DNA of 64,000 nucleotides, from IMG/VR virus record IMGVR_UViG_3300027971_004105, one strand, 5' to 3'. How positions within the stretch are numbered: position 1 is the stretch's first letter; each line of letters begins with the position of its first letter. Of the stretch, positions 1 to 64,000 are shown in pieces. Source of the stretch: a virus. Lineage: Duplodnaviria; Caudoviricetes. The position numbers and the translations under genes are program-made. The notes below the pieces were generated by a model. That model did no database searches. It was not told the origin of the DNA and was given only the letters and a program-made list of their open reading frames with translations.

Positions 1-54
1 GTTGTTCTCCTTTTGTGTGTGTTTGTGTCTGTGTTACACCATTGTAACTTCAAT

Positions 55-83
55 AATATAACAGTGTTATTTATCAAAGTCAA
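55..83 (-). promoter_or_regulatory. sigma70-type promoter for a gene that starts left of the window
   Basis: Minus strand TTGACT-17nt-TATATT, with TAAATA in the spacer; SD AGGAG on minus strand at 7-11. Confidence 0.7.
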
Positions 84-178
84 CTTCTTTTTTGCTGCAA
101 TGCAGCAATCTTTTGCTGCAAACGCATATCAATTCTACCAAAATCCATAAAATATCACCAAATTCATAAATAACACAT

Positions 179-973
179 ATGATTAGTGATATCAAACAGC
201 GTCAGATACTCAGTCTCAATGAATGGGAACAGAGCCTACTGTTTGCTGAGCTCAGCATGATTGCCTACAATGACGAAAAAAAAGCCACAGCACAGGCAAA
301 AGAAATAGGATTCACAGAAGTGCATTTCTTTGATCACAAAGGTGCTCAGGGTTACACTTTTGAAACTGCCACAGATCTAGTGGTGGCCTGCAGAGGCACT
401 GAACCCACAGAATTCAATGACCTAGCAGCAGATCTCAGAGCGTTGCCTGTGAAAAGCCGCACCATGGGCAGGGTACACAAAGGATTCAAATTGGAAGCAG
501 ACAAGATCTGGGAAGGATTAAAAAAGCAGATTGAAACATCAGAAAAAATCACATGGTTCACTGGACACAGTCTGGGTGCTGCCATGACCACACTTTGTGC
601 TGCAAGATGTTTTTATTTGGCTCCACAGATCACTGTGGGTGCCATATTCACTTATGGTTCGCCCCGAGCAGGTTGGAGAGGGTTTGTGAACAATCTACAT
701 GTGCCACACTGGCGCTGGGTCAACAATGCAGACATGGTCACACGTGTGCCATTGACTGTGATGGGCTATGTGCATCACGGCAAAATCAGATACATCAACA
801 CTTTTGGCAATGTGAGAGAGTTTACCTACTGGCAAAGATTCAAGGACAAATGGCGTGGCATATGGCGTGGGTTGAAGAAATTGTCATTCAAGAATTTCAG
901 TGATCATGGCATGGCCAATTATGTGGCTCACATTGCCAAAAAAGTTCAAAACAAAGAATATCCACAGCAATAA
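179..973 (+). CDS. Class 3 lipase (alpha/beta hydrolase)
   Basis: GHSLG nucleophile motif, VACRGT oxyanion motif, TYGSPR, DMVTRVP, C-terminal DH; TAAATA 6 nt upstream. Confidence 0.85.
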   Translation: MISDIKQRQILSLNEWEQSLLFAELSMIAYNDEKKATAQAKEIGFTEVHFFDHKGAQGYTFETATDLVVACRGTEPTEFNDLAADLRALPVKSRTMGRVHKGFKLEADKIWEGLKKQIETSEKITWFTGHSLGAAMTTLCAARCFYLAPQITVGAIFTYGSPRAGWRGFVNNLHVPHWRWVNNADMVTRVPLTVMGYVHHGKIRYINTFGNVREFTYWQRFKDKWRGIWRGLKKLSFKNFSDHGMANYVAHIAKKVQNKEYPQQ

Positions 974-1000
974 CCCCCAATAATACACGCAGTTAATCAC

Positions 1001-1029
1001 TTGACAACCGCCCAGCACAGTGCTATAAT
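1001..1029 (+). promoter_or_regulatory. sigma70-type promoter
   Basis: Perfect TTGACA-17nt-TATAAT. Confidence 0.85.
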
Positions 1030-1036
1030 TAAACAC

Positions 1037-1087
1037 ATGGTGTTTTTGGTAACATTTGACGGTAAATACCTTGAAAGCATCATATGA
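1037..1087 (+). CDS. Possible 16-aa leaderless uORF coupled to the next gene
   Basis: ATG 7 nt after the -10 box; TGA overlaps the next ATG (ATGA). Confidence 0.3.
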   Translation: MVFLVTFDGKYLESII

Positions 1088-1338
1088 AAAAACAAACTAG
1101 ATCCATTTTACAGGAACTGAACACAGTTTACAGAGCCAAAGACCTGGATCACATCGTGGAAGCCAAAGGCAGCAACATCATAGAAAGTGCCATCAATCTG
1201 TTGGCAGTGATCAATGAGAAGTATGATCCTGAAACTGCTCAAGAGTTGGAGCGACGTTTTATCAATTCCATACGCAATGGTGACAGTAAAAAATTCAAAA
1301 CAGGTATTAAAAAAATTCAAGAAGGCGAGAGCGAATAA
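1084..1338 (+). CDS. Hypothetical protein
   Basis: 84-aa ORF, stop overlaps next start. Confidence 0.75.
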   Translation: MKKQTRSILQELNTVYRAKDLDHIVEAKGSNIIESAINLLAVINEKYDPETAQELERRFINSIRNGDSKKFKTGIKKIQEGESE

Positions 1339-2093
1339 TGCAACTCAAAGAAGGTGGCAATATCTTCAAAGGTGCTGAAGGAGAATTGCTCACAGGTAGA
1401 ATCAATCAAGCAGATGTGGCTCCCACAGTGAAATGGTTGGAAGGCATCACAGGATTATCTTTGCAGGATGCCATGTTGGGCACCACAGGCAAGGCAGCCA
1501 CCAGCGGTGATATGGATTTGGGTGTGGATGAAAGCAAAATCAGCAAAGACGAATTGGTAGCAAAATTATCTCAGTGGGCACAATCACAACAGCAAGATCC
1601 CAAACAGTGGGTGCGCAAAAGTGGTATCTCTGTACACTTCAAAACTCCCATTGGCGGTGATATGAAAAAAGAAAAATTTGTTCAAACAGATTTTATGTTT
1701 GGAGATCCCACATGGCAAAAGTTCAGTCTGCAAGGTGGCACAGTGGGCAGTGATTACAAAGGTGTTGATCGTCACATATTGCTGGCCAGCATTGCCAAAG
1801 CATTGGGATATCGTTGGAGTCACAACTATGGATTGCTCAATCGCGAAAGCAATCAACCAGTGAGCAAAGATCCAGACAGAATTGCTCAACTGTTGTTGGG
1901 TGTGGATCACACAGCCAAAGATTTAAACAGTGTGGAGAGTATCCACAAAATTATTCGTGGCCGTTCTGATTATGAAAAATTAATAGCAGATGCTGTGGAG
2001 TCATTTGCCAAAGCAGGCAAGCGATTGCCTGAACACACAGTGGAAGGTTCTAATGTGTGGTTTAGAAACATGATGAATGTGGTGGGCAGATGA
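1338..2093 (+). CDS. Pol-beta superfamily nucleotidyltransferase-like protein
   Basis: LGTTGK-x4-GDMDL motif and a downstream QTDFMF acid. Confidence 0.65.
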   Translation: MQLKEGGNIFKGAEGELLTGRINQADVAPTVKWLEGITGLSLQDAMLGTTGKAATSGDMDLGVDESKISKDELVAKLSQWAQSQQQDPKQWVRKSGISVHFKTPIGGDMKKEKFVQTDFMFGDPTWQKFSLQGGTVGSDYKGVDRHILLASIAKALGYRWSHNYGLLNRESNQPVSKDPDRIAQLLLGVDHTAKDLNSVESIHKIIRGRSDYEKLIADAVESFAKAGKRLPEHTVEGSNVWFRNMMNVVGR

Positions 2094-3232
2094 AATTAGT
2101 AGAATTCAAAACAATTACAGGACGTTGTGATATATTGCTGGAAGATGCCAGAATACATCACCTGGAAGATTTTGTGCTGTGGAATGGCAGTCAAGGAGCC
2201 AGTCAAGCATTGGACGCACTCAGTAATATTAATAAAAATTTAAAAAGTGTCACAATCAAATGGGATGGTGCAGTGGGAGTGATCTTTGGAAGAAATCCCA
2301 ATGGAGAATTCATATTCACAGACAAAGCAGGATTTGTGGCCAAAGGCTATGATGGTAGAACCACCAATGCAGATGATTTGGGTGCCATGATACAAGGTCG
2401 TGCCAAAGATGTGAGCAAGGCAGCGGACTATAAAGTTTTTGCTGACAAAATGAAATCAGTGTTTCCCATCATTGAATCTGCCACTCCAGAAAACTTGGCG
2501 GGGTATTACCGAGCAGACATATTGTATTTTCAACAGCCTGAATTAAAAGATGGCAGATACCAGTTCAAACCCAATGTGGTCACCTACAGTGTCACACCAG
2601 ACAGTGTGTTGGGCAAAAAAATTGCCAAAAGTTCTGTGGGCGTGGTGATTCACAGCATGATCAATGAGCAGGGCACTGAACAGTCTGTGCCAGATGATTT
2701 AGAATTCAAAGGCAGCAAACTGCTGGTGGTGCCACCAGTCACTGTGAGCAATCCTGTGCAGTTGGATACCACTCAGTTGGCTCAGGTAAAATCCATGCTG
2801 ACACAACATGCCCGAGACATTGACACAGTGTTGGATCGCAACAAATTGACTGCAATGAAAGTGTCAGATTTTGCCAACATACTGTACACCTATGTGAACA
2901 GCAAAGTGCTCACTGGCATGAAAGACTTGGGCAGAGATTTTGTAAAATGGCTCACAACCACCAGTGCTGTGAGTCGCAACAAACAAGGCAAAATTGTGGA
3001 TTATGTGAAACAGAATGTGGTGGGATTCAATGCACTGTGGAAAGTGTTTGCAGGCATTCAAGCAGCCAAAGATTCAGTGATTGCACAATTGGACAATCAA
3101 GGTTCGGATGTGACTGCCAGCATCAACGATCAACCAGGTGGTGAGGGCTATGTGATACAAACAGCTCAAGGCCCAATCAAATTGGTGAACAGAGCAGGGT
3201 TCTCAAAAGTGAATTTTGCACTAAATAGATAG
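2090..3232 (+). CDS. RNA-ligase-like covalent nucleotidyltransferase (DUF6267-like)
   Basis: TIKWDG (motif I KxDG), GEGYV (motif IV), IKLVNR (motif V). Confidence 0.6.
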   Translation: MKLVEFKTITGRCDILLEDARIHHLEDFVLWNGSQGASQALDALSNINKNLKSVTIKWDGAVGVIFGRNPNGEFIFTDKAGFVAKGYDGRTTNADDLGAMIQGRAKDVSKAADYKVFADKMKSVFPIIESATPENLAGYYRADILYFQQPELKDGRYQFKPNVVTYSVTPDSVLGKKIAKSSVGVVIHSMINEQGTEQSVPDDLEFKGSKLLVVPPVTVSNPVQLDTTQLAQVKSMLTQHARDIDTVLDRNKLTAMKVSDFANILYTYVNSKVLTGMKDLGRDFVKWLTTTSAVSRNKQGKIVDYVKQNVVGFNALWKVFAGIQAAKDSVIAQLDNQGSDVTASINDQPGGEGYVIQTAQGPIKLVNRAGFSKVNFALNR

Positions 3233-3233
3233 T

Positions 3234-3632
3234 ATGGTAAAAGCAACAGATTTCATGCCCAAAAAGATCAGCATCATGGATCCAGCAGATGATCCCAATG
3301 CAGGACTGGACAAAGAATTCAAACAGGACACCATGTTCAATCAGTTGGGCAAAGTGTTGGACAGCAGAGGCAATCCAAACCCTATCACACACGTGACCAC
3401 AGATGATGGTGAAAAACACCCCATCACTGCACAGCAGGCACGAGCACTGAGAGCATTGGCCACTGCAGAAAATGTGAAACCAGCCACAAAATTACAATTT
3501 ACCAAAGACATTCAAACAGGTGCAGGCATTAAAAAGTTTTTGTCACAGCCTGACACCAAGAATTATGTGAGCACTTTTGTGGACACCTACATGAAGGGTC
3601 AAACTGTGTACACGCCCACCACCAAGTACTAA
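3234..3632 (+). CDS. Hypothetical late protein
   Basis: 132-aa ORF; TAAATA 6 nt upstream. Confidence 0.75.
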   Translation: MVKATDFMPKKISIMDPADDPNAGLDKEFKQDTMFNQLGKVLDSRGNPNPITHVTTDDGEKHPITAQQARALRALATAENVKPATKLQFTKDIQTGAGIKKFLSQPDTKNYVSTFVDTYMKGQTVYTPTTKY

Positions 3633-3662
3633 CCCCCCAAAAATTAACACTGTAGAGAATTT

Positions 3663-3714
3663 TGGCATCAGATGCCATAAATAATCACAACCAGTCCACG
3701 GAGCGTGGATTTGG
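3663..3714 (+). promoter_or_regulatory. Palindrome, late promoter and 5' hairpin
   Basis: TGGCATC-A-GATGCCA abuts TAAATA (3678-3683); TCCACG-GAG-CGTGGA hairpin follows. Confidence 0.55.
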
Positions 3715-3743
3715 CCATTAACAATGATAAAAGGAGAACAACA

Positions 3744-4052
3744 ATGGCTACAGTAACAAACACAAACCAACCCGTGATTTCTTTAAATCAAGGTATTGGT
3801 GGAAGAACCACAATCGTAAACGTTGCAAAAACCAACATGACAAACGCAGAAGTGAACACTATCCTAACGGATATTGCTTACGATGGCTTTACCATCGCTG
3901 GCGTTTCGACTGCTGATGGATCAGCGTTTTCAACTGGAGTAACTGACAACTTACAAGTTGCAGTTCAAGGCACAGCAACCTACTCAGCAGAGGGCTCAAA
4001 CGCTCACGGTGTATCAGGTGCAGTGACTACAGTGTTAACAATATTTGCTTAA
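3744..4052 (+). CDS. Small Thr/Gly/Ala-rich protein, probably an abundant virion protein
   Basis: Strong SD AAGGAG, codon usage like highly expressed genes, own terminator. Confidence 0.75.
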   Translation: MATVTNTNQPVISLNQGIGGRTTIVNVAKTNMTNAEVNTILTDIAYDGFTIAGVSTADGSAFSTGVTDNLQVAVQGTATYSAEGSNAHGVSGAVTTVLTIFA

Positions 4053-4084
4053 TTAGAAATAATTGGGTAAGTTATTAAATTAAA

Positions 4085-4114
4085 GGGCGTTCAGGAAACT
4101 GGGCGCCCTTTTTT
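4085..4114 (+). terminator. Intrinsic terminator
   Basis: GGGCGTTCAG-GAAA-CTGGGCGCCC plus T tract. Confidence 0.9.
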
Positions 4115-4137
4115 ATTGACTGTTAAATACCCACAAT

Positions 4138-4551
4138 ATGTACCAAGTTTATTCACTCATAGACATTACCAAAACTGATCAGCATCGCCACAAAAGCAAT
4201 GATCGCTGTGCTGTGGATCAACAGAGCAACTACAATGTGTTTGAACAGTGTCTCATGCTGAGAAGCAATGTCAACATACACAGTCGTCCAGTGGCTCTGC
4301 ACAAGGATGTGAAACAATTTGCCTTTGGAAGCAGATATCAAGGTCAGCATCAGATTTGGTTCATGGAGTTTGACACAGATCAGCCAAACTATGTCACTGT
4401 GCAACAACTGCAGGAAGATTTCAACATGGTGCCCATGATCTCCAATCTCAAAGAGAGCATCAACATCAACAACAATATTTTTATCACTCAAGATCCTCAG
4501 AACACAAACATAGTGTTTTATAAAAACAGCACACTTAAAACCACAGACTAG
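4138..4551 (+). CDS. Hypothetical protein
   Basis: 137-aa ORF; TAAATA 8 nt upstream. Confidence 0.7.
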   Translation: MYQVYSLIDITKTDQHRHKSNDRCAVDQQSNYNVFEQCLMLRSNVNIHSRPVALHKDVKQFAFGSRYQGQHQIWFMEFDTDQPNYVTVQQLQEDFNMVPMISNLKESININNNIFITQDPQNTNIVFYKNSTLKTTD

Positions 4552-4566
4552 CAGATAAATATCTGT

Positions 4567-4797
4567 ATGAGCGAACTGGAAAAAGAAAATTTAGAAGCAC
4601 ACGTGGATCTTTGCGCCGAGCGTTACAAAGCCTTGGAAGCACGTCTCACTGCCATTGAAGAAAAAGTGGCTGAGTTGCATTCAGAAATGCTCAAAGGCAA
4701 CTCAGGCATGACCAAAACCATCATAGTGGCCACTGGCGCCATAGTCACAGGCCTGCTCAGCACCATAGTCACACTGCTGATGAAATTCCCTGGGTAA
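4567..4797 (+). CDS. Coiled-coil protein with C-terminal TM helix
   Basis: Heptad region then hydrophobic IIVATGAIVTGLLSTIVTLLM; TAAATA 5 nt upstream. Confidence 0.75.
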   Translation: MSELEKENLEAHVDLCAERYKALEARLTAIEEKVAELHSEMLKGNSGMTKTIIVATGAIVTGLLSTIVTLLMKFPG

Positions 4798-4839
4798 TCG
4801 CCCACACACGCTAAATACATCAAAACAACAATCATTGCT

Positions 4840-5166
4840 ATGAAAATTGTGGAAATACTGTCAGAATCTGTGGTTTCAGTCTGGGGTCGCAAAGGCAGCG
4901 GCATGGCCAGACGCTATAGATGCACAGCCGGCATTCGCAAAGGACGTATTGTGAGCAGTCCTACCACTTGTACCAAACCCAAAGATATCAAAAAATCTTT
5001 TAGATTCAAAGCCACCAGAGCTCGCAGAGGATCAGCCATGGGAATCAAAGCATCCAGAACCAAACGTGCCACAGTCAGCAGTCGAGTGAGAAAATTAAAC
5101 ATTGGTCAAGCACGTCAAAAACTTAAACCCTATAAACCTGGCAAAAGAAAGCCCATAAGAAAATGA
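4840..5166 (+). CDS. Very basic hypothetical protein (possible nucleic-acid binder)
   Basis: Arg/Lys-rich; N-terminus MKIVEILSE. Confidence 0.75.
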   Translation: MKIVEILSESVVSVWGRKGSGMARRYRCTAGIRKGRIVSSPTTCTKPKDIKKSFRFKATRARRGSAMGIKASRTKRATVSSRVRKLNIGQARQKLKPYKPGKRKPIRK

Positions 5167-5552
5167 GATTAAAAGAATTTGCACCCAATGATTATTTGAA
5201 TAAGGTCTTGAAAAAAGTAGGACCCAATGCCATACGCACAGGCGCACCCATGCCTCAGAATGTGCTGCCCAAAGGTCCCATTAAGACTGCTGCACCTGCA
5301 GTGAAATCCACCATGAACAAAATGAACACTGCTACCAACAAAAATTTATTGAAACCTGGACAGAAATTACCCATGCCCACAGCACCCGGCAAGGAGACAG
5401 ACATGGATATCATGGCAGTGGGTCCTGACACAGTGAAATTACAGAGCAAAGATCCCAAAAATCCAGGAGAAGTCACTGTGAAGAAAAAAGACCTGGATCC
5501 AGTGATCAATAATCTCATGCAGAGAAGCAGAGGACAACAGACCACACGATGA
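5163..5552 (+). CDS. Hypothetical protein
   Basis: ATGA-coupled ORF; N-terminus MRLKEF. Confidence 0.75.
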   Translation: MRLKEFAPNDYLNKVLKKVGPNAIRTGAPMPQNVLPKGPIKTAAPAVKSTMNKMNTATNKNLLKPGQKLPMPTAPGKETDMDIMAVGPDTVKLQSKDPKNPGEVTVKKKDLDPVINNLMQRSRGQQTTR

Positions 5553-5767
5553 AGATCAACGAATTGATATCAGATTTTGAAATATATGTCAGCAATGAAG
5601 AATCTGCTCTGTTGAGCCGCATGCAGAATCAAACACCCATTGTCAGTTTCACAGAGAGAGAACAATTCATCATTGAGAATCTCATAAGAAAATCTTTGAT
5701 AACTAAAATTATTAAAAATAATCAAACATGGGTGGTGAGCAATGAAAGATCGCAAGACGGTTGCTAG
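5549..5767 (+). CDS. Hypothetical protein
   Basis: ATGA-coupled ORF; N-terminus MKINEL. Confidence 0.7.
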   Translation: MKINELISDFEIYVSNEESALLSRMQNQTPIVSFTEREQFIIENLIRKSLITKIIKNNQTWVVSNERSQDGC

Positions 5768-6167
5768 AGAAATACTCAAACTCATAGATCGTGAAGCACA
5801 AACACTGTGCATGCCCATTCAACAGGGTAACAGTGTGCGAATCAAGCACATGGTGGTGCGTGATAGCCGTCATGGATTTTTGGTGTTCAACATCATCACT
5901 GGTGAGCAGGTGGCTCGCACTTTCAGCAAAACCGCAGCAGTGGCCATTGCCAAAAGTCACGCAGAAGGCAAGACTCGCAGCACTGCCAACATACTCAAAA
6001 TTGACGAAAAAATACAACAAAAATACAATGATTGCGTGCATTTCAAACACACCATATATTTCAGCGAAGATCACAACCGTAAATCCGCTGCAGAAATACG
6101 CTATGATGTGGCTTGGGATGATGTTTTAACGCTGAGATCTGAACTGGATCATTATATCTTTGACTAA
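5742..6167 (+). CDS. Hypothetical protein
   Basis: 141-aa ORF in the operon. Confidence 0.7.
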   Translation: MKDRKTVAREILKLIDREAQTLCMPIQQGNSVRIKHMVVRDSRHGFLVFNIITGEQVARTFSKTAAVAIAKSHAEGKTRSTANILKIDEKIQQKYNDCVHFKHTIYFSEDHNRKSAAEIRYDVAWDDVLTLRSELDHYIFD

Positions 6168-6194
6168 ATAAATTCAAGCAAGGACTTTATTATA

Positions 6195-7370
6195 ATGAAA
6201 TTTACACAACTGATCAAAACTCTCACAGCAGAAGACCTTAACAACAGGGTGGCGCAGATGTTTGGTTCTAAAATCAATTTGGAATCATTCACAGCAGAAC
6301 AACTGTCCACTGCCCGTGACAAATTGGCCAATCAATTATTGACCATTGAAAATCAAACCAACTTTGATGCCATACATTCAAGTGAAGCATATCAAAAAAA
6401 TAGATTATTTTTAAAAGTGATTGAACAAAAAATTGAAGAATTATCACAGACAGATGAGAAGGCACAAAGTCCCTACGCAATAGGCATGGCACAGGCCATG
6501 AAGAGCACAGGTGATCAACCACCACTTAAAAAATCCACAATTAAAAAAGCACACGATATTGCCAAGTCAGTGGAAAAAAATGAAAGTGAAACCACAGTGG
6601 ATGAAACAATGTCACGTCAACATTTTCAATATGTGGCTGACACATTAAAAGATATTCAAGATCCAGCTAAGAGAGCAGAATATGCCAAACATCATTCGGC
6701 CATATTCCAACATTTTAATCCAAATTTTGATCATGCAAAATTTATGTCAGCAGCAGGAATAGAAATGAAAGAACCAGCAGAAGCAGTGGCCGAAGCCAAA
6801 CCAGATTTTTTAGACATGGACAAAGACGGAGATAAAAAAGAACCTATGAAAAAAGCCATTCAAGACAAAAAGAAAAAGAATATCAAAGAAGGTGCTGAAG
6901 AGTCAGCTAGAATAGTAATGAGCGCCAATGGATTGGTGGACAAAATTACAGGCTGGATGGAAGACACAGCAAAAATGCAAACAGAAGTGATGTTGGAATT
7001 AGGCGATAGTATCCGAGACGAGATGGGATCTGAAAAATCAGAACAATTTGTTAACACCATGAAACCATCTTTAGAATCATTGTACTCACAATTGGAAACC
7101 ACAAGAAAATCATTCACAGACGGCGTAGCTGTTCTGACAGGCGAAGAAGCGCCGGCAACTTTGGGCGCGGATGCTCCAACAGATGACATTGAAGATCTTG
7201 AAACAGAAGTAGAACCAGAAGTAACACCAGACACAGCAGATGACTTCACTGCTAGCGAACCAGCCACAGGCGGTGAAGAACCTGCAGACAGAAAAAAAAG
7301 AGAATCAATCATCAGAAGATCTCCAAGATTGGCAGAAATGCTATCACGCACTTCAAAAAAAAAGGCTTAA
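6195..7370 (+). CDS. Acidic, helical late protein (prohead core/scaffold-like)
   Basis: Late promoter and AAGGA SD; acidic C-terminal linker; DMDKDGD loop; ends in an A9G tract. Confidence 0.7.
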   Translation: MKFTQLIKTLTAEDLNNRVAQMFGSKINLESFTAEQLSTARDKLANQLLTIENQTNFDAIHSSEAYQKNRLFLKVIEQKIEELSQTDEKAQSPYAIGMAQAMKSTGDQPPLKKSTIKKAHDIAKSVEKNESETTVDETMSRQHFQYVADTLKDIQDPAKRAEYAKHHSAIFQHFNPNFDHAKFMSAAGIEMKEPAEAVAEAKPDFLDMDKDGDKKEPMKKAIQDKKKKNIKEGAEESARIVMSANGLVDKITGWMEDTAKMQTEVMLELGDSIRDEMGSEKSEQFVNTMKPSLESLYSQLETTRKSFTDGVAVLTGEEAPATLGADAPTDDIEDLETEVEPEVTPDTADDFTASEPATGGEEPADRKKRESIIRRSPRLAEMLSRTSKKKA

Positions 7371-7693
7371 TAGCAGAATCTGAAAACAACGCTCTTATTC
7401 AAGTATTAAGAAATTTTATTTCCACAGCCAACAGCAATCAGCAATCTGCCTACATCAATTACATGGCACTGAACAAGATCATGCAGAATGTCAAAGGCAA
7501 TCAATACAATTTTGATGCACTTAAAAATGCCTATGACACCGATGTTAATCTTAAATCATTGATCAAAAATTTTGACCGAGATGGTATCACACTACGCACT
7601 GATCTAACCAAAAACAACACAGCTCCTATCAAACCAAAAAAGAATTCAGTGGATAGATTGGCACAGCAGGCAGTTAAAAAACGATCCAAATAA
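7364..7693 (+). CDS. -1 frame extension of the 6195 gene (first ATG only at 7463)
   Basis: Frame is open from 7277 with no ATG/GTG/TTG before 7463; slippery tracts at 7292-7299 and 7355-7364. Confidence 0.55.
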   Translation, partial: GLIAESENNALIQVLRNFISTANSNQQSAYINYMALNKIMQNVKGNQYNFDALKNAYDTDVNLKSLIKNFDRDGITLRTDLTKNNTAPIKPKKNSVDRLAQQAVKKRSK

Positions 7694-7698
7694 AAAGA

Positions 7699-7727
7699 TT
7701 GACACCCATCCACACAAACTATATACT
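7699..7727 (+). promoter_or_regulatory. sigma70-type promoter, leaderless
   Basis: TTGACA-17nt-TATACT, ATG 6 nt later. Confidence 0.8.
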
Positions 7728-7733
7728 AACACA

Positions 7734-8108
7734 ATGAGCGAAAGAACCAAAGCGGATATAATCTCCGACATCAACACAGTGATAGAAAAATATGTGCTGC
7801 CAGCAGTGGGCAGTCATGGTGGTGCTGTGAAGTTGGTTGATTTCGATCCACTCACAGGAGTTTTGAAATTACAGATGGGCGGGGCCTGTTCAGGCTGTGC
7901 CGGCAGCAAGATGACACTGAAGAATGGCGTGGAGAAAATTTTGTTTCACTATGTGCCTGAAGTTAAGAGCATTGAAGCAGAAGATGACGAACAAAGTCAA
8001 GTGGATCCTTATTTGAGTCATCCCATAGACTATCCTTCGGCCAATGAGATGTTGGATGAGCTCACACACCTCAGCAAGTTCGTCACACCAGACGAAGATA
8101 GAAAATAG
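7734..8108 (+). CDS. nfuA: NifU/NfuA C-terminal domain Fe-S scaffold
   Basis: GGAVKLVD...LQMGGACSGC...TLKNGVEKIL. Confidence 0.85.
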   Translation: MSERTKADIISDINTVIEKYVLPAVGSHGGAVKLVDFDPLTGVLKLQMGGACSGCAGSKMTLKNGVEKILFHYVPEVKSIEAEDDEQSQVDPYLSHPIDYPSANEMLDELTHLSKFVTPDEDRK

Positions 8109-8113
8109 AATCA

Positions 8114-8803
8114 ATGACACTATTGAAGCCCAAATACCAGTACGAGAATCTCAAAAGAGTATTGGTGGATGGCAAAAGATTGTACAGTTGTCCCAATGGA
8201 GAAGCACTGCCGTCAGTGACTACCATACTGGACAGCACCAAAGACAAAACACATCTGATGGAATGGCGTCGCAAAGTGGGCGAAGAACAAGCCACAGCAA
8301 TCACTCGTGAAGCCAGTGGCATCGGCACAAGGATGCACAAATATCTAGAACAATACATAGAGCGTGGCAGCTGGGGAGAAGCCGGCAGCAATCCTTATGC
8401 ACTGCAGGCACACCAGATGGCTCAGGTGGTGGGCAAAAATGCATTGGTGCATGTGGATGAAGTGTGGGGTTCAGAGGTGAGCCTTTACTTCCCACAGATT
8501 TATGCAGGCACCACTGACTGCGTGGGCACCTACAAAGGAGCGCCCTGCATTATCGATTTCAAACAGACCAACAAGCCCAAGAAGCTGGAGTGGGTCACAG
8601 ATTATTTTTTACAGCTGGTGGCCTATGCCGAAGCACACAATAAAGTGTATCACAGTGAAATACGTGAAGCACACGTGTTCATGTGCAGCCGCGACTTCAC
8701 CTATCAGCAGTTTGATATTACCCCCATGCAATACAACAAATATGCAGACATGTGGTGGGATCGTGTGGAGCAATACTACAAGAAACAAGCAAGTCACGCA
8801 TAA
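8114..8803 (+). CDS. PD-(D/E)XK exonuclease
   Basis: PSVTTIL, GTRMH, AGTTD, IIDFKQT, YFLQLVAY. Confidence 0.85.
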   Translation: MTLLKPKYQYENLKRVLVDGKRLYSCPNGEALPSVTTILDSTKDKTHLMEWRRKVGEEQATAITREASGIGTRMHKYLEQYIERGSWGEAGSNPYALQAHQMAQVVGKNALVHVDEVWGSEVSLYFPQIYAGTTDCVGTYKGAPCIIDFKQTNKPKKLEWVTDYFLQLVAYAEAHNKVYHSEIREAHVFMCSRDFTYQQFDITPMQYNKYADMWWDRVEQYYKKQASHA

Positions 8804-8864
8804 CAATCCACAACTGAGTCGATAAATACACTTGTTATAACACACAAGATTTAGGAGCAAACAC

Positions 8865-10478
8865 GTGGCAATTGTATCATTAAGCAGAATTCAAGTACGC
8901 AGAGGACAAGCAGGTGCTGGTTCAGGCATACCTCAACTGGCAGGTGGTGAGCTTGGCTGGGCCATGGACACTCAAGAATTATTCATTGGAAATGGATCAG
9001 TGGCAGAAGGCGCTCCCTCAGTGGGCAATACCAAACTGCTCACAGAACACGACAATTTATTTGAACTCAGCAGTCAATACATCTACGGTAACGAAACGGT
9101 TGTGCAGACAGGCGCGTCATCAGGATCACCCATTCAACGCACACTGAAACAGAGATTGGATGACACAGTGAGTGTGAGAGCATTTGGTGCTGAAGGATCA
9201 GGCAGCAATGAAGTGATAGAACTTCAAAGAGCCATTGATCAATTGTATGTGAATGCTGCCACAGTGGGAAACCCACAGAGCAGAATTCAATTGCTCATAC
9301 CCGCAGGCACATATTCCATCAATGCCAGTTTAAAAATTCCACCATTCACCACACTGATTGGAGACGGCAGTGACAAGACCATCATCACACAGACTGCAAA
9401 TTTTCCAGTGTTTGAAACAGTGAATGGTTTGAGAACTCCTGGAGTGGCCGGCAATAGAGCAGCCACAACCACATTGAATCAAGCACGTCATATCACCATC
9501 AAAGGCATGACACTGAACATCACTGGCAACAATCCAGCCATCCTAGTGGACAACTGTGTGAACAGTGATTTTGAAGATATTAAAATTGGTGGAGATTGGA
9601 GCACCAGCGCTTCTTACACAGATAATTTTGCCATCAAGATGGTAGCTATCAGCAGCACAGTGACCACTGCCAACAACAATTTTAAAAGTATTAAAATTAA
9701 TGAATTTCAACAAGCTGTGCATTCTGATTACGATGTTGCAGAAAATCATTTTGAAAACTGTATGTTTCAAAATTGTCAGTATGGCATAGTGTTTGGAGAA
9801 AATACTGTGTTGGGATCACCTGGACAAAATACAGCTCCTTTCAATAACACAGTGAGCAAATCACAATTCATAGATATCAATCGTCAGGGCATATGGGTTC
9901 GCAAAGGCAAAGGCAATAAAAGCATCAGCAACAGTTTTGAAAGCGTGGGCAATGATGGAGGCACAGAAGCCAATGCTGTGTACAGTGTGATTAAATTTGA
10001 AACTATGGAAAATGCTTCACACAATGATTATTTTGATCGTACTAAAAAATTATCCACTGAAAGTGCCTACACATTGTCTGCAGCCTATGTGCCAGAGATT
10101 CAAGGGTATGTGGACAATACCAACACATTTTCATTGAGTATCAACGTGGGATATTCAGTGGGATTTACCAATTCATTCAGATTGCCAGCAGACATCACCA
10201 AGAGTTATGTGGTGTATTATCTTTACAAGAGCACCTATGTGAACGCAGTGAGACACGGCACTTTGGAAATCACTGTGAACAAAAACAACAACACCACCAG
10301 TCTCACAGACACATATGATTATGTGGGGGATTCAACCTACAGTACCAATTTGGATTTCAACGTGATATTATCTGACATCAATGCTGATACTCAGATAGAC
10401 ACTGTGTTGGTTCAAACCAAAGATAGCACACTGAATGACGCTGGAACCATTCTTTTTCAAGTCAAGGTCAAATCCTAA
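8865..10478 (+). CDS. Tail/virion protein with Mtd-N-like N-terminus and pectin-lyase-like beta-helix
   Basis: RIQVRRG...GELGWAMDTQELFIG; SVRAFGAEG...LQRAID...IPAGTY; GTG start with AGGAG. Confidence 0.65.
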   Translation: MAIVSLSRIQVRRGQAGAGSGIPQLAGGELGWAMDTQELFIGNGSVAEGAPSVGNTKLLTEHDNLFELSSQYIYGNETVVQTGASSGSPIQRTLKQRLDDTVSVRAFGAEGSGSNEVIELQRAIDQLYVNAATVGNPQSRIQLLIPAGTYSINASLKIPPFTTLIGDGSDKTIITQTANFPVFETVNGLRTPGVAGNRAATTTLNQARHITIKGMTLNITGNNPAILVDNCVNSDFEDIKIGGDWSTSASYTDNFAIKMVAISSTVTTANNNFKSIKINEFQQAVHSDYDVAENHFENCMFQNCQYGIVFGENTVLGSPGQNTAPFNNTVSKSQFIDINRQGIWVRKGKGNKSISNSFESVGNDGGTEANAVYSVIKFETMENASHNDYFDRTKKLSTESAYTLSAAYVPEIQGYVDNTNTFSLSINVGYSVGFTNSFRLPADITKSYVVYYLYKSTYVNAVRHGTLEITVNKNNNTTSLTDTYDYVGDSTYSTNLDFNVILSDINADTQIDTVLVQTKDSTLNDAGTILFQVKVKS

Positions 10479-10917
10479 ACCTCAAATATTTTTTGGTGAT
10501 TACACTGAACGTTTGATCTGTTGGAGACAGTTTAGAGACTACTTGGAAAAATCCACACAACCTTTGCAGGACATCACACAGTTGTATAGACTGTGTCCAC
10601 TCACACACACCAAAACAAACTTTTTTGACAGAGTCACTTGGCCACAGGCTTGGAATTTGATAGAAAAAAATGATTACAACAATGTGGATAGACTGTTGGG
10701 CATGTGGTACACACTGAGATTGACTGACAGATTTGCCCGCAGCAACATTGATTTGTTACAATGCATGGAAAAGAATCCAAATCCTGTGGATAAAAAACAT
10801 TTCAGTCTGGCATTGGCATTGGATGATCAATATTGCGTGGTGGAAAATTCTGCCATTTTATTGAAAAAAGAGTTTGACAATCAATACATTTCGCAATATA
10901 CTTACTTTAACTTATAA
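10435..10917 (+). CDS. Hypothetical protein
   Basis: 160-aa ORF filling the gap before nrdA; start uncertain. Confidence 0.6.
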   Translation: MTLEPFFFKSRSNPKPQIFFGDYTERLICWRQFRDYLEKSTQPLQDITQLYRLCPLTHTKTNFFDRVTWPQAWNLIEKNDYNNVDRLLGMWYTLRLTDRFARSNIDLLQCMEKNPNPVDKKHFSLALALDDQYCVVENSAILLKKEFDNQYISQYTYFNL

Positions 10918-10966
10918 ATTAGATAAATATACTTTTATACACAACAATTAATTCGAACAAACTCAA

Positions 10967-13315
10967 ATGAATTCTTCTAAGATCAAAGTTAAAAAGCGAA
11001 CAGGCGAACTGGAACCACTTGATATCAATAAAATGCATTTTGTAGTGGAAGAGGCTTGCGAAGGATTATCAGGAGTTTCAGCATCACAAATAGAAATGCA
11101 CGCCAACATACAATTTTATGATGGCATCAGCACCAGAGACATACAAAGTGTGTTGGTCAAATCAGCCAACGACTTGATCACATTGGAAAATCCCAACTAT
11201 CAATATGCCGCAGCAAGATTACTGCTGTATGATCTAAGAAAACAAGCACATGGTGATTATGAATATCTACCATTGTTAAAACTGATCATTAGAAATATTA
11301 GATCCGGAGTGTATGACAAAACCATATTGGACAAATACAACAAGACTGAAATTAAAAAACTCAACACATGGATCAGAAGAGATAGAGATTTAGATTTTAC
11401 CTATGCAGGACTGAGACAGATTGTGGACAAATATTTGGTGCAAGATCGTTCATCAGGAACACTGTACGAAACACCACAAGACATGTACATGATGATTGCT
11501 GCCACACTGTTTATGAACTATCCTGAAAAGAAAAGAATGCAGTATATTAAAAAATATTATGATGCTATATCCACTCATAAGATCAATATACCCACGCCAG
11601 TGATGGCAGGTGTGCGAACTCCCATTCGTCAGTTTGCCAGTTGTGTACTGGTTGACAGTGACGACACTCTTTCTAGTATTTTCAGCAGTGACATGGCCAT
11701 TGGACTGTATGTGGCAAGACGTGCAGGCATTGGTATCAATGCTGGCAGGATCAGAGGCATCAACTCAAAAATAAGAGGTGGTGAAGTACAGCACACAGGA
11801 GTGATTCCATTCCTTAAGAAATTTGAAAGCACAGTGAGATGTTGCACACAGAATGGCGTGAGAGGTGGCAATGCCACTGTACACTTCCCCATATGGCACT
11901 CCGAGATTGAAGACATACTGGTATTGAAAAATAACAAAGGCACCGAGGACAATCGAGTGCGAAGACTGGATTACAGCATACAGATTTCTAAATTGTTCTA
12001 TGAAAGATTTATCAATGATGAAGAAATTACTTTATTCTCTCCACACGAAGTGCCTGGATTATATGATGCATTTGGCACAGAGTCATTTGATGACTTGTAT
12101 CTAAAATATGAAATGGATAAAAAAATTTCTAAAAAAACCATTGCAGCACAAGAACTATTTTTTGATCTATTAAAAGAGCGAGCAGAAACAGGCAGAATTT
12201 ACATAATGAATTTGGATCATTGTAATTCGCATTCTTCATTCAAAGACAAAGTATCCATGAGCAATCTATGTCAAGAAATTACATTGCCCACCACTCCTAT
12301 CAATCACATTGATGATGAGAAGGGCGAAATAGCATTGTGCATATTGAGTGCTATCAATGTGGGTATAATTAATGATTTGGATGAATTGGAACCACTGTGT
12401 GATCTAGCAGTGAGAGCATTGGAAGAAATTATAGACTATCAACAGTATCCTGTGAAAGCCGCAGAAGTATCCACCAAAGCAAGACGTTCACTGGGCATAG
12501 GTTATATTGGACTGGCACACTATCTTGCCAAACAGGAAGTAAAATATCATCACAAAGCCGCTTGGGAAGCCGTGGATAAACTTTCCGAAGCATTTCAATT
12601 TTATCTATTAAAAGCCAGCAATCAATTGGCACAAGAACGAGGTGCTTGTTCTTTGTTCAACAGAACCAAATACTCAGATGGATTGCTGCCCATAGACACT
12701 TACAAAAAAGAAGTGGATGAGATCGTGCCACACAAAACAAGAATGGCATGGGAATCATTGAGAAAAGACATCAAACAGTATGGATTAAGACACAGCACAC
12801 TGTCAGCACAGATGCCCAGTGAAAGTTCTTCTGTGGTGAGCAATGCCACCAACGGTATTGAACCACCCCGAGCATTGTTGAGCATTAAAAAAAGTAAAAA
12901 AGGGCCACTCAAACAGGTGATACCAGGCTTTCCAAAATTAAAAAATTCATACACATTACTTTGGGACATGCCCAGCAATGATGGATATATCAAAGTCGTT
13001 GCCATGATGCAAAAGTATTTTGATCAAGCCATATCAGGCAATTGGAGTTACAATCCACTCAACTATGACAACAATGAAGTGCCGCTGAGTGTGATGGCTG
13101 GTGACATGTTGAATGCTTACAAGTATGGATGGAAAACTTCCTACTACCAAAACACATTTGACTTCAAAGGCGACGAAGAAGATCTACAACCATCTGGCAT
13201 TGACCCTGTAGACACCAAGGATGGATCAGAAGACTTGACATTGCCAGAAAAAGGCGTTAAAATAAGCACAGCACCCACAGACGATGCTGAATCCTGTGAT
13301 GCTTGTGCGATATAA
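10967..13315 (+). CDS. nrdA: Class Ia ribonucleotide reductase alpha subunit with ATP cone
   Basis: VKKRTG ATP cone, FASCVLV, SNLCQE, C-terminal CDAC. Confidence 0.97.
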   Translation: MNSSKIKVKKRTGELEPLDINKMHFVVEEACEGLSGVSASQIEMHANIQFYDGISTRDIQSVLVKSANDLITLENPNYQYAAARLLLYDLRKQAHGDYEYLPLLKLIIRNIRSGVYDKTILDKYNKTEIKKLNTWIRRDRDLDFTYAGLRQIVDKYLVQDRSSGTLYETPQDMYMMIAATLFMNYPEKKRMQYIKKYYDAISTHKINIPTPVMAGVRTPIRQFASCVLVDSDDTLSSIFSSDMAIGLYVARRAGIGINAGRIRGINSKIRGGEVQHTGVIPFLKKFESTVRCCTQNGVRGGNATVHFPIWHSEIEDILVLKNNKGTEDNRVRRLDYSIQISKLFYERFINDEEITLFSPHEVPGLYDAFGTESFDDLYLKYEMDKKISKKTIAAQELFFDLLKERAETGRIYIMNLDHCNSHSSFKDKVSMSNLCQEITLPTTPINHIDDEKGEIALCILSAINVGIINDLDELEPLCDLAVRALEEIIDYQQYPVKAAEVSTKARRSLGIGYIGLAHYLAKQEVKYHHKAAWEAVDKLSEAFQFYLLKASNQLAQERGACSLFNRTKYSDGLLPIDTYKKEVDEIVPHKTRMAWESLRKDIKQYGLRHSTLSAQMPSESSSVVSNATNGIEPPRALLSIKKSKKGPLKQVIPGFPKLKNSYTLLWDMPSNDGYIKVVAMMQKYFDQAISGNWSYNPLNYDNNEVPLSVMAGDMLNAYKYGWKTSYYQNTFDFKGDEEDLQPSGIDPVDTKDGSEDLTLPEKGVKISTAPTDDAESCDACAI

Positions 13316-13338
13316 ATATGGAACAGAATAATAATAAT

Positions 13339-13542
13339 ATGTACAGAAGCAGTGACGATAAGTTTTTTGCTGGAGTTTGTGCTGGATTGGCACATAAAAT
13401 GGGCTTGAGCAAAATAGGATTGCGAATTGCATTTGCTTTGGGCACATTATTTTTTTGGTTACCACTGATAGTTTATATCGTGTGTTGGATGATTTTTCCA
13501 GAACGTCCCACTCACAACAATAAAAAAATATTAAAAGGATAA
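13339..13542 (+). CDS. pspC: PspC-domain membrane protein
   Basis: YRSSDDKFFAGVCAGLA...RIAF...YIVCWMIFP; TATAAATA at 13311-13318. Confidence 0.8.
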   Translation: MYRSSDDKFFAGVCAGLAHKMGLSKIGLRIAFALGTLFFWLPLIVYIVCWMIFPERPTHNNKKILKG

Positions 13543-14642
13543 TGAGCAAAACAATTTTCAATAGAAATGAAGTGGATTGGAACAAAGAACCCATGTTCTT
13601 TGGAGAAGATTTATCTGTGCAAAGATACGATATATTCAAATATCCACAGTTTGACAAATTAAATCAAACCATGCTGGGTTACTTCTGGAGACCCGAAGAA
13701 GTATCATTGCAAAAAGACAGAGCAGATTTTGCTGGATTCAGACCAGAACAAAAACACATATTCACTTCAAATTTAAAATATCAAACACTGTTGGATTCTG
13801 TGCAAGGCAGAGGACCCAGTTTGAATTTCTTACCTTATTGTTCTAATCCAGAGCTGGAAGGTTGCATTGTGACTTGGGATTTCTTTGAAACCATACATTC
13901 GCGAGCCTACACACACATCATGAAGAATGTTTATTCAGATCCATCAGAAGTGTTCGACACCATATTGAACGACAAAGAGATCACCAAGCGAGCAGTATCA
14001 GTCACAGAAAATTATGACAAGTTTGGCGAACTGGCACTGCAGTACACTGTGAACAACAAAGGCAGTGTGGAAGAATTAAAAAGACAATTGTATTTGGCCA
14101 TGGTGAATGTGAATCTGTTGGAAGGTTTAAGATTCTATGTGTCATTTGCTTGTACATTTGCATTTGGAGAATTAAAACTGATGGAAGGCTCTGCCAAGAT
14201 ACTTTCATTGATTGCTAGAGACGAAGCCACACATTTGAATCTGACCACACACGTGATCAAAGCATGGCAAAAAGGTGACGACAAAGACATTCTAAAAATA
14301 ATCAAACAAGAAGACAAAACTGTGATTGAGATGTTTAAAAAATGCGTGGAAGAAGAAAAGGCTTGGGCAAGACACTTGTTCCGAGATGGTTCTATCATAG
14401 GTTTAAATGAAAGATTACTGGGACAATATGTGGAACACATTGCCAACAAAAGATTAAAAGCATTGGGATTTGATCCAGAATTTGATACACCAGCCACTCA
14501 AAATCCTCTACCTTGGACCACCAATTGGTTGAGCAGCAGAGGTGAACAGATAGCTCCACAAGAAACAGAAATAACTTCTTACATAGTGGGCGGTATCAAA
14601 CAAGATATCAAAAAAGAGACGTTCTCCAAATTCAAACTGTAA
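13542..14642 (+). CDS. nrdB: Class Ia ribonucleotide reductase beta subunit
   Basis: DSVQG, ETIHSRAY (radical Tyr), LEGLRFY, RDEATH. Confidence 0.97.
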   Translation: MSKTIFNRNEVDWNKEPMFFGEDLSVQRYDIFKYPQFDKLNQTMLGYFWRPEEVSLQKDRADFAGFRPEQKHIFTSNLKYQTLLDSVQGRGPSLNFLPYCSNPELEGCIVTWDFFETIHSRAYTHIMKNVYSDPSEVFDTILNDKEITKRAVSVTENYDKFGELALQYTVNNKGSVEELKRQLYLAMVNVNLLEGLRFYVSFACTFAFGELKLMEGSAKILSLIARDEATHLNLTTHVIKAWQKGDDKDILKIIKQEDKTVIEMFKKCVEEEKAWARHLFRDGSIIGLNERLLGQYVEHIANKRLKALGFDPEFDTPATQNPLPWTTNWLSSRGEQIAPQETEITSYIVGGIKQDIKKETFSKFKL

Positions 14643-14659
14643 TCAAAACACAAAAGACA

Positions 14660-14689
14660 TTGACACTATGTTATTAAATAGTGTATAAT
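14660..14689 (+). promoter_or_regulatory. sigma70 promoter with nested TAAATA, leaderless
   Basis: TTGACA-18nt-TATAAT, ATG 6 nt later. Confidence 0.75.
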
Positions 14690-14695
14690 ACAAGC

Positions 14696-14944
14696 ATGTC
14701 AGAATCAAACAAAACCATAGTGTGGAGCAAGGTCACTTGTCCTTTTTGCGACATGGCCAAAACACTGTTAAAAAACAAAGGCATTGCGTTTGAAGAAAGA
14801 ATGATAGGTGTGGAGTGGACCAGAGAACAACTGCTGGAATCAATACCTCAGGCAAGAACAGTGCCACAAATTATATTGAATGGCGAATACATTGGTGGGT
14901 ACGATCAACTCAAAGCATATTTTAATCAAGGAAAAAATGAATAG
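14696..14944 (+). CDS. grx: Glutaredoxin
   Basis: CPFC, TVPQI, IGGYD. Confidence 0.93.
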   Translation: MSESNKTIVWSKVTCPFCDMAKTLLKNKGIAFEERMIGVEWTREQLLESIPQARTVPQIILNGEYIGGYDQLKAYFNQGKNE

Positions 14945-15224
14945 TTTTATGAAGGAAGTGAACAACACAGATGTGTTCACAATCAAACTCAACAGCAAGG
15001 AAGAATTGGTCACCAGGATCATAGAACACAACGAAACTGAAGTGTGTGTTCGCAATCCCATGTGCATGGTGCAGACACAGTCAGGCATAGGCATGCAACC
15101 TTGGGCACTCACAGCGACATTGCAGGAACAATGGATAAATGTGCAACACATTCTGACCATAGTGAGAACCAACAAAGAGATAGCCAGCAGTTACATGCAG
15201 AGCACCACAGGATTGACCATATGA
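14937..15224 (+). CDS. Hypothetical protein (small beta-barrel-like)
   Basis: 95-aa ORF overlapping both neighbours. Confidence 0.7.
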   Translation: MNSFMKEVNNTDVFTIKLNSKEELVTRIIEHNETEVCVRNPMCMVQTQSGIGMQPWALTATLQEQWINVQHILTIVRTNKEIASSYMQSTTGLTI

Positions 15225-15799
15225 GCAAAAGATTGATACTGTGTGATGTGGATGGAGTGCTGTTCCATTGGGAGGTTGCTTTTGATCGTTGGATGATGCG
15301 TCAAGGTTATCAAAAACAGAAAGAAAACAGCTACAAGGTGGAAGAACACTATGGCTTGGACAAAGCTTCTTGCACACTGTTGATACAGATATTCAATGAG
15401 AGTGCTGCCATGAGATATCTCACTCCCATAGATGGTGCCAACAATTACATGATAAAATTGCACGAAGATGGATACAAGATAAAATTAATCACCAGCCAAA
15501 CACTGGAACCCATGGCTCATGTGGCTCGTCAAGATAATCTACGTGACAATTTTGGCAACATATTTGATAATGTTATTTTTTTAGACACCGGCAGTGACAA
15601 AGATGAAATATTGAATCAAATGCCCAAAGGCAGTTTTTGGATAGAAGACAAACCAGAAAATGCTCTCGCAGGGGTAGAAGCAGGCATGGTGAGCATATTG
15701 TTCACACAGCCACACAATAAAGATTTCAAACACAAGGATGTGACCAGATGTGACACGTGGAAGGACATATATCAGTTCATTTCCACATACCAAAATTAA
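15221..15799 (+). CDS. HAD-family 5'(3')-deoxyribonucleotidase
   Basis: CDVDGVL motif I, ITS motif II, IEDKPEN motif IV. Confidence 0.85.
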   Translation: MSKRLILCDVDGVLFHWEVAFDRWMMRQGYQKQKENSYKVEEHYGLDKASCTLLIQIFNESAAMRYLTPIDGANNYMIKLHEDGYKIKLITSQTLEPMAHVARQDNLRDNFGNIFDNVIFLDTGSDKDEILNQMPKGSFWIEDKPENALAGVEAGMVSILFTQPHNKDFKHKDVTRCDTWKDIYQFISTYQN

Positions 15800-15818
15800 T
15801 ATTTGGCAAACAATCTGA

Positions 15819-15847
15819 TTGATTTGAATCAAACAAACCGATATACT
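15819..15847 (+). promoter_or_regulatory. sigma70-type promoter
   Basis: TTGATT-17nt-TATACT. Confidence 0.6.
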
Positions 15848-15901
15848 AATGAGGAGTTTAACAAACTCATTATGATATCATAACAAAAAAGGAGAAACAT
15901 A

Positions 15902-16078
15902 ATGGCTACACACGATGAAATAGTTCAAGCATTTGAATCGTACAAGATCGAGTCTGAAGCTTTTGAAACCAAAGGCGTAAAGGCAGCGGCTGCTAGAGCA
16001 AGAAAAGCTCTAGGAATTCTTGGTAAAGCTTCTAAAGCAAGAAGAAAAGAAATCCAAGAAAAAAAGAACGGAATGTAA
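15902..16078 (+). CDS. 58-aa histone H1-like (Hc1-family-like) basic protein, absent from the ORF track
   Basis: MATHDEIVQAFESYKIESEAFETKGVKAAAARARKALGILGKASKARRKEIQEKKNGM; strong SD AAGGAG. Confidence 0.75.
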   Translation: MATHDEIVQAFESYKIESEAFETKGVKAAAARARKALGILGKASKARRKEIQEKKNGM

Positions 16079-16086
16079 TTCGACCA

Positions 16087-16114
16087 GATGGGGCTCCTTC
16101 AAAAGAGCCCTATC
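16087..16114 (+). terminator. Stem-loop after the Hc1-like gene
   Basis: GATGGGGCTC...GAGCCCTATC; no U tract. Confidence 0.45.
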
Positions 16115-16185
16115 ACACACTTTCCACCCAGTTATATAGAATTTCACATAAATAAACTCATAACAACAATAAAATAAGAAGTATA

Positions 16186-16389
16186 ATGAATCAAGGTAAA
16201 GTTAAGTGGTACAACGCCGCTAAAGGTTACGGTTTTATCACTCCAGACGATGGCAGCAAAGATGTGTTCGTACACGCATCTGCTCTTAGAAGTGCCCAGT
16301 TGGAAGTGATCACAGAAGGTCAAGCAATCAGTTATGAATTGATTGAATCTCGTGGAAGAACTGCTGCTGGCAATCTAAGACTGATATAA
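16186..16389 (+). CDS. cspA: Cold-shock domain protein
   Basis: GKVKWYN, KGYGFI, DVFVHAS. Confidence 0.95.
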   Translation: MNQGKVKWYNAAKGYGFITPDDGSKDVFVHASALRSAQLEVITEGQAISYELIESRGRTAAGNLRLI

Positions 16390-16471
16390 TCCATACATAG
16401 ATCCAAAATCTACCCGTGGCACAATAGAATCATCTATTGACAATCATCATTGAATATGTTTAAATACTGAT

Positions 16472-16800
16472 GTAGGCGATGAAGTGATTGTAATAATCAT
16501 ATAGGACTCGGCTCGATGCCGACACCTCCACCAAATTCGCTCACGTAAAACATAATGATGTTATGCTTCACGGGGGTGAAATGTTTCGACTAGTGATGAA
16601 AAGATCATGGAGTTTACCAGTGAGGGCTCTGTAAAGGCTCAAATTTACAAATGCTAACAAGCGTTTCGTATCAGAAGTAACAATTCCTGCTAACTTTTTA
16701 GTTGGCTCGGAATTGATGGCAGCCTAAGAACCTGCAACTTCGGAGAGTGATCACACTTGGCAACAGAACGTGATCAGTGGTGGGAGGCAACTCCCACCAT
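16472..16800 (+). ncRNA. ssrA: Circularly permuted two-piece tmRNA
   Basis: Acceptor piece ending CACCTCC-A-CCA (16533) precedes GGGGGTG (16572) with a G3-U70 pair; pk1 at 16621-16649; tag ORF 16653-16727 ending MAA-stop; TGGCAACAGAA at 16758; terminal GCAA hairpin. Confidence 0.9.
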
Positions 16801-16885
16801 TAAATTCATCACAAAATCCGCACAAAATAACAATTCTTAGAGCCTTGACAATGGATAATTAATAGTTTAACATTGTATTAACTTT

Positions 16886-17584
16886 ATGAATTTTATAACT
16901 TTTAAAACAAGAGCTAAAATCTGGTCACACATATTTTGGCGTTGGTGTAAACAGTACAAAAAAGAATTGAGCATCGCAGGTCTGATGCTGGCATCATTCT
17001 ATTTGGGCACATGGTATCCTAATGATAATGCTCAGAAACAAATCACCACTGGTCCCATAGAAGAATTACGCAAAACAGCCAAAAGTTTAGGCTTGGCTGA
17101 ACCCATGATGAACTATCACAATCAAAGCACATTTATTAGTGCTGTGAGCAAATGCATAGATTATGTGGAATTTGGTTTGCCCAGAGATCAGCACATACCC
17201 AAAGCCATCATAATTGCCATGGCCATGATGGAATCAGACAATGGCAGCAGTAGGTTTGCATTGGAAGGCAACAATCTATTTGGAATAAGAACTTGGGATC
17301 CTAATCAACCTCAGATGAAAGCATACTATCAATTGAATGCCAAGTGGGGTCTTAAAAAATACAGAACCAAGTGTGCCGCAGTGCAAGACATGATGAACAT
17401 ATTGAACACCAAAGATGTACACAAAGATTTTAGATATGAAAGAAATCGTCAGATGAGTAAAAAGAATCCTGACGTGTTCAAAATAGTGGACAAGTTGGAC
17501 AAGTGGGCCACAAATCCTAATTATAGAGAAGGTATCAAACAAATAATTCAGGATAATTTGCAGAGTTATTTAGAAAATCCTTAA
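16886..17584 (+). CDS. Glucosaminidase (Bax/FlgJ-like) with N-terminal membrane anchor
   Basis: AMAMMESDNGSSRFALEGNNLFGIRTW; WATNPNY. Confidence 0.85.
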   Translation: MNFITFKTRAKIWSHIFWRWCKQYKKELSIAGLMLASFYLGTWYPNDNAQKQITTGPIEELRKTAKSLGLAEPMMNYHNQSTFISAVSKCIDYVEFGLPRDQHIPKAIIIAMAMMESDNGSSRFALEGNNLFGIRTWDPNQPQMKAYYQLNAKWGLKKYRTKCAAVQDMMNILNTKDVHKDFRYERNRQMSKKNPDVFKIVDKLDKWATNPNYREGIKQIIQDNLQSYLENP

Positions 17585-17617
17585 AATACTATGCCAGCTT
17601 TGACACTGGCACAATAT

Positions 17618-17725
17618 TCATTTTTTGTTGGATGATTTGGATTTAACAATCCATTCTTTTTTCAACAGCAACACTGTGCTGTTGGAACATTTTGCTCTCT
17701 CGCTGCCTTTGAACCATCCAAACAT
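17618..17725 (-). CDS. 35-aa hypothetical protein
   Basis: MFGWFKGSERAKCSNSTVLLLKKEWIVKSKSSNKK, directly after the 37-aa gene. Confidence 0.4.
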   Translation of the reverse strand: MFGWFKGSERAKCSNSTVLLLKKEWIVKSKSSNKK

Positions 17726-17731
17726 AAAATA

Positions 17732-17845
17732 TTATTTTTTCTTTTTGAACCAGTTCAGCGGATTGATTTTTTCGCCGAAGTTTTCAACTTTTTCATTCAC
17801 AAACCAACCGGCTGCGAATCCTATGATGAAAGTGATTGTAAGCAT
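17732..17845 (-). CDS. 37-aa membrane-anchored peptide
   Basis: MLTITFIIGFAAGWFVNEKVENFGEKINPLNWFKKKK; SD AGGAG; TAAATA upstream. Confidence 0.65.
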   Translation of the reverse strand: MLTITFIIGFAAGWFVNEKVENFGEKINPLNWFKKKK

Positions 17846-17891
17846 AACTTTCTCCTGTTGTTGAGCTTGTATTTATGCTATTTTTACTCAC

Positions 17892-17920
17892 TTGACATAA
17901 AAATGTAAATAACATATAAT
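17892..17920 (+). promoter_or_regulatory. sigma70 promoter with nested TAAATA, leaderless
   Basis: TTGACA-17nt-TATAAT, ATG 6 nt later. Confidence 0.85.
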
Positions 17921-17926
17921 ATAGGG

Positions 17927-18280
17927 ATGGCATTTATTATGATACCTTTGGGCAAACGCATCAAACAAAAACTGGCTAAAACCAAAAGATTGGCTCGTGC
18001 AAAAGCAGAGCATCATGCTTGGTTGAAGTCACAGAACCTCACTCCAGCAGAGCTAAAGAAGCGAAGCAAGGGGTCTCCCGTGCCTTTTCCAGAATACAAG
18101 ACCACACGGGATATGCCCAAGACGTCGGACAAGATAGTCAAGGTCAGCGGCCGTGCAGAACAACAGCACTATTCAGGTGAACGTAAATTGTTGGGTATTG
18201 GTATGTTGCACAAGAGCAACCTCGTGCCGGTGTTTGATCAGCAGGATGCCATTGACATTTCCAAAATGAGAAGAAATTAA
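17927..18280 (+). CDS. Basic hypothetical protein
   Basis: 117-aa ORF ending HKSNLVPVF...DISKMRR. Confidence 0.75.
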   Translation: MAFIMIPLGKRIKQKLAKTKRLARAKAEHHAWLKSQNLTPAELKKRSKGSPVPFPEYKTTRDMPKTSDKIVKVSGRAEQQHYSGERKLLGIGMLHKSNLVPVFDQQDAIDISKMRRN

Positions 18281-18282
18281 AT

Positions 18283-18534
18283 TTAGATACTTGGATTGAG
18301 CTGTTCTAAGAATTCTTGTTCTTGTTGCAATAAACCATTGGTCATGTCTATCATTTCTTTTTCATCAAAACAATAGGTGCTGCCAGAACTGTCAGGGAAA
18401 TTTTTTCTTATTTTTTCCACCATAGTTTCAGAATATTTACTACAATCTTCTCTGGATGTGAATTCAGGTTCTGTGACCATATAATTTTCACATTGCCCCC
18501 ACATACAAATCACCACCACTAAGAAAAACTTCAT
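18283..18534 (-). CDS. Secreted or membrane hypothetical protein
   Basis: MKFFLVVVICMWG signal-like start; TAAGTA 5 nt upstream. Confidence 0.65.
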   Translation of the reverse strand: MKFFLVVVICMWGQCENYMVTEPEFTSREDCSKYSETMVEKIRKNFPDSSGSTYCFDEKEMIDMTNGLLQQEQEFLEQLNPSI

Positions 18535-18602
18535 AAAAATACTTAACCTTTGATTTATAAAAATTTTATGGTTGTTTAATGATTTGTGCAGAGCTGTGTT
18601 GT

Positions 18603-18914
18603 TTACAGTGCTGGTTCGTCCTGTTTGGATGGCTTGCTCGCTGCCACAGTGGTAGTGGTAGCAATCTTTTCTTGTGATCTGCCATATGCTGATAGTCCCA
18701 GTACTGCTCCCATGGCAATGTGAAAGAAACCAGCACCTTGCAATGTTAAAGGACTCCATTGAGTGAACACAATCGTTTTTAAATAAGTGGCCTGAGCTAG
18801 GTTCCATAATATAGGAAATATCACAAAATCAAAAGCACAGATTCCCATGTACAACCAACCCATAGCTGGTCTCCATCGTTTCTGCATCCAATCTTCTTTT
18901 TTGATTTCACTCAT
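18603..18914 (-). CDS. Holin-like protein (3TM family)
   Basis: WRPAMGWLY...FDFVIFP...LTLQGAGFFHIAMGAVLG...RSQEK. Confidence 0.7.
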   Translation of the reverse strand: MSEIKKEDWMQKRWRPAMGWLYMGICAFDFVIFPILWNLAQATYLKTIVFTQWSPLTLQGAGFFHIAMGAVLGLSAYGRSQEKIATTTTVAASKPSKQDEPAL

Positions 18915-18963
18915 ATGTTTTATTATGTACTACTATATTTACATTAGATTGACAGGAATTAAA

Positions 18964-19254
18964 CTACCACTTATTGATTTTTTTTCTGTAGATTTTTTCT
19001 ATGACTTCTTTGCAGGCATCATGCCAGTATATACCACAATCACGCAATCTTTCATTGGCTCTGCGTAGTTTTTCCAGCTTATTCACTAAAGTTTTATTTT
19101 GTGCTGTGGTAAGACGTTTGGTGGTGTTGCTGAGTGTGTCCAGACGCTGAATCACATCATCTATGGCAGGGCAGGTGATATCGGGCACTCTGGGTGCTTT
19201 TTTTCTCACTGATTTCCAGATGGATAGGTATTTGGGTGTTCTTTTTTTGTACAT
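18964..19254 (-). CDS. Hypothetical protein
   Basis: GAGGTG SD before ATG; PDITCPAID, LEKLRRANERLR. Confidence 0.7.
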   Translation of the reverse strand: MYKKRTPKYLSIWKSVRKKAPRVPDITCPAIDDVIQRLDTLSNTTKRLTTAQNKTLVNKLEKLRRANERLRDCGIYWHDACKEVIEKIYRKKINKW

Positions 19255-19377
19255 GTCACCTCTCGATGTTTTATTTAAAGTTTCGGCCACTGCCAGTTAA
19301 ATGTTGTTATAAAACATTTTGGTTACATTGGCAATAAAAAGTCAATGATTACGCCATTTTTGTTTTGGCATTAGTGA

Positions 19378-19406
19378 TTGACTTTGACTCCAGCTTCACA
19401 TATAAT
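19378..19406 (+). promoter_or_regulatory. sigma70 promoter inside an imperfect inverted repeat
   Basis: TTGACT-17nt-TATAAT; ATG 6 nt later; AAAGTCAAT...ATTGACTTT arms. Confidence 0.75.
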
Positions 19407-19412
19407 GAACAC

Positions 19413-20045
19413 ATGAGTAAAAATACTACAAATAATAAAGGAGGCAAAATGAAAGGCTCAAGAATAGCGATTGTGGTGCTGTTGGCTGGTTTACTGAATG
19501 CTTGTGCAAACAGGATGGTAACACTGCCAGTGGAAACTGCAAACACCAAAGAAGTACCTGTTTGGTATTTGGACCATGCTGACACAGGATCAGAAGGTTG
19601 GTTATGGAACAAAGAAGGTATGTTCTATGCTGTGGGTACAGATGTATCTCCAGACATGGAAATGTCTTACAAAAAGGCTTTGATCAAAGCCAAAGCAAAG
19701 ATAGTAGATAGAGTAGTGGGAGAAGTGAGCAACAAAACCACTTACAAATTGGATGAAACTGGCAATGCTGAAAGAACCATCGGCAAAGTAGAAGCACAAG
19801 ACTTGATTGTGAATCTTATTTCAGACACATCTTTAAGAACATACTCTGTGGACAAGAAATTAACTGTGTTTAACCCTGAAATTAACAATTACAGAAGTTT
19901 TATATTGGTTAAGATTTCCAAAGCAGATGTGGATGCTATCTTAAAAAAATATGAGCAGGACAAACAAAACAAATCATTCTTAGGATTTAATAAATCCAAT
20001 GATTTAGAAAAGTCCAGCGACAAGTTATTAAACAAAACGAGATAA
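19413..20045 (+). CDS. Lipoprotein (LPP20-like); alternative SD-led start at 19449
   Basis: Lipobox LLNAC after a hydrophobic stretch. Confidence 0.75.
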   Translation: MSKNTTNNKGGKMKGSRIAIVVLLAGLLNACANRMVTLPVETANTKEVPVWYLDHADTGSEGWLWNKEGMFYAVGTDVSPDMEMSYKKALIKAKAKIVDRVVGEVSNKTTYKLDETGNAERTIGKVEAQDLIVNLISDTSLRTYSVDKKLTVFNPEINNYRSFILVKISKADVDAILKKYEQDKQNKSFLGFNKSNDLEKSSDKLLNKTR

Positions 20046-20046
20046 T

Positions 20047-20388
20047 ATGATCCGTTTTGAATACCTATTGGCAGCCACAGTTCTGTTTTTAGCACTGATA
20101 TGGGCTTCAACAGCCATATCTGGTGGACCTTGGAGCAATCAATACTGTAATCTTAAAACAGAAACAGTGATTGTGAAAGATGCCAAAGGTAATATCATCA
20201 AAGAGGATTCAGTAGAAAAGCTGGTGTGTGATGATGGTCGCAAAGACTTTCTTCAATACAGTGGCATTGCAAAAAGTTGCAGAGAATTTTGGTATGAAAT
20301 CAATTTAAATGGATCATGGGTCAACAAGAGGGGTTATGTTTGTCAAAAATTTGATGGCAGTTGGGAAATCGTTAATACTGGCAGGTAG
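20047..20388 (+). CDS. Secreted Cys-containing hypothetical protein
   Basis: Signal peptide; four Cys. Confidence 0.7.
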   Translation: MIRFEYLLAATVLFLALIWASTAISGGPWSNQYCNLKTETVIVKDAKGNIIKEDSVEKLVCDDGRKDFLQYSGIAKSCREFWYEINLNGSWVNKRGYVCQKFDGSWEIVNTGR

Positions 20389-20788
20389 TTTATTGCTGTT
20401 GAATCAGTGTGCTTCACACACTGTGGCAGTGGATAGCCAGAGTACCTACAAGAGTGTGGAGACTGTGTATGATAAAAATACAAGCAGTGCCAACTATTTG
20501 GCTAATTTTTTCAAATACAACTACTACATGTTGAACGATGAGGACAAAGACAAACAAAAAACAGCCATATACTTTGCATTGAACAACTTGGATCATGATG
20601 TGGTGACCACATGGTACAGCAAAAACTCACAGGCACAAGGTCATGTGAGAATAGTGAGCAGTTATCCGCAGGGCAGTGGCTATTGCAGAGTTATTTTCAG
20701 TCAATTGATATACAAAGACAAAGAACGCAGTTTCAGTGAGACCGCATGCACAGATATTGCACACATAGGCTGGCGATTCATCAAATAA
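20336..20788 (+). CDS. Lipoprotein with 17-kDa surface-antigen-like domain
   Basis: LLLNQC lipobox-like; ALNN...W...G.V...YP..SGYCR...ETAC. Confidence 0.6.
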   Translation: MFVKNLMAVGKSLILAGSLLLLNQCASHTVAVDSQSTYKSVETVYDKNTSSANYLANFFKYNYYMLNDEDKDKQKTAIYFALNNLDHDVVTTWYSKNSQAQGHVRIVSSYPQGSGYCRVIFSQLIYKDKERSFSETACTDIAHIGWRFIK

Positions 20789-20820
20789 ATCTGATAAATA
20801 TATCCTGTAAAGGATAAAAA

Positions 20821-22392
20821 ATGTTATTGGGCATAATCACCTTATTGACAGCATTTGCATTGAGTTCAGCCGCAATCTATTTTTCGGTTGTGGGTCTAGT
20901 GGCCATATTTTCAGGAGCCGCTGTGCCAATCATATTCATGGGAACCACTTTGGAATTGGCCAAGTTGGTCACTGCCAGTTGGTTGTATCGTAATTGGCAT
21001 GTGGCAGCAAGATATATGAAAGTGTACATGAGTATTGCCATATTCATACTGATGGTGATCACCAGCATGGGAGTGTTTGGATTCCTATCCAAATCACATC
21101 TACAACAAGGTGCTACTTCCAGCAACAATACTCAACAAATTGCTATAATCAACAGTCAGATCAAAACAGAACAGGATGTGATTGATCGTCAGCAAGATAT
21201 TATCCGACGTAATTCAGGCACAGGTGGCGGCGCAGGTGAACGTGTGAGTCAATTGAGAGATAAAATCAAACAGTTGGATGCTGAAGTCAAAGCCTACACT
21301 GATCAAGGTGCTACCAGCACCATATTCAATGACAAAGTGGCCAAAGGGGTTGCTCTAAAAGAATCACAAAAAGAAGAACGAGACAGAATTGATGCAGAAA
21401 TCAAACAGTTGACCACTGCCAATCAAGGCAATAACTCCGCAGCAGAATCTCAAATTGCTCGCAGTCAACAGAAGATACAACAGTTGATCTCTCAACGAGC
21501 TCCATTACAAACCACACAGATCACATTGGATGCTGAGATTGGTCCTATCAAATACATTGGAGAATTGTTTGTGGATTTAGGCATGGTGGACAAAGTCAAC
21601 ACTGACATGGCAGTGCGTTGGATCATTGTGTTGATTATTATTGTGTTCGATCCATTGGCAGTATTGTTACTGATTGCTGGACAACAAAGCATCAAACAAC
21701 ATTATTCAAACAACGGCAACGGGGGTGGCAGATCCACTGCTCCAATCATAGATCCTACACCGATCATAAACAGACTATCAGAAAAGTTTAAAAACTTTTC
21801 TTTCAAAAAAAAAGACTCTAGTCTAGATAAACTACCCACATTACCTGAACCCATAGTTGAACCCACAGTTGTTCAAGAACAACCAGCAAAACCTGGATTG
21901 AGATTGAGTACATTGTCTTTGCCTAAATCATTCACATTTAAAAAAACAGAAACAGTTGTGCCAACTGAAATACTCACGTCCACTGTGGAAGTCATAGACA
22001 CTGAAGACGGTGACACATTGGAGATAGTGACTAAAGAACAAAAAACTAGATTGGATCATTTCAACAGTCAAAAAGACAAAGCCAAACAATGGAAAGGACA
22101 GCAGACCAATCCTAGACACACCATCAAAAGATTAAGATTCAATTATGTGTCAGGAGCCATTAACAAATTACCTTGGGACACAGTGGAAGCAGACATACCG
22201 CCCATGCCCATAGATCAGTGGAACCAAATGTTGGAAGAAGCAGAAAAAGCACTGGAACAAGACAAAGAGCAAACAACAAAAAGTTACATAATCAAAGAAG
22301 ATCAACAGCAAGTGAGAAAAACGGTAGCAGAAGAATACGTTCAAAACCAAGAACAAACAGATCAATCAATCTGGAATCGCATCAAAAAATAA
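20821..22392 (+). CDS. Multi-pass membrane protein with long coiled coil
   Basis: Three N-terminal hydrophobic helices, coiled coil, internal TM (VRWIIVLIIIVFDPLAVLLL). Confidence 0.8.
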   Translation: MLLGIITLLTAFALSSAAIYFSVVGLVAIFSGAAVPIIFMGTTLELAKLVTASWLYRNWHVAARYMKVYMSIAIFILMVITSMGVFGFLSKSHLQQGATSSNNTQQIAIINSQIKTEQDVIDRQQDIIRRNSGTGGGAGERVSQLRDKIKQLDAEVKAYTDQGATSTIFNDKVAKGVALKESQKEERDRIDAEIKQLTTANQGNNSAAESQIARSQQKIQQLISQRAPLQTTQITLDAEIGPIKYIGELFVDLGMVDKVNTDMAVRWIIVLIIIVFDPLAVLLLIAGQQSIKQHYSNNGNGGGRSTAPIIDPTPIINRLSEKFKNFSFKKKDSSLDKLPTLPEPIVEPTVVQEQPAKPGLRLSTLSLPKSFTFKKTETVVPTEILTSTVEVIDTEDGDTLEIVTKEQKTRLDHFNSQKDKAKQWKGQQTNPRHTIKRLRFNYVSGAINKLPWDTVEADIPPMPIDQWNQMLEEAEKALEQDKEQTTKSYIIKEDQQQVRKTVAEEYVQNQEQTDQSIWNRIKK

Positions 22393-22409
22393 ATCAATAA
22401 CTACTATTG

Positions 22410-22790
22410 ATGAGCAAGATTAATCTAATCACAGCACCCGATCGTTTGCACAACAATAACTGCAGTGTGCTACTGATCAATCCCAGTGAAGCAGTCAAAG
22501 CAGATTTCAATCGAGCCATACTAAATTTGAATCAAGAAATTAATCTATATCTTTATGAGACCACAGAAGTCAATGATTATGATTGGTTGATCACTGTGAG
22601 CAACACAGTGGATCACATTGTGATAGATATCAGTCACACTGACAAAGATTTTTGGTTGACAGGATATGTTCTAAGTTTGCCTCACACATCATATATCAGT
22701 ATGATCAATCAAATGCCCTATCATTTATTGAATAAAAATAGAATATATGATTTTTCTGCATTCACAGAAAAATTAAACAAGAAAGATTAA
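22410..22790 (+). CDS. Hypothetical protein
   Basis: ORF; TAACTA 6 nt upstream. Confidence 0.7.
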   Translation: MSKINLITAPDRLHNNNCSVLLINPSEAVKADFNRAILNLNQEINLYLYETTEVNDYDWLITVSNTVDHIVIDISHTDKDFWLTGYVLSLPHTSYISMINQMPYHLLNKNRIYDFSAFTEKLNKKD

Positions 22791-22793
22791 ACT

Positions 22794-23387
22794 ATGGTTA
22801 TGCGAGCTGACTTGTGGTTTCCACAAATTGTATGGAAGGACAACATTACAAATTTGGACAATTCTGCCATAAAAACTCATGTGTTGGAAACAAAAAATCA
22901 TAGTCAAGGCAAAACTGCCACCAATCAATTGGGATGGCAGAGTGAAGATTATTTTTTAGATTCAGGCAAAACACCACAGATAGAACACATGATAAGAGTA
23001 TTGGATTCTCATGTGAAAGATTGTGCTCGTCAGGCCAGTCTACCTCCCTTGCGTATCTGTAATTTTTGGTTCAATGTGAATCCCAAAGGATCCTACAACA
23101 CTCTACACAATCATCAACACAGTGTGCTGAGTGGAGTGTATTACATTGACATACCCACGGACAACATGGGCAACATTGAATTCCATAGATCAGATGAAGC
23201 ACAGTATTATATTCCGGACAACATGGACAAGTACACACAATTCACCAGTACCAAAGCCACATATAAACCAGAAACAGGCATGTTGTTGATATTCCCCAGC
23301 TGGCTCAAACATTTTGTACACAGCAATCAAAGCGAGCAGTCACGCATATCCATGAGTTTTAACACTCAACTGGACACACAAAAATAA
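22794..23387 (+). CDS. 2OG-Fe(II) oxygenase superfamily protein
   Basis: WFNVN...HNH...SGVYY...FPSWLKH.V...RISMSFN. Confidence 0.85.
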   Translation: MVMRADLWFPQIVWKDNITNLDNSAIKTHVLETKNHSQGKTATNQLGWQSEDYFLDSGKTPQIEHMIRVLDSHVKDCARQASLPPLRICNFWFNVNPKGSYNTLHNHQHSVLSGVYYIDIPTDNMGNIEFHRSDEAQYYIPDNMDKYTQFTSTKATYKPETGMLLIFPSWLKHFVHSNQSEQSRISMSFNTQLDTQK

Positions 23388-23400
23388 TTGCCAAAAACTC

Positions 23401-23429
23401 TTGACTTTTGCCACAATCATCACTATATT
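23401..23429 (+). promoter_or_regulatory. sigma70-type promoter of hsp20
   Basis: TTGACT-17nt-TATATT. Confidence 0.8.
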
Positions 23430-23435
23430 AACAGT

Positions 23436-23512
23436 TGTCACAATGGTGTGACTCAACTGTATGAATTGCCGCATGGGATTCATACACAAACTCGCTAAAA
23501 AAGGAGAAAACT
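23436..23512 (+). promoter_or_regulatory. ROSE-like RNA thermometer
   Basis: Three hairpins; the last is CUC-G-CU/AAAAA/AG-GAG, pairing the SD with a bulged G (UCGCU motif). Confidence 0.65.
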
Positions 23513-23962
23513 ATGAACAATAGAGCACTAACTATCTTTAATCAACTAAGACCCGTTACAGTGGGCTTTGATAACGTTTTTGATCACTTCGAAAGAATGG
23601 TCAATGACGATTTCTTTAACGTACCTACTGTTAACTATCCACCTTACAATATTGTAAAGACTGGCGTTAATACGTACAATGTTGAAGTGGCTTTGGCAGG
23701 ATTCAACAGAGACGATGTTTCTGTGGAATTTGAGGAAGGGGTAATGACCATCAAATCCAAAGACCGAACAGAGTCTAAGAAACAGGATGCGGATGATAAC
23801 ATTATCCACAAGGGTATTTCCAAAAGATACTTCAGTAAATCATTCACAGTGGCCGATGATGTAGAAATCAAAGGTGCTGAATTAAAAGATGGTTTACTAA
23901 CTGTTTCTATGGAAAGAATCGTTCCAGAAAACAAAAAAGCCAGAGTAATAGAAATACTATAA
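23513..23962 (+). CDS. ibpA: Small heat-shock protein (Hsp20/IbpA family)
   Basis: YPPYNI, ALAGF, HKGISKRYF, AELKDGLL. Confidence 0.95.
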   Translation: MNNRALTIFNQLRPVTVGFDNVFDHFERMVNDDFFNVPTVNYPPYNIVKTGVNTYNVEVALAGFNRDDVSVEFEEGVMTIKSKDRTESKKQDADDNIIHKGISKRYFSKSFTVADDVEIKGAELKDGLLTVSMERIVPENKKARVIEIL

Positions 23963-23970
23963 TACAAATC

Positions 23971-23994
23971 TTAGGGCGTGGCAACACGCCCTAA
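23971..23994 (+). terminator. GCAA-capped stem-loop after hsp20
   Basis: TTAGGGCGTG-GCAA-CACGCCCTAA, 10 bp; no U tract. Confidence 0.6.
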
Positions 23995-24009
23995 CTAAAT
24001 ATAAAATAT

Positions 24010-24312
24010 ATGAGCAAAACCAAAACCGATATAGTCCTAGACGAAAAAGTAGAACAGATAATATTAGAACCAGAAATGGTCAAAGTGATCATGTTGAATG
24101 ATGATGTTACTCCAGTAGACTATGTGGTAGAACTATTGATAAAAATATTCAAACACACTCAAGACAGTGCCAAAGAAATCACACTTAAAATTCACACAGA
24201 AGGCAGCAGTGTGGTGGGTTCCTACAGTTATGAAATAGCTGAACAGAAAACCAAAGAAGCCATAGAAGATGCCAGAAGCAGAGGCTTTCCTCTACAAGTA
24301 AGAATGGAATAA
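24010..24312 (+). CDS. clpS: ClpS N-degron adaptor
   Basis: VIMLNDDVTPVDYV...IHTEG...FPL. Confidence 0.92.
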   Translation: MSKTKTDIVLDEKVEQIILEPEMVKVIMLNDDVTPVDYVVELLIKIFKHTQDSAKEITLKIHTEGSSVVGSYSYEIAEQKTKEAIEDARSRGFPLQVRME

Positions 24313-24314
24313 CA

Positions 24315-24848
24315 ATGAGCCTCAAAGATCTCACTTGGGAACATCATAAGAACGCAGAACGTCAAAAGTTTGTGAAGGTTATGTTTTCAGGCAGCATTGA
24401 TCCCAAATTGTACGCAGAATTTTTATTCAATCAACACATGGCATACGACCTGTTGGAAATGATGGCCATGTCGCACGGCATATTCAATGGAATGGAAGAT
24501 GTGAGAAGAGCTCCTAAAATATTAGCAGATTTCAAAGAACTTTGGCCCAAGGATCAAACATTGCCTGAACCCAAAAACGCAACCAAGACATATTTGGATC
24601 ATTTACTCACAATCAAAGACAACAAGGATGCACTGATGGCTCACGTGTATGTGAGACACATGGGAGATCTGTCAGGTGGACAAATGATACGTAAAAAAGT
24701 TCCAGGTGCTGGCACCATGTTTGATTTTGCAGACAAAGATCAAGCCAAAGAGATTATCCGATCAAGAATAAACGATTCCATGGCAGATGAAGCTAAAAAA
24801 TGTTTTGATTTCGCCACTGGGTTGTTTCAGGACATGCTCAATGACTAA
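24315..24848 (+). CDS. hemO: Heme oxygenase
   Basis: EHHKNAE proximal His; YVRHMGDLSGGQ distal helix. Confidence 0.92.
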   Translation: MSLKDLTWEHHKNAERQKFVKVMFSGSIDPKLYAEFLFNQHMAYDLLEMMAMSHGIFNGMEDVRRAPKILADFKELWPKDQTLPEPKNATKTYLDHLLTIKDNKDALMAHVYVRHMGDLSGGQMIRKKVPGAGTMFDFADKDQAKEIIRSRINDSMADEAKKCFDFATGLFQDMLND

Positions 24849-25023
24849 GAAGAAAAAATTTAAAGATTTTCCAGGCAACTTGATCAAAATAAAAGTATTG
24901 GAAGATGAGATAAGTTATTTTAAAACACAGATTCAAGAACACGACACAGGTCATATCTACACCACCATAGACACATTAAAAGACAGAGTACGAGAGTTAA
25001 AAGGCATCCGAGAAGAATATTAA
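24841..25023 (+). CDS. 60-aa hypothetical protein
   Basis: Overlaps the hemO stop and abuts pcyX. Confidence 0.7.
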   Translation: MTKKKKFKDFPGNLIKIKVLEDEISYFKTQIQEHDTGHIYTTIDTLKDRVRELKGIREEY

Positions 25024-25024
25024 C

Positions 25025-25720
25025 ATGAGTTTCATTTGGGATACCTTGATTGCATGTCAGAATAATATCATCACAGAATTCAATTCACGCGGCAAAGAGA
25101 TTCAAGAACCCGGCATGAGCAGATTCAATCAACCCGAAAATGGTTGGATCAATAGAGTGTGGGAAACTGAACACTGTCGTCGTTGTCACATAGACGTGGT
25201 GGATGCTAGACAAAGCAAAGGTCTTTGGATGATGCATGTGTGTGTATTTCCACATTTGCACAACAATGGTCCTATCTATGGATTCGATGTGATTGCCGGA
25301 GAACACAAAATGACCGGCGCATTTCATGACTTTTCACGCAGCTCAGGTGGTGATCAACATCCACTGATAGAATGGTATCACCAAGCAGTGGCAGAGTTCA
25401 TTCCTTCTAAAAGAAGAAAACTACCAGAGTGGGCACTGAATATATTTTCAGGCAGCATGATTGCCGCAGGCAATGTGCAAACAGACGAAGAAGCCAACAC
25501 CATTGTGAATCTTGCAGTGAACAATCTACAAGTGTATTTTGACAGCATAGGACAATATGCTCACACTGCCAAGGAAGCAGATACCATTGAGGCACAAAAC
25601 TATTATTGTCATAATCAGCAACAGAATCCACACACACCTAGAGTGATGAAAAGTTTAGGTTTGGCAGAAGCAGACGTAGAATTATTTTGCACAGACGCAC
25701 TATTTCCAAAAATAAAATAA
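25025..25720 (+). CDS. pcyX: Ferredoxin-dependent bilin reductase, PcyX type
   Basis: RRCHIDVVD, LWMMHVCVFP, YGFDVIAG, RKLPEWA.NIFS; linked to hemO. Confidence 0.85.
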   Translation: MSFIWDTLIACQNNIITEFNSRGKEIQEPGMSRFNQPENGWINRVWETEHCRRCHIDVVDARQSKGLWMMHVCVFPHLHNNGPIYGFDVIAGEHKMTGAFHDFSRSSGGDQHPLIEWYHQAVAEFIPSKRRKLPEWALNIFSGSMIAAGNVQTDEEANTIVNLAVNNLQVYFDSIGQYAHTAKEADTIEAQNYYCHNQQQNPHTPRVMKSLGLAEADVELFCTDALFPKIK

Positions 25721-25728
25721 TCCACAGC

Positions 25729-25757
25729 AAAAAGTCGCATAAACTGTGGCTTTTTTT
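25729..25757 (+). terminator. Intrinsic, probably bidirectional terminator
   Basis: AAAAAGTCGCA-TAAAC-TGTGGC-T7. Confidence 0.8.
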
Positions 25758-25770
25758 GGCCCTACACTGT

Positions 25771-25799
25771 TTGACTTGTGCGAGCAATCCTGTTATATT
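25771..25799 (+). promoter_or_regulatory. sigma70 promoter, leaderless
   Basis: TTGACT-17nt-TATATT; ATG 6 nt later (25806). Confidence 0.75.
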
Positions 25800-25805
25800 A
25801 TAATG

Positions 25806-25991
25806 ATGCACACTACTTACAATCTTGTGATTAAAAAAACTCAAGCCATGTATGAAAAGTCTTTAGAATTAAACCGATTGATCAATGAAACACCTTGCAC
25901 AGTGTCCGAAGAAGAGTTAAGATTTTTAATCAATGATATTCAAACATTGGCCAGAGAAATTGCCAACACTTACGATTTGATACCACAATGA
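25806..25991 (+). CDS. Hypothetical protein
   Basis: 61-aa ORF coupled to the next gene. Confidence 0.65.
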   Translation: MHTTYNLVIKKTQAMYEKSLELNRLINETPCTVSEEELRFLINDIQTLAREIANTYDLIPQ

Positions 25992-26470
25992 TTATTTCTA
26001 TCACAGGCGGCAGTGCCAAACTCAAAGACCTAGCAGAAAGTATCACAAGATATTCAGCTGAATTGCTGTTGGACAAAAAATTAATAGAAAAATTAATAGT
26101 GGATATAGACTTCAGTAGAACACTACTCAAAGAAGATGGCATGTTGGCTGAAATAGACTTTGATGACAGAACAAATAAACCTAGAGAATTTACTATCACT
26201 GTGGACAGCACAGTGCCACAGAGACGCATTATGGAATCCATTGCTCATGAAATGGTACATTTAAAACAGTATGCTGTGGGAGAAATGAGCGACACTGACC
26301 ATTCCAACATTGTGCAATGGAAAAAGAAACACATAGATCTAACCAAGTGGCAATATTGGGATCGCCCATGGGAGATTGAAGCACATGGCAAAGAATTAGG
26401 ACTGTTTATTAGATGGGCTGAACACAATGATTTGAGCAAAGAGTCTTGGACCCAGGAGCAATATGTCTAA
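25988..26470 (+). CDS. SprT-like zinc metallopeptidase
   Basis: IAHEMVHLKQ; RPWEIEA. Confidence 0.8.
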   Translation: MIISITGGSAKLKDLAESITRYSAELLLDKKLIEKLIVDIDFSRTLLKEDGMLAEIDFDDRTNKPREFTITVDSTVPQRRIMESIAHEMVHLKQYAVGEMSDTDHSNIVQWKKKHIDLTKWQYWDRPWEIEAHGKELGLFIRWAEHNDLSKESWTQEQYV

Positions 26471-26570
26471 AACACAGAATAAAACTCCCAGTTTAATCAA
26501 GTTTTTTTACACAGTTTTAACAATAATGCTGGTGTTGATGATGTTTTGTTTGTGGGGAATACTTAAATAA
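26463..26570 (+). CDS. 35-aa single-TM peptide
   Basis: MSKTQNKTPSLIKFFYTVLTIMLVLMMFCLWGILK fills the gap. Confidence 0.5.
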   Translation: MSKTQNKTPSLIKFFYTVLTIMLVLMMFCLWGILK

Positions 26571-26594
26571 TGCTGAAACGTTTGGTGTGTTATT

Positions 26595-27056
26595 ATGAAA
26601 AAAAAGAGTTCATTTGCTCATGTTAATAGAATTAAAAATGCATTGCATCGCCATAGCCACATTAAAGATTTTAGACCCACTCAAAGCCAAACTAAGATTT
26701 GGTTCAATATAATCAATAAAGAAATATTTGAATCTCAATTAAAAAGACCCAAGATCACTGTGAGTCAAAAGAAACTTTTATTTGGGCAGTGTGTGGCCAA
26801 CTGGGACGCTAGAGTATTGGGACGCAAGGGCGAATGGGATCAAAAGAAAATTCCCTATCATAACCCCACCATAAAATACTTGATTGAAATGCATCACAAA
26901 TTTGACACTTGGAGAGACTATATTGAAACACTGGCACATGAAATGATTCATTTATATCAAATGACAGTGGAAGAAGATTCTACTGCCAATCACAATGACA
27001 GCTTCTATGCTTGGAAGAATCGTTTCAAAAAATTTGGATTAAATTTAAGTAGATAA
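26595..27056 (+). CDS. SprT-like zinc metallopeptidase
   Basis: LAHEMIHLYQ...NHNDSF. Confidence 0.8.
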   Translation: MKKKSSFAHVNRIKNALHRHSHIKDFRPTQSQTKIWFNIINKEIFESQLKRPKITVSQKKLLFGQCVANWDARVLGRKGEWDQKKIPYHNPTIKYLIEMHHKFDTWRDYIETLAHEMIHLYQMTVEEDSTANHNDSFYAWKNRFKKFGLNLSR

Positions 27057-27062
27057 TAAACC

Positions 27063-27242
27063 TTATTTATCAAGATTTGGATTAGTCAGGTGTTCTAGGG
27101 TGATTATTTCATCTTTTGGTAAAACTTCTGACTCTGATGCGTTCTTCGCAAAAGATTTGCTTTTTGCCCAAGATTTATAAGACATTTCCTTGTCCGCTTT
27201 GGCTTCTATTCTTCTGATCTGTCTTAAACTCTTTTTGGACAT
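27063..27242 (-). CDS. 59-aa hypothetical protein
   Basis: MSKKSLRQIRRIEAKADKEM...; TAAGTA just upstream. Confidence 0.6.
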   Translation of the reverse strand: MSKKSLRQIRRIEAKADKEMSYKSWAKSKSFAKNASESEVLPKDEIITLEHLTNPNLDK

Positions 27243-27260
27243 ACAATACTTATCTTAAGG

Positions 27261-27289
27261 TTGACTTAGGCACCAAATAGTGCTATATT
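27261..27289 (+). promoter_or_regulatory. sigma70 promoter of rpsU
   Basis: TTGACT-17nt-TATATT. Confidence 0.7.
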
Positions 27290-27322
27290 TTAGTATATTT
27301 AACACAAACTAGAAAACATCGA

Positions 27323-27520
27323 ATGAAAGTTGAAGTAAGAAACAACAATGTGGAGAAAGCTCTGCGTATTCTCAAGAAGAAGCAGAAACGTGATGGTTTT
27401 TTCCAACTGCTCAAGGACAAAGAATTTTATTCCAAGCCCAGTGAGCGAAAACGTGAAGAACGCAAGAAGAATATTGCCAATTGGAGACGGGCTAAGAAAC
27501 TTAGAGACCAGCTTAGATAA
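27323..27520 (+). CDS. rpsU: Ribosomal protein bS21
   Basis: VEVRNNNVEKALRILKKK...KEFYSKPSERKR. Confidence 0.9.
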   Translation: MKVEVRNNNVEKALRILKKKQKRDGFFQLLKDKEFYSKPSERKREERKKNIANWRRAKKLRDQLR

Positions 27521-27523
27521 AAA

Positions 27524-27718
27524 ATGAAATGGTTGATGTACAAGGTGCCAGAGCATCTGGTGGTGCATTATGGCATCATGCTGATGATCATCACTGTGTT
27601 CATGCCTATGTACATTTTGGATAGACCATTGGATAGCATTCATTATTTTAATAATTTTATAATTTTTGATGTTATCTACTATATTTTTTATGAAAAATTA
27701 AACTTTACAAACGATTAG
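27524..27718 (+). CDS. Hydrophobic hypothetical protein
   Basis: 64-aa ORF with two hydrophobic segments. Confidence 0.65.
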   Translation: MKWLMYKVPEHLVVHYGIMLMIITVFMPMYILDRPLDSIHYFNNFIIFDVIYYIFYEKLNFTND

Positions 27719-27738
27719 AAAGATAGTATAATACAAAC

Positions 27739-27951
27739 ATGAATCAAACAACTCATTTAGACAAAATTCCCGTGTACTGCTCAGACACAGACAAAACTGT
27801 GATGGCAGAAGTATTAGAATTCAAACCTAGACAATTTTTAAACGTGGCCGTGGAGAGATCCATCAGGCTCACAATGAGGTATGATGCCAAACATGATCAA
27901 TATGTGGGCAACATGGCCAATTTGGAATTCACAGCGAAAGGACCAAAATAA
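27739..27951 (+). CDS. Hypothetical protein (leaderless)
   Basis: TTTACA-17nt-TATAAT at 27704-27732, ATG 6 nt later. Confidence 0.7.
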   Translation: MNQTTHLDKIPVYCSDTDKTVMAEVLEFKPRQFLNVAVERSIRLTMRYDAKHDQYVGNMANLEFTAKGPK

Positions 27952-28542
27952 ATGCCAGCATTAGTTCCCATAGTGATTGAACAAGAAGCCAGAGGCGAAC
28001 GTTCCTACGACATTTACAGCCGACTGCTCAAAGATAGATTGGTGATGTTGGATACAGAAGTATCTCCAGTGTCTTCCAGTCTTATTGTGAGTCAACTGCT
28101 ATTTTTAGAAAGCGAAAATACCAAACCCATACATTTTTATATTAACTCACCAGGAGGATTGGTCACAGCAGGCATGGCAATCTACGATACCATGCAATAT
28201 ATCAAATCTCCAGTGTACACCTATGTGATTGGTCAGGCTTGCTCTATGGGCAGTCTATTGTCACAATCAGGTGAAGCAGGTCACAGATACATGTTGAAAC
28301 ATGCCAGACACATGATACATCAACCATCAGGTGGTACTCAAGGTCAGGCCACAGACATACAAATTCATGCTCAAGAGATCCTTAAACTTAAAAAGGAACT
28401 CACTCAGATCTATGTTAATCACAATTCCAAAGGCAAAACCTTTGAGCAATTGAGTGCTGATATGGAAAGAGACAAATTCATGAACGCCCAAGAATCCCTT
28501 GAGTATGGATTGATAGATAAAATTCTATCTAAAAAAGACTAA
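27952..28542 (+). CDS. clpP: ClpP protease subunit
   Basis: DIYSRLL, YINSPGG, ACSMGS, MIHQP, ERD. Confidence 0.96.
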
Positions 28543-28560
28543 AAAAACGGAGGACCAACT

Positions 28561-28935
28561 ATGAAAAATACATTGACTAGAACCAAAAAATCTAGTAATA
28601 TAATAACAAGATTATTTAGAAACTTTGTTTCTGATAATGCAACAACAAGAAAAAAAGAAGGAGTACTCTCAATGAGAAAAACTACAAGTATCCAAGATAG
28701 AGTGGAAGCTGCTTTAGAAGCTGGTCAAGCTCTTACAGCGTCAGCGATCAAAAATAGATTCGGTGCCGCAAATCCAGGTGCTGTAATTCAAAGCCTAAGA
28801 TTCAAAGGCTTCCCAGTATTTTTAAACACAAATAAAAAAACTGGTGCAAAAGTTTACAGAACAGGAAAAGCCCCAAGAAAAGTAATCGGTGCTGGTTATC
28901 AGGCCATTGCTAGAGGTTTAGTACAAGTAGACTAA
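28561..28935 (+). CDS. Small HTH-like DNA-binding protein; second SD-led start at 28672
   Basis: LTASAIKNRFGAANPGAVIQSLRFKG; GGAGG and AGGAG SDs. Confidence 0.65.
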   Translation: MKNTLTRTKKSSNIITRLFRNFVSDNATTRKKEGVLSMRKTTSIQDRVEAALEAGQALTASAIKNRFGAANPGAVIQSLRFKGFPVFLNTNKKTGAKVYRTGKAPRKVIGAGYQAIARGLVQVD

Positions 28936-28960
28936 TTTCTACTTCTGTTAGTTTTAAAAA

Positions 28961-28987
28961 GGGCGGCTCTTAGGGGTCGCCTTTTTT
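28961..28987 (+). terminator. Intrinsic terminator
   Basis: GGCGGCTC-TTAG-GGGTCGCC plus T6. Confidence 0.9.
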
Positions 28988-29058
28988 ATTTTAAGACAAT
29001 CCATTTTAAGTCATTGATTTATATGACCTTTTAGATGGGTTTAAGGCACCAATATATT

Positions 29059-29087
29059 TTGACTTTTTGCTTCAAAGAAGTTAATAT
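29059..29087 (+). promoter_or_regulatory. sigma70-type promoter
   Basis: TTGACT-17nt-TAATAT. Confidence 0.7.
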
Positions 29088-29122
29088 ATACATATTAGGC
29101 AAACAAACTATAGGCAAAACAT

Positions 29123-30127
29123 ATGAAAAGGCAAATCTACGTTCTAGAAGGCAGTTACAGAAATAAAAAAATTGAAAATCAGGTATTTGAACTTGTGAAA
29201 CCATATCATCCATATCCACACAAAGAAGGTGGCTTTGTCACTGTTAAGGTGGAAGACATCAAAGAATTTCCAGGAGCCTCAGACAAAGAGATCAGAGTAT
29301 CAGTGGATTCAGAATCCCAACTGAGAGACAACGCACCAGAAACTCCCAAAGAAGAATCAGATGAGCAAGTGGTGGAAAGATTAAGAAAAAGATTTGACAT
29401 ATTAACTGCCATGACCAAGGCTTGTAAAAAAGGTGATGTGAGAGCAATGATTGTGTCAGGTCCTCCAGGAGTGGGCAAGTCATTTGGTGTGGAAGCTGTG
29501 CTACAAAAACACGACATCCTAGCCACATTGGGAGAGAGTAAACCCAAGTATGAAGTGGTCAAAGGCGCTATGAGTGCTTTGGGCTTGTATTGTAAATTGT
29601 ATCATTTCAAAGAGAAAGACAATGTATTGGTGTTTGACGATTGCGATAGTATATTGTTGGAAGACCTATCATTGAACATATTGAAGGCAGCATTAGATTC
29701 CAAAAGATCTAGAAGAATTTGTTGGAACACAGAAGCATACAGACTGAGAGAAGAAGGTGTGCCCAGCAGTTTTGAATTCAAAGGATCTGCTATATTCATT
29801 ACCAATATTAAATTTGATAATGTTAAGAGCAAAAAACTAAGAGATCATTTGGAGGCACTGGAGTCTAGAAGTCACTATATTGATCTCACAATAGATACTA
29901 TCAGAGAAAAAATATTGAGAATTAGACAGATTGTGACTGATGGCATGTTGAAAGAATATGAGTTGTCACCAGAAACTGAAAATCAGATAGTGGAGTTTGT
30001 GGTGGAACATCAACGCAGACTGAGAGAGATCAGTCTTAGAACTGTGCTGAAGGTGGCAGATTTGGCCAAAGCATTTCCGAACACTTGGACAGAAACTGCT
30101 GTGCATACCATATTAAAACCTAGATAA
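29123..30127 (+). CDS. AAA+ P-loop ATPase of unknown function
   Basis: GPPGVGKS Walker A, VFDDCD Walker B, SR arginine finger. Confidence 0.85.
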   Translation: MKRQIYVLEGSYRNKKIENQVFELVKPYHPYPHKEGGFVTVKVEDIKEFPGASDKEIRVSVDSESQLRDNAPETPKEESDEQVVERLRKRFDILTAMTKACKKGDVRAMIVSGPPGVGKSFGVEAVLQKHDILATLGESKPKYEVVKGAMSALGLYCKLYHFKEKDNVLVFDDCDSILLEDLSLNILKAALDSKRSRRICWNTEAYRLREEGVPSSFEFKGSAIFITNIKFDNVKSKKLRDHLEALESRSHYIDLTIDTIREKILRIRQIVTDGMLKEYELSPETENQIVEFVVEHQRRLREISLRTVLKVADLAKAFPNTWTETAVHTILKPR

Positions 30128-30137
30128 TAGTAGTAAG

Positions 30138-31472
30138 ATGAGAACTCAACCACAAGAAGTAATTGCTAAATTGGAAGCAGACAACAGCAGATTGGCCAAG
30201 GAAGCCATTCTGTTGTCAGCCATGCAGGAAGGATTGGATGAGTTCTTTGAAGGTGTGCGTATGTGTTTGGACAAACTGTACACATTTGGTGTTAAGCAAG
30301 TGCCTGAAAAAGACACTGTAATATCTGCTCAAGGATGCGAATGGAAGATATTTAAACAATTGGCAGAACAATTACATCGTAGAGAGCTCACAGGTCATGC
30401 GGCTCGTGATGCCATTAATCTTGTGATGGGCACAGCCACAGCAGAACAATGGAATGGTTTTTACAGAAGAATATTAATCAAAGACCTAAGATGTGGAGTG
30501 AGTGAAAAAACTGTAAACAGTGTGGCCACTAAGAACAAATTTAAGCAATATGAAGTGCCAGTGTTCACTTGCCAATTAGCACATGACAGCGCCAACCACG
30601 AAAAAAAGTTGGTGGGTAAGAAAATGTTGGAAGTTAAATTGGATGGTGTGAGAGTGATCACTATTGTGTATCCAGATGGCAAAGTGGACATGTTCAGCCG
30701 CAATGGCAAAGAGTTTACCAACTTTGGACACATAGCAGATCAGATATCACAAGTGGTTAAAAAATCACCTCCTCCCTATCCTGTGGTATTGGATGGTGAA
30801 GTGATGAGTGAAAATTTTCAGGATTTAATGAAGCAGGTACACCGTAAAGAATCAGTGGGTGCTTTGGATGCTGTGTTGCACTTGTTTGATTTCTTACCAT
30901 TGTCCGATTTTATGGCAGGTGGTTGGAATAAGAAACAAACAGATAGAACCATCATGCTGAAGGCTTGGTATGATCAACACAAGAGCGATTTAAACGCCGT
31001 TACAGTGTTGGCTCATGAGATTGTGGACTTGGACACAGCAGAAGGACAAAAGACTTACACAGAGGTTAATAAGAGGGCAGTAGAAGGTGGATATGAAGGC
31101 ATTATGATCAAGGACTTGTCAGCAGGCTATGAATGCAAAAGAAGTCATGCTTGGTTAAAACTAAAACCATTTATTGAAGTGAGCCTCACAATAAAAGATG
31201 TGGAAGAAGGCACAGGTAAGAATGTGGGCAAATTGGGAGCCTTCATTGTGGAAGGCATGGATGATAACAAATTGATTAAAAGTAATGTAGGCTCAGGATT
31301 AACAGATGAAGATCGTGAGACTTTTTGGAAAGACAAAGATTCACTGATTGGACAAGTGATTGAAGTGAGAGCAGATGCTGTGACACAAAATCAAGATGCT
31401 GTGGATGAGTATTCCCTGCGTTTTCCAAGATTTATGAAGTTCAGAGGGTTTGACAAAGGAGAAAAACTGTGA
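30138..31472 (+). CDS. lig: ATP-dependent DNA ligase
   Basis: EVKLDGVR, LDGE, EGIMIK, WLKLKP, SLRFPRF. Confidence 0.95.
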   Translation: MRTQPQEVIAKLEADNSRLAKEAILLSAMQEGLDEFFEGVRMCLDKLYTFGVKQVPEKDTVISAQGCEWKIFKQLAEQLHRRELTGHAARDAINLVMGTATAEQWNGFYRRILIKDLRCGVSEKTVNSVATKNKFKQYEVPVFTCQLAHDSANHEKKLVGKKMLEVKLDGVRVITIVYPDGKVDMFSRNGKEFTNFGHIADQISQVVKKSPPPYPVVLDGEVMSENFQDLMKQVHRKESVGALDAVLHLFDFLPLSDFMAGGWNKKQTDRTIMLKAWYDQHKSDLNAVTVLAHEIVDLDTAEGQKTYTEVNKRAVEGGYEGIMIKDLSAGYECKRSHAWLKLKPFIEVSLTIKDVEEGTGKNVGKLGAFIVEGMDDNKLIKSNVGSGLTDEDRETFWKDKDSLIGQVIEVRADAVTQNQDAVDEYSLRFPRFMKFRGFDKGEKL

Positions 31473-31657
31473 GTGAACTGGAGATCATTAAAAAAGCAAT
31501 GATGGAAAACAAGAAACTGTTCTTGAGTGAGATGAAACAATTGAATGACAAGGTGGATGCTTTGAATACCAAATTAAGCAAACACATATCATTCATTGAA
31601 CAGGTGTATGCTCCGTTGAGCAACAGCATAGATAAATTTAAAAAATTATTCAAATGA
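31469..31657 (+). CDS. Coiled-coil hypothetical protein
   Basis: GTG start overlapping the ligase stop. Confidence 0.7.
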   Translation: MSELEIIKKAMMENKKLFLSEMKQLNDKVDALNTKLSKHISFIEQVYAPLSNSIDKFKKLFK

Positions 31658-31941
31658 AAAATATATTCAAACACATATTACCAGAAATATTTGACGCAGA
31701 CACTGCTTTTAATAGTTCATTGCCTAAGGTTACTAGATTTCAAATACTGATGGTGCTTGCCACCATGTGGGCTTTTATATTTGCATTGATTGTGGCAGAG
31801 TTTATTGCATTTGGAATCACTGTGACCACCAGTGTGATTGCCCATGCTTTGGTGATAGGTGGCATAATCTTCACAAGAAAAAAATTAAATCAAAGAATTG
31901 ACGGCTACAATGGTAGAGCACAGGGTGGAGAGCACGAATGA
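31654..31941 (+). CDS. Two-TM membrane protein
   Basis: Hydrophobic core; ATGA overlaps. Confidence 0.7.
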   Translation: MKNIFKHILPEIFDADTAFNSSLPKVTRFQILMVLATMWAFIFALIVAEFIAFGITVTTSVIAHALVIGGIIFTRKKLNQRIDGYNGRAQGGEHE

Positions 31942-32153
31942 AAAAATACACAATAGAAATATCAGTGGGCGACACAGTGGAAGTGGGTAGATTCCGTAAT
32001 GTGGTGGCTAAAATTACAGATATACAAATGGACGATCATGGTCAACCAGTGATTTATACCAACAAAGGACCTAAAAAATTATTCAGTTGTAGATTGAGTA
32101 AATTAACACCAGGGTCTAAGACACCCAAGCAGATACTGCAGGAGAAACGATGA
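31938..32153 (+). CDS. Small SH3/KOW-like hypothetical protein
   Basis: ISVGDTVEVGRFRN; ATGA overlaps. Confidence 0.7.
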   Translation: MKKYTIEISVGDTVEVGRFRNVVAKITDIQMDDHGQPVIYTNKGPKKLFSCRLSKLTPGSKTPKQILQEKR

Positions 32154-32365
32154 ATACTGATATCACACTGCTGATGGGCATAGTATTATTGCTGATGTTG
32201 GGTGCTTTAATCGGTTGGTATCTGAGTGAAAGATGGTATTCCCAAAGACTTTTTATCATACTGGAAGAGTGCAAAAAATTAAATGCAGCCACTATCACAC
32301 TGTGGCAAGACATACTCAAACACAAAGAAAAAAATCTTCAAGATCAAGACAATTTACCTAAATAG
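32150..32365 (+). CDS. Single-TM hypothetical protein
   Basis: N-terminal hydrophobic helix. Confidence 0.65.
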   Translation: MNTDITLLMGIVLLLMLGALIGWYLSERWYSQRLFIILEECKKLNAATITLWQDILKHKEKNLQDQDNLPK

Positions 32366-32374
32366 GTTGATTTT

Positions 32375-33244
32375 ATGTTCAAATGGCTATATAGCTGTTA
32401 TAGCATGAATGATACCGCAGAAAAATATCGTCCTAGCATACAGGATAGAATCGCAGAGAGAGTGCGTGAAATAGTTGTGCCAGTGGAAGACTGGTTGGAT
32501 CGATTGATCACCATGCCAGATAGATTTAATCCTGAAACATTCCAATTGATAGAACATTTCAAAAAAGAAAAAGTGGGTGGCGTGCATGCCCGTAAGATTA
32601 TAGAAATGTACGAAACTCAATACAAAGAATACAAGGATCTATTGGAACTGAGAAAAAAGAATTTAAAATTTAAAGAGATTGACGAAGAAGGAGAAGGTGA
32701 TTCTGAAGAAAGACAACTGTTGGAATCATACGAAGACGTCAGCAATGAAGTGATAGAAAAAGGTATCAAAGCTCATGATAACATATTCAAAGCCTGCGAT
32801 TATATGATAGATATTGCCAATGCCAATCGTAAACCACGCAAGAAGAAACTCATCAGCAAAGAAAAAATGGTATCCAAATTACAATATTGTGTGGAAGACA
32901 CCAAGTACAATTTAAAAAGCATTGATCCCAAAGATATTATCACAGCCGAACAGGTATGGGTGTTCAATACAAAAACTAGAAAATTAGGCATATATGTGGC
33001 CAGTGTGTTGGATCCCAGAGGACTCAACAGAGAGGGCACAGGATTGAGTGTGAAAGGTGCCAGCATACAAGGATTTAACCCAGAAAAAAGCATACAAAAG
33101 ACCCTTAGAAAGCCTGAACTGCAACTGAATGAATTTATGAAGTGTGGCCCAGTTAAATCCAAGACCTTTTTCACAGAGATCAACAGCATGGAAATTGCCC
33201 TCTCAGGACGCATTAATTCGGACACCGTATTATTAAAAGTTTAG
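32375..33244 (+). CDS. Hypothetical protein
   Basis: 289-aa ORF; WVFNTKTRKL, QKTLRKPE, GRINSD. Confidence 0.8.
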   Translation: MFKWLYSCYSMNDTAEKYRPSIQDRIAERVREIVVPVEDWLDRLITMPDRFNPETFQLIEHFKKEKVGGVHARKIIEMYETQYKEYKDLLELRKKNLKFKEIDEEGEGDSEERQLLESYEDVSNEVIEKGIKAHDNIFKACDYMIDIANANRKPRKKKLISKEKMVSKLQYCVEDTKYNLKSIDPKDIITAEQVWVFNTKTRKLGIYVASVLDPRGLNREGTGLSVKGASIQGFNPEKSIQKTLRKPELQLNEFMKCGPVKSKTFFTEINSMEIALSGRINSDTVLLKV

Positions 33245-33260
33245 ATATAAATAGTAGTGT

Positions 33261-34151
33261 ATGTCAAAATCCATTGAACGCAATATAGCATCAGTTAATA
33301 AAGGAGCAGACGATTTTACCACTGGTTTAAAACAGTTGGCACAATCTGCAGCAGATGCCATCAACAACAAGCATATTCAAGAGAAACCCATTGAGTTCAT
33401 GGGCACTGCTGACAATGGTATCTACGGCAAAGGACTACAGTGGACCGGAGTTGGACAAACCAAATATCTAGTGCTGCAGGCCACTCCAGACAGAATTTGG
33501 AGCAACGTCAACATAGATTTAAAACCAGAGAATCATTACAGCATTGACAACACATCAGTATTGAGTGCCAATGAGTTGGGCAAAACCGTGACCAAGAGCA
33601 ATCTACGTCAGGTGGGCACATTGAATAATCTGGTGGTGTCAGGCAATTTAAACGTGAGTCAATTTGTTATTTTTGATTCGGGCATGAACAGACTGGGCGT
33701 GGGCACAGAAACTCCCAATGCCACATTATCAGTGGCCAGCAACACTGTGGAATTTATTGTGCAACCAGGTGTGTCTGCAGCAGACATAGGCACTCATACC
33801 AACAGTGGTCTTAATATTAAAACTGACAACACAGATAGAATTTCAATCACAGCCAATGGCCATATCACTTTGGGATTGAAAGGCAACACTGAAACTAAAA
33901 TTAATATGTACGGCAGAGTGGGTATTGGTGTTACCAGTGTGGAATCAGATGTGAGTCTCAGCACTTCAGGAGCAGTAAAATTCCAAAACAAAAAATTTGA
34001 AATTGGCAACAGTGAGCCTTTAGCAGGATCTTACACTCAGGGTGATGTGGTATGGAACAGTGCACCAACTCCAGGCAACGTAATAGGTTGGGTGTGTGTG
34101 TTGACCGGCACTCCAGGACAGTGGAAATCATTCGGCGCAATAGCCAATTAA
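33261..34151 (+). CDS. Tail-fibre-like structural protein
   Basis: SNLRQVGTL, RLGVGTETPNATL repeats, C-terminal GWVCV..GTPGQW; TATAAATA 7 nt upstream. Confidence 0.6.
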   Translation: MSKSIERNIASVNKGADDFTTGLKQLAQSAADAINNKHIQEKPIEFMGTADNGIYGKGLQWTGVGQTKYLVLQATPDRIWSNVNIDLKPENHYSIDNTSVLSANELGKTVTKSNLRQVGTLNNLVVSGNLNVSQFVIFDSGMNRLGVGTETPNATLSVASNTVEFIVQPGVSAADIGTHTNSGLNIKTDNTDRISITANGHITLGLKGNTETKINMYGRVGIGVTSVESDVSLSTSGAVKFQNKKFEIGNSEPLAGSYTQGDVVWNSAPTPGNVIGWVCVLTGTPGQWKSFGAIAN

Positions 34152-34152
34152 T

Positions 34153-34599
34153 CTAAGTACTCATCACATCTTTGAGATATTTCTTATTCCAATATTTGTA
34201 ATAATTCTTTGATCGCAAGAATTTTCTAGCAGACTCTAATTTGGATCTTTTTTGACACAGTATAAGATTGTACAAACCGTTGTTGGTTCTCACGTTTTTA
34301 ATTTGAGTTTCTTCATCCCAATGATCAGCTAGGAATACATATTCCTTATGAGTATCATTCAATTGATCGCACAACTCATACATGTCTTTCTTTTTCATGC
34401 GAAATTCTTTGAGATACAACAGCACGTCCAAGGTTTCCAACAGTGTTTGGTCTTTTTCAAATCTAATCTTTTTGCGTACTCTGTCTAGGATCTTATATCG
34501 GGCACGGACAGCATAAGGACACACTGCCAACCCTCCCAATTCTGATTGAACCATGCTGAGATGTTTGGTCCAGAGCTTGATGTGTGATTTCATAGACAT
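34153..34599 (-). CDS. Hypothetical protein
   Basis: LGGLAVCPYA; TAAATA 7 nt upstream on the minus strand. Confidence 0.7.
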   Translation of the reverse strand: MSMKSHIKLWTKHLSMVQSELGGLAVCPYAVRARYKILDRVRKKIRFEKDQTLLETLDVLLYLKEFRMKKKDMYELCDQLNDTHKEYVFLADHWDEETQIKNVRTNNGLYNLILCQKRSKLESARKFLRSKNYYKYWNKKYLKDVMST

Positions 34600-34606
34600 A
34601 TATGTG

Positions 34607-34619
34607 TATTTAATAAATA
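34607..34619. promoter_or_regulatory. Palindromic bidirectional late promoter
   Basis: TATTTA-A-TAAATA between two divergent ATGs only 25 bp apart. Confidence 0.7.
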
Positions 34620-34624
34620 TAGAC

Positions 34625-35209
34625 ATGTTTGTAATAGGCAACGGTGAAAGTCGAAAGCACATAAACCTCGACAAAATTAATCAAACCAAGATAGGCTGCA
34701 ATGCTGTGTTTAGAGATTGGCAAATGGATCATCTAGTTTGTTGTGATCGCAAGATGGTGTTGGAAGCTCTGCATGAAACCAATCCAGACCTTACCAAAAT
34801 ACACACCAGAGCTGAATATATCAGTATGGATTCAAGATTGAGTTGTGTGCCAGATTTGCCTTATGAGAGCAAACTGAGACAGGATCAACCCATTCATTGG
34901 GGCAGTGGTCCTTATGCTGTGCTGTTGGCCATAAAACTTATTCATTCCGATGAAACCATCCACCTGTTGGGATTTGATCTATATGGCACCGGAGAGAGAA
35001 TCAATAATGTGTACAAAGACAGTGTGGGTTATAAAAAATCGCATGAAAGAGCAGTGGATCCTAGATATTGGATACATCAGTTGCACCAGTTGTTTGAATT
35101 GCATCCAAACATAAAATTTGTGATGCATGTGACAGAATCTTTCGTCAAACCCACTGAATGGCATCATACCAATTTAGAATATCAGAGCTTGACAATGCTG
35201 CGGCAATAA
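34625..35209 (+). CDS. DUF115/GT29-like nucleotide-sugar-binding protein
   Basis: VIGNGESR, GCN, SGPYAVLLA, LLGFD. Confidence 0.5.
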   Translation: MFVIGNGESRKHINLDKINQTKIGCNAVFRDWQMDHLVCCDRKMVLEALHETNPDLTKIHTRAEYISMDSRLSCVPDLPYESKLRQDQPIHWGSGPYAVLLAIKLIHSDETIHLLGFDLYGTGERINNVYKDSVGYKKSHERAVDPRYWIHQLHQLFELHPNIKFVMHVTESFVKPTEWHHTNLEYQSLTMLRQ

Positions 35210-35228
35210 TGTAATAATATATGATGTT

Positions 35229-35313
35229 TGTAATTTATGACAATTACACATAGAGGACTTGGTATAATCCCTCTTTAAAAATTCTTCTACCATATTAAAC
35301 AATAGGAGATAAT
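35229..35313 (+). promoter_or_regulatory. Candidate preQ1-I-like riboswitch leader
   Basis: P0 hairpin, P1 AGAGG/CCUCU, P2 UGGUA/UACCA, A-rich L3, anti-SD UCUUCUA/UAGGAGA. Confidence 0.5.
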
Positions 35314-35841
35314 ATGGTGAAATATTACAGTACAAAAACATACGGCAACGACCGAGGTTTGAGTTGTTGTTTTAGACAGTGGCAGAGCACTCATTCACAC
35401 TGTTCTTTGCTGCATGGTTACAGCATAGGTATTAAATTAACTTTTGAATCAGAGACTCTGGATGATCGCAATTGGGTCATGGACTTTGGTGGATTGAAAG
35501 CATTCAAAGAATGGAGTGAACACATGTTTGATCACACATTGGTGGTGGCTGAAAATGATCCACACCTAGACAAATTTAAAGCATTGGCAGCATTGGGATT
35601 AAATTCAGTGGGCGGCATCTGTGATCTACGCATAGTGCCAGCAGTGGGCTGTGAAAAATTCAGCGAGTTGGTTTACAATGAGATGAACAAGATATTGAAA
35701 ACTTTTCAGTCAGGCAAGACTTACAAGTTGCCCAACGGTAAAGGATTTGATTGCAGGTATCCTGTGGGTCAAGGAGTCAAATTGCATTCAGTGGAAGTGT
35801 TTGAACACGCAGGGAATTCGGCCATATATCAAGCACAATAA
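35314..35841 (+). CDS. queD: 6-pyruvoyl-tetrahydropterin synthase / QueD family
   Basis: HSHCSLLHGY, WVMDFGGLK, FDH, C-terminal VEVFEH. Confidence 0.85.
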   Translation: MVKYYSTKTYGNDRGLSCCFRQWQSTHSHCSLLHGYSIGIKLTFESETLDDRNWVMDFGGLKAFKEWSEHMFDHTLVVAENDPHLDKFKALAALGLNSVGGICDLRIVPAVGCEKFSELVYNEMNKILKTFQSGKTYKLPNGKGFDCRYPVGQGVKLHSVEVFEHAGNSAIYQAQ

Positions 35842-35853
35842 ATACTCCTGACC

Positions 35854-36558
35854 ATGTCTAACAATTATGTGTTGTGTCTCAAACACGGCAACAAATACAG
35901 TGCTGAATATGTGAATGTGTTAAAAAAAATGACACAACGCAATCTCACAGTGGCACATGAATTTGTGTGTTTCACTGAAGATCCCAAAGGCATAGATCCA
36001 GACATCAGAATATTGCCACTGCCTGCAGTTGTTCTCAAAGGATGGTGGTACAAAACCATGCTGTTCAATCCCCACTTGCCCATACAAGGCACCCTGCTGT
36101 TCATTGATTTGGATGTGATTATTTTTAAAAACATAGACAAATTGTTCACCCACAAGCCTGGAGAATTCTGTGTGTGCAGAGACTTCAACAGATGTTTTCA
36201 ACCCAACTGGCAGAAGATGAACAGTTCAGTGGTGCGTTGGAGCACAGGACAACACCCACAGATTTACAACAATTTTATCAAAGATCCACACACCATCAGC
36301 AAGAGATTTCATGGAGATCAAGACTGGTTGTTTGATCAGGTCAAAAAACACTATCAGTTCTGGCCTGATGAATGGATACAATCCTACAAGTGGGAGATGC
36401 GTGGCAATCCCAAATTGGTGAGACAGAAGACAGGTTTCAAAAACTTCACATCACCTGGTGAGCCCAAAATTAAATCAGACACTGCTGTGGCTGTGTTTCA
36501 CGGTGATCCCAATCCTAGAGAATGCGTGGATCCTTGGTGTCAAACCCATTGGAAATAG
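35854..36558 (+). CDS. GT-A fold glycosyltransferase
   Basis: IDLDV DxD motif, NSSV, GDQDW, AVFHG. Confidence 0.8.
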   Translation: MSNNYVLCLKHGNKYSAEYVNVLKKMTQRNLTVAHEFVCFTEDPKGIDPDIRILPLPAVVLKGWWYKTMLFNPHLPIQGTLLFIDLDVIIFKNIDKLFTHKPGEFCVCRDFNRCFQPNWQKMNSSVVRWSTGQHPQIYNNFIKDPHTISKRFHGDQDWLFDQVKKHYQFWPDEWIQSYKWEMRGNPKLVRQKTGFKNFTSPGEPKIKSDTAVAVFHGDPNPRECVDPWCQTHWK

Positions 36559-36572
36559 CCATTGAATCCACA

Positions 36573-36601
36573 TTGACTGCAGTCAAAATATCGCATATAC
36601 T
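36573..36601 (+). promoter_or_regulatory. sigma70 promoter with palindromic -35, leaderless
   Basis: TTGACT-17nt-TATACT; TTGACTGCAGTCAA palindrome; ATG 6 nt later. Confidence 0.75.
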
Positions 36602-36607
36602 AATAGT

Positions 36608-37660
36608 ATGATCAAAAGAATAGGTTTTTGCTGTCAATGGTTTCATCATGATAGAACTCTTAAAAAGAAACAACTGGAAGAATTAGAACGTCCTTACAAT
36701 ACCAGAGCTACCACTGTGCGTTGGTTGAACGAACACAAGGAACAAGCCGAAGAAAAACTGGCATTTGTGTTCAAACACAACATAGATGGCATCAAGAATT
36801 TAATATTAAAAGTGTCTGAACTGCCTGTGAGCAGAAGAATGTGCAGAATATCATCACCCATACTGCCAGTGGCCACTGAAAACACTTGGAGATACTATTG
36901 GGACAAGCCAGACATAATCAAGTATTGCGAACAACACTTTGCTGAAGCAGGCGATTTGGCTCGCAAACACAATGTTAAAGTATCTTTTCATCCAGGACAA
37001 TTCACGGTGTTGGCATCGGATAATCCAGACATAGTGGAAAGAAGCATAGACGAATTTGAATATCATGTGCGTATGGCGAAAATGATGGGGTTTGGTAAGA
37101 AATGGCAGGATGGTTGTAAAATCAATGTACACATATCAGGTCGTCAAGGTCCAGAAGGTATCATAAAAGCATTGCCTAGATTATCACCTGAAGCACGCAA
37201 TCTTATCACCATAGAGAATGATGAAATGAGTTGGGGATTGGATGCCACACTCCAGTTGGAAAAACATGTGGCATTGGTGCTGGACATACATCATCACCTT
37301 ATACGAGATGAAGAATACATACGTCCCACTGATGACAGAGTCAAAAGAGTCATAGACAGTTGGAGAGGCGTGCGACCCACCATGCATTATTCTTATTTTA
37401 GAGATGAAGCTTTAATGCCAGCATTTGATGCTGACACACAGCACATGATGCATAAAAATATGTTGCCCATGAAAGACTTAATAACGTTGGGCTGTCAAAA
37501 GGTAAAATTGAGATCTCACAGTGATCTGTTGCCCAATGCAGCACACAATGAATGGGCACTGTCATTTTTAGAATGCATGGACATTCAGGTGGAAGCAAAG
37601 GCCAAGAACTTGGCAGCTGAACAACTGCACAATCAGGCACAAGCTCTGGGTCTACTGTAA
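36608..37660 (+). CDS. uvsE: UV-damage endonuclease
   Basis: RIGFCC, SFHPGQFTVL, INVH, TIENDE, LVLDIHHH, RSHSD. Confidence 0.93.
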   Translation: MIKRIGFCCQWFHHDRTLKKKQLEELERPYNTRATTVRWLNEHKEQAEEKLAFVFKHNIDGIKNLILKVSELPVSRRMCRISSPILPVATENTWRYYWDKPDIIKYCEQHFAEAGDLARKHNVKVSFHPGQFTVLASDNPDIVERSIDEFEYHVRMAKMMGFGKKWQDGCKINVHISGRQGPEGIIKALPRLSPEARNLITIENDEMSWGLDATLQLEKHVALVLDIHHHLIRDEEYIRPTDDRVKRVIDSWRGVRPTMHYSYFRDEALMPAFDADTQHMMHKNMLPMKDLITLGCQKVKLRSHSDLLPNAAHNEWALSFLECMDIQVEAKAKNLAAEQLHNQAQALGLL

Positions 37661-37671
37661 TAAATACTGCC

Positions 37672-38241
37672 ATGCAAGACATGAAGCAGTGGATCGAATT
37701 GTTCGAAACCAAACAAAAACGTGAAAAAACCCTAGTGTTGGAAACATTGCCTTATGGCATGGGTGATTTGGATCCTGTGCTGAGCCGTGCCAATGTGGAA
37801 TATCATTATGGAGTATTGAGCCGAGGTTATGTGAATCGATACAACACAGGAGAAGGTGATCCTGATTTCAATTATGGTGGTGCTAAATTGCACAATTTAT
37901 TTTGGGCTCAATTGCAAGCACCCCGAGGCAGCAATCTTCCTCAAGGCACAATAAAAGAATTCATAAACGAACATCATAAAGATTATGACAGTTTTAAAGA
38001 AACGTTACTTTTGACCACTATGAAACTGCAAGGATCTGGATGGGTGTACTTGTCTCGATCAGGAGAGATCAAAACCACTCCCAATCAAACATATCGAACT
38101 GATATTTTAATGCCCATAGATATGTGGGAACATTCATTTATGGATTATGTGCCGGCAAAAGATGCCAAGAAACGCTACATTACAAATATTTTTAAAATAA
38201 TCAATTGGTCTACAATCAACGACCGTTTGAACACAAAATAA
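37672..38241 (+). CDS. sodA: Mn-type superoxide dismutase with N-terminal extension
   Basis: LPY, EYH, HNLFW, QGSGW, NQ, DMWEH. Confidence 0.88.
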   Translation: MQDMKQWIELFETKQKREKTLVLETLPYGMGDLDPVLSRANVEYHYGVLSRGYVNRYNTGEGDPDFNYGGAKLHNLFWAQLQAPRGSNLPQGTIKEFINEHHKDYDSFKETLLLTTMKLQGSGWVYLSRSGEIKTTPNQTYRTDILMPIDMWEHSFMDYVPAKDAKKRYITNIFKIINWSTINDRLNTK

Positions 38242-38529
38242 TCACAATTCATCTATAGGTGTATCACTGCTGACATTCATGTCCAGTATTTTGCGTTGCC
38301 GCACACCTTGTTGCTGTGCAAAACGCTTGGGATCACATGCACCGCACACATGCTTGTAATCATTGCTGATGCGTTTGATGGCTATGCTGCCTTTCTCCCT
38401 TTCAAACAGTGCATTGCAACTGTCACACTGGAACCTATAGTAGGTTTTGTGACGCACACAGGTGTGTTTTGTGCCCAGTTTACTGATGCGTTCAGTAAGA
38501 TGTTGTTTCACAACTTTTTCTAAAAACAT
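38242..38529 (-). CDS. Zinc-ribbon hypothetical protein
   Basis: CDSC and CGAC pairs; TAAATA 7 nt upstream. Confidence 0.75.
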   Translation of the reverse strand: MFLEKVVKQHLTERISKLGTKHTCVRHKTYYRFQCDSCNALFEREKGSIAIKRISNDYKHVCGACDPKRFAQQQGVRQRKILDMNVSSDTPIDEL

Positions 38530-38592
38530 ATACTTGTATTTACATTAGGATTTGTGTTTTTTTAATAAATAATTGAAACAGAACGGAAACAC

Positions 38593-38940
38593 ATGGCTGT
38601 AATCACTGTCACTGAAAGAGCAATCGAAAAGATCAAAGAGTTGTGTCATCACAACAACAAATATGCTGTGAGACTCAGCATCAAAGGTGGTGGGTGTGCA
38701 GGTTATTCCTACGATTGGGGATTTGCTGATCAATCAGAAATTGCACCTGCAGATGAGCTGTTAAACTTTGGCAATGGAGCCAAGTTCACTATAGATGCTG
38801 CCAGTGTGATGTATATTCTAGGCACTGAGTTGGATTATGTGACTGAAGTGTTTGGATCACATTTTGACATTCGCAATCCCAATGCCAAGAGCGCATGTGG
38901 TTGTGGTGAGAGCATCAGTTTTGAAAAGGAGACAGCATAA
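38593..38940 (+). CDS. iscA: A-type Fe-S carrier (IscA/HesB)
   Basis: GGGCAGYSY, LDY, NPNAKSACGCGES. Confidence 0.93.
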   Translation: MAVITVTERAIEKIKELCHHNNKYAVRLSIKGGGCAGYSYDWGFADQSEIAPADELLNFGNGAKFTIDAASVMYILGTELDYVTEVFGSHFDIRNPNAKSACGCGESISFEKETA

Positions 38941-38943
38941 CAC

Positions 38944-41900
38944 ATGGCCAAACAGAATATCAATATCGGAGTGGAAGGTAACGACGGTACCGGCGATAGT
39001 ATTCGCGATGCGTTTAGGAAAGCGAATGAAAACTTCACGGAACTTTATGCAGTTTTTGGACAAGGTGGACAGATTGCTTTCACATCACTGAGTGACACTC
39101 CTGACACACTGGGCATATTCAAACTGCCTATCAGCAACAGCACCGGCACAGAATTAGAAATGAGATCATTGTCTGGTGGTGTGGGTATCTCTGTGAGTTT
39201 AGCCACAGCAGGTCAGATTGTGATCAGCAACACCGGCAGTGAGTTGGTGGATGACCTTTCACCCAGTCTAGGAGGTCCGCTCAATGCCAATGGGTTTGCA
39301 GTGGGCAACGCAGAAGTCACCAGCCAAGCAGTGAGCAATTTTAATTCCACACATGGAACCAACATCACCATAGATGAATTATTAATCACCAAAGGCTACG
39401 CAGATCAAAGATATTTAAAATTAAGTGGTGGCGGCAGTGGAACTGCTGGACAAATACGAGTGAGAGATGAACCACCAAATGCATCAGAATACACCATCAC
39501 CATTGCCAGCTACAGTGCCGGCAATGCTGTGATCACTGCACATGGTTTTGACACCAGTGCCAATGGTATTGCCTACATCTACAACAGCACAGGCACTCCA
39601 GCTGTGGGATTGAGCAATGGTGTTACATATTACTTGCGTTTTGTAAATGTGAATCAGATGAGCATGCATGCTTCGTTTGCTCAAGCCACCAATGACGATG
39701 ACAGCACCAGAGTAAAAATCACTGTGTCAGGTGGCACAGGCACACAGACTTTGTTGGATGCTGACTATGATGACGCATTGGCAGGATATTTCTTAAGCAC
39801 AGAAGCCATGCCAAGAAAATCCATTGTGAGACGTCAAGGAGACACCATGACTGGTGCTCTTTATCTGCATGACCATCCAGGAGATTTGGCAGGTGAAGGC
39901 ACTCCCAACGGTGTGGATGATCTTCAAGCAGCCACAAAATTTTATGTGGACAACACCAGCTTCAGTTCTCAGGTTAATTTATATGTGGCCACCTCAGGTG
40001 ATGACAGTATGCAAGGAGTTCCACCAGGCAAAGAAGGCAGAGCTCTCAATTATGCTTATAAATCAATCAATGCTGCAGCTCGCAAAGCAGAAGAATTAAT
40101 ATTGACCACTCCTGTGGCACTAGGACCTTACACACAAACCATTACCTACAATACAGGAGCCAGCAATTCATTGGTGGTGTCTGAAGGAGTCACCAGCAGC
40201 AGTGGATACAACAATGTAAAATTGTTGATAGATGCCAATAGAACTTTCATAATCAAACAGATGATTGGTTTCATCAATACCACTTATCCTGATTTCATCT
40301 ATGATGAAGCAATCTGTGAACGTGATTTGGGTTTAATTTTGGATGGTATTGTGATAGATGTGTTGGCCAGTGTGAACTCCAACGTGAGATCACTGCAGGC
40401 AGGATTGAGATACTACAGCAATGTGAGTGCTGCCACTGCTATCAACCAACAGTTGACACAGACATTGGCTGGCATCAACTATGCCAAAAGCATCACCAAC
40501 ACTATTTTGCAAAATTTAACAGTGACTCCCACTTATGATGCAGGTTTTACGCAGACCATTGACGCACCCAGCACAGTGGATTCAACTGGCAGAGCTTCAG
40601 TGGCTGCCAAGTTCGATATCATTACCAACATCATCAGCAATGGTCCCACATCAGCTGCTCCTGAAGTGGAAGGCAGTACCTACACCATCACCATCAGCAA
40701 TGGCAGTTTTGGATTTGTGGATCAGAACAATCCCAACAATCAAGATTTAATTCCAGGCAAATTGATCAGAGGCAAGCAGAGCAATGCACTGGGCCGTGTG
40801 GTGAGCATCCTAGCAGGTGGTGCTGTGGACACTGTGCGAATGATACTGGTAGAGCCAAGAGAATTTGATGTGGGTGAGGAATTAGAATTTGCTGCTCCAA
40901 TAAAAAATCAGAACATAACCATTAGAGTGGAAAGTGGCACATACTTGGAAGATTATCCCATAAAAGTGGTCAACAATGTTTCTATCAAAGGAGATGAATT
41001 CCGTCGAGTGATTATTAGACCCAAAAATAGAATTTCACAATCACCTTGGGCTGACATTTATTTCTACAGAGATTTAACCATAGATGGATTAACCACTGCA
41101 ACCACAAACTTTGGTCGTCAATACTTGAATGATCCCACAGCTTTGAAGAATGTTGGATCTAGTTATACCAACGTAGGTGGATACACAGCAGCAGCTGAAC
41201 AAATTTTAGATGCCAAGCCCACCATTCAAACAGCAGTGGTGACCTACACCAATTCATTGCTGAGTCCCAGCTCGTTGAGTCCCACAGCGGAAGCTGCCAG
41301 CAGACGCGACACTGGATTGATTGTGGATGCAATTTACAATGATTTAATTCGAGGTGGCCGAGAAAATATTTTAGAAGTACAAGGTGGATTTTTTGGAGTG
41401 GCATTGAGCGCTCAACGCAAACAAGGAATTACCTATGTGGGTACATATATCAATGCTTCAGTGATCGCAGCTTTTTCAGCCACAATTAAAAGCATTGTGA
41501 CAAACATGCTCACATCAGTGAGTTTTGCTTTCAATGTATCTTATAATCCTCCCAAAAACAACAGACAGATGGATGTGTTTTTAATGGGAGAAGCTACCAT
41601 AATTAGAAATGTGACCTGTCAAGGCCACGGTGGATTCATGTGTGTGTTGGATCCTGAATCACAAGTTTTGAACAAATCACCCTACATACAAACAGCCAGC
41701 AGTTTTTCACAAAGCATCAATGCCAAAGCATTCCGAGGAGGTATGTTTGTGGATGGATCTTGTGGCAATGTGCCTGTCAATGTGCAGAATGTGGTGAGTG
41801 CATTTGAATTGGAAGTGGACAGCGATCCAGGAGAAGGATTGTTCATAAGAAAACCACTCACTCCCACAAGTTTCTACATCGGTGGACAAAGATATCAAGT

Positions 41901-44900
41901 GGATGCTGTGAGCAATTATGATGGACCAGCCGGCACTGCCACTCTATTACTGAACGCCAGCAGCAATGGTGGATTAGGATTCACCATCACCAGTCCCATA
42001 CCGTATCCATTGGTGTTGCAGACTGCAGGCAATAAATCTTTGTTGAGCAATGATTTCACTCAGGTGAATGATTTGGGTTATGGACTGTTGGCCACCAACG
42101 GTGCTTTGAGTGAACAAGTTTCCATGTTCACCTACTACTGTCATGTGGCTTATTATGCATTGAACGGAGCACAGATCAGATCATTGAACGGCAGCAATGC
42201 CAATGGTGTTTATGCATTGGTTGCAGAAGGATCAGATCCCAACGAACAACCAGATGATGTGACACTTTTCCACAACATGACGCAGGTGTGTAAAGTTTAC
42301 GACGATGGTGCAGTTTATGATCATCCTCTGTTGGCTCTCAGTGTGTATGTGTATGATCTGGAATATGTGCCTAACAACCGAGGAGAAATTGAAATAGATC
42401 ATGACACCCTTGATTCATCTTTACTTTTGGGTGTGGAAAGATATGAAATAGCCAGTGTGGAGTTGACTGATCCATTGGTCACTGTGGTTGGCCCTAGTGT
42501 GACTCGAGATGGCAGGGTGTACAAAATTAACCTCAGCACTGCCGGCACTCTTTCTGCTTCCACCACTGGAATCAAAGCAGTATTGAGCAACAATCAAACT
42601 GTGACCATCAGATCCAATTCAAACCATCGATTCAGCGGCGTGGGCAACGTGGCTCCCACAAGACCCAGCACTGCTTTGGTGTTCCCCAACGATTCAACCA
42701 CGGTGTACAGAACTGTGTCCTTCGGCATCAATGACGCTGTGGGCACTGCGTTGCCTGCCAACAACGTGATAGCAGGATTCGACACTGGATTCGACAATGT
42801 GAGATTGCAGGTGGCACCTGCGGCAGCATTAACAAGCACCCATGCAGGGGCTGGAACAACCATGGGAGCCACAGTGGGAGATGTGGTGATCGCCATTGAA
42901 CAATTGACTGAAGCTGCAGACATCACTAGAATCAACAACAACAACATGGCCTTTGGATGGGCAGGAGTGGTGCATGGAGTGAGCAATTATGTGGATCGCA
43001 CCACCTATGCCACTGTGCAGATCACCACATTGAACCATATTCACTCAGCTGGCTATGCAGGTGTTGGACTGTATGCACCAGTGGTGCGAGGAGCCGGCAC
43101 AGAAAATATTTCACTGCGTTGCGGACTGTTGTCTGGAGAAGACGCCAATATCACTATTAAAATATCCACATGCAGAGCCACTGGACATGATTTCTTGGAC
43201 ATAGGTTCAGGTGGATTCAACAGCAGCAATTACCCCAACTCTATTTTTGGTGAATCAGCCAACACACCTGTGCAGGACAATGAAGTGGAAGAACGCGGCA
43301 AGGGCAGAGTATTCTTTGTGAGCACAGACCAAGACGGAGTATTCCGTGTGGGAAGATTCTTCACAGTGGATCAAGGCACAGGATCTGTGACTTTTGCTGC
43401 TTCCATTGCATTGAGCAATCTGGACGGATTAGGATTCAAACGAGGTGTGGTGGCAGCAGAATTTTCAACAGATTCTGCCATGACTGACAATGCTTCAGAC
43501 ACAGTGCCCACAGAATCAGCTGTGAGAGGCTATGTGGATCGCAGATTACACTACACCGACGCAGGCACATTGGTGGCCAACCCTATAGGAGCAGGAGTCA
43601 TTGCCAGAGACGGCAGCACTTCATTCACTGCCAACATCAGTGCAGGCGGATTCAAACTGATCACATTGGGCGCTCCCACTTCATCACAAGATGCTGCCAA
43701 CAAAGCCTATGTGGATCAAACATTGTATGCCAGTGATCAGGTAGAAAATTTAAGAAATGTGGACATTGCAGGGTTTGCTGCCAATCAGATATTGGTGTTC
43801 AATGGCAGACTTAGAATATTCACCAATCCAGAAACAGGCGGAATATTTGTGGTGGGTAACACTATCACAGGCAGCAGCACAGGCACAGTGGCCACCATAG
43901 TAGATTATGAATCAGTGGTATTGCCGGGCGCATTGAATGCAAGACGCATAACTTTTGCATCAGTGTCAGGTCCTGGCTTCAGCACATTGGATTCTATCAG
44001 CACAGGTGGTGGAGTATCAGCACAAATAATTGATGGTCCAATGAATGAATTGGCCAATGGAGTGATGAGTGGCAGCACAGATATTTCAATCACAGCCACA
44101 AGAAGCACTGCACAAACAGATTTAAATTTACAAATAGTAGCTGGCAGCATCATCAATGCAGATGTGAACGCAGCCGCAGCCATTCAGCAGAGCAAGTTGG
44201 CCATGACAGCTGCCACCACCAGAGTGAACGCCACAGGCATCAGTCAGGCAGATCTTGGATTGGCCAGCTTTGATTCCAGCACTTTCACAGTGACCAACGG
44301 CTGGGTGCAGATTGATTCAGGTGATTTGGCCATCAGCAAGATTGAGAACATGGCCACTGACACAGTGATAGGTCGCAGTGCAGCTGGCACAGGAGCTCCC
44401 AGCGCCATAGCATTCAGCACAGTGATCAGTGATGGTGGAGGATTAGAAGATGGAGATTTTGCCACAGAATTACTGGCTGCATTGGATCCAGGAGAAGCAC
44501 TGATCAAAACAGGTGCCACTTCATATGCTCGAACCAATGTGAGCACCTCAGGCGAAGTGAACAGTATTATTAAATCAGATGCCACAGGCATTGTGGATGT
44601 GGCAGCATTGAAGTTGGATGGACAACTGTTGATAGACAGCAACACTGGCACCAACACTTCGCTGTTCTACACCAGAGGCAGCATCAATTTCTTACAAGCA
44701 GTGGGCAATACCACTGCCAACACCACACTCACATTCACAGGTAGAAAATTTCAATTTGGTGGCAGCACAGTGCCCAATTCACCCACTGCTGATGCACTGC
44801 AGAGCGCGGCATTGAATGAAGGCCGAGGCATAGCCACACCTCACTTGTTCACAAAATTCATTGAAACAGATTCAGTAGAGTCAGGCGGCACAGGTATAGC

Positions 44901-45501
44901 ACTGGGAGCAGGTGGCAGCACATTGGCTGGTGCAGGCAAGATCAGCATTGTGTTGGCAGGAGCAGTGCCATTCATATTTGCAGGTGACGCAGACGATTCC
45001 ACTATCACCACACCAGGAGTTTATCCTGACGCAACTGACACATACACCATTGGTAATGCTTCGGCCAGATACAAAACAATTTTTGCTGAAGTGTTTCACG
45101 GCACAGCAACCAACGCATTGTACGCAGATTTGGCAGAGAAATATTTGGCAGACCAGGAATATGATTCGGGCACTGTGTTGCAGTTTGGTGGCGACAAAGA
45201 AGTTACCATCACCACAGAAGCCAACACCAACAAGATAGCAGGTGTGGTGACCACAGCGCCAGCATTTTTGATGAATGATCAATTGAATGAAGAGAACACA
45301 GTGGCAGTGGCACTGCAGGGTCGTGTGCCATGCAAAGTGATTGGAAAAATTGCCAAAGGTGACATGCTGGTGGCCAGTGCAGTGCCAGGTGTGGCATGTG
45401 CAGCTGAAGGTGAAATTAAAATAGGCACCGTGATTGGTAAATCACTGGAGCATTATGATTCAGATCAGGTGGGTGTGATTGAGATTGCGATAGGTAGATA
45501 A
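38944..45501 (+). CDS. 2185-aa baseplate/tail-fibre protein
   Basis: T4 gp9/gp10-like N-terminus (NDGTGDSIRDAFRKANENF); C-terminal ADLAEKY...GRVPCKV chaperone-like domain. Confidence 0.8.
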   Translation: MAKQNINIGVEGNDGTGDSIRDAFRKANENFTELYAVFGQGGQIAFTSLSDTPDTLGIFKLPISNSTGTELEMRSLSGGVGISVSLATAGQIVISNTGSELVDDLSPSLGGPLNANGFAVGNAEVTSQAVSNFNSTHGTNITIDELLITKGYADQRYLKLSGGGSGTAGQIRVRDEPPNASEYTITIASYSAGNAVITAHGFDTSANGIAYIYNSTGTPAVGLSNGVTYYLRFVNVNQMSMHASFAQATNDDDSTRVKITVSGGTGTQTLLDADYDDALAGYFLSTEAMPRKSIVRRQGDTMTGALYLHDHPGDLAGEGTPNGVDDLQAATKFYVDNTSFSSQVNLYVATSGDDSMQGVPPGKEGRALNYAYKSINAAARKAEELILTTPVALGPYTQTITYNTGASNSLVVSEGVTSSSGYNNVKLLIDANRTFIIKQMIGFINTTYPDFIYDEAICERDLGLILDGIVIDVLASVNSNVRSLQAGLRYYSNVSAATAINQQLTQTLAGINYAKSITNTILQNLTVTPTYDAGFTQTIDAPSTVDSTGRASVAAKFDIITNIISNGPTSAAPEVEGSTYTITISNGSFGFVDQNNPNNQDLIPGKLIRGKQSNALGRVVSILAGGAVDTVRMILVEPREFDVGEELEFAAPIKNQNITIRVESGTYLEDYPIKVVNNVSIKGDEFRRVIIRPKNRISQSPWADIYFYRDLTIDGLTTATTNFGRQYLNDPTALKNVGSSYTNVGGYTAAAEQILDAKPTIQTAVVTYTNSLLSPSSLSPTAEAASRRDTGLIVDAIYNDLIRGGRENILEVQGGFFGVALSAQRKQGITYVGTYINASVIAAFSATIKSIVTNMLTSVSFAFNVSYNPPKNNRQMDVFLMGEATIIRNVTCQGHGGFMCVLDPESQVLNKSPYIQTASSFSQSINAKAFRGGMFVDGSCGNVPVNVQNVVSAFELEVDSDPGEGLFIRKPLTPTSFYIGGQRYQVDAVSNYDGPAGTATLLLNASSNGGLGFTITSPIPYPLVLQTAGNKSLLSNDFTQVNDLGYGLLATNGALSEQVSMFTYYCHVAYYALNGAQIRSLNGSNANGVYALVAEGSDPNEQPDDVTLFHNMTQVCKVYDDGAVYDHPLLALSVYVYDLEYVPNNRGEIEIDHDTLDSSLLLGVERYEIASVELTDPLVTVVGPSVTRDGRVYKINLSTAGTLSASTTGIKAVLSNNQTVTIRSNSNHRFSGVGNVAPTRPSTALVFPNDSTTVYRTVSFGINDAVGTALPANNVIAGFDTGFDNVRLQVAPAAALTSTHAGAGTTMGATVGDVVIAIEQLTEAADITRINNNNMAFGWAGVVHGVSNYVDRTTYATVQITTLNHIHSAGYAGVGLYAPVVRGAGTENISLRCGLLSGEDANITIKISTCRATGHDFLDIGSGGFNSSNYPNSIFGESANTPVQDNEVEERGKGRVFFVSTDQDGVFRVGRFFTVDQGTGSVTFAASIALSNLDGLGFKRGVVAAEFSTDSAMTDNASDTVPTESAVRGYVDRRLHYTDAGTLVANPIGAGVIARDGSTSFTANISAGGFKLITLGAPTSSQDAANKAYVDQTLYASDQVENLRNVDIAGFAANQILVFNGRLRIFTNPETGGIFVVGNTITGSSTGTVATIVDYESVVLPGALNARRITFASVSGPGFSTLDSISTGGGVSAQIIDGPMNELANGVMSGSTDISITATRSTAQTDLNLQIVAGSIINADVNAAAAIQQSKLAMTAATTRVNATGISQADLGLASFDSSTFTVTNGWVQIDSGDLAISKIENMATDTVIGRSAAGTGAPSAIAFSTVISDGGGLEDGDFATELLAALDPGEALIKTGATSYARTNVSTSGEVNSIIKSDATGIVDVAALKLDGQLLIDSNTGTNTSLFYTRGSINFLQAVGNTTANTTLTFTGRKFQFGGSTVPNSPTADALQSAALNEGRGIATPHLFTKFIETDSVESGGTGIALGAGGSTLAGAGKISIVLAGAVPFIFAGDADDSTITTPGVYPDATDTYTIGNASARYKTIFAEVFHGTATNALYADLAEKYLADQEYDSGTVLQFGGDKEVTITTEANTNKIAGVVTTAPAFLMNDQLNEENTVAVALQGRVPCKVIGKIAKGDMLVASAVPGVACAAEGEIKIGTVIGKSLEHYDSDQVGVIEIAIGR

Positions 45502-45503
45502 AC

Positions 45504-46322
45504 ATGGCCAAAAAGACAGTGAACATAGGCACATCTGCGAACAAGGGCAATGGTGATCCTTTACGCACAGCGTTTGGAAAAATCAACGATAATTTTGATG
45601 AGATATATGGTGCCATAGGTGCTGATGGATCCATATTCAATCCACTCAGTGTGGATCAAAGTCTTGTGCCCACCACCACCAACACAGTGGATTTGGGTTC
45701 TGCCAGCAAACAATGGCGCAGTCTTTATGTGAGCAACAACACCATTTACATAGGTGGTGTGGCCATAGGAGTGGATGGCAATGGCAATTTGACCACAGGC
45801 GGCACAGTGGTTGGCAGCACACCAGCCTGGGCCAACATCACAGGCAAGCCCACATTTGCCACAGTGGCTACCTCAGGTGACTATGCTGATTTATCTGGAA
45901 AGCCAACTATACCAACTGTTGTTAATGCAAGTTTTCAGATCAATGATCAAAGTTTTACACCAGGAAGTGTTTATGCGGCAACACTTTATTCTATAACAGT
46001 GACACCTAGTTCAACTTCTGCTCCTGTTTCTGTAACTTTTAATCTTTCTATAGTTGCTAACCCAGGACAAGAAGATGCTGGATATGGATTTAAAATATAT
46101 GTAAATGGTTCACCAGTTGATTCTTCTGAACTTATAAACTATATTGATGATTCACCAACCAGTTACTCAGCATATCCTGCTACTTATACATTTAATTTTG
46201 TACCAGGAACAAATTCTTCAACAACTATAGCATTGTGGGCTAAAAAAACAGGCGGCAATGGTTGGAGATTCGTTCAAGGTGGAATATCGGCTAAACATGT
46301 AGTAACTGCTCTGGTATTTTAA
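45504..46322 (+). CDS. Short fibre protein with a swapped C-terminal module
   Basis: GNGDPLRTAFGKINDNF N-terminus; codon shift after about 45890. Confidence 0.75.
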   Translation: MAKKTVNIGTSANKGNGDPLRTAFGKINDNFDEIYGAIGADGSIFNPLSVDQSLVPTTTNTVDLGSASKQWRSLYVSNNTIYIGGVAIGVDGNGNLTTGGTVVGSTPAWANITGKPTFATVATSGDYADLSGKPTIPTVVNASFQINDQSFTPGSVYAATLYSITVTPSSTSAPVSVTFNLSIVANPGQEDAGYGFKIYVNGSPVDSSELINYIDDSPTSYSAYPATYTFNFVPGTNSSTTIALWAKKTGGNGWRFVQGGISAKHVVTALVF

Positions 46323-46369
46323 AATGATATTAAAAAAATTTAAAAATAAATATTAAAAAGAAAAAAATT

Positions 46370-48463
46370 ATGGCAAATAGAATACCACTCATAGTAGACA
46401 CCGGAGACGGCAACAAGATCAAAGAGTTGCCCATAGGTGATAATTTAGATCTCACAGGCTCAGGCATCAGTGGTGCCAGCAGCATTCAAGCCAATTCCAT
46501 GGCCACTACCACTGGCAGCATTGGCACACTCACCAGCAATAATATCACTGTGAACACCACAGCTGATTTGGGCAATGTGTCAGGTCTCACCATAGAAGGT
46601 GGCACAGTGGGTCAGGTGTTGACCACAGATGGCACCGGAGTACTCAGCTGGAGCACATTGGGCAACTACGATCAAAGTCTCAACACCACTGACGATGTAG
46701 AATTTAATTTTATCAATGCTAGAAGATTGGAAGCACCCATCAATGTCACTGCTGAGATACGCACCAGCAGCACAGGCAGCGGTGTAAAAACTTGGCAATT
46801 CAGCAGCGTGGGCAATTTAACTCTGCCAGCGGGTGGTGACATACGCAACAGCGATGGAAATTCCATCATAGGTTACACCAGTATTCAATCAGATGTGATA
46901 GCAGACACCAACAACACCAGAGACATAGGATCCAGTGCAGTAAAATGGGCTGAAGGACATTTCACCAATCTATATGGCACACTCACAGGCAATGTGGTGG
47001 GCAATGTCACAGGCAATGTCACAGGAAATTTAATAGGCACAGCAGATGTGGCCAGCACAGTGGCACTGACAGCCACCAACACCACCAATGCCACTCATTT
47101 TCCCATTTTTGTGGACTCTGCCACTGGCAATGAATCCATCAGAACCGACACAAGTTATACCTACAATCCCAGCACAGGAGTGATCAGCAGCACTGGTGTG
47201 TCAGTCACAGATGCCACAGTGTCCGGCACTGCCTACAGTTTCAATATCAGTTCCACAGGCACTGCCAACTTGACCACAGTGAATGTGGGCAACACACTGT
47301 CAGTCACTGCAGGTATAGAAGGAGATCTCACAGGTTCTGTGTATTCAGACAATTCCACACAGATGATCAATGGTGTCACTGGCAAAGTGGTAGGACCCAT
47401 AGAAGTCAACATTGCCAACATCAGCATCACAGGAGGCACGCCCAACCAAGTGATCAAAACCAATGGTTCGGGAGTTTTGAGTTTTGTGGATCAAACAGGT
47501 GGTGGAGGTGGAGGCGCAGTGGTTTTGGATGATCTCACAGATGTCACTATCACTTCAGCAGCCAATGGACAGATTTTAAAATACAATGGAGCAGCCTGGG
47601 TCAACAGTGTGGTACCCATCAATACCTTTGGCATCATTGCCACCACAGGATCAGCAGTGACCATCACTCCCGCAACCTTGGGTGACACATTCACTTTCAC
47701 AGCAGGCACAGGTATAACCATCGCACCCACAGCATTGAGCAAGACTTTGACCATCACCAACTCTGCTCCCAATGTGACACAAAATGTATTCACTACCATA
47801 GCAGTGGCAGGACAATCATCAGTGGTGGCAGACACCAGCACAGACACATTAACATTGGTGGCTGGCAACAATGTGACCATTACCACCAGTGACAGCACAG
47901 ACACTGTGACCATCAATGCCACTCATCCCAACACATTCACCAACATTGCTGTGGCAGGACAGAATTCACTGCTGGCAGACAATGTGAATGACACACTGAC
48001 AATCGCAGCTGGTTCAGGCATCACTGTCACTACCAACGACAGCACAGACACCATCACCATTGCTGCCACAGCAGTGAGTGGATTGGAGAGCAGAAGCACA
48101 GCCGCAGGCACCACCAGTTCATTGGCCAACACAGCTTCAGCGGATTTAAACATCACAGGATTCAAAGGATATGCTCTTTTAAAAATTCAAACATCAGTGG
48201 CTGCCTGGGTAAGATTGTATACTGATACTGCCAGTCGTTCCTCAGATTCAAGCAGACTGGAAGGAGTTGATCCTTCTCCGGATGCAGGAGTGATAGCAGA
48301 AGTGATCACCACAGGTAATCAAACCATACTGATGTCACCAGCTGTGATGGGATTCAACAATGAAAATACTCCCACAACCACCATCCCTGTGAGAGTGACC
48401 AATAAGAGTGGCAGCACTGCTGCTATCACAGTGACATTGACCTTGATAAAATTAGAAGCATAA
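46370..48463 (+). CDS. Repeat-containing tail-fibre/structural protein
   Basis: GNVT repeats, LDDLTDV motif, three ~50-aa repeats. Confidence 0.75.
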   Translation: MANRIPLIVDTGDGNKIKELPIGDNLDLTGSGISGASSIQANSMATTTGSIGTLTSNNITVNTTADLGNVSGLTIEGGTVGQVLTTDGTGVLSWSTLGNYDQSLNTTDDVEFNFINARRLEAPINVTAEIRTSSTGSGVKTWQFSSVGNLTLPAGGDIRNSDGNSIIGYTSIQSDVIADTNNTRDIGSSAVKWAEGHFTNLYGTLTGNVVGNVTGNVTGNLIGTADVASTVALTATNTTNATHFPIFVDSATGNESIRTDTSYTYNPSTGVISSTGVSVTDATVSGTAYSFNISSTGTANLTTVNVGNTLSVTAGIEGDLTGSVYSDNSTQMINGVTGKVVGPIEVNIANISITGGTPNQVIKTNGSGVLSFVDQTGGGGGGAVVLDDLTDVTITSAANGQILKYNGAAWVNSVVPINTFGIIATTGSAVTITPATLGDTFTFTAGTGITIAPTALSKTLTITNSAPNVTQNVFTTIAVAGQSSVVADTSTDTLTLVAGNNVTITTSDSTDTVTINATHPNTFTNIAVAGQNSLLADNVNDTLTIAAGSGITVTTNDSTDTITIAATAVSGLESRSTAAGTTSSLANTASADLNITGFKGYALLKIQTSVAAWVRLYTDTASRSSDSSRLEGVDPSPDAGVIAEVITTGNQTILMSPAVMGFNNENTPTTTIPVRVTNKSGSTAAITVTLTLIKLEA
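46988..47035 (+). repeat. 12-bp coding tandem repeat (GNVV-GNVT-GNVT-GNLI)
   Basis: GGCAATGTGGTG GGCAATGTCACA GGCAATGTCACA GGAAATTTAATA. Confidence 0.8.
47621..48076 (+). repeat. Three ~49-54 aa coding repeats (NxFxxIAVAGQ...ADxxxDTLTLxAG..ITITT.D..DT.TI)
   Basis: Units start at 47621, 47783 and 47930. Confidence 0.8.
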
Positions 48464-48466
48464 TTT

Positions 48467-50278
48467 ATGCCAAAAAAAATAATAGATGTAATTTTAAATA
48501 ATGATGTAAATAAACAACAATTTATTGATCAATTTAATAATGATAAAGTAGAACTATGGAACATTATGGAATCCATAGATAATTTAATTGTTGTCAATAT
48601 CGATGAAGATTATATAACAGAGTTTTCTAATAATTCTCAAATAAAAAATATAGATTTTAGATTATTCAAGCCAGTTCCTGCTTCACTACCTGATTTTTTT
48701 ACAACTACTAAAACTATTACTGCTGTTGCTCCTAGCACACTTTTAAGTGGTTCAAATTATATGCCCATGCAGTTTTATCTTGATACAGACATAATATATT
48801 CTTCGCAAAAATTAGGCAGTAATGATCCAGTTTCATCTTTAAATAATGCAACTTATTTTAATAGATGGACTGGAAAAAATGTGGATATAGTCAGTCTTGA
48901 AGTAGGACCTGTTAACAATACTTTGCAAGGAGTACATGCAACTCATCCAGATTTTTCAAATTTAGAATCTCCTGGAACTCCCAGAGTGATTGCTAAAAAT
49001 TGGACAGATTTAGAAGATACTAGCAATAATCAAATATCTTCCAATAGAGTTTTTAGTTCACATGCAATGGGAGTACTCAGTGCGGCTGCAGGAACCATAT
49101 GTGGTTTTGCTAAAAAATCTAATCTTTATGTTGCATATCTAACAGCCGAAGATGGAACGGTTGAATGTATCAATGCCATAATTTCTTGGCACAATAGTAA
49201 ACCTGTAAATCCTATCACAGGTGTTCCTAATCCTACCATCATGATAGGTGAATATCAGTATCTTGTAGATAGAAATTATGGAATTAAAATAGATGATATC
49301 AACAGTATAACTACTCCCAGTGGAACAGTTAATAGACCAGGAGCAAGTTGGGGAGTGGATTTAACTCCGTTCACATCAAGAAATATAATACCTTTTAGAA
49401 TTCAAGATCCTAACACATTAAATTTTGAATGGTGTGCAGTATTTCCTTACCCTTTACAAAACACTCCACTTAAAGTTGCCTTAGAAGCTGCTTGGGACGC
49501 TGGCATAGTCAATTTTAATGCAGCTGGAAACAATGGAGGAGTGTATGTGAAAGATTCTGATCCAAGATGGAGCGGCACTTTTTGTTCTTCCAGTGGTACA
49601 ATTATTAGATATGATATAAGTTATTCTAGTACCACAATTGTTACACGCACAACAACAAATCAAACCACAGCTTATCCTTTTAGAGCATATGGTCCGAATG
49701 GTTTAGATAAAAGTATAGATGTGGCTGCTGGACAAAATTCAGAAACATATCAAATACTTGATGCTTATTCCAATAGAGGTCCAGGAATAGATATTGTAGG
49801 ATTGGGAGAAAGTACCTGGACTGCATATCCACAGAGTACTTACGCTGATGGTAATAGTTGGGGAATGTTTAGTGGCACTAGTTGTGCTACTCCCACTGTG
49901 GTAGGTAAAGCAGCCTGTATGATGGAAAGATATTACTTTTATAATAATCAATGGCCTACGAATACGCAAATAAAAACTATATTACTTTCAGAAGCTAAAT
50001 CCGTGGTAGAGAATGTTGATAGTACTACATGGAACAACAGACCAGCTGCCTCTACTAACTATAGTGTCGCAGCATTTTATAACCTCAAAAGTTATGTAAA
50101 TTGGATTCAAAATAATTTTTTCTCTCCCAATGGAGGATTTCGATTAGGAGAACTGGCAGGAACCACTACGAAAAGAGCATTTTTTAATGCTCAAAGTTTT
50201 CAAAGAAATCAAACACAAGGTAAAAGACCTGTTTCAGGTGCTGCTTACCCCAGAACAAAGATCAGAAGATTTGGTTAA
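48467..50278 (+). CDS. Subtilisin-like (S8) serine protease, AT-rich insert
   Basis: SHAMGV (His), AAGN, SGTSCATP (Ser); acid site reads LEVG. Confidence 0.85.
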   Translation: MPKKIIDVILNNDVNKQQFIDQFNNDKVELWNIMESIDNLIVVNIDEDYITEFSNNSQIKNIDFRLFKPVPASLPDFFTTTKTITAVAPSTLLSGSNYMPMQFYLDTDIIYSSQKLGSNDPVSSLNNATYFNRWTGKNVDIVSLEVGPVNNTLQGVHATHPDFSNLESPGTPRVIAKNWTDLEDTSNNQISSNRVFSSHAMGVLSAAAGTICGFAKKSNLYVAYLTAEDGTVECINAIISWHNSKPVNPITGVPNPTIMIGEYQYLVDRNYGIKIDDINSITTPSGTVNRPGASWGVDLTPFTSRNIIPFRIQDPNTLNFEWCAVFPYPLQNTPLKVALEAAWDAGIVNFNAAGNNGGVYVKDSDPRWSGTFCSSSGTIIRYDISYSSTTIVTRTTTNQTTAYPFRAYGPNGLDKSIDVAAGQNSETYQILDAYSNRGPGIDIVGLGESTWTAYPQSTYADGNSWGMFSGTSCATPTVVGKAACMMERYYFYNNQWPTNTQIKTILLSEAKSVVENVDSTTWNNRPAASTNYSVAAFYNLKSYVNWIQNNFFSPNGGFRLGELAGTTTKRAFFNAQSFQRNQTQGKRPVSGAAYPRTKIRRFG

Positions 50279-50302
50279 AAACACAGAAAGATAAATACTG
50301 AT

Positions 50303-51004
50303 ATGCCCATAAGCAACATAAACATAGGAACCATTGCCAATGACGGCACAGGTGATGATTTACGCGAAGCGTTTATCAAAGTCAATAATAACTTTGCTGA
50401 ACTCAACGCAAGAGATCCTGAATCAACCACAGTCAGCAACAGACTCACAGACACCAACTCTATCAAAGGGGTATTTTATCAAAAATCAGGTGTGGATCTA
50501 CAATTCAAAAGTTTAGAAGCAGGCAGCAATATATCATTCACCAGCAACAATGACAAAATCACCATCACTTCATCAGGAGTGGTGAGCATATTGGTGTTTG
50601 GTGACACAGGCCCTCATTTGACCATCAACAGCGTGGGCATGTTGGAAGTGTTTGGCACCGGTGGTGCTGCCACAAGAACTCTCAGCAATGGAACCACTTT
50701 AGAAATAGAATCTTTGTTGGCCAATGAAAGTAATCCCACACTCAGTGCCACTCTTACAGGTGCTGGCAATGACATAGTGGGTATTGACAACATTCAAGCT
50801 GCCAATGTGGATGCATTGGTGTATGATATTGATGTGAGTGATAGAAATTCATTCATTGGTTTTGACATGGGTGAGATTCAACTGGATGCTGCCAACAATG
50901 AGAATATCACCAACTTATTAGATCTTTATTTCAGCCAAAATCCAGTGGACATGGGCACCATTGCATCTCCCAACGCCACTGTGTTTGACTTCGGCGCTAT
51001 ATAA
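50303..51004 (+). CDS. Structural protein with gp9/gp10-like N-terminus
   Basis: NDGTGDDLREAFIKVNNNF; TAAATA 5 nt upstream. Confidence 0.75.
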   Translation: MPISNINIGTIANDGTGDDLREAFIKVNNNFAELNARDPESTTVSNRLTDTNSIKGVFYQKSGVDLQFKSLEAGSNISFTSNNDKITITSSGVVSILVFGDTGPHLTINSVGMLEVFGTGGAATRTLSNGTTLEIESLLANESNPTLSATLTGAGNDIVGIDNIQAANVDALVYDIDVSDRNSFIGFDMGEIQLDAANNENITNLLDLYFSQNPVDMGTIASPNATVFDFGAI

Positions 51005-51025
51005 TTCTCTCGATAAATACAACAT

Positions 51026-53545
51026 ATGAGCAACTTGTGGACACAGCCAACCGGATATTCATTGGGCACTATTGCTGAAAGAACTGTAACCACCATCAGT
51101 TTGCCAGTGAACACAGTGGATTCCATACTTGTGATAGCAGGCACTTTGCCTGGTGGTTTGAGACTGCAGGGCACTGCTATTGTGGGCACCACAGTGGAGG
51201 TTGCTAGAACCACACAATCAAGATTTGTGCTGCGAGCTCGATTGGGTAACGATATTCAAGATAGAACCTACAGTATCACAGTGGCAGGACCAGATGATCC
51301 TGTTTGGATCACTCCATCAGGTCAATTGCCTGTGGGTGAAAACAATGCATTGTTTGTGTTGGACAGTGCTTACATAGATTATCAATTGGAAGCCACTGAT
51401 ACAGATCTTTCAGCTGGTGATGAATTGGAATATTATATTGCCCGAGGTGATGGAGAATTACCACCAGGCATCACACTCACCAAAACAGGCAGATTGACCG
51501 GAGTGATAGATCCTGTGTTGGCTTTGGACATAGCAGCCAGCAGTGGTCATTATGATGTCAATACTTTCAGTGCATTTCCTTATGATTTTGGATTGAGAAG
51601 TGCCAGTGGATTTGAAAGTTTTTATTATGACGTGGAATTTTATGATTATGCCATAGGCACCAGATCACCCAAAAAATTAAATCGTTATTATGAATTCACA
51701 GTGAGTGTGAGTGATGGTGACAGTGTAGTCAAACGCACTTTTAGAATATTTGTGGTGGGAGATGATTTTTTACGAGCAGACAACACCATATTACAAGTGG
51801 GTGGCGGAACATTCACTTCGGATGGCACTTATATCAGAACTCCACAGTGGCTCACTCCAAGAGATTTGGGCTACAGAAGAGCCAACAATTATGTCACACT
51901 GTATCTGGAACTGTATGACCCCAACACCCTCACAGGTTATGTGGCCTACACACTGAGACCCACCAATGATGACGCCACAGTGAGCACACTGCCTCCAGGT
52001 TGCACACTGGACAGCACTTCAGGTGAAGTGGCAGGTCGAGTGCCTTATCAACCAGCAGTGACCAAAGAATATAAATTCACTGTGAGAGCCACAAGATTTG
52101 GAGCCAACAATGAAAGTCTAGCCATCAAAGACAAAACATTTGTGGTGAAAGTACTGGGAGAAGTGGACAGTGTGATCACCTGGAACACTGACAGTGATTT
52201 GGGCAGTATCAATGCCAACTTTGTGAGCACTCTATTCATTGCAGCCACCACCACAGTGCCCAATGCTCAATTGAGATATGTGATCACTGCAGGTGCATTG
52301 CCCAACGGATTAACATTGGCATTGGACGGAGAAATATTAGGCAAAGTGAGACAGTTTCCTTTGAATGGATTATTGGGACTCACCACATTTGACAACAGAG
52401 ATTTAACTTTGGACAACAATCAAACCAGCGTGGACAGAACTTTTGTGTTCACAGTGGAAGCCAGAGATCAATTTGGATACAGTGCTACCACAAGAACTTT
52501 CACATTGAAAGTGATAGCTGCCAGTGATTTATTGTACAGCAATCTTTATGTGAGACCTTTTTTAAAAATTGATCAAAGAAATTCTTATCTAGCATTGATA
52601 GGAGATCCAGAAATTTTTAAACCCAGTTCCATATATAGACCCAATGACGAACTGTTTGGTATCCAAAAACAATTAAAAATGTTGGTGTATGCTGGTATTG
52701 AAACCAAGACCATCAATTATTACGTGGCTGCCACAGCAAAAAATCATCGCAGAAAAAGATATCAGTTGGGCTCAGTGAAGACTGCAGAGGCCAAGGAACC
52801 TGGCACCAACACAGTGCTGTATGAAGTGGTGTATGTGGAAATTGTGGATCCCCTGGATGATGCGTCACAGCAGATGGCCAGCAAGATCAAGATCAAAAAC
52901 AACAACATCATAACCATCAGCCAAACTGAAATTGAAGTGTTGGATGATGTGACCAAATTAAATGTGGGTGGCAATACCTATACATTGTATGCCAACAATA
53001 ATCTGCCCATTGCTGTGGGCACCATAGGCAACAATCTGCAGATCTATGCCCGAACAGGCAGTCTTATTTTAAACACAGTGACTGGCATATTGAGTGTGAC
53101 TCTACAGAATGGCACCGTGTTGAATGTGGGCACAGTGGTGAATAATCCCACAGACGCATTTAGATTCAGACCCAATCACAGTGTGATCAGAGTGGACAGC
53201 AACATATTAAACATTGCCAATCCCAATGACATCGAAAGATATGTGAGCAATACCACCAACATGCGTGCCAATCTTAAATTGATAGGTGAAACAGAATCAG
53301 AGTTTTTGCCCTTATGGATGCGTACAGCACAGAAAGGACAAACACAGCCATTGGGATATATCACAGCAGTGCCATTGTGTTATTGCAAACCAGGCACCAG
53401 TGCTGCCATTGTGACAGCATTAAAAAACAATGATTTTGATTTTAAACAGATAGATTTTGAAATAGACAGGTACATCATAGACAGCACCACTGAAAGCGGC
53501 ACAGAACAGTATGTTATGTTCCCCAATTATCAATATAACATTTAA
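51026..53545 (+). CDS. Baseplate-wedge-like protein with Ig-like repeats
   Basis: Repeated LPPGxxL...GxxxG motifs; TAAATA 6 nt upstream. Confidence 0.7.
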   Translation: MSNLWTQPTGYSLGTIAERTVTTISLPVNTVDSILVIAGTLPGGLRLQGTAIVGTTVEVARTTQSRFVLRARLGNDIQDRTYSITVAGPDDPVWITPSGQLPVGENNALFVLDSAYIDYQLEATDTDLSAGDELEYYIARGDGELPPGITLTKTGRLTGVIDPVLALDIAASSGHYDVNTFSAFPYDFGLRSASGFESFYYDVEFYDYAIGTRSPKKLNRYYEFTVSVSDGDSVVKRTFRIFVVGDDFLRADNTILQVGGGTFTSDGTYIRTPQWLTPRDLGYRRANNYVTLYLELYDPNTLTGYVAYTLRPTNDDATVSTLPPGCTLDSTSGEVAGRVPYQPAVTKEYKFTVRATRFGANNESLAIKDKTFVVKVLGEVDSVITWNTDSDLGSINANFVSTLFIAATTTVPNAQLRYVITAGALPNGLTLALDGEILGKVRQFPLNGLLGLTTFDNRDLTLDNNQTSVDRTFVFTVEARDQFGYSATTRTFTLKVIAASDLLYSNLYVRPFLKIDQRNSYLALIGDPEIFKPSSIYRPNDELFGIQKQLKMLVYAGIETKTINYYVAATAKNHRRKRYQLGSVKTAEAKEPGTNTVLYEVVYVEIVDPLDDASQQMASKIKIKNNNIITISQTEIEVLDDVTKLNVGGNTYTLYANNNLPIAVGTIGNNLQIYARTGSLILNTVTGILSVTLQNGTVLNVGTVVNNPTDAFRFRPNHSVIRVDSNILNIANPNDIERYVSNTTNMRANLKLIGETESEFLPLWMRTAQKGQTQPLGYITAVPLCYCKPGTSAAIVTALKNNDFDFKQIDFEIDRYIIDSTTESGTEQYVMFPNYQYNI

Positions 53546-53590
53546 AGCATGAAGCAAACAGATAAATAAGTACAAACAGTAAGGAAAAAT

Positions 53591-54154
53591 ATGCCCAGCA
53601 ACATCAACACAACCAGCATTGATCAGACATACCCTGTGGCAGGGCAGGACAACAACAGCCAAGGATTTAGAGATAATTTTACCACTATCAAAAGTAATTT
53701 TGTCACAGCCAAAGCAGAAATAGAAACATTACAAACCAATACTGCCAAACTGAATGCTGCCAATAATTTTGGCAACAACAGCATCACAGGTGCTAAATTT
53801 ATCAACAACACCACCACAGTGTACAGTGCAGGCACCATAACCACTGCACAAAATATCAGCATAGAGAATGGAAATTTTCAAACATTCATCGTGGGAGCAA
53901 ATTTAACACTGACTTTCACTGATTGGCCCACAGTAACCAATGGCTTGTCCAGCATCATTGTGGAATTAAAAAGTGATAGCACACTGAGAACTGTGGTATG
54001 GAGCACAGAGAACGCAGGATTGATCTACAAAGACTCAGATTTCCCCACACCATTCACAGTGCCTGCCAATCAAAATCCTTTGTATGTGGAATTTTGGACC
54101 TACAATCAGGGCGCCACAGTGTTTGGCAAATACTTGGGTTCATTCAGCAACTAA
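53591..54154 (+). CDS. Structural protein
   Basis: YPVAGQDNNSQGFRDNF N-terminus; SD AAGGA. Confidence 0.7.
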   Translation: MPSNINTTSIDQTYPVAGQDNNSQGFRDNFTTIKSNFVTAKAEIETLQTNTAKLNAANNFGNNSITGAKFINNTTTVYSAGTITTAQNISIENGNFQTFIVGANLTLTFTDWPTVTNGLSSIIVELKSDSTLRTVVWSTENAGLIYKDSDFPTPFTVPANQNPLYVEFWTYNQGATVFGKYLGSFSN

Positions 54155-54163
54155 TTCACTGTC

Positions 54164-54397
54164 ATGTTTCATCCACTCAGCGAGGATCTTAATCAGTACA
54201 GCATCAGTCAATTGGAATCCAAACTATCGGATTTACGTACCAAATATTTTCAAAGCCGCAATCCACAACTGCGTCAGCAGATTGGTGTGTTTGTGGAAGT
54301 GTACAATCAAGAGCTCAAACAGAGATTGGCAGCAGAACAATTGAAAATGGCAAAAGATACCGGAAAAGATCTTGACAATCTCATCAATATCGATTAA
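54164..54397 (+). CDS. Hypothetical helical protein
   Basis: 77-aa ORF. Confidence 0.7.
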   Translation: MFHPLSEDLNQYSISQLESKLSDLRTKYFQSRNPQLRQQIGVFVEVYNQELKQRLAAEQLKMAKDTGKDLDNLINID

Positions 54398-54418
54398 TAT
54401 ACAGCATAATATTCCGTT

Positions 54419-54934
54419 ATGCGAACAGACAGTTTAGGTTTACCCATATTCGATCATCATGACGCTGTGGATTTAATTTACCAAAATAAATTATCAGTGC
54501 TCACAGATCTTCAGTTTGAATCTCATCAAGAAATCGATATTTTTAATCAATCAGCACAGCTCACAGGAGTGGGCACACCTTTGAGAGTGTACAAGTCCAT
54601 GCTGGTGGATGTGAAAGAATTTGACAAGTTGCTGCAGAGTGAATGGTTCATGCCAGACAGTGTGAAAAAATTTGACATTGAATCACACATATTAAACATT
54701 GCTCCCAAACATGCTCAGGCGAGAGTACAGGAAGAATTGGCAGCATTCAAACAACACAATTATTTGAATCTATTGAAATTTTTGCATTATTTGGTACAAA
54801 ACATGCGTGAGAACCAAATTCTTTGGGGAGTGGGTCGAGGCAGTTCAGTGGCATCCTATGTGCTGTATCTGTTGGGTGTACACAGAATTGATTCCATCCA
54901 ATATGGCTTGGACTGGCGAGAGTTCCTTAGATAA
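54419..54934 (+). CDS. DNA polymerase III alpha (DnaE)-like fragment
   Basis: WGVGRGSSVASYVLYLLGVHRID...EFLR; TTGACA-17nt-TAATAT at 54372-54400. Confidence 0.8.
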   Translation: MRTDSLGLPIFDHHDAVDLIYQNKLSVLTDLQFESHQEIDIFNQSAQLTGVGTPLRVYKSMLVDVKEFDKLLQSEWFMPDSVKKFDIESHILNIAPKHAQARVQEELAAFKQHNYLNLLKFLHYLVQNMRENQILWGVGRGSSVASYVLYLLGVHRIDSIQYGLDWREFLR

Positions 54935-54961
54935 ATACACACATAATAGGAGACAACAAAT

Positions 54962-55261
54962 ATGGCTATCAAACAGAGTGGTAACAAAGTTTACAAGAGT
55001 ATGCAGGGCAAACAGATTGATATTGATCTGTTGAGACAACGCAACGAATTAACTCCAGCTGTGGGCAATGCTAGAGTGAATGCTCGCGGTGACGAATTAG
55101 GCGCTGGTGGAAAAATTGTTCGCAAACGTGAGGAAGTTTTGGCTGATTATTACAGAGATCATCCTAAGACTGTGCCTACCACAAGAGCAAAAGCAAAAGC
55201 AGACAACACCAATGAAGAGTGGGTGGAAGATGCTGAAGGTAATTTCGTTAAGAAAAAATAA
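54962..55261 (+). CDS. Hypothetical protein
   Basis: SD AGGAG; AVGNARVNARGDELG. Confidence 0.8.
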   Translation: MAIKQSGNKVYKSMQGKQIDIDLLRQRNELTPAVGNARVNARGDELGAGGKIVRKREEVLADYYRDHPKTVPTTRAKAKADNTNEEWVEDAEGNFVKKK

Positions 55262-55264
55262 ACT

Positions 55265-55624
55265 ATGAGCTCATACAAGATTCTTGAGGGAGAATTGATT
55301 CCGATCAAGGATCGCGTGATTGTGAGCGACATGAGTTTCGATTCTATAACCACCAAAGGTGGCATCATATTGAATTCAGATGATGGCAAGGTGCATGGTA
55401 TCAAACCTAGATGGGCCAAAGTGTACGCCAAAGGTCGAGACAACACAGATGAATACACTGTGGGTGATTGGATTTTGGTGGAGCACGGCAGATGGACCAG
55501 AGGTGTCAAAATCAAAACCAACCACACAGAACAGGTGCTACAGATGGTGGAAGCCAAAAGTGTGATGATTTGGGCAAAAGAAAAACCAGAAGAATCCTAC
55601 GTGAACAAAGAAAATCAACTTTAA
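55265..55624 (+). CDS. groES: GroES-like co-chaperonin
   Basis: PIKDRVIV, TKGGIIL mobile loop, VGDWILV. Confidence 0.8.
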   Translation: MSSYKILEGELIPIKDRVIVSDMSFDSITTKGGIILNSDDGKVHGIKPRWAKVYAKGRDNTDEYTVGDWILVEHGRWTRGVKIKTNHTEQVLQMVEAKSVMIWAKEKPEESYVNKENQL

Positions 55625-55664
55625 AATACTTGACTTTCCACACAATCTGTCATATACTGATGGT

Positions 55665-55832
55665 ATGAAATTTCCTGAAACTAGAAATCCTGGATTAAAC
55701 ACCACTGGTGTGTTGGGTATCACATTGATGATATTGCATATCACAGGATATCTTATGGGATGGTGGTGGGTGTTGATATACATACCTTTGATACTATCAG
55801 GCATGGGACAAGAATTTTTAAAAAGGAGCTAA
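55665..55832 (+). CDS. 55-aa two-TM membrane protein (leaderless), absent from the ORF track
   Basis: TTGACT-17nt-TATACT at 55630-55658, ATG 6 nt later; TAATG overlap with the next gene. Confidence 0.7.
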   Translation: MKFPETRNPGLNTTGVLGITLMILHITGYLMGWWWVLIYIPLILSGMGQEFLKRS

Positions 55833-56749
55833 TGAAAGAACTTTGGACAGAAAAATACAGACCTAAAACACTGGATCAATATGTGTTTAGAGATGAACAT
55901 CAGAAAAAACAAATTCAAACTTGGGTCAAAGATAAGAGCATTCCTCATTTGTTGTTCAGCGGCAATGCTGGCATAGGCAAAACCACATTGGCCAAGATAC
56001 TATTGAATGAATTACAAGTGAATGATCTGGATGTGTTGGAAATCAACGCCAGCAGAACAAACTCTGTGGATGATGTCAGAGCTAAAATTGTTAACTTTGT
56101 GCAGATGATTCCGTTTGGTGATTTTAAAGTGGTATTATTGGATGAAGCAGACTATCTATCTCCCAACGCACAGGCAGCACTGCGTGGTGTGATGGAAGAA
56201 TATCACACAACATCAAGGTTTATATTAACTTGCAACTATCCCAACAGAGTTATACCAGCATTACACAGCAGATGTCAAGGATTCCACATTGAACGTGTGG
56301 ATCAAACAGAATTCACAGCCAGAGTGGCTGAAATATTAATGAAAGAAGGAGTAACTCCAGATTTAGAAACATTGGACACTTATGTTAAAGCCACATATCC
56401 AGATCTTCGAAAGTGTATCAATGTGGTACAAATGAACGCACAGAATGGCGTGTTATTAAAACCACAAAAAAGCGACACAGGAGAATCAGATTACAAACTG
56501 GGCATGGTAGAATTATTCAAAGCAGGTAAAATCACTGAAGCAAGAAAGTTGGTATGCAGTCAAGTGAGACCCGATGAAGTGGAAGACATTTACAAATGGA
56601 TGTATGATAATATCACATTGTTTGGTAATGACACACGCCAAGAAAAAGCTATTATAATCATAAAACAAGGACTAGTGGATCATACACTGGTGGGAGATCC
56701 TGAAATAAATCTTGCTGCCACCATGATCAAACTTTCCCATATGGAATAA
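55832..56749 (+). CDS. Clamp loader AAA+ subunit (RFC small / gp44-like)
   Basis: WTEKYRP, GNAGIGKTT, LEINAS, LDEAD, SRC. Confidence 0.93.
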   Translation: MKELWTEKYRPKTLDQYVFRDEHQKKQIQTWVKDKSIPHLLFSGNAGIGKTTLAKILLNELQVNDLDVLEINASRTNSVDDVRAKIVNFVQMIPFGDFKVVLLDEADYLSPNAQAALRGVMEEYHTTSRFILTCNYPNRVIPALHSRCQGFHIERVDQTEFTARVAEILMKEGVTPDLETLDTYVKATYPDLRKCINVVQMNAQNGVLLKPQKSDTGESDYKLGMVELFKAGKITEARKLVCSQVRPDEVEDIYKWMYDNITLFGNDTRQEKAIIIIKQGLVDHTLVGDPEINLAATMIKLSHME

Positions 56750-56750
56750 C

Positions 56751-57062
56751 ATGTACAGAGCCAGTCATATATTAATCGGTTATCAAGGTGCAATGAGATA
56801 CACAGGTCCTAGAACACAGGAAGAAGCCATGTTTGAAACTGCAAGAATAAGAAATGAAATTGCTCAAGGTGTGATCACATTTGAAGATGCTGCTGTGAAA
56901 TACAGTGATTGTCCCAGCAAACAGAATCAAGGAAATTTAGGCACATTCAAACCCAGCACAATGGATCAAGATTTTATTGCTTTTATTGACACATTACAAG
57001 TGTCTGAAGTCAGTGGAGTTTGTCCCACTGTGTACGGATATCATATTATCCGAAAAAATTAA
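56751..57062 (+). CDS. Parvulin-type peptidyl-prolyl isomerase
   Basis: RASHIL, YSDCPS, GNLG, YGYHII. Confidence 0.9.
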   Translation: MYRASHILIGYQGAMRYTGPRTQEEAMFETARIRNEIAQGVITFEDAAVKYSDCPSKQNQGNLGTFKPSTMDQDFIAFIDTLQVSEVSGVCPTVYGYHIIRKN

Positions 57063-57778
57063 TCTCCGTAAATATCCAACACTTCTTTCACAGCAGGATG
57101 ACGTTCAATGTCCCCTTTGTGAAAACTCACTATATCAATGCGTTGAGCTTTGTCTGTTTTATTTAATTTTTCTATAAAATCCAACAATCCATTATCGTGC
57201 TGTCTGTCTGCTTGATTTAAATCACCTGTCACAGCCATTTTAGATCCTTGACTCAAACGTGTGAGCAACATCTTCATTTGACTGTGTGTGGTATTTTGAC
57301 ACTCATCTGCCACTATGAATGCTCGTACAAAATTCCTGCCTCGCATGAATGCCAAAGGTGCTATTTCAATCACGCCTTCATACATCATACTTCTAAGATC
57401 TTCTGTGCGAAAGTATTCTTGAAACACATCAAATATAGGACGTGTCCATGGTGCCATTTTTTCTTCCAGTGTGCCAGGTAAAAAACCAATGTCTTCATCC
57501 ACACTCACTGCTGGTCTGGTGATGATGATGCGATCCACCTGTCTTTGTTTGAACATTTTGATGGCCACCTGAACTGCCAGCAATGTTTTGCCTGTGCCAG
57601 CAGGTCCCACACCGAATACAATGTCTTTGCTGGGGTCTAACAGTTTGATTAGGTAGGATTCTTGATTCTTATTGCGGGGTATTATTTGGACATCTTTTTG
57701 TTTTTCTATTTGATATTGATTAATTTTGAGTACATTATTGTGCTTGGATTGCTTTTTGAAAGCATTTTTTGAACCCAT
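57059..57778 (-). CDS. phoH: PhoH-family ATPase
   Basis: GPAGTGKT, RPAV, GFLPG, AFMRGR, DECQN, GDLNQAD. Confidence 0.95.
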   Translation of the reverse strand: MGSKNAFKKQSKHNNVLKINQYQIEKQKDVQIIPRNKNQESYLIKLLDPSKDIVFGVGPAGTGKTLLAVQVAIKMFKQRQVDRIIITRPAVSVDEDIGFLPGTLEEKMAPWTRPIFDVFQEYFRTEDLRSMMYEGVIEIAPLAFMRGRNFVRAFIVADECQNTTHSQMKMLLTRLSQGSKMAVTGDLNQADRQHDNGLLDFIEKLNKTDKAQRIDIVSFHKGDIERHPAVKEVLDIYGD

Positions 57779-57890
57779 CGACGCTCCTTGGTTAATGGTA
57801 ATGTACAAGTATTTATGGAGATTAAGTGTCTATAAAACTACCATGTTATACCTATTGCTATGGCTAAATAATGTATATCAGGGATATAAT

Positions 57891-58400
57891 ATGCACGATA
57901 CAGCAGATATTTTAAAAAATATAGAAAGCATCTACAGCAATGATAATGCTTTTGCTATTATTAAAGATTTTGAAAGAGTACTGGACGAATTGGATCTATA
58001 TGTGTATGCCAATTGGCAGGATGGTGAATTGATTGAAGGACCAATCATGACCAAACATTATGTGTCCTGTAAATTTATGTGGCCTATGCTGCAAATGCCA
58101 GACCCCATGGGCGGCAAAAGATTATTGGATTATGACTGCCGAGTAACTTATAAAAAAGATCAATTGGTCACTGCTAGAAAAATTGTGGAACCTGATGATG
58201 TGAGACCAGGCACTAAAAAAGGCAAGTTGGACACTGTGCCTGTGTGGATTGTGGAAATCACCATGCCAATTAATCTTATGAAAAATATATTTGATGGCAT
58301 GCAAAATCAAGTGGACTTTAATCAAGAGCCAACCAAGAACAATACTATCACTGATATTCAAGACACTGCTGCAGTTCAACCCATAGATCCAGAAATATAG
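57891..58400 (+). CDS. Hypothetical protein
   Basis: DFERVLDELDLYVYANW..GELIEGP. Confidence 0.75.
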   Translation: MHDTADILKNIESIYSNDNAFAIIKDFERVLDELDLYVYANWQDGELIEGPIMTKHYVSCKFMWPMLQMPDPMGGKRLLDYDCRVTYKKDQLVTARKIVEPDDVRPGTKKGKLDTVPVWIVEITMPINLMKNIFDGMQNQVDFNQEPTKNNTITDIQDTAAVQPIDPEI

Positions 58401-58401
58401 T

Positions 58402-59112
58402 ATGTCACTCAAAACAGGAGATCTTCAATACTGCGTGGATGATATTTTTGAAGTGGATTCATATCAATCCAAAATGGGCATGGATGACAAGATTGTGGTG
58501 TTGAGTTTCAGAGTCAAACCCACACAAGCAGCAGAAGATTTGGTAAATTTTATTGAAAAAGGTTACGACTTTGTGTTGGATGCAGACAAAACCAGTGGTG
58601 AACAATCTGATGGTTACTACAGAGTATTTGTGGAGATTGAAAGAAGCAAAAAGATTGGTGCGCAAATTATGGAAGTACTGGATGGTGTAAAAAAATTATC
58701 AGATTTGAAAGAATTTAAATTTAGATACTACAAAAATTTTAGAAGTCAACCAGCAGATCAGGCCACACTGGAAAACATTGTGCCCAAGGATGGCAATGAG
58801 TACAGCATACGCAAAAATGAAACTGCAATGGAAAATTACAAAAACTTTTTTGCCAACAGCTATGTGGATGAAGTGATAATGGAAGGCGATCACATTGTGT
58901 TCAGTAAAAAATATGCTGAGCCATTAAGATTTAGATTTGTGGATTTTGGTATCACAGTGGACAAACTGCAAGAGCTCAAAGAAGGTTATAATTTGAACAA
59001 ATTTCCTGAAATACTCTATCTCAGCAAGTACATGGGAAATTACAACATAAGTATCTATGGCAACAAATACATATTTGAAAATGATAACAAATGTGTGATA
59101 CTGGAAAAATAA
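58402..59112 (+). CDS. Hypothetical protein
   Basis: 236-aa ORF; IDxYxSKMG-like motif. Confidence 0.8.
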   Translation: MSLKTGDLQYCVDDIFEVDSYQSKMGMDDKIVVLSFRVKPTQAAEDLVNFIEKGYDFVLDADKTSGEQSDGYYRVFVEIERSKKIGAQIMEVLDGVKKLSDLKEFKFRYYKNFRSQPADQATLENIVPKDGNEYSIRKNETAMENYKNFFANSYVDEVIMEGDHIVFSKKYAEPLRFRFVDFGITVDKLQELKEGYNLNKFPEILYLSKYMGNYNISIYGNKYIFENDNKCVILEK

Positions 59113-59113
59113 C

Positions 59114-59581
59114 ATGAATCTATCAGAAAATTTTACCGTGACAGAATTTACCAAAAGTCAAACAGCAGCTCGTCTGGGTATAGACAACATGCCCACACCT
59201 GAGCATTTGGAAAATGCCAAAAGATTATTTGAAAATGTGGTACAGAGAGTGCGAGATCACTTTGGTGCCACCACTATTAACTCTGGATACAGAGGCGCAG
59301 CACTGAACAAAGCAGTGGGCGGTGCATCCACCAGTCAACATTGCAACGGTGAAGCAGCTGATATAGAAGTGCCTGGAGTGGCCAACTATGATGTGGCACT
59401 ATGGATTGAACAAAATTGTGAATATGATCAACTGATACTGGAAGCAGCCAAAAAAGATGATCCAGCAGCAGGTTGGGTGCATGTGAGCTACAAAGAAGGC
59501 AAGAATAGAAAACAAAGTCTCACAGCAGTGTTTGTGAATGGCAAACCCATCTACAGCAACGGATTAGGAGTGTACGAATAA
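59114..59581 (+). CDS. Peptidase M15A endolysin
   Basis: SGYR, SQHCNGEAAD, WVHVS. Confidence 0.88.
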   Translation: MNLSENFTVTEFTKSQTAARLGIDNMPTPEHLENAKRLFENVVQRVRDHFGATTINSGYRGAALNKAVGGASTSQHCNGEAADIEVPGVANYDVALWIEQNCEYDQLILEAAKKDDPAAGWVHVSYKEGKNRKQSLTAVFVNGKPIYSNGLGVYE

Positions 59582-60066
59582 TGTTTGGATTGTTTGGATC
59601 AGCCAAATTAATCATGATAGGCATCATGGTGATAGGATTGTCTGGAGGAGTTAGTTATGTGTACAAACTCAAAGCGGACAATGCCACACTCAAAGGCAAT
59701 CAGGTCAAGATGGAACAGGCCTTGGAAACACAGACCAAGTTCATCGAAGATCAAAAGAGAGACTTTGAGGCTATTATGAAAGCCAATCAAGAAGTGAACA
59801 AATTGGTGGGCACACTGAAAAAAGATATCGATGATTTGGACAAAAGATTCAACAAAGGCACCAGAGACTTGGGCAAGACAGCAATGGAAAGACCCGAAGC
59901 CATGGAAAGAATTATCAACAAAGCATCAGACAAAGCACTGAGATGTGTGGAGATCGCAGGTGGTGCCAAACTGACAGAAGCAGAAAAAACAGCCACTAAA
60001 AAATCAGAGATCAATTCCGAGTGTCCAGCCATAGCCAACCCGGCTTACAAGCCATACAACGAATAA
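59581..60066 (+). CDS. Inner-membrane spanin-like protein
   Basis: N-terminal TM plus coiled coil, directly after the endolysin. Confidence 0.65.
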   Translation: MFGLFGSAKLIMIGIMVIGLSGGVSYVYKLKADNATLKGNQVKMEQALETQTKFIEDQKRDFEAIMKANQEVNKLVGTLKKDIDDLDKRFNKGTRDLGKTAMERPEAMERIINKASDKALRCVEIAGGAKLTEAEKTATKKSEINSECPAIANPAYKPYNE

Positions 60067-60067
60067 T

Positions 60068-60430
60068 ATGATTAAAATAATTTCCGTGATAGCTTTGAGT
60101 TTGTTGCTGACCAATTGCAGCATCCTTGGAGAAAAAGTGATCAAAGTATTGACACAAGAACAGTCTCGTGAAAATCTTAATCTCAAGACTCCCACACTGG
60201 AAGAGATGGAGAAGCTGAGATGGATAGTGATCACCAGCAACAATGCCACAGAAGTATTTGCCAAAATGAAAGCAGAAGGATTGGATCCTGTGCTGTTTGG
60301 TTTGAGTGATGAAGACTATGAGCTGTTGGCTAAAAATTTTGCACAAATTCGCAGCACTCTAAAACAGACCCAGGACATACTGGAACGCTACAAAGAATAC
60401 TATGAAGGAAAAAATAAAACAAATAATTAA
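60068..60430 (+). CDS. Outer-membrane spanin-like lipoprotein
   Basis: LLLTNC lipobox; follows the i-spanin candidate. Confidence 0.65.
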   Translation: MIKIISVIALSLLLTNCSILGEKVIKVLTQEQSRENLNLKTPTLEEMEKLRWIVITSNNATEVFAKMKAEGLDPVLFGLSDEDYELLAKNFAQIRSTLKQTQDILERYKEYYEGKNKTNN

Positions 60431-60776
60431 TTCCACAGTTGTCGTTGCCAAAAATGCATGGCCTTGTGTGAAGAATTTCAGTACACAAGCATACAGCCAA
60501 TGCAAAATTTTATTTTGTGCAATTTACAAATATTCTGTAATAATCTTCAAAAATACTTGGTCTGGCATGATGTGGATCTACAACATCATAGCAGACATGT
60601 TTCGAAAAGTGCCAGCAGAATTGACCTATTGGCATGATGGAGTACAGAATGTGGTGCAGGTGGATGATTTTGTGGAATTGGCTCCCAATATGATACAGTA
60701 TGAAGACACAGACACCAAAAAAAGAGTCAAAGTAAAAGCCGAATATCCCATCAAATATATCTTGAAAGAAAAATAA
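60402..60776 (+). CDS. Hypothetical protein
   Basis: 124-aa ORF. Confidence 0.55.
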   Translation: MKEKIKQIINSTVVVAKNAWPCVKNFSTQAYSQCKILFCAIYKYSVIIFKNTWSGMMWIYNIIADMFRKVPAELTYWHDGVQNVVQVDDFVELAPNMIQYEDTDTKKRVKVKAEYPIKYILKEK

Positions 60777-60824
60777 ACCTTTCAATCACTTGACTTTTTA
60801 TCAAAATACACTATATTATAGCAT

Positions 60825-61661
60825 ATGGATCCATACAAAGTTTTAGGTGTTGATCGCAACATCAACGAAAACGATTTGAAAAAAGCCTACAAGAGCAAGG
60901 CCATGAAACATCATCCTGACAGAGGTGGTGATGAAAACAAATTTAAAGAACTAAACGAAGCCTACGACATACTGAAAGATCCACAAAAAAAAGCTGCCTA
61001 TGACAGATACGGCACTGCAGATCCCAATCAAATGAATTCACAAAATTTTAATTTTAATGGTGATATCAATGATGTGTTCAACACATTCTTTGGTGGTGGT
61101 TTCAATAGAGCAAACAGTGCGAGACACAGACCTCGCAACGCCGACATAAACATAGAAGCCACATTGGATTTAGTAGATGTGCAAAATGGAAAATCCTTAA
61201 TTGCCAGTTATAGATTACCCAACGGTCGACAGGAGAGTGTGAACATTGACATTCCGCCAGGAGTGGAACACAACAACATGATCAAATTTAATGGTTTGGG
61301 TTCTGATTCAGTGAGCAATGCTCCCAGAGGAGATTTGATTGTGAGAGTAAAAATTCTAAGACATAAAACATGGGAAAGAGATGGCCCTCATCTACTCACA
61401 AGAATAAAAGTCAATATATTGGATTTGATATTGGGCACAAAGGAAGAAATACACACACTGTCTGGCAAGAACCTTTCAATCAGCATACCCAAAGGCACTC
61501 AGAACGGCACAGTGTTCAATGTCACAGGAGAAGGATTGCCCAATGTGCATAATCCTAGACAGAAAGGCAACATCTATGTCACAGTGCAGGCAGATACGCC
61601 ACGAGTGGATGACGCAGAATTATTACAAAAAATAAAAAATTTAAAAGATGAACTTAATTAA
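60825..61661 (+). CDS. dnaJ: DnaJ-class co-chaperone lacking the zinc finger
   Basis: HHPDRGG J-domain, G/F region, C-terminal domain; sigma70 promoter 60790-60817. Confidence 0.93.
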   Translation: MDPYKVLGVDRNINENDLKKAYKSKAMKHHPDRGGDENKFKELNEAYDILKDPQKKAAYDRYGTADPNQMNSQNFNFNGDINDVFNTFFGGGFNRANSARHRPRNADINIEATLDLVDVQNGKSLIASYRLPNGRQESVNIDIPPGVEHNNMIKFNGLGSDSVSNAPRGDLIVRVKILRHKTWERDGPHLLTRIKVNILDLILGTKEEIHTLSGKNLSISIPKGTQNGTVFNVTGEGLPNVHNPRQKGNIYVTVQADTPRVDDAELLQKIKNLKDELN

Positions 61662-62142
61662 ATATCCTGATCAGAGACTGCAACAGACTGTAAAAGATTT
61701 TGATTTCAATTCTTTGGATGCTAAAAAAATAGAGCATGAGATGATTCAAACCATGCAAACAGAAATGGGCATTGGTCTGTCTGCCAATCAGGTTGGATTG
61801 GATGCCAAAATATTTGTGATGCAACCACACAGTGTGCTTGGAAAAACCAAACCATTTGCAGTGATAAATCCTGTGATACAGGAAGCTTCCACAGATTTGG
61901 TTCTGATGGAAGAAGGCTGTTTGAGCTTTCCAAAATTATATCTTAAAATACTCAGACCAAACACCATAGTGGTTAAATATATTGACAGTGATCAAAAAGA
62001 ATGTATAATAAAATTAGATAGAATAAATGCTAGAATTTTTTTACATGAATTTGATCATTTGTACGGTATCAACTTTATCGACAGAGTCAGCAAGTTAAAA
62101 TTAGATATGGCCCTTAAGAAACAACAGAGATTGCTAAAATAA
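61648..62142 (+). CDS. def: Peptide deformylase
   Basis: GIGLSANQVG, EGCLS, HEFDH. Confidence 0.95.
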   Translation: MNLIKYPDQRLQQTVKDFDFNSLDAKKIEHEMIQTMQTEMGIGLSANQVGLDAKIFVMQPHSVLGKTKPFAVINPVIQEASTDLVLMEEGCLSFPKLYLKILRPNTIVVKYIDSDQKECIIKLDRINARIFLHEFDHLYGINFIDRVSKLKLDMALKKQQRLLK

Positions 62143-62143
62143 T

Positions 62144-64000
62144 ATGGTAGAACCCAGCGACGAACTACAACGCATATTTGACAAAGCAGTAGAAAATGCT
62201 GCCAAACTCAAACATGAATACATCACAGTGGAACATCTGTTGTTCTCCATGCTGTGCTATGATAAATTTGTGAAAACTTTGTCTGACTTTGGCTCAGATG
62301 CTGAATCAATCAAAAAAAATCTTGAAAAATATCTTAAGGACAATCTAAAAGAGATTGAACTGTTGGAAGTGCCTGTAAAATTCAAACCCAAAAAGACTGT
62401 GGCTGTGGAGCGAGTGCTCAACAGAGCATTCACACAGGTGTTGTTCAGTGGTCGTCAACAGATTGAACTGACTGATGTATTTTTAAGCATGATGAGTGAA
62501 AAGAAGAGCTGGAGTTATTATTACATTGCCAAAAGCAACATCAGCAAAGACAAATTTGCTGATTTTTTAAACAGTGAATTAGAAACTGACTATGAAGCAG
62601 AAGAAAACAGTTCTGCCACTCAAAGAGCATTGAATCTATACACCACAAATTTGAACGCAGAAGCAAAAAAAGAAAAAATAGATCCCGTGATAGGTCGACA
62701 TGCTGAGTTGGACCAAATTGCATTGGCTTTGGGTCGTAGAATGAAAAACAATGTGATATTAGTGGGTGATCCAGGAGTGGGTAAAACTGCCATAGCAGAA
62801 GGATTGGCATTGAACATTGTGACCAATAAGGTTCCAGACTTTTTAAAAGAGTATCAGGTGTATAATTTAGACATTGGTGCTATGTTGGCTGGTAGCAAAT
62901 ACAGAGGAGACTTTGAAGAAAGATTCAAAATGGTGTTGCAAGCACTAAAGAAAAAAGGCAAAACCATTGTGTTCATAGACGAAGCACACAATATCAGCGG
63001 AGCAGGAGCAGGTGGTGGAGACAAAGGATCCAATGATTTAGCAAATTTATTAAAACCAGTGCTGACCAAAGGCACACTAAAAGTTGTGGCCAGTACCACT
63101 TGGGAAGAATACAGAAAATACTTTGAAAAAGATCGTGCTCTTATGAGAAGATTCCAAAGAATCACTGTGGATGAGCCCAGTCAATCAGTGGCCATAGACA
63201 TATTGAAAGGTCTTAAAAAATATTATGAAAATTATCACAAAGCTGAAATCACAGATGCAGCCATTGAAACAGCAGTAAAATTAAGTTGCAAATATCAAAC
63301 TGATAAGAAATTACCTGACAAGGCCATTGATTTAATAGATCTATCTGGCAGTAGATTCAATATCAGTCCCAAAGAAAATCGTAAGATTGATGTGGCTGAA
63401 GTAGAATTTGAATTAAGTAAACTGATCACCATGCCTGTGGAAAACATTCAACAGAGAGAGAACAGCAACTTGGTACATCTTGAAAAAAATTTAAAATCTG
63501 AAGTGTACGATCAGGATGAAGCTATTGACAATATTGTGGACAAAGTGTTCATTGCTCAAGCAGGATTGAAAGCAGAAAATAAACCCATAGGTTCATTTAT
63601 ATTCATGGGACCAACTGGATGTGGTAAAACAGAGACAGCCAAGCAACTCAGCAAACATTTGGGAGTAAAATTGATAAGATTTGACATGAGTGAATATCAA
63701 GAAAAACACAGTATCAGCAAACTGATTGGATCCCCTCCAGGTTATGTGGGCTATGAAGAAAATGCTGGATCATTGATTACAAAATTACAAGAATCACCCA
63801 ACTGTGTGTTACTGTTGGATGAAATAGAAAAAGCACATCCTGATATTTCACAAATATTGCTTCAGATTATGGATGAAGGCACAGTGACTGGCAGCAACGG
63901 CAAAGTAGCTGACTGCAGGAACATTATGTTGATATTAACCACCAATCTTGGTGCTGAACAGGCAGAAAAAGGCAGTATAGGTTTTGCTCAGTACATGGAT
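62144..64000 (+). CDS. clpA: ClpA AAA+ unfoldase (runs off the window end; absent from the ORF track)
   Basis: HEYITVEHLL N-domain, GDPGVGKT, GPTGCGKT, DMSEY, IGF loop at 63977-63985; no ClpB M-domain. Confidence 0.93.
   Translation, partial: MVEPSDELQRIFDKAVENAAKLKHEYITVEHLLFSMLCYDKFVKTLSDFGSDAESIKKNLEKYLKDNLKEIELLEVPVKFKPKKTVAVERVLNRAFTQVLFSGRQQIELTDVFLSMMSEKKSWSYYYIAKSNISKDKFADFLNSELETDYEAEENSSATQRALNLYTTNLNAEAKKEKIDPVIGRHAELDQIALALGRRMKNNVILVGDPGVGKTAIAEGLALNIVTNKVPDFLKEYQVYNLDIGAMLAGSKYRGDFEERFKMVLQALKKKGKTIVFIDEAHNISGAGAGGGDKGSNDLANLLKPVLTKGTLKVVASTTWEEYRKYFEKDRALMRRFQRITVDEPSQSVAIDILKGLKKYYENYHKAEITDAAIETAVKLSCKYQTDKKLPDKAIDLIDLSGSRFNISPKENRKIDVAEVEFELSKLITMPVENIQQRENSNLVHLEKNLKSEVYDQDEAIDNIVDKVFIAQAGLKAENKPIGSFIFMGPTGCGKTETAKQLSKHLGVKLIRFDMSEYQEKHSISKLIGSPPGYVGYEENAGSLITKLQESPNCVLLLDEIEKAHPDISQILLQIMDEGTVTGSNGKVADCRNIMLILTTNLGAEQAEKGSIGFAQYMD

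Follow-up and report, generated by a model that had tools for sequence, protein, structure and literature searches.

A ROSE-like leader upstream of hsp20 in a T4-like phage: a candidate translational control element homologous to the ibpA leader of SAR11 bacteria

The hsp20 locus and its leader

The window, the whole stretch of 64 kb (64,000 nucleotides) analysed here, originates from a T4-like phage. In the phage collection, the hsp20 region matches only the Pelagibacter phages Mosig EXVC030M and HTVC008M, with ~70% nucleotide identity. The segment 23300-24000 is present in ~20 lake-water metatranscriptome assemblies, and the phage is therefore probably a freshwater relative of the SAR11 phages.

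The hsp20 gene (Table 1) encodes a protein that shares 32% identity with E. coli IbpA and 55-71% identity with the Pelagibacterales IbpA proteins retrieved in a scan of bacterial genomes. Its upstream neighbour codes for a 2OG-Fe(II) oxygenase. Directly 3' of hsp20, auxiliary genes for a ClpS adaptor, a heme oxygenase and a ferredoxin-dependent bilin reductase are placed in a row (24010-25720, plus strand). The window also contains a permuted tmRNA gene of the alphaproteobacterial type (16433-16778, plus strand), scoring 83.1 bits with tmRNA_permuted and 67.9 bits with alpha_tmRNA, both above the gathering threshold. The GC-rich hairpin located just past the hsp20 stop codon is probably a terminator or a stabiliser of the transcript 3' end.

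Table 1. Features of the hsp20 locus, in positions of the window.
Feature	Coordinates	Strand	Details
Sigma-70-like promoter	23401..23429	+	TTGACT (23401-23406), 17-nt spacer, TATATT (23424-23429); scan 10/12
HP1, hairpin at the transcript 5' end (GUCACA-AUGG-UGUGAC)	23437..23452	+	In the MFE fold
HP2: outer stem of 10 bp, bulged G23468, C69-G76 and C70-G75, loop GCAU	23458..23486	+	
HP3, ROSE-type: CUCGCU (23491-23496) paired with AGGAG (23502-23506), loop AAAAA (23497-23501)	23491..23506	+	In the MFE fold
hsp20 (ibpA-type small heat-shock protein), 149 aa	23513..23962	+	Pfam HSP20, E 2.3e-16; AUG at 23513
GC-rich hairpin, 10 bp	23971..23994	.	Stem flagged on the minus strand; plus strand has the same inverted repeat

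The leader comprises 77 nt (~23436-23512) and is placed directly 5' of the HSP20-domain ORF. Its minimum-energy structure (RNAfold; -22.4 kcal/mol, z = -2.6) consists of exactly HP1, HP2 and HP3, and 2 of 200 shuffled sequences fold as well as the leader. The preliminary description of this locus had placed a promoter and three hairpins here, the last of them pairing the SD around a bulged G. All its coordinates are correct and the computed structure reproduces the hairpins, with UCGCU (23492-23496) opposite AGGA(G) (23502-23506) and G23494 bulged within the anti-SD. HP2 contains an inner feature that was absent from that description: the bulged G23468 is followed by two C-G pairs, a shape as in the SD hairpin.

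Transcription would start at ~23436, at the foot of HP1. The promoter scan taken alone does not exceed chance for the region (9 sites versus 5.6 +/- 2.1 expected). In the relatives with three hairpins, CTCTTGA...TATAAT is kept at the same place. Contigs from four lake-water RNA libraries cover hsp20, with left ends inside the leader at 23458 and ~23489; in two libraries a contig stops close to the hairpin located past the stop codon, at 23962 in one case and 24012 in the other. These contigs are a weak hint of hsp20 expression, given that the end of a contig does not define the end of a transcript and that an RNA library may include DNA. The variants that they carry sit in the HP3 loop (one A fewer at ~23500; A to C at 23500).

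Conservation of the leader in phages and in SAR11 hosts

The phage relatives comprise 80 viral contigs with Hsp20 proteins at 64-72% identity, plus Mosig and HTVC008M. HP2 and HP3 occur in all 52 distinct phage leaders according to an anchored parse that uses no model, which bears out the initial view of a genuine, conserved ROSE-type 5'UTR of phage hsp20. The number of hairpins is three in the window and two or three in its relatives. A homologue of HP1 (UAUCAC...GUGAUA) is found in the three-hairpin subfamily, with some compensatory variants such as UAUUACGC..GUGUAAUA in contig L027, and is absent from the two-hairpin leaders of phages and hosts. On a related viral contig, a glutamine riboswitch (L029:2002-2050; 57.5 bits, gathering score 35) is located shortly 3' of hsp20.

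The stem of HP2 measures 5-11 bp and varies in sequence from lineage to lineage, whereas the core that closes it, Y-G(bulge)-C-Y ... R-G-G, is invariant. Two-sided compensatory changes affect 7 of its 9 pairs in 43 phage leaders and 8 of 9 when the phage and host leaders are aligned together, and ~99% of the HP2 cells are paired in the model-fitted alignments. The covariation score is 0.46-0.48 (0.477 for phages only) versus 0.19 (0.189) in shuffled alignments, a level that none of 500 shuffles reached, and it drops to 0.03-0.10 when the structure is shifted by 1-3 columns. An alignment fitted to a model leans towards the structure of that model; the model-free anchored parse gives the same HP2 pairs. 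RNAalifold applied to the raw MAFFT alignment recovered just 2 pairs, MAFFT having placed the stems out of register, and the conservation of HP2 and HP3 was instead taken from the anchored parse and the alignments fitted to covariance models.

The phage consensus of HP3 is AAC-U(U/C/UU)-G-CUU, a loop and AAGGAG(G). The conservation of UCGCU in homologues had been set beforehand as a point on which the ROSE assignment could fall; the motif U(U/C)GCU is present in 66/66 distinct relatives, as UUGCU in 58 and as UCGCU in 8. The bulged G opposite the SD is invariant across the alignments. An extra U in the anti-SD (CUUU-G) goes with GGAGGU and lengthens the helix (15/15 versus 1/51; Fisher p = 6e-14, not corrected for phylogeny). 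In the HP3 core, neither the phage nor the combined phage and host alignment contains a two-sided compensatory change, the positions being invariant or changed on one side, from U.G to C-G only. The proposed HP3 pairing would thus rest on the conserved anti-SD, the U/G co-insertion and the analogy with known elements, and it gains support from the strict maintenance of a non-coding anti-SD while the adjacent spacer and the HP2 stems vary freely.

Three covariance models were built for the searches. R1 found every leader with HP3 in a wrong register. R2, seeded solely on the three-hairpin subfamily of phage leaders, gave 16 bits to Mosig and HTVC008M and was replaced by R3, a combined phage and host model of 85 sequences, the window among them. 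R3 yields a single match in the 64 kb of the window (23458-23511; 49.5 bits, E 3e-9, with the window in the training set). One significant match per genome, always at hsp20 or ibpA, is also obtained for Mosig, HTVC008M, one viral contig of 172 kb and two Pelagibacterales genomes. Among 151 alphaproteobacterial genomes sampled, five have matches at E <= 0.01: the reference genome G002, one at 57.6 bits and three at 32-37 bits. The two weaker matches inspected (L174, L175) are both 5' of hsp20-type genes.

The upstream regions of Pelagibacterales ibpA form the same two hairpins as the phage leaders, and R2, trained on phage leaders only, matches 42/43 Pelagibacterales ibpA leaders directly upstream of the gene. 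By sequence comparison, the window leader and the SAR11 (Pelagibacterales) ibpA leader are homologues, and the former was most probably acquired together with the hsp20 gene. This homology and the replacement of the promoter were both absent from the preliminary description. The phage proteins group with those of Pelagibacterales in a single supported clade of the protein tree (SH-aLRT 95), outside of which are placed the cyanophage Hsp20 and two other alphaproteobacterial proteins. Some host lineages branch among the phage proteins. The tree requires 4 label changes, of which well-supported branches force 1, and it has too few columns for counting phage-host transfers.

Two sequences from metagenome-assembled genomes (MAGs) have a particular position. 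L098, from a MAG labelled Rickettsiales, has a promoter of the phage type, and its leader is almost the same as that of the viral contig L014; it is consequently probably a phage contig binned into the MAG. L097, from a MAG labelled Gammaproteobacteria, groups with the window protein on a long branch.

The promoters that precede the leader are distributed differently between hosts and phages. A sigma-32-type promoter (TTGAAW-N12-16-xCxAxAT) occurs in 60/69 distinct host regions versus 0/56 distinct phage regions. Typically, the host promoter is CTTGAAA-N13-16-CC(C)ATAT, in agreement with the sigma-32 consensus quoted in PMC3669281. The phage regions contain TTGACA, TTGTAA or TTGAAA and then TATAAT-type boxes. 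In 48/56 of them (L005, L024, L029 and others), ATAAATA, the core of T4-type late promoters, is located at most 28 nt upstream of HP2, overlapping the 3' arm of HP1 in those leaders that have three hairpins. The window has no ATAAATA in the 28 nt before HP2 and no sigma-32-type promoter (CTTGAA-N13-18-CNCCATAT), the latter being a typical context and not a defining feature of a ROSE-like RNA. The comparison of these regions indicates that the phages exchanged the host sigma-32-type promoter for phage-type promoters and retained the leader.

In Mosig-type relatives (L001:2410-2455; L060, L065, L066, L073), a 13-bp inverted repeat, GGGGGTTGT...ACAATCCCC, spans the promoter (~-18 to -19 kcal/mol). 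A sigma-32-like CCCCATAT, possibly a remnant of the host promoter, is fused to ATAAATA at the promoter of the Mosig-type relatives.

Relation to known ROSE elements and predicted melting

The ROSE signature consists of U(U/C)GCU opposite AGGA with a bulged G, in leaders of 2-4 hairpins upstream of genes for small heat-shock proteins (PMC3669281). For the two-hairpin ROSE-like leaders of Pseudomonas ibpA, which are transcribed from a sigma-32 promoter, thermometer function has been validated by experiment (Krajewski, Nagel and Narberhaus 2013, PMC3669281): hairpin II melts locally, hairpin I stays folded and the AUG is unpaired (PMC3669281). This short thermometer (Rfam ROSE_3, RF02523) is the closest known relative of the phage element. 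Both occupy the 5'UTR of an ibpA-type gene, leave the AUG unpaired and have a short 3' hairpin formed by imperfect pairing between U(U/C)GCU and the SD. HP2 is shaped like the stable first hairpin of ROSE_3, whose consensus is AUGCC...GGGU and includes an unpaired G, and the SAR11 host version shares with Pseudomonas ibpA a sigma-32-type promoter. On the other hand, the phage element is AT-rich, and its SD/anti-SD core lacks the flanking G-C pairs noted in Pseudomonas. It is also phage-encoded and has the extra HP1 in the window, and its promoter is sigma-70-like in the window and of the late type in relatives instead of the sigma-32 type.

The preliminary description had proposed a search with RF00435 and related ROSE models, and none of them reaches its gathering score. 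The best match is ROSE_3, which aligns both hairpins and gives 21.2 bits to the window, 26.4 to a SAR11 host leader and 28.8 to another alphaproteobacterial leader, against a threshold of 43. RF00435 and ROSE_2 do not match the window at E <= 10. No Rfam ROSE model reaches its gathering score at the SAR11 ibpA loci scanned either, where the best value is that same 26.4 bits. A match to the Rfam family freshwater-2 (15 bits, E 7) and other sub-threshold matches look like chance. On paper, the leaders of the phages and of SAR11 would work like the Pseudomonas elements, whose sequence and structural features they have, at scores below the Rfam threshold.

The classical alphaproteobacterial ROSE (RF00435) and the E. 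coli ibpA leader (ROSE_2) share with the window the signature and the number of hairpins; the putative thermosensing hairpin of the window differs from theirs in being much shorter and in leaving the AUG outside. With R3, the ibpA and ibpB leaders of E. coli K-12 score 7.9 and 14.2 bits, respectively. The weak match upstream of ibpB (L181:4902-4954, minus strand) reads ACUCGCUU...AAGGAG. The SAR11 ibpA leader, by comparison, has the same HP2 core as the window, the hairpin AACUUGCUU...AAGGAG and the same position before the start codon; it differs in its promoter, CTTGAAA-N13-16-CCCATAT, where the window has TTGACT-N17-TATATT and HP1.

R3 also matches cyanophage hsp20 leaders directly before the gene (S-PM2 23.4, P-SSM4 25.2 and P-HM1 19.0 bits). 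As in the window, a small hairpin with a GC(C/U)...(G/A)G core is followed by ACUCGCU...AGGAG. The cyanophage Hsp20 proteins are only ~30-38% identical and fall outside the SAR11/pelagiphage clade, and the first hairpin of their leaders is shorter. Records of hsp20 also exist for phages of Pseudomonas, Agrobacterium and Methylophilales; among phages, the leader comparison covered the relatives of the window and these three cyanophages.

We consider it fairly probable, with moderate confidence, that the 77-nt leader is a ROSE-like translational control element homologous to the SAR11 ibpA leader, most probably brought in with the gene. Transcription would proceed from the sigma-70-like promoter and not from a sigma-32-type promoter as in the host. 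HP1, at the 5' end of the mRNA, would probably protect the transcript, and HP2, a stable covarying hairpin, would probably act as a scaffold. In the cold, the imperfect pairing of the anti-SD CUCGCU with the SD AGGAG around the bulged G23494 would limit the binding of the 30S subunit. Upon warming, the short HP3 stem would open gradually and Hsp20 would be translated. Chaperone synthesis would thus be independent of the host heat-shock sigma factor and still gated post-transcriptionally. The melting of the SD occlusion with heat is proposed by analogy with the ROSE family.

The melting was predicted with the nearest-neighbour model. In the window, HP3 stays in the MFE structure from 5 to 50 C, and the predicted dG of the isolated hairpin amounts to -4.5 (15 C) and -2.0 kcal/mol (37 C). 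The predicted probability that GGAG is unpaired increases gradually, with values of 0.04 (5 C), 0.15 (37 C) and 0.30 (50 C), and over 15-30 C the predicted accessibility of the SD changes only about two-fold. Deletion of G23494 in silico lowers the SD accessibility ~40-fold, from 0.152 to 0.004 at 37 C. The window is among the most occluded phage leaders (rank 3/52 in SD occlusion) and ranks 46 in the stability of the isolated HP3.

The earlier suggestion of a very weak stem that melts at low temperature, to the benefit of a host in cool water, finds no support in these predictions: the hairpin is retained up to 50 C, and the SD of the window ranks high in occlusion. The short hairpin is a design common to the family, host ibpA leaders included, and not a special adaptation of this phage.

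In most relatives, the predicted unpaired fraction of the SD is ~50-85% over the whole temperature range and varies little within it, which is the chief computational reservation about the thermometer reading. In-silico melting of the 52 phage leaders and the host leaders did not separate phages from hosts and gave no clear thermosensing for most relatives; its use is confined here to the rejection of the very weak stem. ROSE structures contain non-canonical pairs. Either the model misses such pairs, or the occlusion in the relatives may be weak or modest.

Alternative readings and significance

The reading of the leader as a thermometer is compatible with another one, which is possible and clearly the less probable as a main or additional function: the leader may be an operator of self-repression, at which Hsp20 binds its own 5'UTR and prevents translation until aggregating proteins titrate it. 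The element would then sense aggregation instead of, or besides, temperature. The precedent is E. coli IbpA, which represses its own translation by binding a ROSE-type 5'UTR; the repression depends on R93, on an aromatic residue at position 34 and on a cation at position 97 (PMC10474464). The same authors report that the IbpAs of alphaproteobacteria conserve R93 and Y34 (PMC10474464). BLASTP, in which the E. coli sequence lacked Met1 and the numbering was offset by one, aligns the three residues with R105, Y42 and K109 in the window Hsp20, and among 20 phage Hsp20 proteins R105 is invariant and K109 nearly invariant. This correspondence and the invariance of R105 make self-repression plausible, by analogy; it might be relieved by aggregates, for example while virion proteins are mass-produced. 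The anti-SD and the HP2 core, conserved beyond what pairing needs, would also fit a protein-binding site. The RNA determinants of IbpA binding are undefined, however, so that no site can be assigned in the leader, and the window Hsp20 has a serine at the equivalent of K98. An operator for RegA, whose gene adjoins hsp20 in S-PM2 and P-HM1, was also considered, and no evidence for it was found.

It is improbable that the hairpins merely stabilise the mRNA or damp translation constantly, the leader being kept as inherited with the gene and without any sensing. HP1 and HP2 are located at the 5' end, where stem-loops are commonly protective, and the nearly flat predicted SD accessibility of most relatives would suit such a role. 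Against it, the U(U/C)GCU motif, its bulged G and its pairing with the SD persist in 66/66 distinct relatives in spite of the replaced promoter, the U/G co-insertion included, and a purely stabilising element would not need to pair the SD. Chance structures of an AT-rich intergenic region have a practically negligible probability. The modest z-score of the single sequence and the sub-threshold Rfam match would be compatible with chance, but more than 100 phage and host leaders conserve the leader, with compensatory changes in HP2, and the matches occur once per genome and always 5' of hsp20 or ibpA. These comparative data refute chance. The translational control element of the ROSE type remains the reading that we prefer, and it is ROSE-like in a new setting: phage-encoded and with an exchanged promoter.

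The RNA thermometers known so far belong mainly to bacterial genes for heat shock and virulence, and few are from phages. One phage RNA thermometer is lambda cIII. The prophage SPbeta carries a fourU thermometer element (PMC10586365). No paper on ROSE-type elements of phage genes or of SAR11 ibpA turned up in the literature search, in line with the initial remark that none was known on phage hsp20. A genome-wide study of non-coding RNA that included a SAR11 genome listed a possible groES thermometer and none for ibpA.

With the chances evenly balanced, T4-like phages of SAR11-type hosts, and of cyanobacteria as judged from three leaders, may carry on a chaperone gene a functional, host-derived thermometer or aggregation sensor whose promoter was replaced. 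If so, infected cells would make the phage chaperone upon heat or folding stress without the host heat-shock regulon. Water temperature or proteotoxic stress would thereby be linked to phage gene expression in a testable manner, and the phage-host pair HTVC008M / HTCC1062 is suited to bench testing. A ROSE-like element conserved on hsp20 of abundant aquatic phages, as well as in SAR11, would bring streamlined oligotrophs and the viruses that infect them into the family, and would show that a cis-regulatory RNA is transferred with an auxiliary gene while the promoter changes. If the proposal is true, some of the most abundant viruses in water would carry a widespread, undescribed class of virus-encoded RNA sensors.

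Follow-up and report, generated by a model that had tools for sequence, protein, structure and literature searches.

The leader of a phage queD gene raises the question of whether a virus may control this gene with a metabolite-sensing RNA and, if so, in which direction. The gene lies in a stretch of 64,000 nucleotides (IMG/VR virus record IMGVR_UViG_3300027971_004105; hereafter the window), and its leader sits between a 218-aa ORF (end 35209) and a 175-aa QueD-like PTPS gene, whose product shares 38–49% identity with annotated phage QueD proteins. The original prediction was that a preQ1-I-like H-type pseudoknot in front of queD competes with an anti-SD helix, possibly as an ON-type switch. 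Here we describe the conservation and covariation of this pseudoknot in leaders of phage queD genes, and we consider it probable that the leader is a phage riboswitch, in which an aptamer with the class I preQ1 fold is joined to a platform wired for translational ON control.

The source phage is large and myovirus-like and comes from lake metagenomes, and the window stretch is present in many lake-water runs. The window encodes, among others, a 2185-aa protein with a T4 gp9/10 N-terminal domain, a DNA ligase, UvdE and a superoxide dismutase. On the 3' side of queD, at 36608–38940 (+), genes for a UvdE UV-endonuclease (36608–37660), an Fe/Mn superoxide dismutase (37672–38241) and an IscA-like Fe-S assembly protein (38593–38940) form a stress/repair auxiliary gene cluster in the phage. 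ARAGORN called no tmRNA and no tRNA in the window; at 16433–16778 (+), where ARAGORN calls none, Rfam placed a permuted (two-piece) tmRNA with RF04321 (83.1 bits) and RF01849 (alpha_tmRNA, 67.9 bits), both of which exceed the gathering score.

Structure and conservation of the pseudoknot

The sequence check located every element of the original prediction in the window copy at its predicted position (Table 1). The core of P2 is formed by TGGTA (35260–64) and TACCA (35288–92), and the P1 3' strand is followed by an A-rich tail, TTAAAAA. The leader of the window gave an MFE z-score of –1.32, and 24 of 200 shuffled sequences folded as well, so that the single copy is indistinguishable from chance. 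Because the window sequence is thermodynamically unremarkable by itself, the case for an RNA element rests on its homologues.

Table 1. Positions of the leader elements and neighboring genes in the window, with the glycosyltransferase-annotated gene also at three other loci
Feature	Position	Strand	Basis or remark
Sigma-70-like promoter, TTGACA, 18 nt, TG-n-AATAAT	35189–35218	+	11/12 matches, TG before –10
P0 hairpin, 7 bp, TGTAATT (35229–35) / AATTACA (35242–48)	35229–35248	+	clade-specific
P1 5' strand, AGAGG	35252–35256	+	covariation at pairs 1 and 3; invariant G-C at pairs 2, 4 and 5
L1, ACU	35257–35259	+	family consensus N-C-U; first position A, C or U
P2 5' strand, UGGUA-U-AA	35260–35267	+	5 core pairs, U.C mismatch, 2 proposed extension pairs
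L2, U-C	35268–35269	+	C35269 at position of class I specificity cytosine
P1 3' strand, CCUCU	35270–35274	+	covariation of P1
L3, UUAAAAAUUC	35275–35284	+	family consensus N-U-A-N-A-N-A-Y-U-C
P2 3' strand, UU-C-UACCA	35285–35292	+	covariation of P2
Sequestering helix, 5' arm, UACCAUAUUA	35288–35297	+	MFE folds, family statistics; overlaps P2 3' strand by 5 nt
Shine-Dalgarno (SD), AGGAG	35304–35308	+	in loop of sequestering hairpin
Sequestering helix, 3' arm, UAAUAUGGUG	35310–35319	+	holds start codon (35314–16) and second codon
QueD-like PTPS gene, 175 aa	35314–35841	+	Pfam PF01242 (1.2e-14); phrog_2389, QueD-like (8e-37)
Glycosyltransferase-annotated gene	35854–36558	+	PHROG match
Glycosyltransferase-annotated gene	L052:3488–4357; L141:699–1607; L321:8058–9050		PHROG match

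P2 probably extends beyond its core to 35260–67 / 35285–92, which would give eight layers and leave only U-C in L2 and 10 nt in L3. The basis of this assignment is one compensatory event, a double change from C-G to A-U in the window clade (TAAT with TCTTC); in the family, the C-A of U-C-A-U is able to pair with the U-G of U-C-U-G-C across the U.C mismatch. The P0 hairpin reads UGUGAU/AUUGCA in the relative L003 and UGCGAU/AUUGCA in the relative L004, with the third pair changing from U-A to C-G; P0 was rejected as a family-wide feature, as it is lacking in other clades.

We obtained 430 QueD relatives in a protein-guided scan of IMG/VR and kept the best 80 of these 430, whose leaders displayed a clear common motif. 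A covariance model built on 27 homologous leaders (alignment A1, R1) detected the motif in 52 of 60 queD loci. When viral contigs were scanned with a gene-blind pattern for the conserved core, at least 120 matches were obtained, and all of the 100 loci tested were found to hold a full model match (38–72 bits). The same pattern gave 120 matches in 185,579 species genomes, but these were mostly due to chance; only five scored well with the model, each of them located on either a short MAG contig or one that carries a phage-type queD. The motif is almost entirely limited to phages, and no bacterial counterpart was found in this genome scan. It precedes QueD-like genes in at least 151 viral or metagenomic loci, which yield 120 unique aptamers, and a QueD-like gene lies immediately downstream in 147 of 150 instances. 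In five related phage records, one copy per record was found, directly upstream of the single PTPS gene. A nucleotide search of the phage collection with the leader region returned no match, and a full-text literature search found no description of the motif.

Among the 120 unique aptamers, P1 has the consensus N-G-N-G-G / C-C-N-C-N. Three canonical types each were observed at pair 1 (A-U, U-A or G-U) and pair 3 (C-G, A-U or U-A), and pairs 4 and 5 are G-C in all 120. The L1 consensus N-C-U is accompanied by 0–6 further nucleotides. The letters of both P2 strands vary across the family; between the P2 5' strand and the P1 3' strand, U-C-A-U is followed by an invariant C, and U-G-C stands directly before the P2 3' strand. 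The nucleotide equivalent to C35269 is C in 120/120 aptamers, and the base before it is U in 91, C in 20 and A in 9. The element UCU(G/U)C is also conserved in 120/120, and the P2 3' strand begins directly after it in 106/120. The unpaired C and the U-A-N-A and UCUGC elements are near-invariant.

Counted from fixed landmarks in the 120 unique aptamers, P2 pairs 1–5 are canonical in 82–92% of cases, with three to six canonical types each, and none of 2000 column shuffles attained the observed values, although shuffle-based statistics, here and below, are inflated by the kinship of the sequences. The count in alignment A3 was 90.1% paired, compared with 81.3% after shuffling, and this count understates P2 because about one third of the sequences in A3 are one column out of P2 register. 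The covariation score in A3 was 0.271 versus 0.118 in shuffled alignments (0/500), and every slid register gave 0.067 or less. A longest-helix permutation for P2 gave a modest margin (4.43 versus 3.91 ± 0.07) because the P2 strands have a common G-N-C core; the per-column test was clearer. Both P1 and P2 covary in the leaders of phage queD homologues, and we regard the existence of a conserved cis-regulatory pseudoknot as almost certain. This element is conserved with compensatory changes in more than 100 uncultured phages and matches no catalogued RNA family.

Two mutually exclusive helices share the P2 3' strand

The MFE structure of the window leader contains P1 together with a helix between ACCAUAUUA (35289–97) and UAAUAUGGU (35310–18), which buries the start codon, and the platform folded by itself forms 10 pairs (35288–97 / 35310–19). 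In 120 of 127 distinct platforms, at least five of the first eight nucleotides of the P2 3' strand pair with the ribosome-binding site (RBS) window; as a control, this number was 93 (maximum 99) when the P2 3' strands were swapped between members and 46 when their letters were shuffled. In 79/127 platforms, all three letters of the AUG pair with the P2 3' strand. The SD window is paired in 44/127, mainly in the clade with CCUAUG/CAUAGG, and neither the SD nor the AUG is paired in two. Four positions of the sequestering helix covary, the second codon among them, and the matching pairs are UGYCAU with AUGGCA, UACCAU with AUGGUR (the window clade) and AAGUCAU with AUGACUU. The start region thus duplicates the P2 5' strand.

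In 123/127 platforms, the sequestering duplex is more stable than P2 (mean –9.6 versus –6.4 kcal/mol). The pseudoknot and the sequestration of the start codon share the P2 3' strand and are therefore mutually exclusive, which implies a translational ON switch. By the generic criteria for a riboswitch, namely a conserved aptamer and an expression-platform structure that is mutually exclusive with it, both features were found. An overlap of no more than 2–3 nt between P2 and the SD hairpin in the CCUAUG/CAUAGG clade, however, counts against the ON reading.

In a large clade that includes L024, L025, L045 and numerous further loci, the platform between P2 and the AUG, CAAACUUGCUAC ... GGAGACUAGAGAUGG, is strongly conserved, and a co-varying sister form, CAAACUUACUC ... 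GGAGGCAAGAGAUGG, was also observed. In the MFE structure, platforms of the L024/L025/L045 type fold into a single long, imperfect hairpin in which the SD and the AUG are both buried.

The competitor of the pseudoknot had been predicted to be an anti-SD helix between TCTTCTA (35283–89) and TAGGAGA (35303–09). This helix is present in the window copy, with seven pairs including one G-U, but it is not kept in close relatives. It was rejected as a conserved mechanism, being lost in the closest relatives (for example, L003 and L011, with a AAAGGUAAAA RBS), and the UCUGC of other clades is unable to pair with GGAG. Its 5' arm, UCU(G/U)C, is a conserved aptamer element. The ON-type logic of the prediction is nevertheless favored by the comparative data, with the start-codon helix in the place of the anti-SD helix as the competitor.

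We further considered where transcription starts. The strong sigma-70-like promoter upstream of the leader, from which a start near 35225 is expected, is kept in the clade relatives L001–L013. In other clades, a sigma-70-like –10 element ends a median of 8 nt before P1, or a T4-late-like TAAATA occurs 5–39 nt before P1, and the two types together cover 90 of 137 distinct upstream regions. As these promoter-like elements lie upstream of P1, the aptamer appears to be placed at the 5' end of the mRNA. The original prediction carried the caveat that TGGTATAAT also reads as an extended –10 promoter. The match at 35260–68 is indeed perfect, although the caveat is weakened by its limitation to the window clade, where the TATAAT is a by-product of P2 and the A-U variant of L2. 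Metatranscriptome contigs from three runs start at 35240, 35243 and 35247 and continue through the aptamer into queD (span 35240–35996), and a fourth RNA-library contig covers 35155–35305. These contigs are weak evidence against a sole start near 35275, in that they do not give true 5' ends, strand or level and may stem from DNA carry-over; bins that lack coverage carry no weight as evidence.

In the mechanism that we favor, the mRNA would start shortly upstream of P1, and P1 (5 bp) and P2 would form an H-type pseudoknot in which C35269 and the A-rich L3 would line a pocket above the closing G-C pair of P1. Alternatively, the P2 3' strand would pair with the start and second codons, which are copies of the P2 5' strand, in a more stable helix, and the AUG would thus be buried in the default state (in other clades, the SD, or both). 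A ligand that locks the pseudoknot would retain the P2 3' strand and free the initiation region, and QueD would then be made. The folding order would fit ON control, as P2 may form before the start region is made.

Relation to preQ1 riboswitches and candidate ligands

In class I preQ1 riboswitches, G5-C18 closes P1, U6 reads the N9-H of the ligand and A30 is located just before the P2 3' strand. The phage motif shares with the preQ1-I family (RF00522, including B. subtilis queC, T. tengcongensis, C. antarcticum and E. coli; types I–III) the H-type pseudoknot, a 5-bp P1 with G-C pairs at its top, a P2 that joins the P1 loop to the 3' tail, an invariant C adjoining the P1 3' strand on its 5' side (with U as the commonest base before this C, as in type I), an A-rich L3 after P1 and a position in the leader of queuosine-precursor genes (queD, sometimes yhhQ). 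However, P2 of the phage motif has 5–7 pairs plus 2, compared with 3–4 in class I, and the first base of L1, at the U6 position, is A, C or U, with the next two, C-U, conserved. Its L3 is A-rich but ends in a conserved Y-U-C and not in A, and the invariant U-G-C follows. In addition, the SD lies outside P2 in the phage motif, whereas class I P2 takes the first SD bases or the terminator and thereby acts as an OFF switch; the phage platform implies ON, and nearly all occurrences of the motif are in phage contigs. The differences from class I listed at the outset (A instead of U after P1, and L3) are real. The motif runs parallel in layout to the class I aptamers of Bsu and Tte, the sequences of which were confirmed in PMC10639078. 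The ligand contacts of class I are the cytosine before the P1 3' strand, U6 in L1 and A30 in L3, with the G5-C pair as the floor, and all described preQ1 riboswitches are of the OFF type (PMC11625349).

The supposed match to class I preQ1 aptamers thus applies to the shared layout and does not extend to membership in RF00522. With Rfam at E ≤ 10, no preQ1-I match was found in the window leader, nor any preQ1-I, -II or -III match in the leaders of the window, L024 and L020, and at the gathering threshold (39 bits for RF00522) no preQ1 family matched at 20 loci. RF00522 also gave no match at the queD leaders of five phage records, with the B. subtilis positive control above the cut-off. From its pattern of conserved nucleotides, the phage motif may work like class I or descend from it, yet by the curated model it is not an RF00522 member. 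The preQ1-II (RF01054) and preQ1-III (RF02680) families resemble the motif in pathway context, and preQ1-III also in having its expression platform at a distance from the binding pocket; both form HLout pseudoknots (80–100 nt) whose conserved cores are different. Other known phage-borne riboswitches, such as the glutamine riboswitches of cyanophages, are copies of bacterial classes, and a riboswitch has reportedly been discussed for a marine methylophage. These are similar to the queD motif as metabolite-sensing leaders before auxiliary metabolic genes, whereas the queD motif had no bacterial counterpart in the genome scan.

We examined the pathway genes that accompany the motif. Four large related phage records of 200–340 kb (G002–G005, the records of L034, L038, L026 and L063) carry FolE, QueD and a QueE-like radical SAM enzyme, and no QueC, TGT/DpdA or YhhQ was found in them; without completion by the host, their pathway would end at 7-carboxy-7-deazaguanine. 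The QueE-like gene (phrog_2076, 2.5e-53), whose best NCBIfam matches are QueE models at scores below their cut-offs, is next after queD in 13 loci. Radical SAM genes are numerous in these phages (up to 11 in each of G002–G005), and a PF04055 scan therefore gave no information on QueE. In the five related phage records, QueC (PF06508), TGT (PF01702) and Vut_1 (PF02592) were not found, and FolE and QueE were not found by tblastn within the window. A gene of the Vut_1/YhhQ family of queuosine-precursor transporters directly follows queD at two loci (L125:4820–5461, 2.7e-22, and L091:10791–11486, 2.4e-27). The commonest gene after queD (54 + 27 loci, and the window) belongs to PHROG families annotated as glycosyltransferase (phrog_1962 and phrog_14945), and no Pfam or NCBIfam match was obtained for it. 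Near FolE and queD in G005 (L321:1399–2920 and 9043–10574), genes for a sugar epimerase/dehydratase, a DegT-type aminotransferase, a subtilase, a HIT protein and several methyltransferases were also observed.

The tie of the motif to 7-deazaguanine and pterin chemistry is firm. A 7-deazaguanine or a pterin is a plausible ligand because related phages carry FolE, QueE-like genes and, in a few cases, YhhQ. If a small molecule binds at all, and binds to the pseudoknotted state, as we infer, the candidates would be heterocycles with a guanine-like face, that is, preQ0, preQ1, CDG or a pterin such as the substrate of QueD. ON control of a biosynthetic gene by its end product would be odd physiology, and therefore either the ligand is not preQ1 or the polarity has been misread. 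The switch would be of the feed-forward kind if the ligand were instead a substrate or an intermediate that presents the same 2-amino-4-oxo face.

Alternative explanations, implications and divergent loci

We compared the favored ON riboswitch with three other explanations. If there were no RNA element, TGGTATAAT would serve as an extended –10 and the complementarities would be due to chance in AT-rich DNA; the perfect match to the promoter element and a single-sequence fold that is no better than shuffles agree with this. We nevertheless assign it a negligible probability, and for the family it is already disfavored: P1 and P2 covary strongly, the fold persists in other clades, whose P2 and L2 letters are quite different and which have no –10 there, and the RNA-library contigs of three runs begin at 35240–47 and cross the site. 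A conventional OFF riboswitch, in which the ligand-stabilized pseudoknot would sterically block the 30S from a short distance, is very unlikely, given that it leaves unexplained a start region that copies the P2 5' strand and, as far as the second codon, covaries with the P2 3' strand, and that the initiation region is unpaired in the pseudoknotted state. Steric blocking is consistent with a report that the C. antarcticum class I aptamer, when moved away from the SD, remains repressive across unstructured spacers of up to 10 nt (PMC10018353), and P2 in the window ends 11 nt before the SD; however, the distance from UCUGC to the AUG is 12–43 nt, mostly about 30, and thus beyond the tested 10 nt. 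Repression of queD and yhhQ by preQ1 would also be the expected physiology under steric OFF control.

It is also conceivable, though unlikely, that the leader switches independently of a ligand, as an operator for a phage or host RNA-binding protein, as an RNA thermometer or as a folding trap that fixes the level or timing of QueD. The alternative helices are shown whereas ligand binding is presumed, the motif is nearly confined to phages, which use protein translational repressors, and it matches no known riboswitch model, all of which would suit such a leader. On the other hand, near-invariant single-stranded nucleotides are found exactly at the positions that hold the ligand in class I, and the motif is strictly tied to one enzyme family of the 7-deazaguanine/pterin pathway; an RNA thermometer, moreover, would not need conserved pseudoknot loops.

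Within the favored ON riboswitch, we tentatively raise the possibility of a new class, nearly restricted to phages and derived from or converging on the class I fold, that would sense a ligand other than preQ1 (such as dihydroneopterin triphosphate, which is the substrate of QueD, the intermediate CDG or a guanine nucleotide). If true, it would be the first natural ON member among preQ1-like pseudoknots, and 7-deazaguanine or pterin synthesis would be under a feed-forward control that evolved in phages. To our knowledge, the described preQ1 riboswitches are all bacterial, and a widespread, phage-specific, inverted relative would mean that phages evolve metabolite sensors of their own and do not only take them on loan from hosts. 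The ligand would reveal what large freshwater phages monitor while expressing FolE, QueD and QueE without QueC or a transglycosylase, and a compact natural ON aptamer of about 45 nt could be used in engineering. The prediction is directly testable with one short RNA and a few purines and pterins.

Some loci carry divergent versions of this arrangement. At L021:2426–3525 and from L222:2503 onward, the first gene after the RNA motif is a second, divergent PTPS-like ORF (about 168 aa) with the motif H-C-N-L-I-H-G-Y, and in L021 the usual queD comes after this ORF. At L247:2015–2071 (–), a 36-bit version of the motif precedes a 151-aa QueD on a contig binned as a marine Rickettsiales MAG; here, the SD lies only 6 nt past P2, and the P1 3' strand and L3 (CUCUCU), rather than P2, are complementary to the SD (GGAGAGA). 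A near-identical copy of this version occurs at L296:4925–4981 (+), and both L247 and L296 are probably phage DNA.
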